Origin: Alphaproteobacteria bacterium
GTDB taxonomy: Bacteria > Pseudomonadota > Alphaproteobacteria > UBA2966
Direction of reading: 5' to 3'
Assembly: GCA_964291395.2 (NCBI GenBank)
Contig: OZ219856.1
Coordinates: forward strand, 96,001 to 160,000
DNA: 64,000 nt
Shown here: positions 1 to 64,000 of the stretch, in pieces
Layout of the letters: every line of letters begins with the position of its first letter
Position numbering within the stretch: the stretch's first letter is position 1
Program-made: the position numbers and the translations under genes
The notes under the pieces: model-generated
Database searches by the model: none
The model's input: the letters and a program-made list of their open reading frames with translations, nothing else
What the model was told of the DNA's origin: nothing

Positions 1-407
1 AACATGAACGGCGGGACGTAGTGGTTCTTGTTGTGGAACTGTCCCAGGCTGGTTTCCCTCGCCTGCCAGATCACGGGGTAGTCGGCCGGTAGGTAGATGG
101 ACCAGTGGTACCACCTCTCGCCGGCATTGATGTTGCTGCCCTGCCTCAGCTCCTTGCGCTCCCTGCGCGTCGAGCAGTCGTCCCAGTCGTACCAGCTGCC
201 GCAATCTCCGGAACGGACCTCGAAGCGCATGGACGTATCGCCGCTACGGACGGGATGCCCGTCTTCCCTGGAGACGACGGCGTAGGCGTACCTCTTGGTG
301 GACGTTCCGCCGTCCCCGAAGGACCAGCCGGAAACGTTGTCGGCGGTGTTGGTCGCCAGGCACCCCACCGCGAGGAACAGGACCGCCGCGATGATCAGTG
401 GCCTCAT
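1..407 (-). CDS. Polysaccharide lyase (heparin lyase I-like) family putative lipoprotein, runs off window edge
   Basis: Not in the ORF track; read manually from ATG 407: MRPLIIAAVLFLAVGC...GHPVRSGDTSMRFEVRSGDC...RERKEL...WYHWSIYLPADYP...LGQFH. Lipobox-like LAVGC; the RFEVR/R-EL/WY-WSIYLP/GQFH pattern is typical of this family. Confidence 0.7.
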   Translation of the reverse strand, partial: MRPLIIAAVLFLAVGCLATNTADNVSGWSFGDGGTSTKRYAYAVVSREDGHPVRSGDTSMRFEVRSGDCGSWYDWDDCSTRRERKELRQGSNINAGERWYHWSIYLPADYPVIWQARETSLGQFHNKNHYVPPFM

Positions 408-470
408 GGTATGCGCTCCCCCTGACCGGCTGGCTCGGGTTTATCGACCGGTTTCCTTGCGCTCACGCCG

Positions 471-521
471 TCCCCATCAGAACAACCTCACGAATCTAAG
501 CTCGCCGCCGGTCCTCTCGTA
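471..521 (-). repeat. Copy 1 of the slam 3' end (YERTGGELRFVRLF*)
   Basis: Minus strand reads TAC GAG AGG ACC GGC GGC GAG CTT AGA TTC GTG AGG TTG TTC TGA TGGGGA; matches 1971-2019 with mostly synonymous changes. Confidence 0.9.
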
Positions 522-573
522 CATTACCGTCAGCAGAGCTTTCGTCATGTTTCCTCTCCACGTAAGCTGGCTC

Positions 574-1347
574 TTAGGCGGACAATGGACGGTTTTCCAA
601 CCACTCTCGTATATCAGCCATAGCCTCTTCTAAATCATCGTGGGTTTCGATAGCCGCGATGCTGTGGACAACTGCTATGTGGATGTCGGGATGATCGCGG
701 TCTATGGGCTTTAGTAGGCTGGCGTGCTTCTTCATCAGACGGTCGATGCAAGTGTCCGCATCGGTGTCCTGATTGTTCGCCTCATACCTAACGAACGCGT
801 CGCGCAAAGCCTTGAGGTCGTGCCGCAGCACGTTTCGCTGACTATATGGATCTTCGTAATCCGGGTTGCACTCTACCTTACCATCCTGCGTGACGCGAAA
901 TGGCCTATCTGGTGGGAGACCGATCGCGTACGCCTTTTGCCAACACTCGCCTCTCCACCATCCCTTCGGTCTCCCATTTATGGCATCCGTAATCGCGACA
1001 GTATCCCGACTCGTGTAATCAACTTGGTTTTCTTTCTTGGCATTCTTTCCGTAGCGCGGTGGGAAGCTCAAGAACGCTTCGAAGGCCCTCATGACGGGCT
1101 CGTCATAGTCTTCGGGGTGGTCCTTGGCGAGCTTGGCCAGCGTTGCGATCGCGGCCGTGCGCGTGACGTAGTTCAAGCTCCCGGGCGTGTTGACATCTTG
1201 GAGTTGCGCCGCCGCCGTTTCGTATTGCTTATGCCTCAGGGTCTTTTCCGCGGACCTCCAAGTCAGAAACGCACCCCTGACGGCGATGAGGGCGGAGATG
1301 ACAGTGGCGATGGGCCATGCCAACTCTATCCAGATCGGGTTCCCCAT
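574..1347 (-). CDS. Hypothetical protein with N-terminal transmembrane helix
   Basis: 257-aa ORF in lower-GC DNA; hydrophobic WIELAWPIATVISALIAVRGAFLTW; its ATG overlaps the TGA of repeat copy 2 (TGATG). Confidence 0.7.
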   Translation of the reverse strand: MGNPIWIELAWPIATVISALIAVRGAFLTWRSAEKTLRHKQYETAAAQLQDVNTPGSLNYVTRTAAIATLAKLAKDHPEDYDEPVMRAFEAFLSFPPRYGKNAKKENQVDYTSRDTVAITDAINGRPKGWWRGECWQKAYAIGLPPDRPFRVTQDGKVECNPDYEDPYSQRNVLRHDLKALRDAFVRYEANNQDTDADTCIDRLMKKHASLLKPIDRDHPDIHIAVVHSIAAIETHDDLEEAMADIREWLENRPLSA

Positions 1348-1388
1348 CAGAACAGCTTCACGAAGCGCAACTCGCCGTCGGTCCGCTC
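1341..1388 (-). repeat. Copy 2 of the slam 3' end (ERTDGELRFVKLF*)
   Basis: Minus strand reads GAG CGG ACC GAC GGC GAG TTG CGC TTC GTG AAG CTG TTC TGA TGGGGA. Confidence 0.9.
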
Positions 1389-1549
1389 AAGGGTGTGGCG
1401 CGGGCAGTGGCTCGCTCATTCACAAGCCAAGGTATCTCCCCACGCCACTCACACGGCCACCGGAGGAGAGCCTCGGAACCCATACCCGAATGACCGCGCG
1501 TCTTGTCCGTCAGAATCCCAGGACAAAATTCACACCTGGGCTCCTCCGT

Positions 1550-1943
1550 TCACTCATCCCGGTCGTCATCACCACGGCGCTTTCTGATGACAATCAGCAT
1601 CGAATGCCCAGGATTATATGGAGATCGTCCGCTTACTTCCATCGCCAGCCCTGACGCGTCTAAGTCACTGGCCAAGGACATTATGTCATTGAACGACGGA
1701 TCGTATGGCTCGGAGGTATACACCAGCTCCCCTTGCGCATCGCGCCACATCCGGGTGTGGTCAAGAACCGGGTAGCCATGCTTTTGACAAAGACAGGCCT
1801 CCCGCCCTCCATTCTTTGAGACATTTCTTCTCCACGATGCTTAGCGAGCAGACCGGTATCTGGCGACCCCTCTGCCGGGCGGGGCGCAAACCATGAAGGT
1901 CAAACATGCGCGCTTCATGCTCCTCATGGTTGTATGTGTTCAT
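1550..1943 (-). pseudogene. Cys/His-rich ~130-aa hypothetical gene split by a +1 frameshift near 1800 (possibly a sequencing error)
   Basis: RBS GGGGAGGAG before ATG 1943; removing one G from GCGGGAG joins ORFs 1761..1943 and 1550..1750 into 131 codons (...KKCLKEWRAEACLCQKHGYPVLDHTRMWRDAQGELVYTSEPY...). Confidence 0.55.
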
Positions 1944-1974
1944 CAGCAGCTACTCCTCCCCTTCGCCACACCCA

Positions 1975-3396
1975 TCAAAACAGTTTCACGAACCTGAGCT
2001 CGCCGCCGGTCCGCTCGTAGTCGTAGAGCTGGGCGTTGGTCTTGCGCACCTCATGCACCAGAGACACCTGGGGGCTGAAGCCCTTCCAGGCCAGCGCCCG
2101 GTTGTGCACCGAGGCGCGGAAGCTGCGGGTCTCGTCCTCGCGCGGCTCGCCGCCCTCGGTGTGCGGGAGCCAGTTGCCCTCGTAGTCGGTGCGGCGCAGC
2201 TCGCCGTTGCCGCCGACGGTGAAGCCCTTGGGCAGCGCCACCGAAACCCCCGCCCGCAGCCAGCGGTAGTCGTGGCGCCAGCGCTCCGCCTCGGTCCGCT
2301 GGCGCCCCCAGCCCAGCCCGGCGTCCGCCCGCACCACAGGCGTCACCACCCAGGCCCCGCTGAGCGAGGCGTCCATGACCGGCCCGTCGAGATGGTCCTG
2401 CACACGGTAGCTGCGCTCGTGCCAAGACGCCCGCGCGTTCGCCGTCAGCCGCCGGGTGAACCGGTGCCCGGCCTCGAGACGGGCCCCGAGGGCGTCGTGG
2501 TCCGGCGCGCCGCCGCTCCAGCGCCGCTGCACGCTCGCCAGCGCGCTCACCTCCGTGTTCCGGCCAATTAGGTGGCGCGGCCCCGCGTGCCCCGACAGAT
2601 GCGTCTGGTCGAACCGTTTTCCCGAGTACTCGCGCCTCGAGACGCTGGCCCCGGTGCGCAGGCGAAGACGATCGCCCAGCGGATACTGATACTCGCCGCC
2701 CGTCCACACCGAGAGGCCGATGCCCGACGTAGTCAGCTCTTCGGCGTCGCGGGTGAACGGCAGCCGCGCGCCGCCGACGTTGATGTAGATGATCCTCTCG
2801 TCCGAGCTTGCGCCGATGTTGGTGTCCGGCGCCAGGGCGAAGCCCGCGTGCAGGTCCCAGCGCCGGCGTGCGCGGATCTCTGCGAGGAAACGGTTAACGT
2901 TGAGGACCACCGGCGCCGGCGGCTTGCCGGCCAGCACCCGCTCGAAATGGCGCCGGGCGAGAGTGTCCTCGCCCTTGAGGAAGAAAGCGCGGGCCAGTTC
3001 CAGCCGGGCGCGTACCAGGCCGGGCCGGATCACTAGCATGCGCCGCAGGGCGGCGATGGCGGCGTCGAGGAAGGCCGCGCGGCTTGCGTCGTCGAGGCCC
3101 TGCCGACTAGCCGCCGCGATGCCGGCCCGGCCGACCAGGAACAGCAGGGTGAGATCGCTGCGGCGGGCTTCGACGGCCGGCCGCAGGATCGCAAGCGCCC
3201 GCACCGGCCGCCCGGCGCGGAGCAATGCCGTGGCCCGGTCGGCGACGGATTGCGGCGCGGCGGGTGTCGATTGGGCCTTCGTTGGCGCCGTCGATTGGGC
3301 CAGGGCCGGCTGCGGGCCGGCGAAGGCCATCGGCAGGGCGATGGCGGCGGCGGCAAGGCAGGCGGCCGGGAGCCGCACGCGCGCGGAGAGGGGCAT
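1975..3396 (-). CDS. Surface lipoprotein assembly modifier (Slam-like; TPR + DUF560-type beta-barrel)
   Basis: Signal peptide; TPR-like RARLELARAFFLKGEDTLARRHFERVL; APDTNI motif at the barrel start; alternating strands; C-terminal Phe (ELRFVKLF); downstream of TbpB-like lipoprotein genes. Start placed at MPLSARV. Confidence 0.85.
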   Translation of the reverse strand: MPLSARVRLPAACLAAAAIALPMAFAGPQPALAQSTAPTKAQSTPAAPQSVADRATALLRAGRPVRALAILRPAVEARRSDLTLLFLVGRAGIAAASRQGLDDASRAAFLDAAIAALRRMLVIRPGLVRARLELARAFFLKGEDTLARRHFERVLAGKPPAPVVLNVNRFLAEIRARRRWDLHAGFALAPDTNIGASSDERIIYINVGGARLPFTRDAEELTTSGIGLSVWTGGEYQYPLGDRLRLRTGASVSRREYSGKRFDQTHLSGHAGPRHLIGRNTEVSALASVQRRWSGGAPDHDALGARLEAGHRFTRRLTANARASWHERSYRVQDHLDGPVMDASLSGAWVVTPVVRADAGLGWGRQRTEAERWRHDYRWLRAGVSVALPKGFTVGGNGELRRTDYEGNWLPHTEGGEPREDETRSFRASVHNRALAWKGFSPQVSLVHEVRKTNAQLYDYERTGGELRFVKLF

Positions 3397-3425
3397 GGCG
3401 CGATCTTCCGGAAACGGGTTGGCGG

Positions 3426-3457
3426 GAAAAAGAAGGGCGGCGCGAGCGCCGCCCTTT
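3426..3457 (-). terminator. Intrinsic terminator between the large lipoprotein gene and slam
   Basis: Minus strand AAGGGCGGCG-CTCG-CGCCGCCCTT followed by CTTTTT. Confidence 0.7.
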
Positions 3458-3491
3458 GTGCAGGCAATGGGGTTACGCACCCCTCTGCGGT

Positions 3492-5379
3492 TTAGTCCGC
3501 CCGGGTCGCGAAGGCCCCGGCCGCTGCGCCGTCGCCGAAGTTGGCGTCGAACCGACCGTGGAAGCCCGTCGGACGCTGGTTTTGCACCGGCGTAGTCGTA
3601 TCGCCATCGTGGTCGACCGGCGCCGGGCCGTAGCCCTGGGCTGTCCACTCGCCCGCAGCACCGCCACCGGCGGTCGTGCCGTTAGCGTCAAAACCGGCGG
3701 TGGCATTCAGGGCAGTTTCGTTGAGAAGGACAGTCCAGTTCCCGACCGCGCCTCCCTGGAAGTTCGAAACGGATCCGCGCAGCATCGGAGCTACCGCGAA
3801 CGTCGCCGTCAGGTTGACATCGGCGGTGAACTGACCGGAATTGTCGCCACGCTTCGAAATGCCGACGGCCGAGCCGCTGTAGGTCGCGGTGACGTCCTTC
3901 GCGTCATCGCCTTCGCCGGCCTGCCCGAGATCAAGGGTAGTACTTGCGCCCGTGTTGTTCGAGTACAGGGCGATGCCGCTGGCCGCGCCGTCGGTATAGG
4001 TCAGCCAGTAGCCGTAGGTGGCATACATGGTCGCCACCATGTACATTCCCGCCATGTCCGGATTCGCGACGTAGAGTTCCTTCGGCAAAGCCGGCGAGAA
4101 ATACCAGCCGGCGCCCAGCTTGCCGTCCGTCACCTTGCAGCCGTCGGTGCCTCCCAAGCAAATGATCAGCGCCGACAATGCCCTTGTAAGTGCCGGGGGT
4201 AGTACCACCATCAGCGTCGATTGTGCCGTCGGTTAAATTGGTACTGGTCACGGCCGAAGCGGTCATGCCTTCGAGCGACGCCACCGAAACCTCCGCATTG
4301 CCTGCGGTAAGCGCGCCGTCGGCATCGATCGTGCCAAGCCGCTTCTTCGACACCTTGTCCTCACCGGCGATCATGGCCCAGGTCATCGCCCCGATGTCAT
4401 CGGCATCGTTCATGATCCCATCCATGGATGTCGCGTCGCCAATGGTGCCGTTGGTGTCCGGGGCAGCGGTGCCGATGGCCGTCATGACCTCGCCCGCTAT
4501 CCGCTTGCCGATGGCAGAGGGCATCATCGGGTAGTCTTCGGCCAGCTTGTTAGCGCCCTTGACCGCGGCAACCGCATCCCTCAGCGAATCGACTTCCGTG
4601 GTCGGGGTGGTGCCGTCAGCCTGTAGCGGGTTCTTGTCGAGGACCGCCTGGGCCGCCTTTTTCTGGGCTGTCGCCTGCTTGATCGCCTCATCCGCCGCCG
4701 CGATCGCACCTGCGCGTTCCGCGTCATCCTCGGAAAGGGCCTCTGCCGCGGTCTTCGCCGCCATGGCGTCGTTCAGCGCCTCGTCGGCGTCCATGACGGC
4801 CTGGTTCGCGGCCGTCTCCGCATCCAGAATCTTCTGGGCGTTCGCCACGGCCATTGCCGAATCGCCCTTGACCTCCTCTGCGGTGAGCATGCCCGCGTAT
4901 TTGATCGCGTCCTTCTCGGCCTGCTCCGCATCCATGGCGGCTGCGTTCGCGGCCGTAATGGCGTCTGCGGCGTCGGCTTTCAGGCTTTGGGCAGTCGGGG
5001 CCGGCGGCTCGGTCGGAGTCGTCGGAGCCATCGCCTCAGCCACCGAGATGGTGCCCGTGGTCGTGATGGTGCCGTCGTCATTGACCGTGACCGAGCAGGG
5101 ACCCGTATCGCAGGTGAAATCGAGGCCGCCGGCCGTGATCATCGCGCCGGCCGCGAAATCCTGACCCAGATACATGGCGGCCGTATCGTCCTCGGCGAAG
5201 GCGTCGGCCAGGTCTTCGGAAATCGTGTGGGTGCCGGCCATGACCGTCACGCCCATCTGAGCATCGCTCAGGGTGTAATCCGGCTCCGGCGGATCGTCGC
5301 TGCTCGAGCTGCACGCACCGAGGGCGAGACCAAATCCCGCCAGCACAGCGAGTGCCAGATAGGTTGACTTGAATTTCAT
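3492..5379 (-). CDS. Large surface lipoprotein with C-terminal TbpB-like barrel; +1 frameshift near 4168
   Basis: MKFKSTYLALAVLAGFGLALGAC lipobox; Ala-rich helical stalk; the second frame continues IICLGG...ATYSGSAVG...SGQFTADVNLTATF...GFHGRFDANFGDGAAAGAFAT. The span is 1888 nt = 629 codons + 1. Confidence 0.75.
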
Positions 5380-5760
5380 CGGGATCCTCTCCCTCGTTGC
5401 GTGTATATGTGAACGGACCCCTAATAGGTCGGGCCGCTGCAATCGTCAACCGGGGCGGATGAGGTTCCTGCTTTTTCGCCGGAAGCCGGAACGGCTTTCG
5501 AGGCTCTTCTGTTCAGCGGGCAACCCGACCAGAAAGGGAAGCCGGAAACGATTGCAGGTGGATTGTTACGGTCTTCGTCTTTGCCTGTCAACAGGTTTCC
5601 TGACAAAGAAATTTCCGGCTCCCTCCCCCATGGCCGGGCCGCCGCGATCGGCATCCGGCGGCCGGGACGGGTTCCCGGCAAACGGCTCTCGTGTCCGGCA
5701 GGCGACCCGTCCATGGGCAAGGGAGAAGGGTGAAATGTTCGGGAAGCTCCCCCATCCCGT

Positions 5761-6693
5761 CTACGGGGCCCGTTTCGCGCCGAAGGCGCCGACATGGGCG
5801 CCGGTGTCGAAGACGCCGTAGGCCTCGCCGTGGTCCGGGCCGTGGAAGTTGCCTTCGAGACGGTCGGCGCCGGCGCTGCCCGACGCGAACCCGCCGTCGG
5901 CGAGCGGCATGTCGGCCCAGGCGGGCGAGCCGATGGCGAAGCCCGGGACGTCGATCTCCACGCCCACGCGGGGCCGGGACAGGTCGGCGATGGTGACGGT
6001 CGCGGACCCCCGGCGCCGCTCGAAGGTGCCGGTGGAGGCGGCTTCGGCGACGCCGCTCCAGGTCGCGCTTCCCGTGCCCCCGGGATTGGTGCCGCTGGCG
6101 GCGCCCACGGCATAGGCCATGGCGCTGCCGAAGTCCCCGGTGAAGGGGACCCCGTCGAGGCGGCCGGACAGGGAGCCGTCGGAGATTTCCACGGCCGCGA
6201 AACCGTGCTCGCCCCAGATCCCGTAGGCGGCGATGGTGGGCGCGGAGGCGATCGCGCCGTCCGGGATGTTCTCCGTGACCTCGACGCCGCCCCGGGCGGC
6301 CATGGTGTCGAACCCGTCCCGCGACCCGATGCTCACCTCCGTCAGCTCGATTTCGGCCGTCGGGTCGATCTCGGCCGTCGGGTCGAACAGGTCCTCCACG
6401 GCGATCTCGCCGCCGTCCTCCACGGCGCAGCGCCTGCCGACGCAGTCGGTGCCCAGGGCCTGGCTGTCGCTCAGCGTATGCCCCTCGGCGGTGAGGGAGT
6501 AACGGGAATGGAGGGTGGGCACGAGCAGGGTATCGGCGCCCTCGAGGATGCTCCCGAGCCGGACCACCCGCGGGTCCGAGGCGATCCGCTCCCGCTCGGC
6601 GTCGGTCAGCGCCGCCGGGGCGTCGTCTCTCCCGCCGCAGCCGGCAAGGGCCAGCAGGCCGCCCACGGCCGCCAGCGCGAGAAGTCGGTTCAT
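5761..6693 (-). CDS. Transferrin-binding-protein-like (TbpB barrel) lipoprotein
   Basis: MNRLLALAAVGGLLALAGC lipobox; GSATWSGVA...LEGNFHGPDHGEAYGVFD...VGAFGAKR barrel motif; RBS GAGGAG. Confidence 0.8.
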   Translation of the reverse strand: MNRLLALAAVGGLLALAGCGGRDDAPAALTDAERERIASDPRVVRLGSILEGADTLLVPTLHSRYSLTAEGHTLSDSQALGTDCVGRRCAVEDGGEIAVEDLFDPTAEIDPTAEIELTEVSIGSRDGFDTMAARGGVEVTENIPDGAIASAPTIAAYGIWGEHGFAAVEISDGSLSGRLDGVPFTGDFGSAMAYAVGAASGTNPGGTGSATWSGVAEAASTGTFERRRGSATVTIADLSRPRVGVEIDVPGFAIGSPAWADMPLADGGFASGSAGADRLEGNFHGPDHGEAYGVFDTGAHVGAFGAKRAP

Positions 6694-6750
6694 GCCATGT
6701 CTCTCCTCTCCGTTCCGGGCCGCCCGGCGTCCGGCCTGACCCCGCGGGAT

Positions 6751-6780
6751 CACGCAACGTCATTACACGCAACGTCATTA
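6751..6780. repeat. Perfect 15-bp tandem duplication upstream of the lipoprotein gene
   Basis: CACGCAACGTCATTA x2. Confidence 0.9.
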
Positions 6781-7163
6781 TAAGTAGGCCCGGACCGGCG
6801 CCGCCGCATGCCGAGCTTATCTCCGATGCCGCGCCGTTGCACGAATCGCCGCCGGCGCGGTCGAAGCGTGCGGCGGCTGACACCGGGAAACCCCTCTGAT
6901 GTGGCTGCGTTCGATCTCTTCAAGACAGATCTCCACGGGGAGCTTGTCGTGGAGCTTCGTGGTCCGCGTCGCGGCGCAACGCGCGGCCGGAGCGGGGATG
7001 GACCGGGGCAGAGTCGGCACGCCAGGTGGGTGTCGCCGGCCGTCCCTCCGGTCGAGGTCCCCGGCCGGCTCCTGGAGGCGGGCGGCCCGCGGCCGTCCCG
7101 CCGCGCCGTTCCGATCGCGGTCGGACCATTGGTCGAGAACCGGACATGGTGCATGTTTGGTGT

Positions 7164-7367
7164 ATGTCACGCACCAACGTGGATATTGACGACGAGGCCT
7201 GTGCGGCGGTCATGGGCCGCTATCGCCTGACAACAAAGCGCGAGGCGATCAACTTCGCGCTTCGAACCCTTGCGGCGGAGCCTCTCGGCATCGACGAGGC
7301 CCGGAACCTTCGCGGAGCGGGTTGGGAAGGCGACCTCGACGACTTGCGAACCGGCCGTACGACGTGA
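7164..7367 (+). CDS. vapB: VapB-family antitoxin
   Basis: [11 protein letters not shown]...[11 protein letters not shown]...[14 protein letters not shown]; stop overlaps the vapC start (GTGA). Confidence 0.85.
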
Positions 7368-7777
7368 TCCTGGTCGATACGTCCGCCTGGGTCGAGTTTC
7401 TTCGCGATACCGGGTCCACGACCTGCGATCGGGTCGAGGCGTCGCTCGGCAGCGAGATCGCGGTGTGCGACGCGATTCTCATGGAAGTGCTGGCCGGCGC
7501 ACGGGACGAGAGGCATCTGCACGACCTCCGCAGGCTGCTGGCACGTGCGACCGTCCTGCCGATGGAACCCAGGCACCATGAAGAGGCCGCGGCCCTGTTT
7601 CGGCTCTGCCGCCGGGAAGGGGAAACCGTCCGAAAGCTGATCGACTGCCTCATCGGCGCCGTCGCCATTCACGCCGATGCACCCGTTCTCCACGCCGATG
7701 GAGATTTCGACGTCCTTGCGCGCCATACGGGCCTGAAAATCGCGGAAGGCAGCAAGGGCGACGCAGGTGCCGATTGA
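7364..7777 (+). CDS. vapC: VapC PIN-domain toxin
   Basis: [13 protein letters not shown]...ILMEVLAG...IDCLIGAVA...VLHADGDF, with the PIN acidic residues. Confidence 0.9.
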
Positions 7778-8028
7778 GCGGAAGGCCGCATGGAAAGAGC
7801 CACAACCTTCGGCGTCCCTGCCGGAGCCTGCGGTATGCACCCTCGCACGGGTTGGGAGAAGGCCCCCGGCACGGGACGAGAGCGGCGCCGGCAGTGATCG
7901 AGACGGCGCTGATCGTGCGGGTCCGGAGCTCAACGGGGATCCGTTCCGCCTGGCCCCCGCCTGTCCCGGCGGCATCCCGAGGCGTGAGGCCGGTCACGAA
8001 GCATCCGGACGGCATCGTGAGCCCCGGC

Positions 8029-8154
8029 GACTGCTACACGCGGGGTCCGCGCTCGTTCTTCCGCCTTCACGAGAAGGGGGGCCGGTACAACGTGGTTCCC
8101 GCCCACCACACGGCGCAGGAGTATGTCGATGCCTGCCTCAAGGCCACAGGCATC
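8029..8154 (+). pseudogene. Internal fragment of a tyrosine recombinase
   Basis: DCYTRGPRSFFRLHEKGGRYNVVPAHHTAQEYVDACLKATGI resembles the RLHEKGGK...PAHH segment of integrase/resolvase proteins; no start and no RH box. Confidence 0.65.
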
Positions 8155-8299
8155 CCCCTATCCGGGATGAATACAAGGCGGGACCGCCGCGGGCCTCCGT
8201 TCCGGCGCCCGGCGGGGGTCGGCCGAAACGGCTCAAACTCATATATATATGTCTTATGTGTCAGGTTCCGTCGTGCGGGCGCCGCCTCCGGGGCCGCGC

Positions 8300-8603
8300 T
8301 CAGGCCGCGCTGCGGCCGGCGATCGCCTCGCGCAGGCCTTCCAGCAGGCCCTCGAGCTTGGCCTGGCCGTGCTCGACCGCCCGCAGGCGCCCGTCCATCT
8401 CCACGCGCAGTTCCTTGATCTCGCCCGCGCAGGCCGCCGATCTCCTGCCGCATTTCCTGGCGCAGGCCGCCGATCTCCTGCCGCATGTCCTGGCGCAGGC
8501 CGCCGATGCGCCTGTCGAGCCGGGAGATGTCCGTCCTGAGCCAGGCGAAGAGCCCGATCATCAGCGCCACGAGGGCGAGGAAGCCGCCGGTTCCGATCGT
8601 CAT
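8300..8603 (-). CDS. Small membrane-anchored coiled-coil protein with 11-aa repeats; +1 frameshift near 8425
   Basis: MTIGTGGFLALVALMIGLFAWLRTDI, then repeated IGGLRQ(D/E)MRQE; removing one G continues GEIKELRVEMDGRLRAVEHGQAKLEGLLEGLREAIAGRSAA*. Confidence 0.65.
8427..8507. repeat. 33-bp in-frame tandem repeat, ~2.5 copies
   Basis: GCGCAGGCCGCCGATCTCCTGCCGCAT(T/G)TCCTG repeated. Confidence 0.9.
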
Positions 8604-8700
8604 GGCCGCCAGCGTACGCCGCGCCCGCGTCCCGGCGCAACGCGCGGCCCGGCCGGACGGCCGCCCCGCAGCCCTCGGGCGACATGTCCGCGCCGCTGCC

Positions 8701-8811
8701 GGCGGCGGCGTGAGCCTCATGGCGTCAGTCCAGAACGCGGAGATCACCAACGAGGCCGGCGCGAGCAACGAAGGCACGGCGTTCACCGCCGGTCTCAGGG
8801 TGGGCTTCTAG
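8701..8811 (+). pseudogene. Orphan C-terminal fragment of a porin
   Basis: GGGVSLMASVQNAEITNEAGASNEGTAFTAGLRVGF*: the last two beta-strands with terminal Phe; no upstream barrel. Confidence 0.6.
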
Positions 8812-8890
8812 CCCAGCCAGCCAGGATCGGCCGGGCAGGAGACCGAACCAGACTTGAACCTCCGGTTCGGCATGCCTTGACCGTCCGGTT

Positions 8891-8925
8891 GGAAGGGCGG
8901 CTCCTTCGGGAGCCGCCCTTTTTCC
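8891..8925 (+). terminator. Strong intrinsic terminator (possibly bidirectional)
   Basis: AAGGGCGGCTCC-TTCG-GGAGCCGCCCTT followed by TTT. Confidence 0.85.
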
Positions 8926-8976
8926 GTGTGTAGGCGATTCCTTCTCGCGGCTGTTACGGAGCGCGTCGCGGCCGGT

Positions 8977-9621
8977 TCACCACCTGGTCTTCTTGGACCA
9001 GACCGTGGGCAGCTTCGCCTTCCTCCAGGCCTGGGTGCCGCCGCGATACCAGTGGACGTCCGAATAGCCGAGCGCGGTCGCCCGGAGCGCCGCGTTGTAG
9101 GACAGCCAGCACTCGGAGCTCAGGCAGAAGATCACCATCTTCCGCGTCCGGTCGCCCTCCGTGATCTTGTCGAGTATCGCCGCGAAGCGGTCCTCGAGGT
9201 TCTTGACCTGTTTTGGGGCGAGGCCGGGGCCCTTGAGCCAGACGGCGCCGGGCAGGGTCTTGTGGCTCCGGCCGCCGAGCACGTCGATCAGAAGCGGCGG
9301 CTCGGGGCCGACCATGAGGTCCCGAAGCTCCCTGGTCGTGATGGTGGCGGCCGAGGCGTGAGTCAGCGGCGTGGGGGCGTGGAATTTCCTGGAACGGAGA
9401 TCGGCGGTGGCCGGAACGTTCCAGTCCTTGTCCTCGATGCCGTAGGTCGCGCTCTTCAGAGACGCCTTCTTCAGCCTGGTCCTCGGATCGACGGGCTTTT
9501 TCGGCGCCGACGCCGCGGTGTTATCGGTGTAGCCGCCGTCGTAACCGTCGGCATGCACAGACAGCGAATAGGCGCAAACGACGGCGAGCGGGGCGAGAGC
9601 CCGGAGTGCCAGTTTCTTCAC
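8977..9621 (-). CDS. Exported rhodanese-like protein (related to PQQ-catabolism CXXCW proteins)
   Basis: Signal peptide; HAPTPLT; LLIDVL; IFCLSSECWLSYNAALRA; VHWYRGGTQAW. Confidence 0.8.
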   Translation of the reverse strand: MKKLALRALAPLAVVCAYSLSVHADGYDGGYTDNTAASAPKKPVDPRTRLKKASLKSATYGIEDKDWNVPATADLRSRKFHAPTPLTHASAATITTRELRDLMVGPEPPLLIDVLGGRSHKTLPGAVWLKGPGLAPKQVKNLEDRFAAILDKITEGDRTRKMVIFCLSSECWLSYNAALRATALGYSDVHWYRGGTQAWRKAKLPTVWSKKTRW

Positions 9622-9702
9622 GATGCCTCTCCTTCGTGACGTGGCCCGGACGGGGGCGGACCCGATCGCCCGGGCGTCGTTGGCCGGGGGAGCGAGCGGG
9701 GC

Positions 9703-10239
9703 TCAGTACCGGCCCAGCTTGATCTTCGCCTTGGCGAGGACCTTCGCTTTCTTCTTTCCCTCGACCTTCTTCACCGCCTTGACCTCGGCGAAGTAGCTGT
9801 GGCCCCGGCCGCCCGAGCACGGGGGCAGATAGCCGGGCCGCGCATAGTCGCCGGTCGCCCGGTTGCGCCTCTCCACGAAGCTGCCGTCCGGCAGATCCCC
9901 GGTCTCGCCCGGAACCGAGGGCAGCAGGGCGCTGCCCGAGCCCTCCGCGATCCGGAACCCGATCTTGCCGTGCCCGCCGTTCCACGAGAGGGGCTGGTAG
10001 TCCCGGTCGTTGAACTCCACGATGATGGCGTTCGCCCCGGCGGGAATGTTCCCGACCTGCAGCGCCGGCGTCGCGCCCTTGCCCCCGAACTTCGTGCACT
10101 GCTGACCCTTCGGGATCTTCTTGCCGTCCCAGGCCGGGTCGGCGAAGGCGACCTCGAGGCCGGCGGCGAGGGCGCCGGGAGCGACCGCGCTCATGAGCAG
10201 CAGGGAGAGGGCGAGCGATAAACGTCGAAGCGTCGTCAT
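9703..10239 (-). CDS. Exported PEBP/YbhB-like hypothetical protein
   Basis: Signal peptide; WDGKKIP; TPALQV; GGHG; YLPPCSGGRGHSYFAEVKAV. Confidence 0.65.
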   Translation of the reverse strand: MTTLRRLSLALSLLLMSAVAPGALAAGLEVAFADPAWDGKKIPKGQQCTKFGGKGATPALQVGNIPAGANAIIVEFNDRDYQPLSWNGGHGKIGFRIAEGSGSALLPSVPGETGDLPDGSFVERRNRATGDYARPGYLPPCSGGRGHSYFAEVKAVKKVEGKKKAKVLAKAKIKLGRY

Positions 10240-10294
10240 GGCGATGACTCCTTCAAGGATGGACCGGGCTTGCCGTCTATTCGTTCCGATTATC

Positions 10295-10909
10295 CTATTT
10301 CGCTTTGAAGCGCACGAGTGCCGTGTCCGGGTCCTGTTTCTTCAGGCGGCTGAGGCGCATTTCGGTCTGCGCCTCGTTGATGGCCACGCCCTCGGGCAGC
10401 TTGAGTTTCTTGCACATGTCGGCGAGGGCACGGGGCCAGCTTTCCTGCACCCAGCCTTCGGTCCATACCACCCACTTGCGCCAGTTGGATGACCACCCAT
10501 GCAGGCGGAACCGGCCGGTCTCGCCGTCATAGAAGGGCACCTGCTGGTAGCGGGACTTGCGGGGATCATCCTTGTCCTTGTGCAAGGCGATGACCGTCCG
10601 GTGCTTGTCGGACGACATGATTTGCCAGTTAAGTGTGTGCGCTTTGGTTGATCCTTTCCGTCGCGTGCAGAGGAAGGCTCTGCCGTCGGCGCCGAAGAAA
10701 CCCCCAGCCACCTGATCGCTTTCGTCCCAGGTCTGGCCCTTGTTGTGGGGCTTGGCGTAGACGAAGGCGCGGCCCGTCAGGAGTTCTTCGAAGAAGGCGG
10801 GATCGTGCGAGGCGGGGTTCGCCTTGCGTTTGTCCTTGGCCGCCGCGTCCGCGAGGGACGCGAAGGCGAGCGCGAAGGCGAGCCCCGCGCACGTCATGGT
10901 CCGTTTCAT
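10295..10909 (-). CDS. Hypothetical exported protein
   Basis: Signal peptide ending ADAAA; basic and Trp-rich; GC3-rich codons; family not recognised. Confidence 0.7.
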   Translation of the reverse strand: MKRTMTCAGLAFALAFASLADAAAKDKRKANPASHDPAFFEELLTGRAFVYAKPHNKGQTWDESDQVAGGFFGADGRAFLCTRRKGSTKAHTLNWQIMSSDKHRTVIALHKDKDDPRKSRYQQVPFYDGETGRFRLHGWSSNWRKWVVWTEGWVQESWPRALADMCKKLKLPEGVAINEAQTEMRLSRLKKQDPDTALVRFKAK

Positions 10910-11035
10910 TGGAGATCCTCCCCGGTTCGTGTCGACGGATTATCGCAGTTGCCCGACCGGCCGGAAACCCGCCAGGAACGACGGCTCGTCATGACGGTCC
11001 GGCATCGGGACCGCTCCCCGGCCCTCATGCCCCCG

Positions 11036-11153
11036 CGCATTGGCCATTCAGTAGCAAGATCGCCTTCATGTATTTCTCGAGGGCGTGTACCGAAAGCCAA
11101 AAGTAATCGACGTTCAATCCCTCGATGAAGCACCGGCGCGCCGTGATGTAGTC
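11036..11153 (-). pseudogene. HEPN-domain N-terminal fragment
   Basis: Manual translation DYITARRCFIEGLNVDYFWLSVHALEKYMKAILLLNGQCA fits the HEPN D-Y-x-x-A-R...A-L-E-K-Y-x-K-A helices. Confidence 0.55.
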
Positions 11154-11302
11154 ATGGAACGATCCGGGCGGCGCTGGAGTCGCCCGTCGCGAGCGGGTCG
11201 GACGGACCGTCCTGAGCCAGGCGAAGAGCCCGATCGTCAGCGCCGGACGCGCCCGTCACGACAGATCAACACTCTGCCGCTCAGGCTCTTCTTATTCAGC
11301 CT

Positions 11303-12466
11303 TCATGCCCCCGCGAGGAGCGACGCCAGCTCCCCCAGGCCGATCGCCTCGATTCCTTCGCCCTTGGGATATCGGTCGTCGCCCGGATACACGACGAAGG
11401 AGCGCTCCGGATCGAGATCTTCCCGCGCCTGGTGGAATCCCCTGTCGAGCTTCGGCGCGAGGCCGCGCTTGATCTCGACCGCCCACAGCTTTCCGCCCGG
11501 CATCTCCAGCACCAGGTCGATTTCGGCGCCGGCGGCCGTTCGGTAGAAGCACGCCCTCACCCGCTCCGGTGCCGCGCCAAGCAGGTTCTCCAGCACGAAC
11601 CCTTCCCAGCTTCCGCCGGCGACCGGATGACCCAGCACGGCGTCCCGGTCGTCGAGGCCGAGCAGCGCGTGGACGATGCCGCTGTCGCGCACATGGACCT
11701 TCGGAGATTTCACCAGGCGCTTGCGGACGTTGGCATGGAAGGGCGGCAGGCGCCGCACCAGCAGGAGGTCGACGAGCAGGTCGAGATAGCGGGCGACCGT
11801 CTTGCCCTCGACGCCGAGGCCGCGCGCGAGCTGAGCCGCGTTGAACGTGCCGCCCTGCGCATGGGCCAGCATGGTCCAGAAGCGGCGCAGCGTTTCCGCC
11901 GGCACGCGCGGCCCGAGCTGCGGGATGTCGCGTTCCAGGTACGTGCGGATGAAATTCTCCCGCCAGACGGCGCTGGCCGCGTCGCTCTCCGCGAGGAAGC
12001 TGTCGGGGAAGCCGCCCCGGATCCAGAGTTTCTCGCGCGCATCGCCGTCGACTTCGAGGACGTTGAACGGCCCCAGCTCGACATAGGCAATGCGGCCGGC
12101 CAGGGATTCGCCCGATTGCTCGAGCAGGTCGACGGACGCCGAGCCCAGCAGCAGGAAGCGGCCCGCCCGGACGCCGCGGCGCCGCCCCCGGTCGATCAGG
12201 CCGCGAAGCGCCTGGAACAGTTCCGGCATTCTCTGGACCTCATCCAGGATCACCAGCTTGTCCTCATGTCCGGACAGGTAAAGGGCGGCATCGGCCAGCT
12301 TCTCGCGGTCCGCCGCGTCCTCGAGGTCGAGATAGACGCTCGCCCGCCCTTCGGCGATGAGCCCGGCCAGCGTGGTCTTGCCCGCCTGACGCGGGCCGAG
12401 CAGGGCCACCGCCGGGAACTGGTCCAGCCGGGCGCGGACGAGCTGTGATTTCCGGCGCGGGATCAT
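11303..12466 (-). CDS. AAA+ ATPase (AAA_14 + DUF4143 type)
   Basis: Walker A GPRQAGKTT; ILDEVQ; LLGSAS; SLAGR; RGGFP; KRLVKSPK; EIDLV...AVEIK. Confidence 0.92.
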   Translation of the reverse strand: MIPRRKSQLVRARLDQFPAVALLGPRQAGKTTLAGLIAEGRASVYLDLEDAADREKLADAALYLSGHEDKLVILDEVQRMPELFQALRGLIDRGRRRGVRAGRFLLLGSASVDLLEQSGESLAGRIAYVELGPFNVLEVDGDAREKLWIRGGFPDSFLAESDAASAVWRENFIRTYLERDIPQLGPRVPAETLRRFWTMLAHAQGGTFNAAQLARGLGVEGKTVARYLDLLVDLLLVRRLPPFHANVRKRLVKSPKVHVRDSGIVHALLGLDDRDAVLGHPVAGGSWEGFVLENLLGAAPERVRACFYRTAAGAEIDLVLEMPGGKLWAVEIKRGLAPKLDRGFHQAREDLDPERSFVVYPGDDRYPKGEGIEAIGLGELASLLAGA

Positions 12467-12591
12467 CCTTGCAAATATGGCATTTCATGCCAGGAATGCA
12501 AGGATGTCTGACGAGAACGGCGACGATGCCTCAGGCCACCGCCAGGCTCCCCCCGGAAAGGCGATCGTCGTCATGATCGTCAACATATTGT

Positions 12592-12617
12592 TTGACATGG
12601 CGCCGCGGTTCCTATAT
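12592..12617 (+). promoter_or_regulatory. Candidate promoter with overlapping imperfect palindrome
   Basis: TTG(ACA) at 12592, 17 nt after TTG to CTATAT at 12612-12617; GTCAA-N8-TTGAC at 12579-12596. Confidence 0.5.
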
Positions 12618-12623
12618 CTAGTA

Positions 12624-12700
12624 CCCGCTTGCGCCGTGTCCTCCACGTGCGCTTCTGTCCCAGAGGACCGCCGCCCCATCCAGGCGGCGGTTCTTGCTTT
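12624..12700 (+). ncRNA. Candidate small RNA with an anti-Shine-Dalgarno loop
   Basis: Hairpin GCGCCGTG-TCCTC-CACGTGCGC, then terminator-like ACCGCCGCC-CCATCCA-GGCGGCGGT-TCTTGCTTT, directly after the promoter. Confidence 0.5.
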
Positions 12701-12944
12701 GTCGGTCCTCCTCCCGGGCGGACGCGCGCCGCACGGTCTCCTTCGTCCGATCGCTCGTCCCGGGCAAACCGGGTTCGCAGAAAATCGAAAGATAGCCTCG
12801 GGGGAAACGCTCATCGACATCCGAAGCACGCGGTGCCCGCGCACGTCGCCTTGCAAATGACCGTCCTTGTTGTACGTTCATGACCGGGTCGTTGGCGGGT
12901 CAGCCCTCGCCGATTGCGGACGGGACGGGTATCGGAACGGGATC

Positions 12945-13220
12945 ATGCCGCCTGCCACATACAAGGTCGCCGAAGCCCGCGCCCGCTTCTCCGAGCTTCT
13001 GACGCGGGCCAGGGCCGGTAAGGAGATCGTCATCACCAAGGACCGCGAGCTGCACGCCCGGCTCCTGCCGTCGGCCGTGGCGGAGAAGCGGGAGACCGCA
13101 CCGTTGAGGCACCTCGGCTTGCCGGACGACCTTTTCGACCGGGAGGACGCGGAACAGGCCGCACCGCACGAGCGACGCGATCCGCTGTCGAACGATCCGA
13201 CCCTCGGGTACGCTCCGTAA
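12945..13220 (+). CDS. Phd/YefM-family antitoxin, orphan and possibly C-terminally altered
   Basis: YKVAEARARFSELLTRARAGKEIVITKD; no cognate toxin follows. Confidence 0.75.
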   Translation: MPPATYKVAEARARFSELLTRARAGKEIVITKDRELHARLLPSAVAEKRETAPLRHLGLPDDLFDREDAEQAAPHERRDPLSNDPTLGYAP

Positions 13221-13256
13221 ATTGATTCGCCCTCTCAACGCAGTTAACTTGGCGGC

Positions 13257-13460
13257 ATGAAGACGACCGTCGATATTCCCGATGGCGAACTCGAAGACGT
13301 CATCAGATACACGAACGCGAGGACCAAACGCGAGGCCATCGTCAGCGCCATCGTAGACTTCAACCGGCGCAGGCGCATGGCGGAACTGGCAAAGTACGCC
13401 GGCACGTGCGCCGACTTGATCACACCTCAGGAGCTTCAAGCCGCGCGCCGCCGGGACTGA
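13257..13460 (+). CDS. vapB: VapB-family antitoxin
   Basis: MKTTVDIPD...TKREAIVSAIVDFNRRRR. Confidence 0.8.
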   Translation: MKTTVDIPDGELEDVIRYTNARTKREAIVSAIVDFNRRRRMAELAKYAGTCADLITPQELQAARRRD

Positions 13461-13464
13461 GCCC

Positions 13465-13548
13465 TTGATCCTGGTCGACACCTCGTCCTGGATACACATG
13501 CTTCGCCCGAGCGGCGACCCGGCCGTACGCCGCCGCGTCGTCACGGCG
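13465..13548 (+). pseudogene. vapC: Truncated VapC (first ~28 codons)
   Basis: TTG start, ILVDTSSWIHMLRPSGDPAVRRRV, then similarity is lost at the next promoter. Confidence 0.75.
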
Positions 13549-13563
13549 GAACCACGATGGACG

Positions 13564-13599
13564 TTGACAATGGTGCTACCAGGTGTTACCAAGTGCTGC
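13564..13599 (+). promoter_or_regulatory. Promoter/operator of the parDE-like pair
   Basis: TTGACA at 13564; 10-bp direct repeats GGTGCTACCA / GGTGTTACCA / AGTGCTGCC. Confidence 0.5.
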
Positions 13600-13622
13600 C
13601 TCCGGGTCAGGGAGAATGCCCA

Positions 13623-13898
13623 TTGACCGCCAAGACGTCGGTTTCGCTTACGGACGAGCAATACGCCTTCGTCAGGACGCTGGTGGAGGCCGGGCGCTAT
13701 TCCAGCGTCAGCGCCGTGCTGCAGCAGGGTATCGACCTGCTTCGCGGACGGATGGATGCCGAAGAACTGGAACGCGAGGCGCTGCGGGAGGTTCTGGCCC
13801 GCCGCCGGAGCGGCGGTTTCGTCAGCGGGGCGCGGATGGACGGCCGGATCGCCGACATGATCGCCGCGAAGCGCCGCGCGCATGGCCTTCCGTCTTGA
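13623..13898 (+). CDS. Ribbon-helix-helix (ParD-like) antitoxin
   Basis: KTSVSLTDEQYAFVRTLVEAGRYSSVSAVLQQG; RBS GGAGA, TTG start. Confidence 0.85.
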   Translation: MTAKTSVSLTDEQYAFVRTLVEAGRYSSVSAVLQQGIDLLRGRMDAEELEREALREVLARRRSGGFVSGARMDGRIADMIAAKRRAHGLPS

Positions 13899-14229
13899 GT
13901 TCTCGGCCGAGGCCGAACGCGATTTCGGACTGATCTTCGACCATCTCTTCGAGAGTTACCGCGGCTTCGGCGAGAGCGTGGAGGCGGCGCTTGACCATGC
14001 CGCGGCGCGGGTGCTGGAAATCCGTGCGGCCGCGGAGCGCATTCCCGGCGCCCCCTATCGCGGCGAAAGCCATGACGACATCCTGCCGGGTCTGAGGCAT
14101 CTGACGCTCGATCGGGCGATCTACTGGTTCGACGTCGAAGAAGAGCGCCGGACCGTCCGGATTCTGGCGGTGTTCTTGAGCGGACAGGATCATACCCGCC
14201 GCATGCTGGCTCGGCTCCTCGCGGGGTGA
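13882..14229 (+). CDS. RelE/ParE-family toxin
   Basis: FRLEFSAEAERDF...PYRG...PGLRHL...VRILAVF; overlaps the antitoxin. Confidence 0.85.
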   Translation: MAFRLEFSAEAERDFGLIFDHLFESYRGFGESVEAALDHAAARVLEIRAAAERIPGAPYRGESHDDILPGLRHLTLDRAIYWFDVEEERRTVRILAVFLSGQDHTRRMLARLLAG

Positions 14230-14437
14230 CCGACACCGGGTCGGTCACGAACCGCGCCGCGCGGCCGTGGCCTCGAGGCGTGCGCCCGCATGCACCGGCG
14301 CCGACTCGGCTAGTCTCGGCTAGTCGACGCCTGGTCACGCACCGCGGCGCGGCCGGCCACCGGGCAGCGGTCGCCCCGCCCGGCGACTCCCCTGCGGTAA
14401 GCTGGGCGATCCGATCCGATCCGAGAGGAGGCATGCC

Positions 14438-14860
14438 GTGGAAAAGATCGTCAAGGAGGTCCCGGGCTACGAGCTGCACGACGAGGCCGCGGCGCCGGGC
14501 TGGCATCACTCGAAGACGGGCTGGCGCTCCGACGCCGCCCGCTGCGGGCCGTTCGTCTTCTGCGGCGCCATCGGCTGCCATCCCGTCACCCACGAGCTCG
14601 GCGCGACGGTGGAGGAGGAGGTCCGCCTCATCTTCAGGCACCTGGAGGCGGCGTTCGGCGTCCACGGCGCGACCTTGCAGGACATCGTGCACATGACCCT
14701 GTACTTCACCGACCGCAAGGCCCACTGGCCGATATTCGACAGGGTCCGCCGCGAGATCTACCCCAAGGACCCGCCGGTCACGGTCGGCGTCGGCACCACC
14801 GAGCTGGCCTCCGGCGCGGCGATCGAGGTCGACGCGCTCGCCGCCGCCCCCGGCGGCTGA
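14438..14860 (+). CDS. RidA/YjgF family protein
   Basis: FVFCGAIG; GATLQDIVHMTLYFTD; PPVTVGVGTTELASGAAIEVDALA; RBS GAGGAGG. Confidence 0.85.
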   Translation: MEKIVKEVPGYELHDEAAAPGWHHSKTGWRSDAARCGPFVFCGAIGCHPVTHELGATVEEEVRLIFRHLEAAFGVHGATLQDIVHMTLYFTDRKAHWPIFDRVRREIYPKDPPVTVGVGTTELASGAAIEVDALAAAPGG

Positions 14861-15046
14861 CCGCCGTCCGGGTTCCGGTCCGTTCCCGGCGCGGGGACGT
14901 CCGGCGCTGGAGTCCGCCGCTGGATTCCGCCGCTCCGGGGGCGTAGGGTTCCGCGACCGGACCGCCCGGCCCCTGCGTGTGCGCGCCCCGCCCGGCGCGC
15001 CGCCCCCGCGCCACGGGCCGGAACCCGGATGACGAGGAGAAACGGG

Positions 15047-15856
15047 ATGAAGCCGCGAGCGATGTTGACGCTGCTGCCGCTGCTGCCGGCACTCGCGTTC
15101 CTGCCGGTCGAGAGCCGCGCGGCGGAAGGGCCGGGCCGGCACTCCGTGGAGCTGGTCGAATGGAGTTCCGGGGAAAGCGTGGAGCGCCTCGCCCGTTCCT
15201 CCCACAAGACGGATTTCTTCCCCCTGAGCAATCACTTCGTCAGCCAGGACAACAAGATCTTCTGCGGCCCGGCTTCCTCCGCCATGGTCCTGAACGCGCT
15301 GCGGCTGGGCAGGCGGGACGGTCTGCCGCAGGACGAGCTGTCCATAGCGGCGGGCGAACGCGCCTGGCTCCCGGAGGGGTTCAATCCGTTCTACGGAAAA
15401 TACACGCCCAACAACATTCTCGACGGGCGGACGAAGAGCAGGCTCGAGGTTCTCGGCAAGCCGATCGAGATCGCAGGCGAGCTGAAGGCGGACTTCGGCC
15501 TGCAGCTGGCCCAGCTGGCGCAGGCGCTGCGCGCCCACGGCCTGGACGTCACGGTCCGGGTCGTGGATGCGGAGGCGGACGCGGAAACGGTCAGGCGGGA
15601 GATCGCCGCCAACCTGGCGACCGAGGACGACTACGTGCTGGTCAACTACGCGCGGAAGTCGCTCGGCCAGAGCGGCGGCGGCCACATCTCCCCGCTCGGG
15701 GCCTACGACGAGACGAGCGATTCCTTCCTGATCATGGACGTCAATCCCAACCGGGCTCCCTGGGTCTGGGTCGGGTCCGACGATCTGATCGCGGCGATGC
15801 GCACGTTCGATACGGTCGAGAACCGCGGCTACCTCCTGGTGTCGGAGACCAGGTAG
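15047..15856 (+). CDS. Phytochelatin synthase-like protein with signal peptide
   Basis: SQDNKIFCGPASSAMVLNAL (Cys), GGHISPLGAYD (His), LIMDV (Asp): the papain-fold triad. Confidence 0.88.
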   Translation: MKPRAMLTLLPLLPALAFLPVESRAAEGPGRHSVELVEWSSGESVERLARSSHKTDFFPLSNHFVSQDNKIFCGPASSAMVLNALRLGRRDGLPQDELSIAAGERAWLPEGFNPFYGKYTPNNILDGRTKSRLEVLGKPIEIAGELKADFGLQLAQLAQALRAHGLDVTVRVVDAEADAETVRREIAANLATEDDYVLVNYARKSLGQSGGGHISPLGAYDETSDSFLIMDVNPNRAPWVWVGSDDLIAAMRTFDTVENRGYLLVSETR

Positions 15857-15944
15857 CGGAACGCCCGGATTCGGCGTCCACGGCGCGGATACCAGGGCGC
15901 TCCGCGAGGACGGCGGCGACGGACGAGAAGGAGACTTCAGCACG

Positions 15945-16163
15945 ATGACGACGCAACGCACCGGGTTCGGACGCGAGATCGAGACGGCTCTGGGCGAGGT
16001 CCTCGACCATGTTCGTGGCGAGACGGACCAGCCGTGCCGGATCGTGGCGCTCGCCCGCGAGGACGCGACGCGGTTCTTCGATGCACTCTCCGACCCGCCG
16101 CCGCCGAACGACCGCCTCCGCGCGGCCCTCGAGGAGCACGCCCGGCGCGTCGACTCGCGTTGA
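15945..16163 (+). pseudogene. Chimera of a HigA-like N-terminus and a DUF1778/TacA-like C-terminus
   Basis: First 34 codons nearly identical to 18229-18329; then ALAREDATRFFDALSDPPPPNDRLRAAL. Confidence 0.7.
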
Positions 16164-16374
16164 CCGAGTCCGATGCGCTCGTCATCGAGCCGCCCGGAAA
16201 CTGCCGCGCCATCCGGTGCCCTGCGCCCTGATTGGCCGGCTGGCGGTCGACCGCTCGGCGCACGGGCGCGGTCTTGGACGCATGCTTCTCGCCGACGCGG
16301 TCAGGCGGACCGTGGCGGCCGGTGAGTCCGTGGCCATGCATGCCCTGATCGTGGATCCCGACGCTTCTACATGA
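16160..16374 (+). pseudogene. Internally deleted GNAT toxin (TacT/AtaT-like)
   Basis: Start LTESDALVIEP, then in another frame RKLPRHPVPCALIGRLAVDRSAHGRGLGRMLLADA...ALIVD. Confidence 0.75.
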
Positions 16375-16563
16375 CTGACGACCCGATTCCGCTCGGCCAC
16401 CGCCCTATCGATCGGCGCGCCGCGGCCGCGCCCGATCAGGCCGGCGGAAACGGCTGCGGACGTTCCGATGCCGCCGATATCACAGCCGCCGTTATTTGCA
16501 CTGAACCGCGAATGATGGGGTAGGATGGCGGCCGCAAGCTGCCATCGAGACGAACGGTCCGCA

Positions 16564-17742
16564 ATGAACGATATCCCCACCGATTATCTGGCCGGCTACG
16601 AGAAGGCGCGGGCCATCGACCCGGAGCGGGCGGCCCTCTACGTCAAGCACACGGTCATCGGAGACCCCTTGGCCGAAGCGATGGCGGACGACCTCGAGGC
16701 TCTCGACCAGGAAGAGGCGAGGCGTTTCATCGAGATCGGGATGAGCGGCGACCCTGACGGCGCGCTGGACGCCGCGCCGGCGACGGTGCGGGCGTTTTTC
16801 AAGAATGCGCAAGTCCAGCCGGAATGGCTCGACTACAAGACGTTCCCTCCCGGCATCAGCATGTTCCACAGGAACTCGTACGTGGTGCTGGTGGCGTTCG
16901 TGGCGGGCGTCCTGATCGAGGGGTTCACCACCAACATCGCGCAATCCTTCATGCTCACCGGGCGCGTGCGCGACAAGGGCGTCAGGCGTTTGGGGCAGAA
17001 CAACCGGCACATGACCGAGATATTCTTTCCCGGCGGCCTGGACCAGCATGCGGACGGCTGGAAGCTGTCGGTCCGCATACGGTTGATCCACGCGCGATTG
17101 AGGCACCTCCTGAGCAGGTCGGGGGAATGGGACGCCGAGGCCTGGGGCACCCCGATCAGCTCGGCCCACCTGGGTTTTGCCATCAGCGCGTTTTCCGCAA
17201 GGCTGCTGGTGCACATGAAGAGGCTGGGCGCCAGCTACGACGAGGAAGAGCACAAGGGCTTCATGGACATCTGGCGCTACTCCGGCTTCCTGATGGGCAT
17301 TCCCGAAACCATCCTGTTCCGCGATGCCGAGGAGGCTCTGAAGCTCTACGATATCGGTCTCATGTGCGAGCCCGACCCGGGCATCGAGTCGATCGTCATG
17401 GCTCACGCCCTGGTCAACTCGGCCCCGGTCATTGCCGGGGCGGCCAACCCGGGGGAGCGCCGCCAGCTGGCGCGCTATGTCTATCGCATGTCGCGCGGCC
17501 TCATCGGCGAACGGGCCGCGGAGTCGCTGAGGTATCCGGACGTGTCCGCCTTCGGGGCCGTCGAGTGGTTCAGGCTGCAGATGCGGTTCGGCCGGGTGCT
17601 CGACAAGGTGCTGCCGGGTCAGCGCCAGAAAAGCAGTTTCAACAGGTTCGGATACCTGCTCGCGGGTTCGACCTACGACAAGGACGGCATCAACTTCAAA
17701 TTGCCCACCCATGTCTATGGGGAACGTGCCGGGGAATGGTAG
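16564..17742 (+). CDS. MpaB/DUF2236-like oxygenase family protein
   Basis: GDPLA; PEWLD; TGR...RRL; GWKLSVRIRLIHARLRH; WDAEAWGTPIS; WRYSGFLMGIP. Confidence 0.85.
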   Translation: MNDIPTDYLAGYEKARAIDPERAALYVKHTVIGDPLAEAMADDLEALDQEEARRFIEIGMSGDPDGALDAAPATVRAFFKNAQVQPEWLDYKTFPPGISMFHRNSYVVLVAFVAGVLIEGFTTNIAQSFMLTGRVRDKGVRRLGQNNRHMTEIFFPGGLDQHADGWKLSVRIRLIHARLRHLLSRSGEWDAEAWGTPISSAHLGFAISAFSARLLVHMKRLGASYDEEEHKGFMDIWRYSGFLMGIPETILFRDAEEALKLYDIGLMCEPDPGIESIVMAHALVNSAPVIAGAANPGERRQLARYVYRMSRGLIGERAAESLRYPDVSAFGAVEWFRLQMRFGRVLDKVLPGQRQKSSFNRFGYLLAGSTYDKDGINFKLPTHVYGERAGEW

Positions 17743-18040
17743 CGCTCGCGCTCCGGGCGCTGATTCTGGCCTGCCGGCCCATTACGGAGCACCGCGCCTT
17801 CATGAAGGCGGTTCAGAGAATGGAGCGGCAGGCTCGGGCGACACCCCCCATCCACCGCAAACCATCGTGGATTGTCGACCTCGATGACGGGTGAGGGTGT
17901 CCATCGGCGGTCACGACCCGTTCCATGCGCCCCGACCGGCGCCCCTGCCGCCCCGCCCCGATCGCGTCCCTGACCGCCTGCGCGAAGGCGGACCGCGAGG
18001 ATCTGACGCCGGCGGTCCGATACCAGGGCCCCCGCACCGG

Positions 18041-18232
18041 CTACGATGGGCCGGGTCCGGGCGCGGAAAGCGGGGAGGTATTCGCACCGTCTATTTCTAT
18101 CACGCCGGACCGGAAGCGATTTACTTCCTGACCGCCTACGCGAAGGCGGACCGCGAGGATCTGACGCCGGCGGATACCAGGGCGCTGTCGCGGCTGGTGG
18201 CCTCGATCAAGAAGGAGACTTCAGCACCATGA
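18041..18232 (+). pseudogene. HigB/RelE toxin lacking its N-terminus
   Basis: LRWAGSGRGKRGGIRTVYFY...FLTAYAKADREDLTP; upstream part replaced by a duplicate of its own 3' segment (17969-18029). Confidence 0.75.
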
Positions 18233-18573
18233 CGACGCAACGCACCGAGTTCGGACGCGAGATCGAGACGGCTCTGGGCGAGGTCCTTGACCATGTTCGC
18301 GGCGAGACGGACCTGCCGTGCCGGATCGTCGACGATCCCGCCGCCGGGCGGATCGTCGCGCTGCGCAAGCGGTTGCGGCTGAGCCGGCAGAAGTTCGCCG
18401 ACCGTTTCGGTCTCGATGTGCGGGCTTTGCAGGAGTGGGAGCAGGGCCGGCGCGTTCCCGACCGGGCGGCCCGCGTACTGCTTACCGTCATCGACCGGGA
18501 GCCGGAGGCCGTGGTCAGGGCGCTCGGCGAGGGTGGCGGCGACGGACGGACGGATCGTTCCGTCGCGTCGTGA
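18229..18573 (+). CDS. HigA-like XRE HTH antitoxin
   Basis: IVALRKRLRLSRQKFADRFGLDVRALQEWEQGRRVPDRAARVLL; RBS AAGGAG; ATGA overlap. Confidence 0.88.
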   Translation: MTTQRTEFGREIETALGEVLDHVRGETDLPCRIVDDPAAGRIVALRKRLRLSRQKFADRFGLDVRALQEWEQGRRVPDRAARVLLTVIDREPEAVVRALGEGGGDGRTDRSVAS

Positions 18574-18627
18574 GCGACCGCGCCGGCGATTGGAAGAAAA
18601 ACGACAAAGACAACGGCGGGTTGGCGA

Positions 18628-19080
18628 CTATGGATGCGCCCGATAGCCGGCGGGTCCGCCGTCGCCGCTCCGCGCCTCCGGTTCCTCCCCCGCGTAGGCG
18701 TCGAGCTCGATGACGTTGCGGTCGGGGTCGCGGATGAACACGGCCCGCAAGTCCTTGAACGAGAACTGGCCGCTGAGCGGGATGCCGTTCTCCGCAAGGA
18801 ACCGCTTGGCGTCGTCGATCGAGGCGACCTCGAACGAGACGTGCGTGATGCCCGGGTACTTCTCGTCCACGTCCATCAGGATGTTCCGGTCGTTCGGCAT
18901 GTCGGCCGGCCCGAGCAGGTTCAGCACCACGCCCGAGGGATGCTGCATGATGATCGGGTGGCCCTCCTCGAAACCCGTGTCGAAGAGCGTCCGGAAGCCC
19001 AGCCGTTCATAGAAGGCGACGGACGTCGACTTGTCGCTGACCCGGATGCCGACGTGGTCCACCCTTTCGATTCCCAGCAT
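18628..19080 (-). CDS. VOC/glyoxalase family protein
   Basis: VDHVGIRV; ITHVSFEV; VFIRDPDRNVIEL. Confidence 0.88.
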   Translation of the reverse strand: MLGIERVDHVGIRVSDKSTSVAFYERLGFRTLFDTGFEEGHPIIMQHPSGVVLNLLGPADMPNDRNILMDVDEKYPGITHVSFEVASIDDAKRFLAENGIPLSGQFSFKDLRAVFIRDPDRNVIELDAYAGEEPEARSGDGGPAGYRAHP

Positions 19081-19386
19081 GTCCCGAGCGCTCCCGAATC
19101 GCGATGCAATCAAGGCGTGGCAAGCGAGCCCGCCCCCGACACTGTAGACGTATTGTAACGATCGATCCATAACAACGTCGCCGACGCGAACGAAGCTTCC
19201 GTCCCGATCCCATCGTGCCTTTCACCCGCACCGGAGGAGACGGCTTGGCGGAGGAGCGGCCGGTGCACTAACTTTCAACCCCCGACCGGTCGACCGGGAG
19301 GTCGCGCCGCGCGATCCGTTCCCGGTCTGTCGGGGCGGCGGCGGCCCCGACGGCCACGGGGCGAGGCATGGGGGAGACGACACGAG

Positions 19387-20240
19387 ATGCGTATCGGCGC
19401 GAGCATGTTCTTCACCGACTATTCCGTCGGTCCGGCCGAGCTCGGCGAGGTCCTGGAGGAACGGGGCTTCGACTCGCTGTGGGCGCCGGAGCATTCGCAC
19501 ATCCCGCTCTCGCGCGAATCGTCGTTCCCCGGCTGGGACGAGATTCCCAAGAAGTACTTCGACGTCATGGATCCCTTCGTGACGCTGACGGCCGCCGCCG
19601 CGGCGACGGAGACGCTGAGGCTCGGCACGGGGATCTGCCTCGTGGTGCAGCGCGATCCCATTCAGACGGCCAAGCTGGTCGCCTCGATCGATCAGGTGTC
19701 GGGAGGACGTTTCCTGTTCGGCGTCGGCAACGGCTGGAACGCGGAGGAGATGGCGGATCACGGGACCGCCTTCGAGGCGCGGCACGAGGTGGCCCGGGAG
19801 CGCATCGCCGCGATGAAGGAGATCTGGACGCGGACGAAGCCCGAATTCCACGGCGAGACCGTCGATTTCCCTCCCATGATGACGTGGCCCAAGCCCGTGC
19901 AGAAGCCCTACCCTCCGGTGATCGTCGGCGGCGGCTTCCCCCACGGCGCGCGGCGCGCGGTCGCCTACGGGGACGGCTGGATCCCCACGCGCGGCTGCCC
20001 GGGTACGAGGACGTCACCGATCACCTGGACGAATTCCGCCGGATGGCGGCGGAGGCCGGCCGCGGCCCCGAGTCCCTCCCCGTGACGGCCTGGGGGGGCG
20101 ATCCGGATCTCGACCGGTTGAAACGGTGGCGGGACCGCGGCGTCGCACGGGCCGTGGTGCCCCTGGACTCGGACGCGAAGGACGCGCTGATGCCCGAGAT
20201 CGACCGCTGGGCGGAGTGGATCGTGAAGCTGGGGAGATAG
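19387..20240 (+). CDS. LLM-class (putatively F420-dependent) oxidoreductase; one base missing near 19985
   Basis: EERGFDSLWAPEHSHIP; DPFVTL; LGTGICLV; SGGRFLFGVGNGWN; WPKPVQKP; YGDGWIP; adding one C to ATCCCCAC restores 285 codons. Confidence 0.85.
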
Positions 20241-20342
20241 CCCGCATTTCTCACCACGATCGCCTCCGGCGGCGCGCCCGACGCGGGGACGCGCGGCCCC
20301 CGGCGCTTGTTCGCCGCGGTTTCGGGCGAATATACTCGCGTC

Positions 20343-21110
20343 ATGCTTACGCCTGAAGAGATCGCGCAATATCACGAGACCGGCCAGGTCACGCCGGCGT
20401 TCCGGCTCGACGGCGACGTCGTCGCGGCCATCCACGAGAGAGCGGAAAAGCTGTTCGCGGCGCGGCCGGACCTCGATCACGACTACATCCCGAACATGAT
20501 CGAGGTCGACCCGGCCGGGAACTGGATCGAATTCGGTACCCGGACGGAGATCCTCGATTCGATCTGCCAGCTCATCGGCGAGAACGTCATCCTGTGGGGA
20601 TCGGCGTTCTTCGCCAAGAAGGGCGAGGGCAAGAGAACGCCCTGGCATCAGGACGCCGCCTATTGGCCCATCGTGCCGATGGCGGCCTGCTCGGCGTGGA
20701 TCGCCTTCGATCACGCGACGCCGGAGAACGGCTGCATGCGGGTCATTCCCGGGTCGCACAAGGTCGGGCGGCAGCTTTCCCACTTCGCCAGCACCGCGGA
20801 CGACATCGTCCTGAAGCAGGAGCTGTCCGACGGCGAGCTGCCCGATACGGAGCCGCTCGACGTCGTCCTGGAACCCGGCATGGTGTCGTTCCACCATCCC
20901 CTGGTCCTGCACGGCGCCGAGCCGAACACGTCGGGCGCCCGCCGGGGCGGGCTGACCTTCCGCTACATGCCGACGACGTCGCATTTCGACCGCGAGCTCG
21001 AAATCCGGCAGAACGTCCAGGGCAAGGCCTACAACCCGACGCGGCAGCTTCACCTCGTGCGCGGCGTCGACGTCTGCGGCCGAAACGATATCTGGCGGCC
21101 CGCGGCGTAG
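20343..21110 (+). CDS. Phytanoyl-CoA dioxygenase (PhyH) family protein
   Basis: TPWHQDAAYW; AWIAFD; ENGCMRVIPGSH; LHGAEPNTSGARR. Confidence 0.9.
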   Translation: MLTPEEIAQYHETGQVTPAFRLDGDVVAAIHERAEKLFAARPDLDHDYIPNMIEVDPAGNWIEFGTRTEILDSICQLIGENVILWGSAFFAKKGEGKRTPWHQDAAYWPIVPMAACSAWIAFDHATPENGCMRVIPGSHKVGRQLSHFASTADDIVLKQELSDGELPDTEPLDVVLEPGMVSFHHPLVLHGAEPNTSGARRGGLTFRYMPTTSHFDRELEIRQNVQGKAYNPTRQLHLVRGVDVCGRNDIWRPAA

Positions 21111-21173
21111 ATCCGCCGTCCGTTCGCGGGCCGCGGGCGGGATTCCCCGGGCGTTCCGCGTCGGTGAACCCCG

Positions 21174-21395
21174 TCACCCGGCGGCGCCGGCCACGTCGAC
21201 GACGGTTGCCGTGCAGTGCGGTTCCGGCACCGGCTCGCCGTGCTCGCGCAAGCTCTCGATATGATACCGGATCGCCTGTCGAATCTCCCGAACCGCTTCT
21301 TCTCTAGTATCTCCGGTGGCGACGCAACCGGGAAGGTCGGGAACGTAGGCGGCGTAGTTCGCCGGCGCCCTCTCGATGACGATGGTGTATCGCAT
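21174..21395 (-). CDS. hicB: HicB-family antitoxin
   Basis: YTIVIE...YAAYVPDLPGCVATGDTREEA...GEPVPEP. Confidence 0.88.
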   Translation of the reverse strand: MRYTIVIERAPANYAAYVPDLPGCVATGDTREEAVREIRQAIRYHIESLREHGEPVPEPHCTATVVDVAGAAG

Positions 21396-21403
21396 CTTCT
21401 CCT

Positions 21404-21505
21404 TCACTCCTTCATCCCGGCCTGCTTCATGACGCTCGCCCAGGTCCCTCGCGGAAGGTCGTCCCCCGGCTTGCCGGCAATGGTCACCGTACCGGGTTTG
21501 TCGGG
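21404..21505 (-). pseudogene. hicA: HicA toxin C-terminal fragment
   Basis: DKPGTVTIAGKPGDDLPRGTWASVMKQAG; the N-terminal GSH motif is absent. Confidence 0.75.
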
Positions 21506-21710
21506 GGCATTTGTATTGCAAGCCGGTGAAGCGCAAGCCGGATGTCGAGACACATGATGTACAAATGATATACAGACAGGACCGCGATCACGCGGGCGAT
21601 CCGGAAAGGCAGGATTCCGCCGACGGGAGGAGGCGACCGGAGATCCGACGGATCGGCGCCAGCGGCGACGGGCCGGGCGACTGCGGGAAACCGGAAGGAG
21701 GACACCGACG

Positions 21711-21944
21711 ATGAGCGATGAAACCGAGACGAACTGTGAAGTCGTAACCTGCGGCGTATCCATCAGCGCGGACAGAGCCCACGTGACCGTCTATCTCGGC
21801 AGCACGGAGTCCGACAGATCCTTCGAGTTCGTCATGCCGAAGGATCTGGCCCTGCACATGTCGAGCACCATCCAGAGGTTGGCCAATCCGACCGGTGTTC
21901 AACGCGCTGCGTCGCGTGGCGCGAAGGCCTTCATCAAGTCTTGA
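21711..21944 (+). CDS. Small hypothetical protein
   Basis: RBS AGGAGG; 77 aa; GC3-rich codons. Confidence 0.6.
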   Translation: MSDETETNCEVVTCGVSISADRAHVTVYLGSTESDRSFEFVMPKDLALHMSSTIQRLANPTGVQRAASRGAKAFIKS

Positions 21945-22076
21945 GCCGCCGCGGGACTTCGGCGCGCTCACCATCGCCAGGCGCCCGGCGGGTCCCGGCC
22001 CGGGATCACGCCCGCCCGCGCCGACGTTCCGGCGGACCGGGCTTGCGCCCCATGCCGGGCGCCGGTAGGTTCCCCG

Positions 22077-22132
22077 CACCCAATGACGCAGCTTGAGGCC
22101 CGGACGCCCGCCCATACCCGTCCGGGTTTTTC
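22077..22132 (+). ncRNA. Candidate short sRNA or attenuator
   Basis: TTGCGC(22043)-N17-TAGGTT(22066), then CCCGGACG-12 nt C-rich loop-CGTCCGGG-TTTTT. Confidence 0.4.
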
Positions 22133-22276
22133 GCAACCGCGATACGGCGTGATCGGCCGGGAGGCATTCCTCGCCGGTCACCGCTCCGGGCAGGCGGCAT
22201 GCCGCGGCGCAGGCCCGATGCCGACCCGGGACCACGCTCGAGAGGCTCAGGATGACGGGGAACGGGTCGGCGCAGG

Positions 22277-22942
22277 ATGGTGAGTCGTCAGATGCAACAG
22301 GAGAACGCCGGACCGGGGCACGGGCTTGCGCTTTTCGTGCGGCGCTGGGCATCGAACCCGTACCGGATCGGAGGCATCTTGCCGAGCGCCAGGCCGCTCG
22401 CCCGGGTCATGGCCAGCGCGGGCATGCAGGCGAGGCGGGGCGAGGGGCCGGTGGTCGAGCTCGGCGCCGGGACCGGAACCATCACCCGGGCGCTGATCGA
22501 GAACGGGATCGGCGAGCGGGAGTTGGTGCTCGTCGAACGGGACCGGCAGATGTGCCGCTGGCTCAGGCAGAGGTTTCCGCGCGCGGCCGTCGTCAGGGAC
22601 GAGGCGGCGCGTCTCGGCATGATTCTGGCCCGGGAGTGCGCCGGCGCGGCCTCGGTGGTGATCTCCTCGCTCCCCCTTCGCAACATGGGGATGCGGGAGC
22701 GGGAGGCGATCGTCGAAGCGAGCCTGGATGCGGTTCCCGAAGGCGGCGCGCTGGTGCAGTACACCTACGCGCGGCACCCGGCGGTGGCGTGCGCGCGGCT
22801 GGGCCTGGAGTGCCGGAGGGTCGGGTTCGTGGCGATGAACGTGCCGCCTGCCGGCGTGTGGCGGATCACCAGGTCCGGCGCGGCCTCCCGATCGACGGCC
22901 GCCGCATCGAGCCGGCCCGATCCCGGCGGACCGAACGGGTAG
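22277..22942 (+). CDS. Phospholipid N-methyltransferase-like class I SAM methyltransferase
   Basis: IGGILPSARPLARVMA; VVELGAGTGTITRAL; VISSLPL; LVQYTY; NVPPA. Confidence 0.85.
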   Translation: MVSRQMQQENAGPGHGLALFVRRWASNPYRIGGILPSARPLARVMASAGMQARRGEGPVVELGAGTGTITRALIENGIGERELVLVERDRQMCRWLRQRFPRAAVVRDEAARLGMILARECAGAASVVISSLPLRNMGMREREAIVEASLDAVPEGGALVQYTYARHPAVACARLGLECRRVGFVAMNVPPAGVWRITRSGAASRSTAAASSRPDPGGPNG

Positions 22943-23020
22943 GGGGCTCGCGGCCGGGCGGCGGCGGCGTCCATGCCGCGCTCCGCCGGCAGTTCCCGCT
23001 CCTTCGGCGTCCGCGGGAAA

Positions 23021-23281
23021 TCACTGCGAAGCCGGCGTTCCCGTCCCATTGCCGCCGCGCGCCGCGGCGACCGCTTCCGCAACGGCCGCCGCGACGGCGA
23101 GTCCCGCCGCGACCGCGGCGGCCGTCGCGCCCTCCGCGGTGGCGGAGCCGGCACCCTCCGCGGCCGCTTTCCCGGGGGGCGCTTCCACCTCGAGGTCCTG
23201 TGCCTGGCCGAGCGCCAGCGTCGGCGCCGCCGCCAGCGCACCGGCCAAGGTCATGGACGCCATCGTCTTTCGCAGGGACAT
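23021..23281 (-). CDS. Small Ala-rich exported/membrane protein
   Basis: RBS GGAGG; signal-like N-terminus; hydrophobic C-terminal stretch. Confidence 0.5.
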   Translation of the reverse strand: MSLRKTMASMTLAGALAAAPTLALGQAQDLEVEAPPGKAAAEGAGSATAEGATAAAVAAGLAVAAAVAEAVAAARGGNGTGTPASQ

Positions 23282-23584
23282 TCCGGGCCTCCCGGCAGTC
23301 GGGCTCGCGGGACCGCGACCGCCCGGTCGAGCGCGGCCGGGCGAAGATTCGGCGGGTCCCGCCGATCCGGCGAACCCTATTCGAAATGCCTCGAAACGCC
23401 AACGCCGCGCCTGGCAACCCGCCGGACGCCGGCCATATAATCTCCGACGACGCCGATCACCGCGCGCCGTCCGACCGCGGCCGGCGCGCATCGCCGTCCG
23501 CGCGCGACGGCGTCTTGTGGAGGGTTCGATGAATTCCTATACTCTTACCAGATATTGTGGTTGGGAGTTCCGAGTGGATTGACG

Positions 23585-23733
23585 CTAATGAGAGTGCCCT
23601 GTCTGGCGGTTCTCCTGCTCGTCGCCGTGTCGTTCGCGGGCGCCGCGGACCCGGCCCGCTCGGCGCCGGATCTAATGAGAGTGCCCTGCCTGGCGGTTCT
23701 CCTGCTCGTCGCCGTGTCGTTCGCGGGCGCCGC
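23585..23733. repeat. 62-bp direct repeat, period 87
   Basis: 23585-23646 vs 23672-23733, one mismatch. Confidence 0.9.
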
Positions 23734-24253
23734 CGGCCGACATGGAGATGGCGCTGGGACGCGGGACGACGCCCCCGTCACGATCATCGAGTACGCCTCG
23801 CTGTCCTGCCCGCATTGCGCCAAGTTTCACGAGGAAACGCTGCCGGCCCTGCGGGAGAAGTACATCGATACCGGAAAGGTCCGGCTGGTGTTTCGCGAGT
23901 TCCCGCTCGAACGGACCGCCTTCCTGGCCTCGATCATCGCGCGCTGCGCCGGCGAGAAGCGGTATTTCGCGTTCATCGACGCGTTCTTCAAGAAGCAGCG
24001 GGCCTGGTACTCCGCGGACGATCCGTTCGAGGCCCTGCTGCAGATCGCCCGTCTCGGCGGCTTGAGCGCCAAGGACGTCAAGGCGTGCGTCGAGGACGAG
24101 GCGTTGGGCGACGGCATCCTCCAGACCCGCCTCGACGCCGAGCAGCAGCACGGGATCAGCTCCACCCCGAGCTTCGTCATCGACGGGAAGACCTATCTCG
24201 GCGCCCTGACGCTCCGGGAAATCGAGAAGATCATCGTCCCGCTGATTCCATAG
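23588..24253 (+). CDS. DsbA-family thioredoxin-fold protein with duplicated signal sequence
   Basis: APVTIIEYASLSCPHCAKF; REFPL; STPSF; directly upstream of smc. Confidence 0.88.
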   Translation: MRVPCLAVLLLVAVSFAGAADPARSAPDLMRVPCLAVLLLVAVSFAGAAGRHGDGAGTRDDAPVTIIEYASLSCPHCAKFHEETLPALREKYIDTGKVRLVFREFPLERTAFLASIIARCAGEKRYFAFIDAFFKKQRAWYSADDPFEALLQIARLGGLSAKDVKACVEDEALGDGILQTRLDAEQQHGISSTPSFVIDGKTYLGALTLREIEKIIVPLIP

Positions 24254-24274
24254 GGTGAGAGAGGGCGAGCTTCC

Positions 24275-27200
24275 GTGCACTTCAACCGTCTGCGCCTGTC
24301 GGGATTCAAGTCTTTCGTGGACGCCGTCGAGCTGGTCATCGAGCCGGGCCTGACCGGGATCGTCGGCCCCAACGGATGCGGCAAGTCGAACCTCATCGAG
24401 GGCCTGCGCTGGGTGATGGGCGAGACGTCGGCGAAGAAGATGCGCGGCAGCGGCATGGACGACGTCATCTTCAACGGCACCAGCGGCCGGCCCGCCCGCA
24501 ACATCGCCGAAGCCGTCCTGCGGCTGAACAACGCCGACCGCGCCGCGCCCGCGCGGTACAACGACCACGAAGAGATCGAGATCGCGCGGCGCATCGAGCG
24601 GGGATCGGGATCGGACTACCGCATCAACGGCGAAGAGGTCCGCGCCCGCGACGTCCAGCGCCTGTTCGCCGACCTCGCCACCGGCGCCCATGCCACGGCC
24701 CTGGTGGGACAGGGGGAGATCGGGAGCGTCATCGACGCGAAGCCGGAGCAGCGCCGCTCGCTGCTCGAGGAGGCGGCCGGCATCACGGGCTTGCACTCGC
24801 GGCGTCACGAGGCCGAGCTGCGGCTGCGCGCCGCGGAGACGAATCTCGAACGCCTCGACGACGTGATGCAGAACATGGACCTCCAGCTTCGCAGCCTGAA
24901 GCGGCAGGCCCGCCAGGCGACGCGGTACCGGAACCTCTCGGGACACATCCGCAAGGCGCAGGCGCTGCTGCTGCACCTGCGCTGGACGGCGGCCGAGGGC
25001 GGGTGGGCGGACGCGCGGCGGCGCCTCGCCGAAGCCGGGACGCACGTGACCGGGCTCACGCGGGAGGCGGCCCGGGCGTCCGCCGCCGAGACCGGGAAGG
25101 CCGAGACGCTGCCGCCTCTCCGCGAGAACGAGGCCGGGTGCGCCGCGCGCATCCACCGGCTGACGTCGGCGCAGGAATGGCTCGACGAGGAGGAACGCCG
25201 GGTGCGCGCCCTCGCGGAGCAGCTTCGGACGCGTTCGGCACAGATCGGAGAAGATACGGCCCGCGAGGAAGAGCAAAGGCAGGAAGCCACGGCCCGGCTC
25301 GAGTCCCTGTCCCTGGAGGGGGAGGAGATCGAGGCCCTTCAGGCCGCACGGGAAGACGCCGCCGCGCGGGCGGAGGAACGCGCCGAAACGGCCCGGCGGA
25401 TCCTGGCCGGGCGCGAGCGCGAACTGGAGCTCGAGACCGAGCGCGTGGCGACGGAAGCGGCGCGCCGCGAAGGCCTCGAGGGGGAACGGACCGACCTCGA
25501 GGGGCGGCTCGAGCAGGCGGCGGCCCGCCTGGAGGCGCTGCGGGAAGAGCGCCGGGACCTCGAGGCGGAAGGCGACGGCGGCGACACGGAGGGCGATGCC
25601 GAGCCCGGCCGGCTGCGCGCCTCCGTGGCCGAGGCGCGCGGCGCGGCGGACGACGCCGAGGCGGCCCGGTCGGCGGCCCAGGGCGAGGAGGCGCGCGCCC
25701 GCGACGTCCTGCAGGCGGCCGAAGGGGAACTCGCCCGGTCCCGCGCCGAGGCGGACGCGCTCATGGATCTGCTTTCGGTCAACGAGGACGGTCTCTGGCC
25801 GCCCCTGGTCGACTCGGTCACCGTCGAGCCGGGCTACGAAGCGGCCCTGGGCGCCGCTCTCGGCGACGATCTCGCGCTGTCCGGCGACGACGGCGCCCCG
25901 GCCCATTGGCGCAACCTGCCGCCGCTCGGGAGCGCGCCGCCGCTGCCCTCGGGCGCGGAGCCGCTTTCCCGGAACGTCAAGGCCCCGGACGCGCTGGGGC
26001 GGCGGCTGTCGCAGATCGGCGTGGTGGCGGACCAGGCCACGGGCGACCGGCTGCGTGAAGACATGCGGCAGGGGCAGCGCCTCGTCACCCGCGACGGCGC
26101 GCTGTGGCGGTGGGACGGATATACGGTGCGGTCGGGCGCTTCGACGACCGCCGCGACCCGCCTCAGCCAACGCAACCGTCTGAAGGCCCTTCAGGACGTG
26201 ATCGGAACCCGCACGGCGGCCGTCTCCGCCGCCCGCACCGGCTTCGCCGCCGCCCGGGAGGCGGAGACGGCCGCCGTCGCGGCGGACGGCGAAGCCCGCG
26301 CCCGCCTGCGGCGGGCCCTCGAGGAGCTGCGGGCGTGCGAGGAGCGGCGCGCCGCATCGGCCGAGGCCCGGACGCGGCGCGAGTCGCGGCTGGCGGCGAT
26401 CGCCGAGGCGGCCGGCGCGCTCGACGCCGACCGCGAGGCCGCGCGGAAACGCCTGGAGGGCATCGCCGCGGGGCTCGCGGCGCTCGCCGATCCCGAGGCG
26501 CAGCGCGGCGCCCTCGACGCGCTGCGCGCCGACGTGGCCGGCCTGCGCGCCGAGGCCGGCGACGCGGCTTCCGAGCTCCGGCGCGTCCAAGACGAGGCGG
26601 CGGGCCGGGCCAAACGCCTCCTCGCCCTCGACGAGGAACGGGTCTACTGGCGGCAGCGGCTCGAGTCGGCGGCATCCCAGCTCGAACGGCTGGCGGCGCG
26701 CGAGGCCGAAGCGCGGGAGGCCCTGGCGGACGCCGAGGCGCGCCCCCGGGCGCTCGCGGAACAGCGCGCCGGGCTCCTGGAGAAGGCCGCCGCCGCCGAG
26801 GCGGAGCGCCGCGAGGCGGCAGACGTCCTCGCCCGCGCCGAAACGGAGCTCGACGCATTGTCGCGGGCGTCCAGGGAAGCCCAGGCCTCGCTCGCCGAGG
26901 CGCGCGAGGAACGGGTGCGCATGGAGGGTCTGGTATCCCGGGCCGAGCAGCTCAAGTCCGACATCTCCCGGAACATGGCGGAGACGCTGGAATGCACGCC
27001 CGCCGAAGCCGCGTCGATCGCGGAGGTTTCCGGGGACCGGGACCCGCCCCGGCCGGAGGCGGTGGAGGGGCGCCTCGAGAGGCTGAAGCGCGAACGCGAG
27101 AACATGGGTCCGGTGAACCTGAGGGCCGAGGCCGAGGCCACGGACCTGTCGGAACAGCTGTCGGCGATGCAGGGCGAGCGCGAGGATCTCGAGGCCGCCA

Positions 27201-27730
27201 TCGCCCGGCTGCGCCAGGGGATCTCCGGCCTCAACCGGGAAGGGCGCGCGCGCATGCAGACGGCGTTCAAGGCCGTGGACGGCCACTTCGGCGAGCTCTT
27301 CAAGCGGCTGTTCGGCGGCGGGGAGGCGCGGCTCACGCTCGTCAACTCCGAGGATCCGCTGGAGGCCGGTCTGGAGATCCTCGCGAGCCCGCCGGGAAAG
27401 CGGCTTCAGGTGATGTCCCTGTTGTCCGGCGGCGAGCAGGCCTTGACGGCGACCGCCCTGCTGTTCGCCGTGTTCCTGACCAATCCGGCGCCGGTCTGCG
27501 TGCTCGACGAGGTCGACGCCCCTCTCGACGACGCGAACGTCGAACGTTTCATCGATCTGGTCGAGGAGATCGCCGGCGATACCGGGACGCGCTTCCTCAT
27601 CATCACCCACAACCCCATCAGCATGACGCGGATGGATCGGTTGTTCGGCATCACCATGGCCGAGCGCGGCGTGAGCCAGCTGGTGTCCGTCGACCTCGCC
27701 CAGGCGGAAGATCTGAGGGCCACCGCCTGA
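24275..27730 (+). CDS. smc: Chromosome segregation protein SMC
   Basis: GFKSF; GPNGCGKSN; long coiled coils; LLSGGEQ; VLDEVDAPLD. Confidence 0.97.
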   Translation: MHFNRLRLSGFKSFVDAVELVIEPGLTGIVGPNGCGKSNLIEGLRWVMGETSAKKMRGSGMDDVIFNGTSGRPARNIAEAVLRLNNADRAAPARYNDHEEIEIARRIERGSGSDYRINGEEVRARDVQRLFADLATGAHATALVGQGEIGSVIDAKPEQRRSLLEEAAGITGLHSRRHEAELRLRAAETNLERLDDVMQNMDLQLRSLKRQARQATRYRNLSGHIRKAQALLLHLRWTAAEGGWADARRRLAEAGTHVTGLTREAARASAAETGKAETLPPLRENEAGCAARIHRLTSAQEWLDEEERRVRALAEQLRTRSAQIGEDTAREEEQRQEATARLESLSLEGEEIEALQAAREDAAARAEERAETARRILAGRERELELETERVATEAARREGLEGERTDLEGRLEQAAARLEALREERRDLEAEGDGGDTEGDAEPGRLRASVAEARGAADDAEAARSAAQGEEARARDVLQAAEGELARSRAEADALMDLLSVNEDGLWPPLVDSVTVEPGYEAALGAALGDDLALSGDDGAPAHWRNLPPLGSAPPLPSGAEPLSRNVKAPDALGRRLSQIGVVADQATGDRLREDMRQGQRLVTRDGALWRWDGYTVRSGASTTAATRLSQRNRLKALQDVIGTRTAAVSAARTGFAAAREAETAAVAADGEARARLRRALEELRACEERRAASAEARTRRESRLAAIAEAAGALDADREAARKRLEGIAAGLAALADPEAQRGALDALRADVAGLRAEAGDAASELRRVQDEAAGRAKRLLALDEERVYWRQRLESAASQLERLAAREAEAREALADAEARPRALAEQRAGLLEKAAAAEAERREAADVLARAETELDALSRASREAQASLAEAREERVRMEGLVSRAEQLKSDISRNMAETLECTPAEAASIAEVSGDRDPPRPEAVEGRLERLKRERENMGPVNLRAEAEATDLSEQLSAMQGEREDLEAAIARLRQGISGLNREGRARMQTAFKAVDGHFGELFKRLFGGGEARLTLVNSEDPLEAGLEILASPPGKRLQVMSLLSGGEQALTATALLFAVFLTNPAPVCVLDEVDAPLDDANVERFIDLVEEIAGDTGTRFLIITHNPISMTRMDRLFGITMAERGVSQLVSVDLAQAEDLRATA

Positions 27731-27789
27731 GTGGCCGGATATCCATTTATTGTATATATTTCAATAAGTTGTCCGTGATCGGGCGGCGC

Positions 27790-27818
27790 TTGACAGGCTC
27801 GGACCCACTCCCTATTGT
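27790..27818 (+). promoter_or_regulatory. Sigma70-type promoter of the Fo operon
   Basis: TTGACA-N17-TATTGT with AT-rich upstream DNA. Confidence 0.65.
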
Positions 27819-27881
27819 GCGCGCGGCTTTTTCGTGATTCCGCCATAGCGGTTGGACGCGGGACGGGACGGGAGCCGGCAG

Positions 27882-28214
27882 ATGGGCAATCCGCCCGAAC
27901 GCGACGAAGGCGAGGTCTCGCCCCTCGACGACCTCGGCAGCCGGCTGAAGCGGGCGCGCGGCGCCCAACCCGTCGAACCGGATCCGGCGACTCCGCGAAG
28001 CGGACTGGCCACGGCCCTGCGGCTGGCGGCGGAGATGATCTCGGCCCTGATCGTCGGGGGGGGCATCGGGTGGTTTCTCGACCATTGGCTCGACACCAGG
28101 CCGTGGCTGTTGTTGGTCTTTCTCCTGCTCGGAGCCATTGCAGGCATGTTGAACGCCTACCGCGCCGCCATGCGAATGTCCGCCGAGCACGAATCGACTC
28201 CGTCCGGCAATTGA
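27882..28214 (+). CDS. atpI: AtpZ/AtpI family protein
   Basis: GGGIGWFLDHWLDTRPWLLLVFLLLGAIAGMLNAYR; first gene of the Fo operon. Confidence 0.9.
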   Translation: MGNPPERDEGEVSPLDDLGSRLKRARGAQPVEPDPATPRSGLATALRLAAEMISALIVGGGIGWFLDHWLDTRPWLLLVFLLLGAIAGMLNAYRAAMRMSAEHESTPSGN

Positions 28215-28248
28215 GTCCCGGCTATTTCGACGTGGTGGCCCCCGGTAA

Positions 28249-28986
28249 ATGGCCGTGAAAGAACAAAGTCCCCTGCAGCAGTTCGAGATCAGCCGGCTGG
28301 TGGACATCCAGGTCGGCGGCCTGGACGCCTCGTTCACGAATTCGTCCCTGATGATGGTCTTCGTCCTGGCGCTCGCCGTCGTGTCGCTCGGCGCCGGCAT
28401 GCGCAAGCGCGCGATGGTTCCCGGGCGCTGGCAGTCGATCGTCGAGCTGACCTACGAATTCATCGCCAACATGCTGCGCGAGAACGTGGGCAGCGAAGGA
28501 CGGCGCTATTTCCCGTTCGTCTTCACGCTGTTCATGTTCATCCTGTTGTGCAACCTGCTCGGTCTGGTTCCGTACAGCTTCACCGTCACCAGCCACATCG
28601 TGGTGACCTTCGCGCTCGCCGCGGTCGTGTTCGTCGGCGTCACCGTCATCGCGCTGGTCCGCCACGGGTTCAGGTTCTTCACGTTCTTCGTCCCGCCCGG
28701 GCTTCCCGTGGTCCTCGCGCCGCTGCTCGTCCCGATCGAGGTGATCTCCTATCTGGCGCGTCCCGTGACCCTGTCGCTGCGGCTGTTCGCCAACATGATG
28801 GCCGGGCACACCATGCTGAAGGTCTTCGGCGGCTTCGTCGTGGCCCTGGGGCTCTTCGGCTTCGCGCCCTTCGTCTTCATCATCGCGATCTACGCGCTCG
28901 AGCTGATCGTCGCGGTGCTGCAGGCCTACGTGTTCACGGTGCTGACGTGCCTCTATCTGAACGACGCGATCCACCTCCAGCATTGA
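28249..28986 (+). CDS. atpB: ATP synthase Fo subunit a
   Basis: VPGRWQS; RPVTLSLRLFANMMAGH; LQAYVF. Confidence 0.97.
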   Translation: MAVKEQSPLQQFEISRLVDIQVGGLDASFTNSSLMMVFVLALAVVSLGAGMRKRAMVPGRWQSIVELTYEFIANMLRENVGSEGRRYFPFVFTLFMFILLCNLLGLVPYSFTVTSHIVVTFALAAVVFVGVTVIALVRHGFRFFTFFVPPGLPVVLAPLLVPIEVISYLARPVTLSLRLFANMMAGHTMLKVFGGFVVALGLFGFAPFVFIIAIYALELIVAVLQAYVFTVLTCLYLNDAIHLQH

Positions 28987-29043
28987 GGCCGCGAGCGATC
29001 CCGTAACCGCAACACATCAGTCAGCAATAGAAGGACCCAAGAA

Positions 29044-29268
29044 ATGGAACTCGAAGCAGCCAAGCAGATCGGCGCCGGTCTCGCGACCATCGGACTCGCC
29101 GGCGTCGGCGTCGGCATCGGCAACATCTTCGCGAGCTACGTCGCCGCGGGCATCCGCAATCCGGCCGCCGCGCCGCGGATGTTCGGGCAGGTGCTTCTCG
29201 GCTTCGCGCTGGTCGAGGCGGTGGCCCTGTACGCGCTGGTCATCGCGTTCCTCATCCTGTTCGGCTAG
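29044..29268 (+). CDS. atpE: ATP synthase Fo subunit c
   Basis: GVGVGIG; RNP; GFALVEA. Confidence 0.97.
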
Positions 29269-29302
29269 GCGGGATCGGGACTCCGCCCCGGAGGCGCCCC
29301 TC

Positions 29303-29794
29303 GTGCCGCAACTCGCGACCGCCGACTTCGCGCCCCAGCTGATCTGGCTGGCGATCACCTTCATCGCGCTCTACCTCGTGATGTGGCGGGTCGTGCTGCC
29401 GCGGATCGTCGACGTCCTCGAGGAACGGCAGCGCCGGATCGACGACGACCTGGTGACGGCGGAAGGCCTGAAGCGCGAGGCCGACGAGGCCCTAGCCGCC
29501 TACGAGAAGGCGCTGGCGGACGCGCGGGCGGACGCGCACGGGACGGCGTCGGAGACGCGGGACGCCATCAAGAAGCAGGCGGCCGAGCGGGAGGCCGAGC
29601 TCGACGCGACGCTCGCCCGCGAAAACGAGGAGTCGGACGCGCGAATCCGCGCCGCGCAGGAGGAGGGCCGGGCGCACGTCCGGCACATCGCCATCGACGC
29701 GGCCCGCGCCGTCACGTGGAGACTGATCGGCGCGGACGTCGACGACGCGGCCGCCGCCGCCGCCGTCGATGCCGCGTTGGCGGGGGACCGATAG
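29303..29794 (+). CDS. ATP synthase Fo subunit b'
   Basis: MPQL...PQLIWLAITFIALY...LPRI; operon position. Confidence 0.92.
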   Translation: MPQLATADFAPQLIWLAITFIALYLVMWRVVLPRIVDVLEERQRRIDDDLVTAEGLKREADEALAAYEKALADARADAHGTASETRDAIKKQAAEREAELDATLARENEESDARIRAAQEEGRAHVRHIAIDAARAVTWRLIGADVDDAAAAAAVDAALAGDR

Positions 29795-30274
29795 ATGTTC
29801 GACGCCTCGTTCTGGGTCGCCGTCGCCTTCGTGGCTTTCGTCGGGATCCTGGTGCGCTTCGCCTACGGGCGGATCGTCGGGGCGCTCGACGCGCGCGCTG
29901 CCCGCATCGAGAACGAGATCGAAGAAGCCAAGCGCCTTCGCGAAGAGGCGCGGCAATTGCTGGCCGGCTACCAGCGCAGGCACCGGGACGCCGTCAAGGA
30001 GGCCGAGGAGATCGTCGAGCAGGCCAAGGCCGACGCGGAACGGATGGCGGCGCAGGCGGCCGCCGATCTCGAGGCGGAGATCAGGCGGCGCACCGAATTG
30101 GCGCACGCCAAGATCGCCCGGGCGGAGGCCCAGGTGATCGAGGACGTCCGCGACATGGCCGTCGACGCCGCCGTGCGGGCGGCGGGCCGGCTCGTCCGGG
30201 AGCGCCTGGGCGAGGAGCAGGCCGGGAAGATCGTCGACGACGCGATCTCGGAACTCGGCCGCAAGGCCCACTGA
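29795..30274 (+). CDS. atpF: ATP synthase Fo subunit b
   Basis: FWVAVAFVAF...LDARAARIENEIEEAKRLREEA. Confidence 0.93.
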   Translation: MFDASFWVAVAFVAFVGILVRFAYGRIVGALDARAARIENEIEEAKRLREEARQLLAGYQRRHRDAVKEAEEIVEQAKADAERMAAQAAADLEAEIRRRTELAHAKIARAEAQVIEDVRDMAVDAAVRAAGRLVRERLGEEQAGKIVDDAISELGRKAH

Positions 30275-30323
30275 GGATTTCCCGACCGCGGCGCGGCGCC
30301 GCCTCGGCGTCTCCGCCGTCGTT

Positions 30324-33221
<2,898 letters not shown>

Positions 33222-33260
33222 CTTGCTTCTCCCTCGTCCGCAAACGCGCCGTGGACCGGA

Positions 33261-33638
33261 TCAGGCCAGACTCTCCACGAATGCGGCGTATTCGTCCGCG
33301 TTCATGAGCCCGTCGAGCTCGCCCGGGTCGCTCACCTTGATCTTCACGAACCAGCCGCTTCCTTCCGCGTCCCGGTTGATCTGCGCCGGGTCGTCGCCGA
33401 GGGTCTCGTTGACCTCGACGATTTCGCCGCTGACGGGGGCATACACCTCGCTGGCGGCCTTGACGGACTCCACCACCGCCGCCTCCGAGCCCTTCGATAT
33501 CGACTTCCCGACGTCGGGGAGGTCGACATAGACGACGTCGCCCAGCTGCTCCTGCGCATAGTTGCTGACCCCGACGGTGGCCACCTCGCCTTCGAGACGG
33601 ATCCACTCGTGATCGTCGGTATATCTGAGGTCGCTCAT
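33261..33638 (-). CDS. gcvH: Glycine cleavage system H protein
   Basis: YTDDHEW; LGDVVYVDLP; VESVKAASEVYAP (lipoyl Lys). Confidence 0.97.
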   Translation of the reverse strand: MSDLRYTDDHEWIRLEGEVATVGVSNYAQEQLGDVVYVDLPDVGKSISKGSEAAVVESVKAASEVYAPVSGEIVEVNETLGDDPAQINRDAEGSGWFVKIKVSDPGELDGLMNADEYAAFVESLA

Positions 33639-33841
33639 CATCCGTTCCTCTACATCCGTGGCGTTTTTCGCCGGTAACCTGACCGGGGCGGCGAGATCGC
33701 CGGGCCGCCGGCACGCGAACCCGTCCGGGCACCGCGCGGCACCCGGCCTCCGGTCCGGTCCTGCATGCGTCGACCATCGGGAAAGGGGTCTCTCAAGGCG
33801 GCCTCCGACAGAGCTCTCCGCCCCCTTCGGCGGAATCTGCC

Positions 33842-34050
33842 CCCTCTGTCACTGGACCTGAGAGATTGACCGGCGCGTATCGGGTCGGAGACCTTGCCGG
33901 CTTTCCCCTTCGGTGGGAGTCACGTCAGCGTCCGGCGGGACTCCACTTTCCAGAGCGCCATCCTCCTGCGGTCCTTTTGCCTGAGAGTTTCCGGGGCGGT
34001 TGCTCCTTCGGCGCCGATTCCCGGGGAACCGGTCTCTCCCGCAAAGATCG
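33842..34050 (-). ncRNA. Tandem glycine riboswitch
   Basis: Aptamer 1 GCGGGAGAG...CGCCGAAGGAGCAA...AAACTCTCAGGCAAAAGGACCGC; aptamer 2 CTCTGGAAAG...CACCGAAGGGGAAA...AATCTCTCAGGT...GACAGAG. Confidence 0.93.
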
Positions 34051-34112
34051 TCTGGCTGTACGTACGATGATAGGGGGCGGCCGGACGCTGTCAACCGCCG
34101 GGTCCGACGAAA

Positions 34113-34650
34113 TCAGCGGCGGGATTCGTTGTATTCGAGCTGTTCGGGCGTGAGCTGGAAACCGATCAGGACCTGGTAATGCTGGCCCCGGTCCGGCCGC
34201 GGGAGCGGAATCGTCTGGGTCACGGTCTCCCGGACCGCGACCTTCCGGCGTCCCGTCGGGAACTCGGCGCGGCTCTCGAACGTCTCCTTGGCGATCGCCC
34301 GCCCGTCGGGATCCACGACGGCGGCGAAAAACGGGATGGGCACCGCGCCGGTCTCCGCCGTGGGTCCCCGCGTCGAGACGATGTCGAAGGACGTCTCCAC
34401 CTCCACCCGCCCGTCGTCGTAACCGCAGGCCCACGTCAGGTCCGACACCTGCGCCTCGACGACGACGTCGGTGAGGTCGCGGCCCGGCCCGGGCTTGAAC
34501 AGGACCAGGCGTTCGCCGGCGGCCAGGACGGCGACGTCGGGGCACGGCGGCGGCGGCGGGCCGGGGTCGAGGACGCCGCAGCTTGCCGTCGACAGGGCGG
34601 CGACTACCGCCAGCGTCAGCGCCGGCGCCCGAACGACGCCGGCTGCGCGA
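34113..34650 (-). CDS. Hypothetical lipoprotein (start codon not identified)
   Basis: The frame is open upstream of track ORF 34448: LTLAVVAALSTASCGVLDPGPPPPPCPDVAVL...VLIGFQLTPEQLEYN. Confidence 0.65.
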
Positions 34651-34653
34651 CCG

Positions 34654-34893
34654 TCAGAGGGAATTGTGGGATCCGTCGCAGTAGGGTTGATTTCCGGTCT
34701 GCTTGCAGCCGCAGAAGAAAACGGTCTTGCTCTCCTCGGCCTCCAGGATCACCGGCGTGAACGCCGTCGTGTTGTGTGATCCGTCGCAGTACGGCTGCTT
34801 GGCGCTGAGGCCGCAGCGGCACCAGGCATAGCGCTTCCCCTGCTCGACGTCCTCGGCGTAGGGGGCCTTCTGCGCGACAACGGGTTCCGACAT
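34654..34893 (-). CDS. CDGSH iron-sulfur domain protein (two motifs)
   Basis: WCRCGLSAKQPYCDGSH and FCGCKQTGNQPYCDGSH. Confidence 0.93.
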   Translation of the reverse strand: MSEPVVAQKAPYAEDVEQGKRYAWCRCGLSAKQPYCDGSHNTTAFTPVILEAEESKTVFFCGCKQTGNQPYCDGSHNSL

Positions 34894-35066
34894 GTCTCCA
34901 CCACCCTTTCTCAATTACCCTTTTCACCTTATTACCGGCAGCCCGGACCGGAGTCGAGCCCTATGCGGCCCGCGGGCCGTGAACGCCACTTCTCGCCACT
35001 TCTCACATCTTCTCACATCTCGTCAGGGTCCCCGCCTTCGGCTAAACTCCGGCGCGATTCTCGATC

Positions 35067-36011
35067 ATGAACAAGCCGTCTCTGCAAATCCTGCTCGCCA
35101 GTCCCCGAGGTTTCTGTGCGGGGGTCAACCGGGCAATCCAGATCGTGGAAAAGGCGCTGGAGATCTACGGCGCCCCCGTGTACGTGCGCCACGAAATCGT
35201 CCACAACCGGTTCGTCGTGCAGGGGCTGGAGTCGCGGGGCGCCATCTTCGTGGACGAACTCGATGAGGTCCCGGAGGACGCGGTCGTCATATTCTCCGCC
35301 CACGGCGTGCCGAAGGCCGTCCCGGCGGAGGCCCGTCGCCGGGGGCTGACCTACCATGACGCCACCTGTCCCTTGGTCAGCAAGGTTCACGGCGAGGCCG
35401 GGCAACATCACGCCGCCGGACGCCAGATCATCCTCATCGGTCATGCCGGCCATCCCGAGGTCATCGGCACCGTGGGACAACTTCCCGACGGCGCCATCCT
35501 CCTGGTCGAAACGGTGCGGGACGCGGAGACCGTCGATGTGAGAGATCCCGGGAATCTGGCCTTCATCGCACAGACGACGCTGTCCGTCGATGAAACGGCG
35601 GACATCGTCGCCGCCCTTCGCCGACGCTTCCCCGGCATCGTTGCGCCGCGGTCCGGGAACATCTGCTACGCCACGACGAACCGTCAATCGGCGGTCAAGC
35701 GGATCGCCGAGTCCTGCGACGCCCTCCTGGTGATCGGCGCACCCAACTCCTCCAACTCCCTGCGCCTGAAGGAGACAGCCCAGCGCCGCGGTTGTGCCCG
35801 CACGGCGCTCGTCCAGCGGGCTCACGACATCGACTGGGACGCGTTCGACGGAGTTCGGACGCTCGGCATCACGGCAGGCGCCTCCGCGCCGGAAGTTCTG
35901 GTCGACGAAGTCATCGAGGCCTGCCGGCAACGCTACGAGGTCTCGATCCGCGAGGTTTCCGCCGCGCACGAGGATGTGAGCTTCAAGCTCCCCCGCGCCC
36001 TCGACGCCTGA
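35067..36011 (+). CDS. ispH: 4-hydroxy-3-methylbut-2-enyl diphosphate reductase
   Basis: PRGFCAGV; HEIVHN; DATCPLV; ICYATTNRQ; NSSNS; TAGASAP. Confidence 0.97.
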
Positions 36012-36029
36012 TCCGCCGTTCCAACGCCC

Positions 36030-36992
36030 ATGGCCGTCTACACCGAAGTCAGCGATGACGACCTGGAGCGGTTCGTAGCCGAGTACGACATCGGGAAGGT
36101 CACCGCGTTCAAGGGGATCGCGGAAGGCGTCGAGAACTCCAACTACCTGTTGCAGACGGAATCGGGGACGTACATCCTCACCATCTACGAAAAGCGGGTG
36201 AAGCCCGAGGACCTGCCTTTTTTTCTGGGATTGATGGACCATCTGGCGGCGGCGGGCATTCCTTGCCCGACGCCGATTCACGGACGCGACGGCGATGCCC
36301 TTCGCATGCTGTCGGACAAACCTGCCGCGATCGTGAGTTTCCTCGACGGCGTGTGGCCCAAGGGACGATCTCCCAGACACTGTGCCGAGCTCGGCGAAGC
36401 GGTCGCCCACATGCACGTGGCGGGGGTCGATTTCTCGATGCGGCGGGAGAACGATCTGCGTGTCGACGCGTGGCGCCCCCTGTTCGAGTCCTGTCGTGCC
36501 GGGGCCGACGACGTCGTGCCCGGACTCGAGGCCGACATCGCGGCGGAACTCGATCATCTCGAACGATCGTGGCCGAAGGCGCTGCCGGAAGGCGTGATCC
36601 ATGCAGACCTGTTTCCGGACAACGTGTTCTTTCTCGGAGGTAAACTCACGGGAATCATCGATTTCTACTTCGCCTGCAACGACTGGTTCGCCTACGAGAT
36701 CGCCATCTGCCTCAACGCCTGGTGCTTCGAGCCCGATCACCAGTTCAACATCACCAAGGCCAAGAACCTGTTGTCGGCGTACCGGCGCGTGCGGCCGTTC
36801 TCGGAAACGGAGTTCTCGGCGCTTCCCCTGCTGGCCCGGGGCGCCGCTATGCGTTTTCTGCTGACCCGGCTGTATGACTGGCTCAATCGGGTCGACGGTG
36901 CCTTGGTGAGACCGAAGGATCCCGTCGAGTACCTCACCAAGCTGAAGTTCCATCAAGGCGTGAGAGGACCGAGCGCCTACGGATTGGATTGA
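36030..36992 (+). CDS. thrB: Homoserine kinase (type II)
   Basis: MAVYT; GIAEGVENSNY; IHADLFPDNVFF; IDFYFAC. Confidence 0.96.
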   Translation: MAVYTEVSDDDLERFVAEYDIGKVTAFKGIAEGVENSNYLLQTESGTYILTIYEKRVKPEDLPFFLGLMDHLAAAGIPCPTPIHGRDGDALRMLSDKPAAIVSFLDGVWPKGRSPRHCAELGEAVAHMHVAGVDFSMRRENDLRVDAWRPLFESCRAGADDVVPGLEADIAAELDHLERSWPKALPEGVIHADLFPDNVFFLGGKLTGIIDFYFACNDWFAYEIAICLNAWCFEPDHQFNITKAKNLLSAYRRVRPFSETEFSALPLLARGAAMRFLLTRLYDWLNRVDGALVRPKDPVEYLTKLKFHQGVRGPSAYGLD

Positions 36993-36998
36993 CTGCTC

Positions 36999-37451
36999 AT
37001 GTGTGCCGATTTCGTCGACATCTATACCGACGGCGCCTGTTCGGGGAATCCCGGACGGGGCGGGTGGGGGGCCCTTCTCGTCTATCGAGGGCGCGAGATG
37101 GAGATCTGCGGCGGCGAACGCGATACGACCAACAACCGCATGGAGCTGATGGCCGCCATCCACGCCCTCGAAGCCCTCAACCGGCCGAGCCGCGCACGGT
37201 TGCACACCGACAGCGTCTACCTGCGGGACGGGATCACCCGGTGGATCGCGCGCTGGAAGAAAAACGGCTGGAAAACGGCGTCCAAAAAACCCGTAAAGAA
37301 CGTCGACCTATGGCAACGTCTCGACAAGGTCGTGGAAAACCATGATCTTGAGTGGCACTGGGTCAAAGGGCATTCGGGTCATCGCGGCAACGAGCGCGCC
37401 GATCGACTGGCCCGGGACGGCATGGCGCGGGGCGGAGGTCCGCCGCCGTGA
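36999..37451 (+). CDS. rnhA: Ribonuclease HI
   Basis: [11 protein letters not shown]; TTNNRMEL; WVKGHSG; NERAD. Confidence 0.97.
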
Positions 37452-37483
37452 GCGGCAAGGAATGCTGGAGGGAGAACGACGAG

Positions 37484-37972
37484 ATGAAGCGCTACAACTA
37501 CCGGGGCGTCGATCACGTCCACATCAACGTGACGGATCTCGACCGCGCCATCGACTTCTACACCGGTACGCTGGGTTTCGCGGTCGCCGGCCGCCGGGAC
37601 CCCGACAAGGCCTGGCTCAATTTCGGCCAGTACCCCGAGAGCGAGCCCCTGTGGTACCACAACCTAGCGCTCACCGAGGTGCCCGAGAGAAACGACAGAT
37701 ACTGGAGCCGCACCGGCCTGAATCACGTGGCGTTCGAGCTGGAGTCGCCCGAGGACGTGATGGCGATAGGCGACGATCTCAAGCGCCGGGGCGTCCGCAT
37801 CATCCGTGGCCCGGGCGTGCATGCCGAGGACATGACCTATCACGTCTACGTCGAAGATCCGGACGGCAACGTCATCGAGCTCATGGCCCGGACCGACGAC
37901 ACCCACGCCGAACTGCGCGAGTCCGCGGAATGGGCGCCGCCGCCGGGTTGGACACCGGCGGACGCGGATTAG
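37484..37972 (+). CDS. VOC family protein
   Basis: VDHVHINV; LNHVAFE; YVEDPDGNVIEL. Confidence 0.88.
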   Translation: MKRYNYRGVDHVHINVTDLDRAIDFYTGTLGFAVAGRRDPDKAWLNFGQYPESEPLWYHNLALTEVPERNDRYWSRTGLNHVAFELESPEDVMAIGDDLKRRGVRIIRGPGVHAEDMTYHVYVEDPDGNVIELMARTDDTHAELRESAEWAPPPGWTPADAD

Positions 37973-38040
37973 ACTCTTTACGATGGGTCCGAACGCCCCG
38001 GCGAATTGTCCCCATTCACCGTCGGTATGGAAGCTATCGA

Positions 38041-38523
38041 CTAAAGGTTCTCGAGGATCTTCTCCGCACTCGAGACCTCGTAGGCGCCACCTTCTTCCAG
38101 ATTCAGCGCGCTGACGACGCCGTCGTCTACGACCATAGAATAGCGCCGGGAGCGGACGCCCAGCCCCCGTTCGGTGAGGTCGAGCTCGAGACCCAACGCC
38201 TTGGCGAGCACGCCGCTGCCGTCCGCGACCATGGCGACCTTGTCGCCCACATTCTGATCCTTGCCCCAGGCATCCATCACGAAGACGTCATTCACAGACA
38301 GGCAAATGATGGAGTCAACGCCCTTCGCCTTGATCGCGTCGGCACTGTCTACGAACCCGGGCAGGTGCTGAGCCGAACACGTGGGCGTGAAAGCGCCGGG
38401 CAGCGCAAAGGCCACCACCTTCTTGCCGCTGAACAGATCGCCCGTGGAAACCTGCTCGGGACCCGATTCACCCATGACCGCGAGCGTTACGTCCGGGATC
38501 GAATCACCTACATGCACTGCCAT
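38041..38523 (-). CDS. Peroxiredoxin (Prx5-type)
   Basis: PGAFTPTCSAQHLPGF; SVNDVFVM; RSRRYSM. Confidence 0.95.
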   Translation of the reverse strand: MAVHVGDSIPDVTLAVMGESGPEQVSTGDLFSGKKVVAFALPGAFTPTCSAQHLPGFVDSADAIKAKGVDSIICLSVNDVFVMDAWGKDQNVGDKVAMVADGSGVLAKALGLELDLTERGLGVRSRRYSMVVDDGVVSALNLEEGGAYEVSSAEKILENL

Positions 38524-38630
38524 TAAAGCCTCCCCTTCGGTGGCGGGCGGACGGGTCGTGCGCCCTCGATTTCGAGTCCGAGAGATACTGATAATTCCCG
38601 GGATGTCCAGCCCCGGACGAATAGGGTCGA

Positions 38631-39485
38631 TCAGTGCGTGGGAACGACCGTCCGTTCGACCGCGCGGGCCCCGTCGACGAGCGTGATCGTCAACGGCTGG
38701 GGTGCGCCGTCCGCGGATCCCCCACCATCGATCGGGAGCTCCACGACGGCGGTGCGGGGGTCGTCTCCGAGATCGATCTTCGGCCGCCCGAAAAACACGT
38801 CGGCAGGACCTTCGACGAACACGTCAGGGTCGTCGAACGACGGACGGGCCTCGGCGCGGAGACGCAGGATCTTCCCGCCCGAATCCGCCGCAACGCTGGC
38901 TTCGACGATATCCATGTCGGAGCCGTCGCGGGCGGGAACCCGGGCGGCGAAGCGCCGAATCAGCGCCCGGTGTGCCCTGGTTACCGGACCGTCATCGGAG
39001 ACGCCGGCGGGGATTTCAAGTCGTACGTTCGCCTCCAACGGCACGCAGATGTCCTTGCAGACGGCGTAGTTGACATCGAGATCGATCCGAACGGACTCGT
39101 CCGGGCGCGCCGCGCGCAGGCGTACGGGAAAGACGACCTCGTCTTCATAGCCGTAAGAATCCAAGCCTTCGAACGGGATACGTTTCGGGGCCGGCCATGC
39201 CAGCGCCACGTTACGGACGTTTCGGGACGCCGACCAATCGAAGGACGTGGGCAGTCCGGCATCGCCGGGATTGCGCCAATAGGTCTTCCACCCCTCTCCA
39301 AGACGTATCTGTACCCCCACCTCGAGCTCCCCCGAGGCGGTGACCAAATCGTGGGCCGTGACGAGTCGGAGCTGGCTGAAATCCGTTGTAATCCAATTGC
39401 TTGCGGCTGCATGGGCGGGGTGCGCCGAGGTCAGCCCCCAGGCGAGCAGAAGAGTCGTCAGGACAACTGGTCGAGTGGGTGGCAT
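38631..39485 (-). CDS. DsbD N-terminal-domain-like protein
   Basis: GWKTYWRNPGDAG; WPAP; YAVCKDICVP; start uncertain. Confidence 0.85.
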   Translation of the reverse strand: MPPTRPVVLTTLLLAWGLTSAHPAHAAASNWITTDFSQLRLVTAHDLVTASGELEVGVQIRLGEGWKTYWRNPGDAGLPTSFDWSASRNVRNVALAWPAPKRIPFEGLDSYGYEDEVVFPVRLRAARPDESVRIDLDVNYAVCKDICVPLEANVRLEIPAGVSDDGPVTRAHRALIRRFAARVPARDGSDMDIVEASVAADSGGKILRLRAEARPSFDDPDVFVEGPADVFFGRPKIDLGDDPRTAVVELPIDGGGSADGAPQPLTITLVDGARAVERTVVPTH

Positions 39486-39635
39486 CGAAACCTCGCGAAC
39501 CTGCCAAGCCCATGATGCAACACGGTCGACGATTGGGGAATTCATGTGTTTGTGATCGAGGAACTTCCTTGGTCTATAATCTCCCCGGTCCATATGTGAG
39601 ACGACCATCGTTCGCTTCCAAGTGGGGGTGCCTCA

Positions 39636-40208
39636 ATGGGTCCTGACCCTGACAGCGGATATCTCGAAGGCCAGATGCTGATCGCTATGCCGGGTATGGA
39701 GGATCCCCGGTTCCAGCGAACGCTGATCTACATGTGCGCCCATTCGGATCAGGGTGCCATGGGTCTGGTCGTCAACAAGGTGATGAACAACATCACGTTC
39801 CCGGATCTGCTCGAGCAACTGGGCATCCAGGGCAGCGGTCTCGAGAGAGATATCCAAGTGTTCTTCGGCGGACCCGTGGAACAGAGCCGCGGGTTCGTAC
39901 TGCATACGTCGGACTACGTTCAAGATGCTTCTCTCGTCGTCAACGACGTGTACTCGCTGACGGCTTCGGTCGACGTTCTCAAAGCCATCGCCGACGGCAA
40001 AGGGCCGGACAAGTGCCTGATGGCTCTCGGCTATGCCGGCTGGGCACCCGGGCAACTCGAGTCCGAAATGCAGTCCAACGGCTGGCTGCACGTACCGGCG
40101 GACAAGGATCTCGTATTCGGACCGGACTGCGAGGCGAAATGGGCCGCCGCGGTCGCCAAGCTCGGTATCGATCTATCGTTGCTTTCGGGCGAGGCCGGCC
40201 ACGCGTAG
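39636..40208 (+). CDS. YqgE/AlgH family protein
   Basis: LIAMP; GAMGL; GGPVEQSRGFVLH; GYAGWAPGQLESE. Confidence 0.95.
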   Translation: MGPDPDSGYLEGQMLIAMPGMEDPRFQRTLIYMCAHSDQGAMGLVVNKVMNNITFPDLLEQLGIQGSGLERDIQVFFGGPVEQSRGFVLHTSDYVQDASLVVNDVYSLTASVDVLKAIADGKGPDKCLMALGYAGWAPGQLESEMQSNGWLHVPADKDLVFGPDCEAKWAAAVAKLGIDLSLLSGEAGHA

Positions 40209-40253
40209 CCTCGCGCCTGTTCCGATGCCGGCGAAAGACCCCGTCCTTCCCCC

Positions 40254-40814
40254 CTATTCGGGGCGAGAGTCGGTCGAGAGGTAGCTGAACAGCAGGTGGT
40301 CCCGCCACTCGCCGTTGATGCGGAGATATTCGCGTGCGTAGCCTTCCTGCGTGAAGCCGACCTTCGTCAGCAGACGGCGGCTGGCTTCATTGGTCGGAAC
40401 GCAGGCCGCTTCGAGCCGGTGCAGGCCAAGCCCGTCGAATACATAGCCTATGATGGCCTGAACGGCGTCGGATATGTAGCCGTTTCGGGCGAAGCGCTTG
40501 CCAACCCAATAGCCAAGGGAAGAGCTCTGCGTGACGCCACGATGCACGTGGCTGAGGTTGAGTCCGCCGACGATGGCGTCGTCGTCCTTTCGCAAGACGA
40601 AGAAGGCGTAACCACGATCGTTCCGTGACTCGTCGGCATAGCGCCGAAGCCGTTGCCTGTAGGACGCCTGGGTCAGTACGTCGCGCGGCCAGGTAGGTTC
40701 CCAGGGAACGAGAAACTCACGGGACTCGGCACGGAGGCGCGCCCAGCTCTCCCAGTCGCGCAGCTCTGGCGGACGCAGATAGACTCTCTTCCCGACGACC
40801 TGATCAGCCGACAT
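40254..40814 (-). CDS. RimJ-like GNAT N-acetyltransferase
   Basis: FLVPWEP; LGYWVG; LHRLEAACVPTN; EGYAREYLRINGEWRDH; start may be ~11 codons upstream. Confidence 0.9.
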   Translation of the reverse strand: MSADQVVGKRVYLRPPELRDWESWARLRAESREFLVPWEPTWPRDVLTQASYRQRLRRYADESRNDRGYAFFVLRKDDDAIVGGLNLSHVHRGVTQSSSLGYWVGKRFARNGYISDAVQAIIGYVFDGLGLHRLEAACVPTNEASRRLLTKVGFTQEGYAREYLRINGEWRDHLLFSYLSTDSRPE

Positions 40815-40882
40815 CGCCGGAATCAATCCGCGCAGGAAAGTGCTCAAGAGATCGTGTCCCGCAACCCGACAGCTACCCGAGT

Positions 40883-42142
40883 CTAGCCGAACCGTGCGGC
40901 AATTGCCGAATAACTTTCGAGATGCTCGATCGGGCCGATCGCAGCCACCGCAGGCGCGGCACCGCTCACGATGCGGCTCGCAACCCGTGTCACCGCGGCG
41001 GCATCGACCGCGTCGATCTTTTCGACGATCTCCGGAATGGGGATCGGACGTCCGTAAATGAGGATCTGCCGACCCAGCTGTTCGCACCGCGACATCGAGC
41101 TTTCCAGGGCCATCTTCATTCCAGCCTTGTGCTGCGTCCGGGCGCGGGACAGTTCCTCTTCGTTGACGCCCTGGATGATTTCGTTGAGTTGATCGCAAAC
41201 CACGGGGACGAGTTCCCTGACCTCGGCCGGTCCCGTGCCCGCATAGACCCCGAACAAGCCGCAGTCCAGGTAGCTGGACGAAAACGAGAAGACCGAATAG
41301 GCGAGTCCCCGAACTTCGCGAACCTCCTGAAAGAGGCGGGACGACATGCCGCCGCCGAGGATCGTCGAGAGGATTTGCGCGGCATGGAAATCATCGTCGC
41401 CGAACGGCAACCCCTGAAATCCCAGGGTCAGATGCACCTGCTCCAGATCCCGCCGTTCGTGCCAGTCGCCGCCGGAAAACCGGCCCGCTTCACGCGACGT
41501 GCCGCTGCCTTCGGAGAGTTCGCCGAACCCCCGTTCCACGAGATCGACGAAGGCATCGTGGTCGACCTTGCCGCTCGCGGCCACAACCATGCCGGCTGCG
41601 CGGTAGTGCACGTCCATGTACCCCTGCAGCATGCGGCGGCCGAAGCCGCGGACGCGCTCGACGGTTCCGAGGATGGATCGGCCCAGCGGCTGGTCGGGGA
41701 ACGCAACTTCCTGGAGTCGATCGAAAATCAAATCGTCCGGCGTGTCCTGGGTCTGGCCGATCTCCTGGATGATGACCGCGCGCTCCCGCTCGAGTTCCTG
41801 ATCCTCGAAGGTCGAGTGCTGCAGGATGTCCGCAAGGATATCGACCGCGAGCGGCAGGTCGTCGGCGACGACGCGCGCGAGGTAGGCGGTCTGCTCCCGG
41901 GAGGTATAAGCGTTCAGATGGCCGCCGACCGCCTCGATCTCCTCGGCGATGCCCCGCGCCGTGCGGCGCCCCGTCCCCTTGAACGCCATGTGCTCGAGCA
42001 TGTGCGAGATGCCGTTGAGCTCCAATGCCTCGTTCCGGGCCCCGGTATCAACCCAGACGCCGACCGAAGTCGTTTCGACGCCCGCCATGCCGTCGGTCGC
42101 GATTCGCAGACCGTTGGGCAGCGTGGTTTCACAGACGCTCAC
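40883..42142 (-). CDS. M16 family metallopeptidase
   Basis: HMLEHMAFKG (HXXEH); NAYTSRE; GGGMSSRLFQEVRE. Confidence 0.96.
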   Translation of the reverse strand: MSVCETTLPNGLRIATDGMAGVETTSVGVWVDTGARNEALELNGISHMLEHMAFKGTGRRTARGIAEEIEAVGGHLNAYTSREQTAYLARVVADDLPLAVDILADILQHSTFEDQELERERAVIIQEIGQTQDTPDDLIFDRLQEVAFPDQPLGRSILGTVERVRGFGRRMLQGYMDVHYRAAGMVVAASGKVDHDAFVDLVERGFGELSEGSGTSREAGRFSGGDWHERRDLEQVHLTLGFQGLPFGDDDFHAAQILSTILGGGMSSRLFQEVREVRGLAYSVFSFSSSYLDCGLFGVYAGTGPAEVRELVPVVCDQLNEIIQGVNEEELSRARTQHKAGMKMALESSMSRCEQLGRQILIYGRPIPIPEIVEKIDAVDAAAVTRVASRIVSGAAPAVAAIGPIEHLESYSAIAARFG

Positions 42143-43557
42143 GTCGTTGCTCCCCGTGCCTGGCCCGCGGAAACACGTTTCCGAATGTAGTCCTGAACGG
42201 CACCTACGTCGTTGGGCAGTTCATCGAATCTCTCGATGCGATCATACAGATCGGAGAGACGGGCCGGCAACGCGGGCCGGACGCCGGTGGCCTTCTCAAC
42301 GGCATCGGGAAACTTGGCGGGATGCGCCGTCGCGAGCACGACGACCGGGCTCCGCCGGTCCCGGGGCAGGGCGCGTGCCGCCGCCATGCCCACGGCCGTG
42401 TGTGGGTCGATCAGGATGCCGTTCTCCCGCCATGTCGCGGCGATGGATGACAGGGTCTCATCCTCGCCGACGGCGCGGGCGCTGAACAAGCGGCGGAGTC
42501 CCGTATGGCATGTGTCCCCAACTCGAAACCCGCCGGAGGTGTCGAGCTGCGACATAAGCGCCGCGACTGCCGTGCCGTCGCGTCCCATTCCCTCGAAGAG
42601 CAGACGCTCGAAGTTGCTCGAGACCTGAATGTCCATGCTCGGACTCATCGTCGGATGTACGTCATCCTTCCGGTACTCCGCACTTTCGAAGAAGCGGGCG
42701 AGGATGTCGTTCCGGTTGGTTGCGACGACCAAGTCTGAGACCGGCAGGCCCATCCGATGTGCGGCGTAGCCCGCGTAGATATCGCCGAAATTCCCGGTGG
42801 GCACGACGAACGTGACGCCACGGTCGGGTGCCCCCAGCGCGACGGCTGCATGGAAGTAATAGGCGATCTGCGCCATGATCCGGGCCCAATTGATCGAGTT
42901 CACCGCCGTCAACCCGAAAGACTCGCGAAACGCCCGGTCGTTGAACATGGCCTTCACCGCGGCCTGGCAATCGTCGAACGTTCCCGCCAGAGCGATGTTG
43001 TGGATGTTCGGTTCGGTCACCGTCGTCATCTGCCGACGCTGCACCTCGCTGACGCGGTCCTTGGGGTGCAACACGAAGGCGTCCACGCGCTCTAGTCCCC
43101 GGCAGGCGTCGATGGCCGCCGATCCGGTGTCGCCGGAGGTCGCCCCCACGACGGTGATGTGCTCGCCCCTGAGCGTCCGGGAATGATCGAACAGGCGCCC
43201 GAGTAGTTGCAGGGCATAGTCCTTGAACGCCAGCGTCGGACCATGAAAGAGCTCCAGCAGCCAGCGGTCAGCCGACAACTGTCTCAGGGGCGCGACCGCG
43301 GCGTCATCGAAGCGGGTGTAAGCCTCCGAGATCATGCGCTCCAGATCCTCGGGCGGAATGGCGTCGCCGACGTAGGGGGCCGTGACTCGCCGAACGACAT
43401 CCGCGTATGGCAAGCCCGCGAGGTCACGGATCTCTTTTTCGCCAAGGCTGGGCCATTCGTCGGGCACATAAAGCCCGCCGTCGGGCGCGAGCCCGGCGAG
43501 CAACAGCTCATCGAAACTGACTGGTGGGGCCTCGCCCCGTGTACTGACGTAGCGCAC
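42139..43557 (-). CDS. thrC: Threonine synthase
   Basis: YVSTRG; ELFHGPTLAFKD; ATSGDTGSAA; VPTGNFG; TAHPAKF. Confidence 0.97.
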   Translation of the reverse strand: MRYVSTRGEAPPVSFDELLLAGLAPDGGLYVPDEWPSLGEKEIRDLAGLPYADVVRRVTAPYVGDAIPPEDLERMISEAYTRFDDAAVAPLRQLSADRWLLELFHGPTLAFKDYALQLLGRLFDHSRTLRGEHITVVGATSGDTGSAAIDACRGLERVDAFVLHPKDRVSEVQRRQMTTVTEPNIHNIALAGTFDDCQAAVKAMFNDRAFRESFGLTAVNSINWARIMAQIAYYFHAAVALGAPDRGVTFVVPTGNFGDIYAGYAAHRMGLPVSDLVVATNRNDILARFFESAEYRKDDVHPTMSPSMDIQVSSNFERLLFEGMGRDGTAVAALMSQLDTSGGFRVGDTCHTGLRRLFSARAVGEDETLSSIAATWRENGILIDPHTAVGMAAARALPRDRRSPVVVLATAHPAKFPDAVEKATGVRPALPARLSDLYDRIERFDELPNDVGAVQDYIRKRVSAGQARGATT

Positions 43558-43710
43558 GCACCGATGTCCCGAGGTCTCTGAAACGGCGGCGCAACCCTAG
43601 TGATGCCCGGCGGCAGGTGCAAGGTAAGGCCATTTCGCAAGTTTGCTCGAAGTCGGATGCATTGTCGCGCCCTGCTTGAAGCCGTCCTCGCGAACTGAAA
43701 CGGGGGCGAC

Positions 43711-45204
43711 CTACTCGAGATACCGCGTCCTCAGGTGGTCCTTGAAGCCGTCGACATCGAACGATCGCCCCGTGGCCTGCACGAGAATCTCCTGAGGCGT
43801 ATAACGCGAGCCGCATTCGTGGACGTTCGCTCGCAGCCACGAGAGCAGCGGTTCGAAATCACCCTTCTCGAGGCCCGGCACGACCTCTGCGTCCGCCTCA
43901 CGGGCAGCCGCGAACAACTGCGCTGCCGCGATGGCCCCCAGCGTATACGTCGGGAAGTATCCGAACCCGCCGCTGAACCAGTGAATGTCCTGCATGCAGC
44001 CGTCGCGGTCGTCGTTCGGTTGGACACCAAGGCAGTTCCGCATGCCCTCACGCCAGGCATCCGGAAGATCCGCGACTTTCAGGTCTCCGGCGATCAGGGC
44101 GCGTTCGAGATGGAAGCGCATGACGACGTGGGCGGGATAGGTGACCTCGTCCGCATCGACCCGGATGAGACCGGGCTGGACTCGCCGATAGACGCGTATG
44201 AGGTTGTCGGCCTGCCATTCGACCCCTTCGCCGCCGAACGTCTCACGGACCAGCCCCGCCAGGCAGCGGATAAAGGCATCGCTACGGCACGCCTGCATTT
44301 CGACGATCAAGGATTGGCTTTCGTGCATCGACATCCCGCGCGACGCGCCGACGGGCTGATGACGCCATTTCTCGGGCAAGCCCTTCTCGTAGAGCGCGTG
44401 TCCCGTCTCGTGCAGGATCGCCATCAGCCCGCTGGTGAAATCGTGCTCGTCGTAGCGGGTCGTCAGCCGCTGGTCTTCGCGAACGCCACCGGTGAACGGG
44501 TGATGGCTGGTGTCGAGGCGACCGTGGCCGAAGTCGAAGCCGAGACGGCGCATGAGCTTTTCTCCGAGACGCCGTTGCGCATCGACGGGAAATCGCCCCC
44601 GCGGTGGCGCGGCAGAGGGTTCGCCACGCTGCGACTCGACGACTTCGCCGATGAAACCGTTCAGGAAGTTCGACAATTCGTCGAAAATCGGCTCGACTTC
44701 GGCGGCCCTGGAGCCTGGGTCGTGGATGTCCAGCAACGCATCGTAGGGCGTGCAGCGGAGGGGCCCGCTCTTCGCTTCAGCCGATTCGCGCGTGAGCCGG
44801 ACGACCTGCTCCAGATAGGGCCGTACCGCTGCAAAGTCGTCATTGGCGCGCGCCTCCCGCCAGACGACCTCGCAAGTGGAACACGCCTGGCTGAGCGCCC
44901 GAACCAGTTCGGCAGGAACGGCATTGGCATGCAGCCAGCGCCGACGCATCTCGACCAGGTTGGCTCGTTGCCAGTCGTCGAGACCTTCGGCGTCACCTTC
45001 CGCCGCGTCGAGTAACTCGGCGAGACCGGCGTCGGTGAGTATCTCATGACAAACGAGCGCCAGCTCCGCCAACTGGTCGCTGCGGGCGGCGGCACCCCCC
45101 ATCGGCATCATGACGGCCGAATCCCAGTGCAGAACCGCCACGGCACCCCGCAGCACCGAGTGTCGCCGAAAGCGTGTCTCGAGTTCCTCGTAGGCCGTCG
45201 CCAT
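43711..45204 (-). CDS. Carboxypeptidase, M32 family
   Basis: HPF; HETGHALYE; HESQS; IRVDADE; DIHW; GYFPTY. Confidence 0.96.
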   Translation of the reverse strand: MATAYEELETRFRRHSVLRGAVAVLHWDSAVMMPMGGAAARSDQLAELALVCHEILTDAGLAELLDAAEGDAEGLDDWQRANLVEMRRRWLHANAVPAELVRALSQACSTCEVVWREARANDDFAAVRPYLEQVVRLTRESAEAKSGPLRCTPYDALLDIHDPGSRAAEVEPIFDELSNFLNGFIGEVVESQRGEPSAAPPRGRFPVDAQRRLGEKLMRRLGFDFGHGRLDTSHHPFTGGVREDQRLTTRYDEHDFTSGLMAILHETGHALYEKGLPEKWRHQPVGASRGMSMHESQSLIVEMQACRSDAFIRCLAGLVRETFGGEGVEWQADNLIRVYRRVQPGLIRVDADEVTYPAHVVMRFHLERALIAGDLKVADLPDAWREGMRNCLGVQPNDDRDGCMQDIHWFSGGFGYFPTYTLGAIAAAQLFAAAREADAEVVPGLEKGDFEPLLSWLRANVHECGSRYTPQEILVQATGRSFDVDGFKDHLRTRYLE

Positions 45205-45935
45205 CAGTGTTCCTTCGAATGGCGCTTGAGCTCTCTCACCGCAAACGCCAGGTAGATGATCACCAACGCGGCCGCCAGTGTGTACCAGGTGATCGCGTAC
45301 TCGAGATGGTCGTTGCGCAGCTTGGTTCGCGTCTGCCCCCCGACCGGATATCCGCCAGGAATGGGCAAGGCGTCGGCCTCGACGATGAACGGCGCGACGG
45401 TCGAACCCAGTATGTCCGCCATCTGTTCGATATCGACGTGGTGCCAGACGCCGGCCGTCGGATCGTTTTCGGGCGTGAACCAGCCGCGACGTTTCGAGTC
45501 CGTGCGTACGATGCCAGCGACGTCAACGACTCCCTCGATCTGCCCAGCGTGACGGCGTTGAGGTCTGATCAGCTCGTTCGGCACCCATCCCCGGTTGATC
45601 AGGATCACTTGAAATCCCGAGAGAGCCGGGCGAGGCATAAAGGGTGTCACCACATGAATGCCGGCCCGGCCCTTCGACGTGCGGGACAACAGATGAAACT
45701 CCTGATCATGCAAGTATTCCCCCCGCACCACGATGCGACGGAAATTCAGATCACCCACGGACTCGGGCATCTCATCGAGTGTAGCGACGGCGCGCGCCAG
45801 CCGCGCCTCGCGCTCCGCGATCAACGCAGCCTTCCACTTCAGGCGTTCGACCTGCCATGTCCCCAAGCCCGCGAGCAGCACGACTCCGGGCACCGCCACG
45901 ATTGTCGGCCACAGGAGAAGACGAAGGCGGGACAC
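45204..45935 (-). CDS. SURF1 family protein
   Basis: LGTWQVERLKWK; INRGWVP; NDHLEYAITWY. Confidence 0.95.
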   Translation of the reverse strand: MSRLRLLLWPTIVAVPGVVLLAGLGTWQVERLKWKAALIAEREARLARAVATLDEMPESVGDLNFRRIVVRGEYLHDQEFHLLSRTSKGRAGIHVVTPFMPRPALSGFQVILINRGWVPNELIRPQRRHAGQIEGVVDVAGIVRTDSKRRGWFTPENDPTAGVWHHVDIEQMADILGSTVAPFIVEADALPIPGGYPVGGQTRTKLRNDHLEYAITWYTLAAALVIIYLAFAVRELKRHSKEH

Positions 45936-45943
45936 CTCGGGGC

Positions 45944-46306
45944 TCAGAGCGCCGGAGGCCGCTCACCGGCCTGATAATGATGCCGGAGCGCTATCAGGAG
46001 CGACTTCGACACGCGCAGCAGGCCGAGCGAGGCGGCCAGGATCAGGGGAATCCAGACCACGAGATGCAGCCAGACAGGCGGCTCGTATCTGATTTCAATC
46101 AAGAGCGCCGCCGCAACGATGAGGAATCCGACGATGAGGATGACGAAAACCGCGGGACCGTCTCCTGCGTCATGGTCGCGCAAGTCCAGGCCGCAGTGAC
46201 CGCAGGCCTCGTTGACGTTCAGATATCCCGAGTAGAGCCTCCCCTCCCCGCAGCCGGGACAGCGGCAGCCGAGTCCGGCGCGGAAGGGGGAAACCCGTGG
46301 CCTCAC
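45944..46306 (-). CDS. DUF983 family protein
   Basis: CRCPGCGEGRLY...CGHCG...DAGDGPAVFVIL; GTG overlaps the cox3 stop. Confidence 0.88.
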   Translation of the reverse strand: MRPRVSPFRAGLGCRCPGCGEGRLYSGYLNVNEACGHCGLDLRDHDAGDGPAVFVILIVGFLIVAAALLIEIRYEPPVWLHLVVWIPLILAASLGLLRVSKSLLIALRHHYQAGERPPAL

Positions 46307-47157
46307 CCCTGAAGTGCTACGGCGTTCCAGCTCGCCCACCAGTAGACGAAGGTGAACAGGAACAGCCACACGACGTCGACGAAGTGCCAATACCAGGCCG
46401 CCGCCTCGAAGCCGAAGTGATGATCCGGCTTGAAGTGGCCCTTGTAGGCGCGAATCAGGCAAACCGTCAGGAAGCACGTCCCGATGATGACATGCGCACC
46501 GTGGAAGCCGGTCGCCATGAAGAACGTGGAACCGAAGATCCCGCCGTCCATGGTGAACGAGGCGTGTACATACTCGTAAGCCTGGACGCCCGTGAACGCG
46601 ACACCGAGGAGAATGGTAAGCCACAGGCCGAAGATCAGGTTGCGGCGGTCGCCTTCCTTGAGCGCGTGGTGCGCCCAGGTGACGGTGGTTCCCGAGGTCA
46701 GGAGGATGATGGTGTTGAGGAACGGCAGCGACCAGGGGTTGAACGGCGTCACGCTGGTCGGCGGCCACTGACCTCCGGTGTATTCGGCCCGGCCGATCAT
46801 CTCCATGCTGTTCTCGCTGCCGCCGGGGTAAAGCGAGGCATCGAAAAAGGCCCAGAACCAAGCGAGGAAGAACATCACTTCGGAGGCGATGAACAACACC
46901 ATGCCGTAACGCAATCCGATCTGGACGACCGGCGTGTGGTCGCCGCGAACCTCACCTTCGTCGACGACGTCCCGCCACCAACCGATCATGGTGTATACGA
47001 GGATCGCCGCGCCGATCACGAGCACCCACGGCGTCATATCGTGCATGTAAAAGATCAGGCCGAACGCCGTCACGAGGGCGCCGAAGGCCCCCACCGCGGG
47101 CCATGGACTCGGGTCCACGAGGTGGTAGCTATGTCCTCTTGCGTGAGTGTCAGCCAT
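46303..47157 (-). CDS. coxC: Cytochrome c oxidase subunit III
   Basis: HLVDPSPWP; FIASEVMFF; TGFHGAHV; WYWHFVDVVW. Confidence 0.97.
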   Translation of the reverse strand: MADTHARGHSYHLVDPSPWPAVGAFGALVTAFGLIFYMHDMTPWVLVIGAAILVYTMIGWWRDVVDEGEVRGDHTPVVQIGLRYGMVLFIASEVMFFLAWFWAFFDASLYPGGSENSMEMIGRAEYTGGQWPPTSVTPFNPWSLPFLNTIILLTSGTTVTWAHHALKEGDRRNLIFGLWLTILLGVAFTGVQAYEYVHASFTMDGGIFGSTFFMATGFHGAHVIIGTCFLTVCLIRAYKGHFKPDHHFGFEAAAWYWHFVDVVWLFLFTFVYWWASWNAVALQG

Positions 47158-47218
47158 CTTTCCTCTTCACTCCTGAGCGTTTGATTCGCTACTTGCCGGC
47201 AATCTATCTCATGCGCCG

Positions 47219-47830
47219 TCAGTTGACGGTTCCCCGGCCGGTTTCCAGTGCGGACGTCTGCCGAGGCTTCGGCGCCGCGGCATCATCGTCTTCCTCGTCC
47301 GTCTCGGCCTCGAAGAACGTGTAGGACAGCGTGATCGTCTTCACGTCGGACAGGTTGGGATCGTCCAGGATCGCCGGATCGATGAAGAACGACACCGGCA
47401 TTTCGGCGCGTTCCCCAGGTGCCAGAGCCTGACGTTCGAAGCAGAAGCAGTCGATCTTGTCGAAATACGGTCCCGCTTTGTGAGGCGTGACATTGAAGGT
47501 CGCGGTTCCGGTGATCGCATGCTCCGCCTCGTTACGCGCCTCATAAAACGCGAGCGTTTCCTCGCCGACCCGCACCACGACCTCGCGCTGCAGCGGGCGG
47601 AAGCGCCACGGCAATCCGCCGGACGCATCGGCGTTGAACCGAACGGTCACGAGCCGCTCACCCACGGGACCCGGCGCGGCAATCGCCGTCTGCGTGGTGC
47701 CACCGTACCCCGTTACCTGGCAGAACAGCTGGTAGAGCGGCACGGCCGCATAGGCCATGGCCGCCATGCCGGCAACCACACCCGCCAGCATCACGGCGGT
47801 TCGCCTGTTCCTCCGATTCGGTACCGTCAT
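47219..47830 (-). CDS. ctaG: Cytochrome c oxidase assembly protein Cox11/CtaG
   Basis: VPLYQLFCQVTGYGG; KIDCFCF; ITLSYTFF. Confidence 0.96.
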   Translation of the reverse strand: MTVPNRRNRRTAVMLAGVVAGMAAMAYAAVPLYQLFCQVTGYGGTTQTAIAAPGPVGERLVTVRFNADASGGLPWRFRPLQREVVVRVGEETLAFYEARNEAEHAITGTATFNVTPHKAGPYFDKIDCFCFERQALAPGERAEMPVSFFIDPAILDDPNLSDVKTITLSYTFFEAETDEEDDDAAAPKPRQTSALETGRGTVN

Positions 47831-47952
47831 CAGCCGCCCGTCTTCAGTTTGACAATTGTGAGAACGTAGAAGAGGACGACCAGACCGACGAGCACGGCAC
47901 CCAACAGCATGTTTCGGCCACGGCGGCGCTTATGTTCCTGGGATAGCGGCAT
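47830..47952 (-). CDS. Small membrane protein of the cox cluster (CoxF-like)
   Basis: Manual read MPLSQEHKRRRGRNMLLGAVLVGLVVLFYVLTIVKLKTGG*; coupled to ctaG. Confidence 0.8.
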   Translation of the reverse strand: MPLSQEHKRRRGRNMLLGAVLVGLVVLFYVLTIVKLKTGG

Positions 47953-47953
47953 G

Positions 47954-48859
47954 TCATCCTGACAAGCCCGTCGAGATGTCGATCACGAGCAAGGCGAAGA
48001 TCGAGAACAGGTAAATGATCGAAAATCCGAACAGGTGGCGCGCCGAACTTTCGTCCCGCGCGGTTCGCACCCTGATCGCACCCGCCAGGAACAGTGCGCC
48101 CAACGCCGCGGCTCCGGCGGCGTAAACCAGCCCCGCAAATCCGAGCGCCGCCGGGATCAGGCTCACCGGCACCAGGATCACGCTGTAAAGAAGGATCTGG
48201 CGGCGTGTCTCTTCGAGTCCGGCCACCACCGGCAGCATGGGGACGCCAGCTCGGGCGTATTCCCCCGACCGGTAGAGGGCCAGAGCCCAGAAGTGGGGCG
48301 GAGTCCAGACAAATATGATCGCGAACAAAACCATCGGCTCGACCGACATCTCGCCGGTCACCGCCACCCAGCCGATCAACGGCGGGAATGCGCCGGCCGC
48401 GCCGCCGATCACGATGTTCTGAGGCGTCCGACGCTTGAGCCAGATCGTATAGACGAACACGTAGAAAGCGATAGCGGCGGCAAGGACCGCGGCAGCCGGG
48501 ATATTGACCGCGAGGCCCATCAACGCCACCGACGCAACTGCCAATGTCACGCCGAAGCCCAGCGCGTCGCCTTTCGCAATCCGTCCCTGCGGTACAGGCC
48601 GCGCGCGGGTGCGTTGCATGACAGCGTCAATGTCCGCGTCGTACCACATGTTGATTGCTCCGGACGCACCGGCCCCGATGGCGATGCAGAGCACTGCGAT
48701 TCCGGCGAGCACAGGATGCAGTGTGCCGGGCGCTACCAGCAGTCCCACCAAGCCCGTGAACACGACGAGCGACATGACTCGAGGCTTCAACAGCGCCACG
48801 TAGTCGGAGGCGCCCGAATCGGCGATCTCCGGGCGAACGTATGCGCTGCTGATGGTCAT
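47954..48859 (-). CDS. ctaB: Protoheme IX farnesyltransferase (heme o synthase)
   Basis: [13 protein letters not shown]; DIDAVMQRT; [13 protein letters not shown]; WTPPHFWAL. Confidence 0.97.
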
Positions 48860-48888
48860 GGTCTGATCAGCCGATCACCCCGCGCCAG

Positions 48889-50514
<1,626 letters not shown>

Positions 50515-51357
50515 TTACTCGGCGCGTACACCGACGCTTGCCACCCGAGTCGGATCAGGATCCGTATTCCCGGCGAATTCCTCCTTCGCCTTCTCGACCC
50601 ATGCCGCGAACTCGTCCTTCGACACCGCCTTCACCATGATCGGCATGAACCCGTGGTTGGACCCGCACAATTCGGAGCATTGCCCGTAGTACGTGCCCTC
50701 CTTGTCGATGCGGAACCAGGTTTCGTTGAGACGTCCCGGAACCGCGTCCATCTTTACCCCAAACGCGGGCACGGCCCACGCGTGGATGACATCGTTGGCG
50801 GTCAAGAGCAGGCGTATCGTGGTATCGACCGGCAGGACTACAGCATTGTCCGTGGTCAACAGCCGGAGGTCGCCATCCTCGAGATCGGCGTCGTCCACCA
50901 TGATGGCATCGAAGGTCAGTTCGTCGTGATCGGGGTATTCATAGGTCCAGAAGAATTGATTGCCCGCGACCTTTAGGGTCATGTCCGCGTCCACGGCGCG
51001 GTCGGCATAATACATCAGCTTGAACGAGGGCACCGCGATCACGACCAGGATGATGATCGGGATTACCGTCCACAGGACCTCGATCGTCGTGTTGTGCGTC
51101 GTCCTGCTCGGTGTGGGGTTCGCTTTTGCGTTGAACTTGATGAAGACGTAGATCATCAGGGCCAGCACGAAAACGCTGATCAGAGTGATGACGATCAGCA
51201 GGAAATCGTGGAACCCGTCGACCCATTCCATGACGGGCGATGCTGCCGGCTGAAATCCCATCTGCCAAGGGGTGGGCTGCGCCGCGAGAGCAAGTCCACC
51301 ACTCGATACGGTTATGGCCGACGCCATCACCGTGGACAGCCACTTGAAGATTCTCAT
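50515..51357 (-). CDS. coxB: Cytochrome c oxidase subunit II
   Basis: DVIHAW; CuA motif GQCSELCGSNHGFM. Confidence 0.97.
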   Translation of the reverse strand: MRIFKWLSTVMASAITVSSGGLALAAQPTPWQMGFQPAASPVMEWVDGFHDFLLIVITLISVFVLALMIYVFIKFNAKANPTPSRTTHNTTIEVLWTVIPIIILVVIAVPSFKLMYYADRAVDADMTLKVAGNQFFWTYEYPDHDELTFDAIMVDDADLEDGDLRLLTTDNAVVLPVDTTIRLLLTANDVIHAWAVPAFGVKMDAVPGRLNETWFRIDKEGTYYGQCSELCGSNHGFMPIMVKAVSKDEFAAWVEKAKEEFAGNTDPDPTRVASVGVRAE

Positions 51358-51706
51358 AATGAATCACGTCTCCTCGTTGCCGGGGCCCGAGCGTCAATTT
51401 CCGCCGCATGGTCGAACGGACACCGACTTGGTTCGCGAAAACCTGGGACAATTACAGGTTCGGGCGGCCGACAATCCAGCCGCTTCCGTAACGCACCGAC
51501 CTGCCTGCCAACCAGCCTGCGAATTGGCCCGGAGAGTACACCAGAGAGAACGCCGATAACAAGACTGCGAAATCGACATGAATCCCGCAGGATTCAAAGG
51601 CTTGAGAGGTATGAATCGCGTCGCAACCGCACTATGTTTCCGAGTCCTCGGCAGAGGACTGCCCTCGCTGCCCAGAATGCCGTAACCATCAATCGGATGC
51701 CAGCAC

Positions 51707-53143
51707 ATGACCGAAGCTGCTCACGCAGAACGACTGTTCTTCGATCGCGCAAGTCTCGACAAGAACCGGGTCCAAACCATCGTCGACGACGCCCTGGCGG
51801 GTGCGGACGACGGCGAGCTCTTCCTTGAGTATCGCCAATCCGAGGGCTTCAGTTGGGATGACGGCAGATTGAAGGCCGCGAGCTTCGATACGAGTCAGGG
51901 TTTCGGCCTGCGGATGGTCTCGGACGAATCGACCGGCTACGCGCACGCTTCGGAACTCAGCGAAGACGCCTTGAAGCGGGCTGCGAGCTCCGCCGCCGCG
52001 GTACGCGCCGGCCATCAGGGTTCCCTGGCAGAAGCTCCCAGCGGCACCAACCAGCGCCTTTACGTCGAGGACGATCCCCTGGCCGCCCTCGACTTCGAAA
52101 CCAAGGTCAGGCTTCTGTCGGACATCGACAGCTACCTTCGGGACAAAGACGCCCGCGTCCGGCAGGTATCCTGCTCGCTCTCCGCCTCGTGGCAGGCCGT
52201 ACAGATCATCAGGGCGGGCGGACTTCAGATCGGCGACGTACGGCCGCTCGTCCGGCTCAACATCTCGACGGTCGTGGGCGAAGGGGGTCGCCAGGAGGCC
52301 GGGTCCCAGGGCACGGGGGGGCGGTCCCTTTACGATCGCTATATCGGTCCCGACGTCTGGCGCGCGGTGGCCGACGAATCGCTGCGCCAAGCGCTCGTCA
52401 ATCTGGAGTCGACTCCCGCGCCGGCAGGCGAGATGCCGGTGGTCCTGGGGCCGGGCTGGCCGGGCATCCTGCTGCACGAAGCTATCGGTCACGGCCTGGA
52501 GGGCGATTTCAACCGCAAGAAGACCAGTGCCTTCTCCGATCTGCTCGGCGAACGGGTGGCGTCGCCCGGGGTCACGGTGATCGACGACGGGTCTATTTCA
52601 GAACGCCGCGGATCGCTCACGGTCGACGACGAAGGGACGCCGACGGAAGCCACGGTTCTGATCGAGGACGGTATCCTCAAGGGCTATCTGCAGGACAGGC
52701 TCAATGCCCGTCTCATGGGGATGCGGCCGACCGGAAACGGCCGTCGGCAGGACTTTGCCCACTCGCCGATGCCGCGGATGACCAACACGTTCATGCTCGG
52801 CGGCGACCGTGACCCGGAAGAGATCCTGGCCTCGGTCGATCAGGGGCTGTACGCGGTCTCCTTCGGCGGTGGCCAAGTCGACATCACGAGTGGCAAGTTC
52901 GTGTTCACGTGCACCGAGGCCTACCGCATCGAGGACGGGAAGATAGGAGCCCCGGTCAAAGGGGCGACGTTGATCGGCCATGGGCCCGACGTGCTCACCA
53001 AGGTGTCGGCCGTCGGCAACGACATGAAGCTGGACCCGGGCGTCGGAGTGTGCGGCAAGAACGGGCAAGGCGTGCCTGTCGGCGTCGGTCAGCCGACGCT
53101 TCTCGTGGACAATCTGACGGTCGGCGGGACAGAGGCCGTTTAG
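51707..53143 (+). CDS. tldD: Metalloprotease TldD
   Basis: GILLHEAIGHGLEGDFNRK; DDEG; PRMTNT; CGKNGQ. Confidence 0.97.
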   Translation: MTEAAHAERLFFDRASLDKNRVQTIVDDALAGADDGELFLEYRQSEGFSWDDGRLKAASFDTSQGFGLRMVSDESTGYAHASELSEDALKRAASSAAAVRAGHQGSLAEAPSGTNQRLYVEDDPLAALDFETKVRLLSDIDSYLRDKDARVRQVSCSLSASWQAVQIIRAGGLQIGDVRPLVRLNISTVVGEGGRQEAGSQGTGGRSLYDRYIGPDVWRAVADESLRQALVNLESTPAPAGEMPVVLGPGWPGILLHEAIGHGLEGDFNRKKTSAFSDLLGERVASPGVTVIDDGSISERRGSLTVDDEGTPTEATVLIEDGILKGYLQDRLNARLMGMRPTGNGRRQDFAHSPMPRMTNTFMLGGDRDPEEILASVDQGLYAVSFGGGQVDITSGKFVFTCTEAYRIEDGKIGAPVKGATLIGHGPDVLTKVSAVGNDMKLDPGVGVCGKNGQGVPVGVGQPTLLVDNLTVGGTEAV

Positions 53144-53185
53144 GGGAGCGCCGGGGTCGGACCCCGGGCCCGGCCCCAATTCGCT

Positions 53186-54544
53186 TCAGTAGGCATATTC
53201 TTCGAAGGCGGGATCGACATTTCGATCCCATCGTGTCTCGTAGGCTTGGAGCAGTTCCTCGGCGGGAGAGACACCGGACTCCGCAATCGTTCGAAGAGGG
53301 TTCAAGAAGTGGTCTTCATTGTCCCCCATGCTGTCACGGATACCTCGGCGGCGGAGGCCTTGACTACAGATTTCCATCACCTCGAGCGTGATGTCTCTCA
53401 CGGAACGGCCACGGAATTCCGCTTTCAGCGCCCGGCGCGTGACGTCCGCGTGGAGCGACACCACGTCTTCATGACTCCAGTCCTTGCACAACTCGAACGC
53501 TGCGTCCAGGGCCGACGCCTCATAGAGCAAACCGACCCAAAGCGCGGGCAGCGCGCATAGCCTGCCCCACGGCCCGCCGTCCGCCCCCCGGAGTTCCAGG
53601 AAATGTTTCAGCCGGACCTCGGGAAACGCCGTGGACACGTGGTCTTGCCAGTCCTGCAGCGTGGGCCGCTCGCCAGGAAGCTCTTCCAGCTTTCCATCGA
53701 GAAAGTCGCGGAACGATCGTCCGGCGACGTCGACGTAACGGTCCCGATGGACGAAATACATCGGGACGTCCAGCATGTAGTCCGTGTAGCGCTCGAACCC
53801 CATGCCGTCCTCGAAGGCAAACGGCAGGAATCCCGTGCGGTCGGGATCGGTGTCCGTCCACACGTAACCCCGATAGCTCAGGTGACCGTTCGGCTTTCCT
53901 TCCTTGAACGGGGAGTTGGCGAACAACGCGGTGGCGATCGGCTGTAGCTTGAGCGCCACCCGCATCTTCTTCACCATGTCGGCTTCGGATGCGTAGTCGA
54001 GATTTACCTGAACCGTGCAGGTCCGAAACATCATGTCGAGGCCGAGCGAACCACGAGTCGGCATGTATCGGCGCATGATGCCGTACCGTCCCTTCGGCAT
54101 GAGGGGCATATCCTCATACTTCCATTTCGGGTGGTATCCGAGACCGAGAAATCCCACGTCCAGCTCGGCGCCAATCTGCTTCACTTGGGCCAGGTGCGTG
54201 TTCACCTCATGACAGGTTTGATGAAGATTTTCGAGGGGGGCGCCCGAGAGCTCGACCGCACCGCTTGGCTCGAGCGTTACCGCCTGTCCGTCCAAGGTCA
54301 GTGCTATGACGTTCCCGTCCTCGAACACCGGGGCCCAGTTGAACCGTTGCAGACGTTCCAGGATGGCGCGAATTCCGACATCGCCTTCATACGGCAGAGG
54401 GCGTAGATCACTTCGGCGGTAGGCGAATTTTTCATGCTCGGTCCCGATTCGCCAGTCGACAGGCCGCTTGCAGCCGCGCTCGAAATAGGAGACGAGGTCG
54501 GTCCGATCGTTGATCAACGGCGACTCGGCGTGTGGACCTGCCAA
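53186..54544 (-). CDS. gshA: Glutamate-cysteine ligase (alphaproteobacterial/plant type)
   Basis: IGTEHEKF; TLEP; MPKGRY; TCTVQVNLD; FANSP; FPEVRLK. Confidence 0.95.
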   Translation of the reverse strand: MAGPHAESPLINDRTDLVSYFERGCKRPVDWRIGTEHEKFAYRRSDLRPLPYEGDVGIRAILERLQRFNWAPVFEDGNVIALTLDGQAVTLEPSGAVELSGAPLENLHQTCHEVNTHLAQVKQIGAELDVGFLGLGYHPKWKYEDMPLMPKGRYGIMRRYMPTRGSLGLDMMFRTCTVQVNLDYASEADMVKKMRVALKLQPIATALFANSPFKEGKPNGHLSYRGYVWTDTDPDRTGFLPFAFEDGMGFERYTDYMLDVPMYFVHRDRYVDVAGRSFRDFLDGKLEELPGERPTLQDWQDHVSTAFPEVRLKHFLELRGADGGPWGRLCALPALWVGLLYEASALDAAFELCKDWSHEDVVSLHADVTRRALKAEFRGRSVRDITLEVMEICSQGLRRRGIRDSMGDNEDHFLNPLRTIAESGVSPAEELLQAYETRWDRNVDPAFEEYAY

Positions 54545-54655
54545 ATCGAATTCCTCTCGCCGGATGATTTACCAGGAAGACGGAAAATTTTGCGCTCAAC
54601 TAGCAGTCTCGCCTCTTCACGGCAAGTGCCGAACGCGTCATGGCGTATTCGTCCG

Positions 54656-55399
54656 TCACGGTACGGTCATCCGGGATTGGAGAATTCCGAGCGCGACGGT
54701 AGCCGCCGTCTCGCTGCGGAGAAGACGCGGTCCGAGATCGACGCCCAGAACTCTCTCATGGCCGGCAATGAACGTCCGTTCGGCCAGGTCGAAACCACCT
54801 TCGGGGCCGATAAGTACCGCCCATGGTCCCTGTAGGTCGGATCCGTTCAGTCCGTCGAGCACCTTGGCAATCGGAGGGCTGTCACCCGATTCGTCGCACC
54901 AGAGGAGCCTGCGGGAAAGATCCAACGATCCCAGAAATCGGTTCAGTGTCACCGGTTCGCCCACGCCCGGGACGGACAATCGGCCGCATTGCTCGGCGGC
55001 CTCCTTCGCACTGGACAGGAGCCGGTCGACGTTGGTGCGCGAAACAACGGTCCGCCGGGTCACGACCGGCTGAATGTGTGTGGCGCCGAGTTCCGTGGCC
55101 TTTTCGGCAAGGGCCATCATGCGCGCCCGTTTGATCGGCGCGGCTACAATCCAGATATCCGCCTCCGTCGCCTGGGGCCGCAACATGTCTTGCACGACAA
55201 TCGCACAACTCCGGTGCCCCATCTCCGTGACCATGGCCTGCCATTCCCCGTCACGTCCATTAAAGAGAACCAAGGAGTCGCCAATGCCAAGGCGCATCAC
55301 TGTGCCAGCGTAGTGAGCGGCCGCGGAATCTAGGTCAAGCGTTGCGCCGCTGGAGAGGGACGAGTCGACGAACAGCCGGACCTTGGCAACCTTCACCAT
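54656..55399 (-). CDS. rsmE: 16S rRNA m3U1498 methyltransferase
   Basis: EKATELG; EAAEQCGR; IGPEGGF; LGPRLLRSETA. Confidence 0.96.
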   Translation of the reverse strand: MVKVAKVRLFVDSSLSSGATLDLDSAAAHYAGTVMRLGIGDSLVLFNGRDGEWQAMVTEMGHRSCAIVVQDMLRPQATEADIWIVAAPIKRARMMALAEKATELGATHIQPVVTRRTVVSRTNVDRLLSSAKEAAEQCGRLSVPGVGEPVTLNRFLGSLDLSRRLLWCDESGDSPPIAKVLDGLNGSDLQGPWAVLIGPEGGFDLAERTFIAGHERVLGVDLGPRLLRSETAATVALGILQSRMTVP

Positions 55400-55467
55400 G
55401 CCTTCTCTCCGTGAACAGGTTCGGACGATTCTTGCCGGGGACCCCGAAGCGCGATAGTGCTAGGCCG

Positions 55468-56427
55468 ATGGGAAGAGATGCCGACGCGCAGATCGCCGAC
55501 GCCAAGACCGGCAACTGGGTCGATCGCCTTGCCCCAGGCTTCCTGAAGCCGTACCTCAAGCTCGGCCGGTTCGATCGGCCGATCGGATACTGGCTGCTGT
55601 TGTGGCCCTGCTGGTGGTCGGTGGCCCTGGCCGCACGCGAACTCCCCGATGGCTGGCGGTTTGCGCTTGCCGGCGGAAACGGGTGGCCCGATCCGGTTTT
55701 GCTCGTGCTGTTCTATGTCGGTGCCGTCGCCATGCGAGCAGCCGGCTGTGCGTACAACGATATCGTCGACCGCGATATCGACGGTGCCGTGGAGCGCACT
55801 GCACTGCGTCCCCTGCCCAGCGGCCAAATCTCGCCCACGCAAGCCGCATTGTTCGGAATACTGATGGCGCTGATCGGCCTGGCCGTCCTCGCGACTTTCA
55901 ACGGCTTCGCGATCATGTTGGGTGTCGCCTCGCTCGTGATCGTTGCGTTCTACCCGCACATGAAGCGTATGACCCACTACCCGCAGGTGGTGCTGGGCCT
56001 CGCCTTCAATTGGGGCGCGCTGATGGGCTGGGCCGTGCTGACCGGTAGTCTTCACCCAGCACCGGTCGTGCTGTTCCTCGCGGGCATTGCTTGGACGCTG
56101 GGCTATGACACGGTCTACGCGCATCAGGACAAGGAAGATGATCTACTCGTGGGCGTGAAGTCCATGGCGATCAAGCTGGGATCAACCACGAGACCCTGGC
56201 TGGCCATGTTTTACGCTACCTCAATCATCGGAATTCTGGCTGCCGGATGGCTCGTGGATATCGGGGTCCCATTCTACGTCGGCATGTTACTCGTCGCGGC
56301 GCAGTTTGCTTGGCAAGTTATCGACATCGACATCGACTCACCCGAAGATTGTCTCGGCAAGTTCCGGTCGAACCATTTGTTGGGAGCATTGGTTTTTCTA
56401 GCGATCGCGACAGGCAGCATATTCTGA
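55468..56427 (+). CDS. ubiA: 4-hydroxybenzoate polyprenyltransferase
   Basis: RFDRPIG; NDIVDRDID; RPLPSG; YDTVYAHQD. Confidence 0.96.
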   Translation: MGRDADAQIADAKTGNWVDRLAPGFLKPYLKLGRFDRPIGYWLLLWPCWWSVALAARELPDGWRFALAGGNGWPDPVLLVLFYVGAVAMRAAGCAYNDIVDRDIDGAVERTALRPLPSGQISPTQAALFGILMALIGLAVLATFNGFAIMLGVASLVIVAFYPHMKRMTHYPQVVLGLAFNWGALMGWAVLTGSLHPAPVVLFLAGIAWTLGYDTVYAHQDKEDDLLVGVKSMAIKLGSTTRPWLAMFYATSIIGILAAGWLVDIGVPFYVGMLLVAAQFAWQVIDIDIDSPEDCLGKFRSNHLLGALVFLAIATGSIF

Positions 56428-56596
56428 CGACTTTATCACGCGGCACCCCGACCGGTCCGGAGACACCTGATCGGAGAACTCCCGTGCTGCCCAAGCCGGG
56501 CAAGCCAAGTGCCAGCGACATCAAACGGCGTCGCCTGTCGCCCCAAAATCAGGCCGCCGATATACTCCCATGTTCGCCAAACGCCGCGAGCCCGCG

Positions 56597-58105
56597 ATGA
56601 CATTCGACTCCCTCAGAGATTTCGTTGACGCGCTGGAGCGTACCGGACAACTCGTCCGGGTATCGCAACCTGTCTCGACGGTCCTCGAAATGACCGAAAT
56701 CCAGACGCGGTTGCTCGCGAATGGCGGACCAGCGGTGCTCTTTGAAAATCCCGTGGACGAAGCCGGACGACCGTGCGGGATGCCCGTCCTCGTGAATCTG
56801 TTCGGAACCGTCGCCCGGGTGGGACGGGGGATAGACCGTGAGCCCGACGCACTCCGGGAACTCGGAGAAACCTTGGCCTTTCTTCGGCAGCCGGAACCGC
56901 CGGGCGGATGGCGTGAGGCCCTGACGATGGCGCCCATGCTGAAGACGGCGATGTCGATGAAACCCAAGACGGTGTCAAAAGGGCCGGTGCAGGACGTGAT
57001 CCTGACCGGGGACGAAATCGACCTCTCACGGCTTCCGGTCCAGGTATGCTGGCCAGGGGAACCGGCCCCCCTCATCACCTGGCCACTCGTGGTGACGAAG
57101 GGACCGGGCGACCGAAAGGAGGACGACTTCAATCTCGGCATATACCGCATGCAGGTAACGGGGCGGGACAGCACCTACATGCGCTGGCTCAAGCATCGGG
57201 GCGGCGCCCAACAACACGCACGCTGGAAGGACGAACGCGACGAACCTCTTCCCGCGGCGGCCGTGATCGGTGCCGATCCCGGCACGATCATCGCAGCCGT
57301 GACGCCGGTCCCCGACACCATGTCGGAGTATCGGTTCGCGGGATTGTTGCGGAACGCCGGCGTCGAACTCGTCGACTGCAGGACCGTACCCCTCAAGGTG
57401 CCGGCAACCGCGGAGATCGTCCTCGAAGGCCACGTTTCGCTCGACGAATACGGAGATGAAGGTCCGTACGGGGACCATACCGGCTACTACAACGCGGCCG
57501 AGCCGTTTCCCGTGTTCCGGGTCTCGGCGATCACCATGCGGAGAGATCCGATCTATCTCTCCACCTTCACGGGTCGTCCGCCGGATGAGCCCAGCATCCT
57601 GGGCGAGGCGTTGAACGAGCTTTTCGTTCCCCTGCTCCGGCAGCAGTTCCCGGAAATCGTCGATTTCTGGCTGCCGCCGGAGGCCTGCTCCTACCGCGTG
57701 GCGGTGGTCTCGATGAAAAAGGCCTACGCGGGACACGCCAAGCGGGTGATGATGGCCGTCTGGTCCTACCTGAGGCAGTTCACGTACACCAAGTTCGTCA
57801 TCGTCATCGATGACGATCTCGACGCCCGGAACTGGACCGACGTGATCTGGGCAATCTCGACGAACGTCGATCCGGCGCGCGACGTCACGACGGTGGAAAA
57901 CACACCCATCGACTATCTCGATTTTGCGTCACCCGAGTCCGGGCTGGGCAGCAAGATGGGGATCGACGCCACCACCAAGATTCCACCCGAAACGAAGCGG
58001 GAATGGGGGCGCAAGATCCGCATGTCGGACGACATCATCGACCTGGTATCGGAGAAATGGCCGAAACTGGGGTTGCCCGGTGCCGGCAAACCCATCTGGA
58101 AGTAA
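56597..58105 (+). CDS. ubiD: UbiD family decarboxylase
   Basis: NLGIYRMQ; MRWLKHRGG; EGPYGDHTGYY; GRPPDE; SKMGIDAT. Confidence 0.95.
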   Translation: MTFDSLRDFVDALERTGQLVRVSQPVSTVLEMTEIQTRLLANGGPAVLFENPVDEAGRPCGMPVLVNLFGTVARVGRGIDREPDALRELGETLAFLRQPEPPGGWREALTMAPMLKTAMSMKPKTVSKGPVQDVILTGDEIDLSRLPVQVCWPGEPAPLITWPLVVTKGPGDRKEDDFNLGIYRMQVTGRDSTYMRWLKHRGGAQQHARWKDERDEPLPAAAVIGADPGTIIAAVTPVPDTMSEYRFAGLLRNAGVELVDCRTVPLKVPATAEIVLEGHVSLDEYGDEGPYGDHTGYYNAAEPFPVFRVSAITMRRDPIYLSTFTGRPPDEPSILGEALNELFVPLLRQQFPEIVDFWLPPEACSYRVAVVSMKKAYAGHAKRVMMAVWSYLRQFTYTKFVIVIDDDLDARNWTDVIWAISTNVDPARDVTTVENTPIDYLDFASPESGLGSKMGIDATTKIPPETKREWGRKIRMSDDIIDLVSEKWPKLGLPGAGKPIWK

Positions 58106-58235
58106 TGGCGGTTAAACCGGAAACCTCGGCGGCGGACCTGCGGAACCTGCCCCCGCGCGGGCTTGGCGCGCAATGCCATCGAGCCCACCCGAGGGTGGCG
58201 CGGCAATCGCCGGAACCTATATAACCCTTCTGCAA

Positions 58236-59603
58236 ATGACCGAACCCGCCACGACGTCCACGCCATCCGGAGAATCCGCCGCCGAACTGCTGGACGATCT
58301 GATCAGGAAGGCGTTGGTGCTAGGCGCCGACGCCGCGGACGCCCTGCGGGTGGGCGGCGTTTCCCTGGGCGTGTCGCAGCGACTGGGAAAACGGGAAGAC
58401 CTCGAGAGATCCGAGACCAGCGACGTGGGATTCCGCGTCTTCATCGGCAAGCGGCAGGCCATCGTCTCGTCCACGGATACCTCGCCGGCAGCCCTCGACG
58501 AACTCGTCGAACGGGCCGTAGCGATGGCTAGGGTGGCGCCCGAAGATCCTTATTGCGGGTTGGCCGACCCCGATCTCCTCGCGTCGGCGGTGGACGACCT
58601 CGATCTGTTCGACGTCCACGAATGCGACGCTGACGAGTTGTACGATCGCGCCGCCGAAGCCGAGGATGCCGCGCGCGCCCATCCCGGCATCACGAATTCG
58701 GAAGGCGCGGATGCGAGCTGGAGCGTGAGGACGGTCGACCTTGCCACCAGCCACGGCTTTGCGGGCCGCTACCAAACCTCGAGCTACAGCGTAAGTGCCG
58801 CTGTGGTGGCGGGCGAAGGCACTGCGATGGAGCGGGATTACGACTATGCCGTGGCGCGACATCTAGAGGACCTTGAGGACGCGGCCGACGTCGGCCGGCG
58901 CGCCGGCGAGCGCACGGTAAAACGGCTCAACCCGAGGAAGGCGGAAACCTCGCAAGTCCCGGTGGTTTTCGATCCTCGGGTCAGCGGAGGCATCGTCGGA
59001 CATTTCTCGGGCGCCTTGACCGGCCCGGCCGTCGCACGTGGCACGAGCTTTCTGAAAGACCGAAAGGGGCGGCAGGTCTTTCCGACGAACGTCACCGTAA
59101 CCGACGATCCCCACCGCGCGCGCGGTTTGGCGTCGAAACCGTTCGACGGCGAAGGAGTCTCCAATCAAAGGACGGTTCTCGCGAAGTCAGGCGTCCTCGA
59201 GACCTGGATCCTAGACTCGGCGTCGGCCCGGCAATTGGGCCTGAAGACGACGGGACATGCCGGAAGAGGCGCCTCTTCGCCTCCGTCACCGTCCACGACC
59301 AATCTGTACATGGATGCCGGTGAGCCCACGCCACGGGATCTGATGGCGGATATTTCCAGCGGGTTCTATGTCACCGAATTGATCGGATTCGGCGTCAACC
59401 CGATCACCGGCGACTACAGTCGAGGGGCCGCCGGGTTCTGGATCGAGAATGGGGAGATTTCCCATCCCGTCAGCGAAGTGACCATCGCAGGCAACCTCAA
59501 GGACATGTTCATGAACCTGGTGCCTGCCAACGATCTGAAGTTCCGCTATGCCACGAACGCGCCGACGCTTCGCATCGACGGCATGACCGTGGCCGGCGCG
59601 TGA
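58236..59603 (+). CDS. pmbA: TldE/PmbA family protein
   Basis: MERDY; FDGEGV; GVNPITGDYSRGAAGFWIENGE; TIAGNL. Confidence 0.93.
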   Translation: MTEPATTSTPSGESAAELLDDLIRKALVLGADAADALRVGGVSLGVSQRLGKREDLERSETSDVGFRVFIGKRQAIVSSTDTSPAALDELVERAVAMARVAPEDPYCGLADPDLLASAVDDLDLFDVHECDADELYDRAAEAEDAARAHPGITNSEGADASWSVRTVDLATSHGFAGRYQTSSYSVSAAVVAGEGTAMERDYDYAVARHLEDLEDAADVGRRAGERTVKRLNPRKAETSQVPVVFDPRVSGGIVGHFSGALTGPAVARGTSFLKDRKGRQVFPTNVTVTDDPHRARGLASKPFDGEGVSNQRTVLAKSGVLETWILDSASARQLGLKTTGHAGRGASSPPSPSTTNLYMDAGEPTPRDLMADISSGFYVTELIGFGVNPITGDYSRGAAGFWIENGEISHPVSEVTIAGNLKDMFMNLVPANDLKFRYATNAPTLRIDGMTVAGA

Positions 59604-60400
59604 CCACCCGCATCGCGCCGGCCTCCTCGGGCGATCTCGGAGGAGACCATAGGCTCCTCGTCCACGCCGTGCGCGAGGCGGGCGAGGTCGCGCGGCGGTA
59701 TTTCGAGGCGGGCGCAAAGTCCTGGCACAAGAATCCCGGCAATCCCGTAACCGAGGCCGACATCGCTGTCGACTCGCTGCTGCGCGAGCGACTCTGCGCC
59801 GATCGCCCTGATTACGGCTGGTTGTCGGAGGAAACCGAGGACGACCTTTCCCGCCTCGAACGTCGTCGCGTCTGGATCGTGGACCCGATAGACGGCACCC
59901 GCGCCTTCATGGCCGGGCGAGCGGAATTCACGATCAGCGCCGGGCTCATCGAGGAAGGCCGGCCGATCCTCGGCGCCGTCCTCAATCCGATCACGGGGGA
60001 GTTGTTCGAGGCGATGAAGAAGGGGGGTGCCCGATGCAACGGCGAACGGCTCGAGACTCCCGATGCCGTGGCCCTGAACGATGCTCGATTGCTGGCAAGC
60101 CGGCGCGCGCTGGAGCGCCGGCAAGGTTTCGGCACTCTGCCCTGTGCCCGATTCAGTTTCATCAACTCGATCGCCTATCGCATGTCACTGGTCGCGCAGA
60201 ATAGATTCGACGCCACGATCTCGCTCGCCAAGAAAAGCGATTGGGACATCGCGGCGGCGGAACTGATCGTCACCGAGTCCGGTGGACTGGCGGCCGCGCC
60301 CGACGGCTCTCCTCTCCGCTACAATGGCAGATCCACGGAGCACGCAGGCGTCATCGCCGCCGGTCCGAAACTGTTCCGAGAAATTCTGAGCCGCCTGTAG
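59600..60400 (+). CDS. CysQ/inositol monophosphatase family protein
   Basis: PVTEAD; WLSEE; WIVDPIDGT; WDIAAA. Confidence 0.92.
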   Translation: MTTRIAPASSGDLGGDHRLLVHAVREAGEVARRYFEAGAKSWHKNPGNPVTEADIAVDSLLRERLCADRPDYGWLSEETEDDLSRLERRRVWIVDPIDGTRAFMAGRAEFTISAGLIEEGRPILGAVLNPITGELFEAMKKGGARCNGERLETPDAVALNDARLLASRRALERRQGFGTLPCARFSFINSIAYRMSLVAQNRFDATISLAKKSDWDIAAAELIVTESGGLAAAPDGSPLRYNGRSTEHAGVIAAGPKLFREILSRL

Positions 60401-60565
60401 ACCCCGCTGGATGTAACCATTCAATAGAAGCTTATATTCGAAGGTAGGTAACCGTCTGCCCCGATCCCTCGCATAAATGGGGTGACGCCCGAGGCGTCTT
60501 GCCGTCTCTTTGGCCCTGGTCTTGAGCTGTGTTACATTCAACTTTGAAAACAAGGGGTTAGCCAT

Positions 60566-62377
60566 TTGACCAGTGCGCACGCGGAAGGTCCGGTGGGCGA
60601 TCCGCAACCCATGTCTAGCCACATGCTCGTTGCGCGACTGTATCGCGGCCACATCCGCCGTCATCTCGGCAAGCTGGGTTTCGCGGCGGTCTGCATGATC
60701 GTCGTCGCCGCGGCGACCGCGGCCAACGCCTGGTTGATGGAGCCCTTCCTCGACAAGGTCTTCCTCGAGCGGAGCGAGACGATGCTTCTGCTGGTGCCGC
60801 TCGCCGTTCTCGCAATCACCCTGATCAAGGGTGTTGCCGGGTATCTGCAGGGCTACATCATGGCGGCCGTGGGCCAGCGCATCGTCGCCGACGTTCAGAT
60901 CGACCTCTTCGGTCATTTGATGCGCGCAGACCTCCACTACTTCCAGCGGACGACATCGGGGAGATTGATCTCCAATTTCCTCAACGACGCCAATCTCCTG
61001 CACTACGCGGTGTCCAGGGCCCTTACCGGGATCGCCAAGGACTCGCTGATGCTTGCCTTCTTGGTCGCCCTGATGTTTCACCAGGACTGGCGCCTCGCCA
61101 CCGTCACCTGCGTTATCTTTCCCGTCGCGATACTGCCGGTTCGCAATCTTGGCCGGCGGGCGCGCAAAGCCTCGACGCAAACGCAGGAGCGGACCGGCCG
61201 GTTCTCGGCGATCCTGACCGAGACGCTGCAGGCGGCGCGGCACGTCAAGGCCTACGGCATGGAGACATACGAATCGGAGCGGGCGCGGGACGCCATCGAC
61301 GCCCGGCTGCGGGCGATCTACAAGGCCGTGAAGACACGGGCGGCGGCCACGCCGATCATGGAGACACTGGGCGGGATCGCGATCGCCGCGATCATCTACT
61401 ACGGCGGCAGCCGGGTCATCGCCGGCGAGACGACGCCGGGAACCATCTTCTCCTTCGTCACGGCACTGGTCATGGCGTATCAGCCCATGAAGAGCCTCGC
61501 CAATCTGAACACGGCGCTTCAGGAAGGGCTCGCCGCGGCGCAGCGGATATTCGCGATGCTGGACGTCGAGCCCGGCATCAAGGAAAGACCGGGTGCCCGG
61601 CCGCTACGACTGAACGGCGGCGAAGTCCGTTTCGAGAACGTCACTTTCGTCTACCCCGACGGGCAACCGGCACTTCTGGACATCGACCTCACGGTGCCGC
61701 CGGGTCGCCGCGTGGCGCTCGTTGGCGCCTCCGGCGCCGGCAAGTCGACACTCCTGAATCTGATTCCTCGCTTTTATGACCCCACGTCGGGCCGGGTGCT
61801 GATCGACGACCAGGACATCCGGGAGGTCAGTCTGGGATCGGTCCGTGCCAGCATCGGGCTGGTCAGCCAGGAGGCAATCCTCTTCGACGACACGGTTCGT
61901 GCCAACATCGCCTACGGGCGTCCCGGAGCCGGCTCTACGGACATCGAAGCGGCGGCCCGCGCCGCGGCGGCCGACATGTTCATTCGCGCGATCGAGGGGG
62001 GGTATGACGGAGCGGTCGGTGAATCGGGGACCCGGCTTTCGGGAGGCCAGCGTCAGCGCATCGCCATCGCCCGGGCCATGCTCAAGGACGCGCCGATCCT
62101 GTTGTTGGACGAAGCCACGTCGGCGTTGGACTTGGAGTCGGAACGGCAGGTGCAGGACGCGCTCATGACGCTAATGGAAGGTCGTACCACCTTGATCGTC
62201 GCCCACCGGCTGTCGACGGTCATCGATGCGGATATCATTCACGTCATTGATCAGGGCCGTATCGTCGAATCGGGATCCCACGCGGAACTGATGGCCCGGG
62301 CAGGCGTTTACGCGAGGCTCTATCGGTCGCAATCGAAAGCCTCGGACGAGGCCCCGGCCCTGCAAGCGCGCGCGTGA
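60566..62377 (+). CDS. msbA: MsbA-like lipid A ABC exporter
   Basis: TM domain plus GASGAGKST, LSGGQRQR, LLLDEATSALD; precedes DUF374 and waaA; start uncertain. Confidence 0.85.
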   Translation: MTSAHAEGPVGDPQPMSSHMLVARLYRGHIRRHLGKLGFAAVCMIVVAAATAANAWLMEPFLDKVFLERSETMLLLVPLAVLAITLIKGVAGYLQGYIMAAVGQRIVADVQIDLFGHLMRADLHYFQRTTSGRLISNFLNDANLLHYAVSRALTGIAKDSLMLAFLVALMFHQDWRLATVTCVIFPVAILPVRNLGRRARKASTQTQERTGRFSAILTETLQAARHVKAYGMETYESERARDAIDARLRAIYKAVKTRAAATPIMETLGGIAIAAIIYYGGSRVIAGETTPGTIFSFVTALVMAYQPMKSLANLNTALQEGLAAAQRIFAMLDVEPGIKERPGARPLRLNGGEVRFENVTFVYPDGQPALLDIDLTVPPGRRVALVGASGAGKSTLLNLIPRFYDPTSGRVLIDDQDIREVSLGSVRASIGLVSQEAILFDDTVRANIAYGRPGAGSTDIEAAARAAAADMFIRAIEGGYDGAVGESGTRLSGGQRQRIAIARAMLKDAPILLLDEATSALDLESERQVQDALMTLMEGRTTLIVAHRLSTVIDADIIHVIDQGRIVESGSHAELMARAGVYARLYRSQSKASDEAPALQARA

Positions 62378-62410
62378 TCCCGCAACGGTCAGCCGGGCCA
62401 CGTCGCCCGA

Positions 62411-63142
62411 GTGTGTGAGGTGTATAAACGCATCCTGCATATGCCACCGATCCGAGCCATCTTGTGCTGGCTCGGTGCCGCCTATATCAGGCTGGTCTAT
62501 GCGACCAGCCGGTGGGAAACGCGGAACGCCGAGGCCGTAAACACGCTTTGGGACGCGGACTCGCCATTCATTCTGGCGTTCTGGCACGGGCGGCTGTTTA
62601 TGATGCCGACCGTCTGGCGCAGAGGCGTGCCGATCCGCATGCTGATTTCGCGACATCGGGACGGCGAGCTGATCGCCCGTACCGTGCGCCACTTCGGGAT
62701 CGACACCATCCGGGGTTCCACGTCTCAGGGAGGCGGAGGCGCCCTGCGCGAAGTCGTGCGCACGTTGAAATCCGGTAAGTGGGTCGGATTTACACCGGAC
62801 GGACCCCGCGGCCCGCGTATGCAAGTGAGTGACGGCATCATCTCCGTCGCCAGGCTGGCGGGGGTGCCGATCATTCCAAGCGCTTGCGCGGTGTCCCACC
62901 GCAAAGTGCTCCCCTCCTGGGATCGATTCGCGATTCCTTTCCCGTTCTCACGAGGCATACACATATGGGGTGAGCCCCTTTCCGTCCCGCGTGATGCGGA
63001 CGAGGAAACGCTCGAGGCTTCCCGGCGGTCGCTGGAACGGTCTCTCAACGAGATTACGGCGGCGGCAGACCGGTACTGCGGGGTGGACGTGATCACGCCG
63101 GCGCCCATCGCGGCCCCCGCCCGCTCGAACGCCGACACCTAA
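62411..63142 (+). CDS. DUF374 lysophospholipid acyltransferase family protein
   Basis: AFWHGR; ISRHRDGELIA; RGS; TPDGPRGP; WDRF-x-IP-x-PF. Confidence 0.9.
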   Translation: MCEVYKRILHMPPIRAILCWLGAAYIRLVYATSRWETRNAEAVNTLWDADSPFILAFWHGRLFMMPTVWRRGVPIRMLISRHRDGELIARTVRHFGIDTIRGSTSQGGGGALREVVRTLKSGKWVGFTPDGPRGPRMQVSDGIISVARLAGVPIIPSACAVSHRKVLPSWDRFAIPFPFSRGIHIWGEPLSVPRDADEETLEASRRSLERSLNEITAAADRYCGVDVITPAPIAAPARSNADT

Positions 63143-64000
63143 TGCGGGCTGCCTATCGAAGTCTGGCTTATCTGGCGACGCCAGTCTTGCGCCTGCTTCT
63201 CAAACGCCGCACGGCGAACGGCAAGGAGGACCCCGATCGTGTCCGAGAACGCACCGGCATCGCGAGCGTGGAGCGCCCGGACGGATCTCTCCTGTGGATT
63301 CACGGCGCAAGTGTCGGAGAACTCACGGCCGCGCTACCCCTCGTCCAGGAGCTGACGAATCGGCACCTTGCTGACGCTATGCTCGTCACGACAGGCACCG
63401 TGACGTCTGCCCGTCTCGCCGAGGAGCGCCTGCCGCCGTCGGCCATTCATCAGTTCATCCCCCTGGATCATCCAGGCTGGGTACGCGGTTTTTATGATCA
63501 CTGGCGCCCGAATCTTGCTCTGTGGCTGGAAAGCGAATTCTGGCCGAACCTTCTGTCGGAAGCACTGCGCCGTGAGATCAAGGTGATATTGCTGAACGCC
63601 CGTGTCACGGAGCGAAGCCTTCGAAGATGGCGGCTTTTTCCAGGTCTGAGCCGATCGGTGATGGCCGCTTTCGACCTCTGCCTTGCGGCCGACGGCGAAC
63701 AGGCGGATCGCCTCAAGCTGCTCGGCGCGTCGAACGTGCGCGTGACCGGCAATCTGAAAGACGCGTCGCCACCTCTGCCCCTCGACGAGCGGGAACAACG
63801 GGCGCTGCGCGCCGCGGTCAACGGCCGCAAGGTGTGGCTGGCCGCCAGCACACATCCTGGCGAGGAAGAGGCCGCGGCCCACGTACACGAAGAACTCCGC
63901 GAAGAGATCCCCGGCCTGTTGACGATCATCACACCCCGCCATCCGGAACGAGGGGGCGGAATCGTGCAGAAGCTCAACGCCCGGGGGCTTGCCTGCGCGC
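63142..64000 (+). CDS. waaA: Kdo transferase (partial, runs off window)
   Basis: Manual read: GKEDPDRVRER; WIHGASVGE; ESEFWPN; TGNLK; AASTHPGEE; PRHPER. Confidence 0.95.
   Translation, partial: MRAAYRSLAYLATPVLRLLLKRRTANGKEDPDRVRERTGIASVERPDGSLLWIHGASVGELTAALPLVQELTNRHLADAMLVTTGTVTSARLAEERLPPSAIHQFIPLDHPGWVRGFYDHWRPNLALWLESEFWPNLLSEALRREIKVILLNARVTERSLRRWRLFPGLSRSVMAAFDLCLAADGEQADRLKLLGASNVRVTGNLKDASPPLPLDEREQRALRAAVNGRKVWLAASTHPGEEEAAAHVHEELREEIPGLLTIITPRHPERGGGIVQKLNARGLACA

Follow-up and report, generated by a model that had tools for sequence, protein, structure and literature searches.

Orphan Slam gene ends interleaved with foreign DNA behind an intact Slam gene: probable scars of a decayed array in an uncultured alphaproteobacterium

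Features of the Slam locus

The window, the whole stretch of 64,000 nucleotides of contig C1 that was analysed, starts with a locus whose features, including the three copies of a Slam gene end (T1, T2 and T3), all lie on the minus strand. Listed from the upstream side, they are as follows:

3492..5382, minus strand: candidate Slam cargo lipoprotein gene with a lipobox, split into overlapping frames (3931-5382 and 3492-4211)
3433..3456, minus strand: terminator-like hairpin between the upstream lipoprotein gene and Slam, from the consensus scan only
1975..3396, minus strand: intact Slam / type 11 secretion outer-membrane gene, 473 aa (PF04575 SlipAM, E 3.5e-26)
1943..1975, minus strand: mini-ORF of 10 codons (MGVAKGRSSC), read from the sequence
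1550..1943, minus strand: low-GC insert 1, "gene X", with a 60-aa ORF (1761-1943) and, in a different frame, a 96-aa open frame (1550-1840)
1389..1549, minus strand: spacer upstream of T2, no match to known parts
1341..1388, minus strand: orphan tail T2, with 13 Slam codons (1350-1388), stop (1347-1349) and post-stop letters TGGGGA
574..1347, minus strand: low-GC insert 2, gene of a 257-aa protein with an N-terminal membrane helix
522..558, minus strand: remnant of a surface-lipoprotein gene start, with Shine-Dalgarno GGAGAGG (552-558), ATG (546-548) and nine codons (MTKALLTVM)
461..521, minus strand: orphan tail T1, with 14 Slam codons (480-521), stop (477-479) and about 16 post-stop nt
1..407, minus strand: 5' part of the gene of a 273-aa polysaccharide-lyase-family lipoprotein (PF14099, E 4.3e-29), running on to C1:95586

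From its family membership, the Slam at this locus is a putative translocator of lipoproteins to the cell surface. Its barrel domain matches the complete PF04575 profile (1-288 of 288; 92.8 bits against a cut-off of 22, and 94.5 bits in the whole-genome search), and residues 52-160 form an N-terminal TPR region (TPR_19, 26.5 bits, cut-off 25; TPR_14, 25.3 bits, cut-off 23.5). The genome holds two PF04575 genes, and orphan tails accompany the C1 Slam only, without any at the one on contig C2. The lipobox ORFs upstream of Slam matched no Pfam cargo domain; their homologues adjoin Slam in many foreign loci, and single homologues of 568-841 aa, aligning to both frames of the split candidate cargo gene, adjoin Slam in five of them (L036, L059, L057, L055 and L063). 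The terminator consensus scan, which found 2 sites against 2.8 expected, predicted none from Slam through to the lyase gene, and the genes of this stretch may be co-transcribed from the Slam promoter. The neighbourhood of the locus is also rich in toxin-antitoxin genes.

In the sections of the two papers that served for comparison, Slam loci (Slam1-TbpB of Neisseria and others) consist of an outer-membrane protein with TPRs and a DUF560/SlipAM barrel, with lipoprotein genes adjoining (Hooda et al., 2017, PMC5449769; Grossman et al., 2021, PMC8406197). The locus described here shares the N-terminal TPR region and the barrel and likewise has lipoprotein genes, here candidate cargo genes, beside the exporter, but differs in being followed by two orphan copies of the exporter's own 3' end and by foreign genes that do not resemble cargo; those sections contain nothing on gene fragments or orphan Slam ends.

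Three copies of the Slam end

The Slam end (T3, 1975-2019; the last 14 codons and the stop) recurs at 1341-1388 (T2) and at 471-521 (T1). Repeat finding delimited three co-oriented copies (family D1) at 473-543, 1343-1413 and 1971-2041, spaced by 870 and 628 nt, and blastn against the genome itself aligned T3 with T1 (85.7% identity, 49 nt, E 7.8e-8), T3 with T2 (84.8%, 46 nt, E 3.3e-6) and T2 with T1 (83.3%, 48 nt, E 3.3e-6). Their translations, YERTGGELRFVKLF* for the Slam end, ERTDGELRFVKLF* for T2 and YERTGGELRFVRLF* for T1, agree with those given in the sequence-only reading. When all six frames of the 4.16-Mb genome were scanned in full with as many as 4 substitutions tolerated, T1, T2, T3 and the second Slam end on C2 were the only matches. 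Similarly, a degenerate DNA pattern had 4 matches in the own genome and none in 40 relatives, its backward-read control having none in all 41 genomes, while a profile built from 63 foreign tails (nhmmer) retrieved C2 (1.4e-16), T3 (7e-15), T2 (7.1e-8) and T1 (3.2e-7), with the next match at 0.45. The sequence-only reading had noticed the co-oriented recurrence of the slam 3' end, which repeat finding, blastn, the genome scan and the profile all confirm, and the flanking genes, a different one after each copy, are mostly as it described them. Its proposal that the array may extend to the left of the window is not borne out, as the six-frame scan, the degenerate pattern and the tail profile yield no further copy there.

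The assembly is of metagenome type, with 9% estimated contamination, and several genes are split by frame changes, as might be expected if collapsed strain variants or paralogues had been stitched together. Such an artefact is nevertheless hardly credible: the three copies are different enough for unique 31-mers, and a Logan contig of 1842 nt from run X1 spans 200-2041, with all three tails, at 0 differences and with no repeat-to-repeat joint listed alongside it, although X1 may be the source sample, so that its contig is not independent support for the assembly.

Foreign inserts and the chimeric junction at T1

The ATG of the mini-ORF overlaps the Slam TGA, and its own TGA overlaps the ATG of ORF X_a. 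In gene X (GC 54-60%), the 96-aa frame overlaps the 3' part of the 60-aa ORF, called Cys/His-rich in the sequence-only reading. No family was matched in Pfam, NCBIfam, PHROG or PADLOC, and a word-index search with the 96-aa frame, restricted to near lengths, found no homologue. Judging from these frames, gene X is probably a frame-broken or spurious gene, of which the 60-aa ORF looks like one piece. Comparison of the spacer with Slam, lipoprotein genes and foreign loci revealed no resemblance.

The T2 stop is overlapped by the ATG of the 257-aa gene, whose first two codons lie inside a stretch, TGATGGGGA, that is common to T1 and T2 and runs past the stop. One foreign gene appears to be fused to a start codon overlapping a Slam stop. 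The 25 homologues of its product, all metagenomic, align over residues 1-168 and have other N-termini, and no family was matched in Pfam, NCBIfam, PHROGs or PADLOC. Its GC3 is 0.68, against 0.84-0.93 in the neighbouring genes; it was not found in the other 22 genomes of the order, and only weak matches occur in 4 of 400 other genomes sampled from the class. The inserts have a GC of 53-60%, compared with 68-78% in Slam and 64% genome-wide, and their low GC and foreign distribution show that they are foreign DNA. The lyase-family lipoprotein gene (102 bits to Polysacc_lyase PF14099; GC3 0.88) begins 69 nt past the T1 stop behind a Shine-Dalgarno sequence of its own, and its sole homologue in the genus (in G005) lies away from Slam. 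The sequence-only reading had proposed a comparison of gene content downstream of slam orthologues: gene X, the 257-aa gene and the lyase gene adjoin Slam in none of 69 foreign loci. The genes behind the C1 Slam are not cargo.

T1 is chimeric. Of the lipoprotein remnant, 30 nt are 86.7% identical to C2:1661-1690, with 7 of 9 residues shared and an exact run of 17 nt. This C2 segment is the beginning of the lipoprotein gene (MSKILLTVMCVLALGLGACGG) that follows the C2 Slam, and homologues of this lipoprotein are encoded directly downstream of Slam in L063, L073, L075 and L070. The remnant and T1 together form a 23-codon ORF (477-548). T1 is a deletion junction in which the ribosome-binding site and the nine initial codons of a lipoprotein gene run directly into a Slam end; an upstream remnant of this kind had been named in the sequence-only reading as evidence against its own view. 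On the other side, the post-stop GACGGCGTGAGC of T1 is similar to the flank of the L032, L055 and L064 tails.

Divergence and ancestry of the tails

Relative to T3, 7 of the 39 coding nt are changed in each orphan, but only 1 of the 13 residues. The pS/pN values are 0.63/0.034 (T3-T1), 0.41/0.10 (T3-T2) and 0.50/0.034 (T3-C2); pS is far above pN among the four tails, and the orphans have diverged from T3 to a similar degree as the genome's two full Slam genes have from each other. These mainly synonymous differences indicate that the tails come from distinct, once-functional Slam paralogues, which upholds the earlier view of the copies as ends of different functional slam alleles and not decayed local duplicates. 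An ERT[GD]G signature, present in both orphans and otherwise only in the genome's own two Slam genes and in one metagenome contig, points to resident paralogues rather than to tails from diverse donors. Neither orphan is altered at a conserved position: the G-to-D change of T2 falls at a position variable among family members, and the R of T1 is the family majority residue. Since neither carries a clear post-truncation defect, the scars would be recent or maintained. Over about 140 nt at their 3' ends, the Slam genes of C1 and C2 share 90-93% identity, whereas the value in the mid-barrel is 66-79% and the nearest relative elsewhere is L068. This pattern suggests exchange at Slam 3' ends.

Possible recombination at the Slam end

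T1 begins at codon -14 and T2 at codon -13, so that their boundaries differ by 2-3 nt, and both align at positions 19-63 of the foreign-tail profile. This nearly equal extent of co-oriented repeats would fit an att-like site at which small cassettes were integrated, as would an integrase fragment located 106 nt after one Slam of another genome (G028, locus L046). That integrase, however, is itself broken up by transposase genes. At the present locus, recombinases are absent from the 21 neighbouring ORFs scanned, and the 6 genomic matches to PF00589 lie at C1:959148 or further or on contig C3, the nearest on the contig being 860 kb off. Identity common to the three copies is limited to 7-nt runs (TTCGTGA and TGATGGG) and pairwise exact runs reach at most 14 nt, which is insufficient for RecA-mediated recombination; across the 63 foreign tails, synonymous sites are free to vary, so no core is conserved at the nucleotide level. 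No hairpin was found, the RNA folds being non-significant (z-scores +0.84, +0.36, -1.41 and +1.65). We regard site-specific integration as very improbable.

Duplicated gene 3' ends are known at the borders of integrative elements, where att sites in tRNA or protein genes flank foreign DNA. The direct repeats of a gene's 3' end around foreign inserts are alike here, but integrase, conserved core and identical boundaries (codon -14 in T1, codon -13 in T2) are missing and the inserts measure only 0.6-0.9 kb; an integrase island with att repeats was accordingly rejected. An integron cassette array was also rejected, with no attC-like hairpin by the fold z-scores and no GTTRRRY core by eye. In Rhs and CdiA polymorphic-toxin loci, a full gene is followed by co-oriented fragments that keep a conserved piece, each with different downstream content. 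In contrast to those orphan modules, what is conserved here is the extreme 3' end of the gene, neither the 257-aa protein nor gene X matched a toxin or immunity family, and the third gene encodes a polysaccharide-lyase-family lipoprotein. Homologous switching as in such arrays was discarded too, as 45-49 nt at 83-86% identity are too short.

Slam ends in related uncultured Alphaproteobacteria

Among 75 distinct Slam tails outside this genome, 12 are truncated, 58 full length and 5 cut by a contig end, so that about one-sixth of the Slam ends examined belong to a truncated gene. L032, L042, L075, L097, L107 and L108 each contain Slam genes that share one orientation and are separated by a few kb, and one contig bears four full Slam copies within 78 kb. 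Scars of the T1 type recur. In L070, a 16-codon tail is joined to a signal-peptide-like gene start, and next comes a paralogue of the small gene behind the full Slam of that locus; in L099, a full Slam is followed by about 30 nt of a small-gene start, a 25-codon orphan tail of another Slam type (185 nt behind the full gene) and a membrane-protein gene. Remnants elsewhere measure about 16, 21, 25, 27 and 40 codons, besides longer open frames, with a detection floor of 10 codons in the search pattern. In at least 10 foreign loci, the start of a conserved gene of about 63 aa lies at -1 to +13 nt relative to the Slam stop, showing that the Slam end does hold a start region. None of the other loci examined has short tails stacked in one orientation with single genes between them, and no relative with an intact ancestral array at this site was found; hence the tandem ancestry of the tails is inferred.

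Origin of the orphan tails

We consider it reasonably likely that T1 and T2 are scars of a decayed multi-Slam array into which low-GC foreign DNA was inserted, and not parts of a dedicated capture site. Two additional Slam paralogues of a former co-oriented array, of the sort that relatives still have, would have been reduced to these terminal 13-14 codons, their bodies and cargo genes having been removed by deletions partly coupled to the foreign insertions. One deletion would have joined codon 9 of the lipoprotein gene downstream of one Slam to codon -14 of the next, creating T1. Their position next to the start regions of the following genes may explain why the short ends survived, and the 257-aa gene, beginning at an ATG that overlaps the old Slam stop (TGATG), may have inherited a ready-made start; the tails themselves would be non-functional. 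Independent deletions would not predict orphan starts within 2-3 nt of each other, a difficulty that the varied remnant lengths elsewhere and the detection floor soften but do not remove.

A different history, serial displacement, would have an incoming Slam 3' part with a new gene recombine in the Slam body and join illegitimately near the resident end, so that with every event the older tail moves one position further downstream along with the gene that follows it. The result would resemble the orphan modules of Rhs/CDI loci. Serial displacement predicts the observed order of an intact gene and then orphans, with a different gene after each, and agrees with tails from different alleles, with low-GC foreign inserts, with the similar C1 and C2 3' ends and with the other-type orphan of L099. 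In contrast, the orphans are of the genome's own Slam sub-type and not from diverse donors, none of the downstream genes is Slam-linked in the foreign loci, and the present homology (45 nt, 83-86%, at most 14 nt identical) is too short and diverged for further switching. As its end state equals that of the deletion model, nothing specifically favours displacement, which we regard as unlikely.

Somewhat more doubtful is the idea of the sequence-only reading that the slam 3' end is a reiterated capture site, here in the form of a reusable expression slot made of the Slam end and the overlapping start codon, where 3'-end recombination would repeatedly place new genes and leave tails as footprints. 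If so, the array would record successive captures of membrane or surface protein genes, among them foreign genes fused in frame at TGATG, into a surface-display operon, and capture would represent a novel means by which a secretion operon acquires genes. The chimeric T1, the restriction of orphan tails to one of the two Slam genes, the lack of a near recombinase and of a core, exact runs too short for RecA, the non-significant RNA folds, the missing Slam linkage and the own-type tails do not support it.

Lastly, the tails could be kept for function, as an initiation region or a short upstream ORF that, by way of the TGATG overlap, couples the downstream gene to upstream translation; in that case, both the 23-codon ORF that T1 closes and the ATG at T2 would be in use. 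The start of the ~63-aa gene at foreign Slam stops, the overlapping ATG of the 257-aa gene, the TGATGGGGA stretch beyond the stop, the Shine-Dalgarno sequence and ATG of T1 and the unaltered conserved positions are in line with this. However, T2 has no in-frame start codon between the preceding stop and its Slam-derived stretch, so that classic coupling is impossible there, the lyase gene starts 69 nt beyond T1 with its own Shine-Dalgarno sequence, and no significant RNA structure was detected, making a retained function quite improbable.

As read here, as the scars of a decayed array, the locus reveals no new mechanism. It is an example of the fast turnover of Slam / type 11 secretion loci in uncultured Alphaproteobacteria, and its scars show a route of that turnover, in which gene starts became joined to Slam ends and an inherited start codon came to serve a foreign gene. 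DUF560 pseudogenes and gene fragments exist in databases and, in the part of PMC12282271 consulted for comparison, are treated as noise to be filtered out; short 3' relics behind an intact gene or fused to neighbouring starts are not described in that part. Such scars are useful for annotation because relics of 40-60 nt and mini-ORFs are otherwise invisible or miscalled, and for neighbourhood-based inference of Slam cargo because adjacency to the exporter would here single out genes that are not cargo.

Organization of the Slam locus and reality of the repeats

The window, C1:96001-160000, belongs to a genome of three contigs (4.16 Mb, 64% GC), and all features of the present finding lie on the minus strand, where an intact Slam gene is followed by two orphan Slam tails, T2 and T1, interleaved with single genes. 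Decay of a former multi-Slam array, accompanied by foreign insertions, is the best reading of the locus and, in our view, a probable one.

Features of the Slam locus (window positions, in order from the Slam gene)
1975-3396, minus: Slam/type 11 secretion outer-membrane gene, 473 aa; full-profile PF04575 match of 92.8 bits, TPR repeats N-terminal to it
1975-2019, minus: tail T3, the last 14 Slam codons, the stop and TGATGGG
directly after Slam, minus: 10-codon mini-ORF; ATG overlaps the Slam TGA
about 1389-1943, minus: insert 1, 54-62% GC; 60-aa ORF and 96-aa frame
1341-1388, minus: tail T2, 13 codons, stop at 1347-1349
574-1347, minus: 257-aa gene, 53-61% GC, GC3 0.68; ATG overlaps the TGA of T2
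between the 257-aa gene and the Shine-Dalgarno ahead of T1, minus: 25-nt spacer
477-548, minus: 23-codon ORF; Shine-Dalgarno, ATG and nine codons (MTKALLTVM) fused straight to T1
471-521, minus: tail T1, 14 codons, stop at 477-479
between T1 and the lyase-family gene, minus: 69-nt spacer
3' of the T1 spacer, minus: 273-aa lipoprotein of a polysaccharide-lyase family (PF14099); GC3 0.88, native-like

Slam itself has 68-78% GC, in contrast to the lower-GC inserts. No terminator was predicted by a consensus scan between Slam and the lyase gene, and a promoter scan returned 0 sites. The Slam end continues as a chain of stop-start overlaps (1943-1977, minus), in which the Slam TGA shares bases with the ATG of the 10-codon ORF, whose own TGA in turn overlaps the ATG of the 60-aa ORF, with a Shine-Dalgarno-like GGAGGAG about 10 nt 5' of that last start. 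On the 5' side of Slam, a candidate cargo lipoprotein gene (3492-5382, minus) is present as two frames that overlap, and in five foreign loci its homologues are each one protein, 568-841 aa long; the split represents either a broken gene or an assembly indel error.

The repeats noticed in the sequence-only reading are real. T1 and T2 are co-oriented with T3, the three share 83-86% pairwise identity over 46-49 nt, and the tail-to-tail matches reach E values of 8e-8 to 3e-6 by blastn against the whole genome. The assembly is supported by a 1842-nt contig of sequencing run X1, possibly the source sample, which spans 200-2041 with 0 differences. No joint between repeats is listed among the X1 contigs, which as contig-level data are blind to rare repeat-to-repeat deletions or circles; three low-share runs (X2-X4) matched the Slam-like parts only, and none of the runs listed as containing the sequence is an RNA run. 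Three methods agree on exactly four tail copies in the genome, namely T1 to T3 and a fourth that closes a second Slam gene, located where contig C2 begins. The methods were scanning in six frames, matching of a degenerate pattern controlled by reading it backwards, and a profile of 63 foreign tails, whose next-best match after these four has an E value of 0.45. PF04575 matches only the two full Slam genes. Since the genome has just these four copies, the array does not run on to the left of the window, a possibility raised in the sequence-only reading.

Origin of the orphan tails

Of 39 coding nucleotides compared with T3, each orphan has 7 changed, yet only one residue differs. The pS/pN values (T3-T1, 0.63/0.034; T3-T2, 0.41/0.10) are much like those of the full-gene pair T3-C2 (0.50/0.034), and the excess of synonymous changes in the orphans relative to T3 gives P = 0.0012 and 0.069, from tiny samples. 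This mainly synonymous divergence agrees with the idea that the tails come from separate alleles or paralogues that diverged while functional, and are not decayed copies of T3; the sequence-only reading was right in this half, and the capture mechanism that it proposed is not supported. Both orphans and the genome's own two Slam genes carry the signature E-R-T-[G/D]-G, found elsewhere in only one metagenome contig (L085) among about 65 foreign Slam ends retrieved by DNA pattern, the nearest other sub-type being K-R-T-G-G. Because of this shared signature, the parents of the orphans would be paralogues of the resident Slam genes, rather than imports from diverse donors. An origin of T1 by tandem duplication of the tail, spacer and lipoprotein start was rejected, as T1 and T2 are 17% diverged, mostly at synonymous sites.

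The second Slam gene (C2:1805-3191, minus) lies at the very start of the 196-kb C2 and matches as two pieces in different frames meeting near C2:2733. The gene behind it encodes a 516-aa lipoprotein, and its start corresponds to that fused to T1. The identity between the C1 and C2 Slam genes is a mosaic: two segments of roughly 100 nt each (window 1993-2112 and 2743-2832), one of which is the Slam 3' end, reach 90-98%, and the remainder 66-79%, which suggests gene conversion between the two paralogues.

The 30 nt ahead of T1 (521-550) are 87% identical, with a 17-nt exact run, to C2:1661-1690, the start-codon region of that lipoprotein gene (MSKILLTVMCVLALGLGACGG), and 7 of 9 residues and the Shine-Dalgarno agree. 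The whole-genome E value of this 30-nt match is only 0.073, yet it is the segment's best match and falls on the gene beside the sole other Slam. Homologues of this lipoprotein lie directly downstream of Slam in four foreign loci (L063, L073, L075 and L070). As its lead-in matches a lipoprotein start that normally follows Slam, T1 is, judging from this match, a deletion junction joining the start of a Slam-following gene to codon -14 of another Slam.

Slam ends in relatives

A narrower tail pattern, blind to CGN arginine codons, gave 0 matches in 40 relatives. With the widened pattern, species-representative genomes yielded 51 stretches and metagenomes 20, six of the latter being judged chance (L090, L091, L092, L094, L095 and L104). 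The tail-bearing records are nearly all uncultured Alphaproteobacteria (labelled Candidatus Poriferihabitaceae, Defluviicoccus or Rhodospirillales). Over all fetched foreign loci, 75 distinct tails were counted, comprising 58 full-length genes, 12 truncated copies and 5 cut by contig ends; five of the truncated copies are short.

Short truncated Slam ends in foreign loci
L029: 21 codons; solitary
L070: 16 codons; out-of-frame fusion to a signal-peptide-like gene start, then a paralogue of the small gene following its full Slam
L099: 25 codons from a different Slam type, 185 nt downstream of a full Slam; about 30 nt from the start of a small gene come before it, a membrane-protein gene directly after
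L101: about 27 codons
L096: about 40 codons

Co-oriented Slam genes lie 1.4 to 15 kb apart in six loci (L032, L042, L075, L097, L107 and L108), one contig carries four full Slam copies within 78 kb, and transposase and relaxase genes adjoin several truncated copies. Therefore, with co-oriented Slams and truncated ends both occurring in relatives, the raw material and the products of the proposed history are present there. In no other locus examined do two stacked short tails alternate with single genes. In another genome, L074 holds a pair of truncated Slam ends in the same orientation, 1.7 kb from each other (5674-6030 and 7100-7712, plus), which share the post-stop TGATGG.GGAC with T1, T2 and L025, the second with a one-base insertion at the stop.

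Full-text literature searching, which covered main texts, turned up no description of orphan Slam ends. The portions consulted of Hooda 2017 (PMC5449769) and Grossman 2021 (PMC8406197) contain nothing on Slam gene fragments or orphan ends, and in those of PMC12282271 'pseudogenes and gene fragments' of DUF560 genes figure merely as a bias to avoid.

Proposed capture and displacement readings, and the inserted genes

Systems suited for comparison include Rhs/CDI orphans, att duplications and homology-facilitated illegitimate recombination. The proposal that the Slam 3' end is a reiterated, dedicated capture site, stacking new genes behind the exporter, is not supported, with gene neighbours, recombinase, core and folding all against it. 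The 257-aa gene, gene X (the 60-aa ORF and 96-aa frame of insert 1) and the lyase gene adjoin Slam in 0 of 69 foreign loci, and the 257-aa family is missing or weakly matched across the order and class (none in the other 22 genomes of the order; weak matches in 4 of the other 400 of the class, best E 3.4e-13 at 29% identity). A weak match in an unpublished genome (G261) was left out of all claims. There is no tyrosine recombinase gene within 860 kb, and the scanned neighbours are toxin-antitoxin genes, a porin and lipoproteins. Identical runs common to the three copies reach just 7 nt (pairwise up to 14 nt), foreign tails are freely variable at synonymous sites, and the tails fold no better than shuffled sequence, their RNA structure not being significant. 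In serial displacement, the old tail would be shifted downstream by incoming Slam 3' DNA bringing a new gene, with the same end state as the decay of a multi-Slam array. In its favour, the C1 and C2 Slam genes look exchanged over their last 140 nt (90-93% against 66-79% mid-barrel); we regard this process as unlikely.

The neighbourhood (7026-7777, plus, and C1:76001-96000) is rich in toxin-antitoxin genes (VapB/VapC (PIN), AbiEii, a FitA-like antitoxin, SocA/Panacea and an HTH antitoxin) and also holds a 1309-aa subtilase gene, as is typical of an accessory, exchange-prone region.

From their translations, the two frames of gene X look like one frame-broken gene. Neither gene X nor the 257-aa protein has a family in Pfam, NCBIfam, PHROGs or PADLOC, and the ESM Atlas places the latter only in an unnamed cluster. 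A single word-index search with the 96-aa frame, over near lengths, found no homologue of it. The 257-aa family numbers 25 homologues, all metagenomic, aligned over residues 1-168 and differing at their N-termini; JGI metagenomes, searched for their context, gave 464 pattern matches and 0 confirmed. Distant blastn of 380-1975 against a plasmid collection gave no match, 1389-1975 showed no convincing similarity to genes of the foreign loci, and the lyase homologue that G005 carries within the genus has no Slam gene near it.

A start region at the Slam end

The 5' ends of T1 and T2 coincide to within 2-3 nt, and neither shows a clear post-truncation defect. Both share TGATGGGGA past the stop codon, so the first two codons of the foreign 257-aa gene are probably part of the relic and did not arrive with the gene itself. 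A conserved gene of about 63 aa begins between -1 and +13 nt of the Slam stop in at least 10 foreign loci, in some cases as a TGATG overlap (L050:6041-6229, plus; same place in L027, L040, L053, L058, L062, L065, L071, L072 and L075), so the Slam end normally holds a start region. Such a region would be the likeliest reason why short ends outlast deletions and why a foreign ORF could have become fixed exactly at TGATG. The gene is absent from the genome studied here, and its product matches no Pfam family over the cut-off. The protein begins M[QP]RPPDL.ERVARIEE.MATR, with a middle part resembling a coiled coil and a membrane helix at the C-terminus, and may be an undescribed Slam partner in this group.
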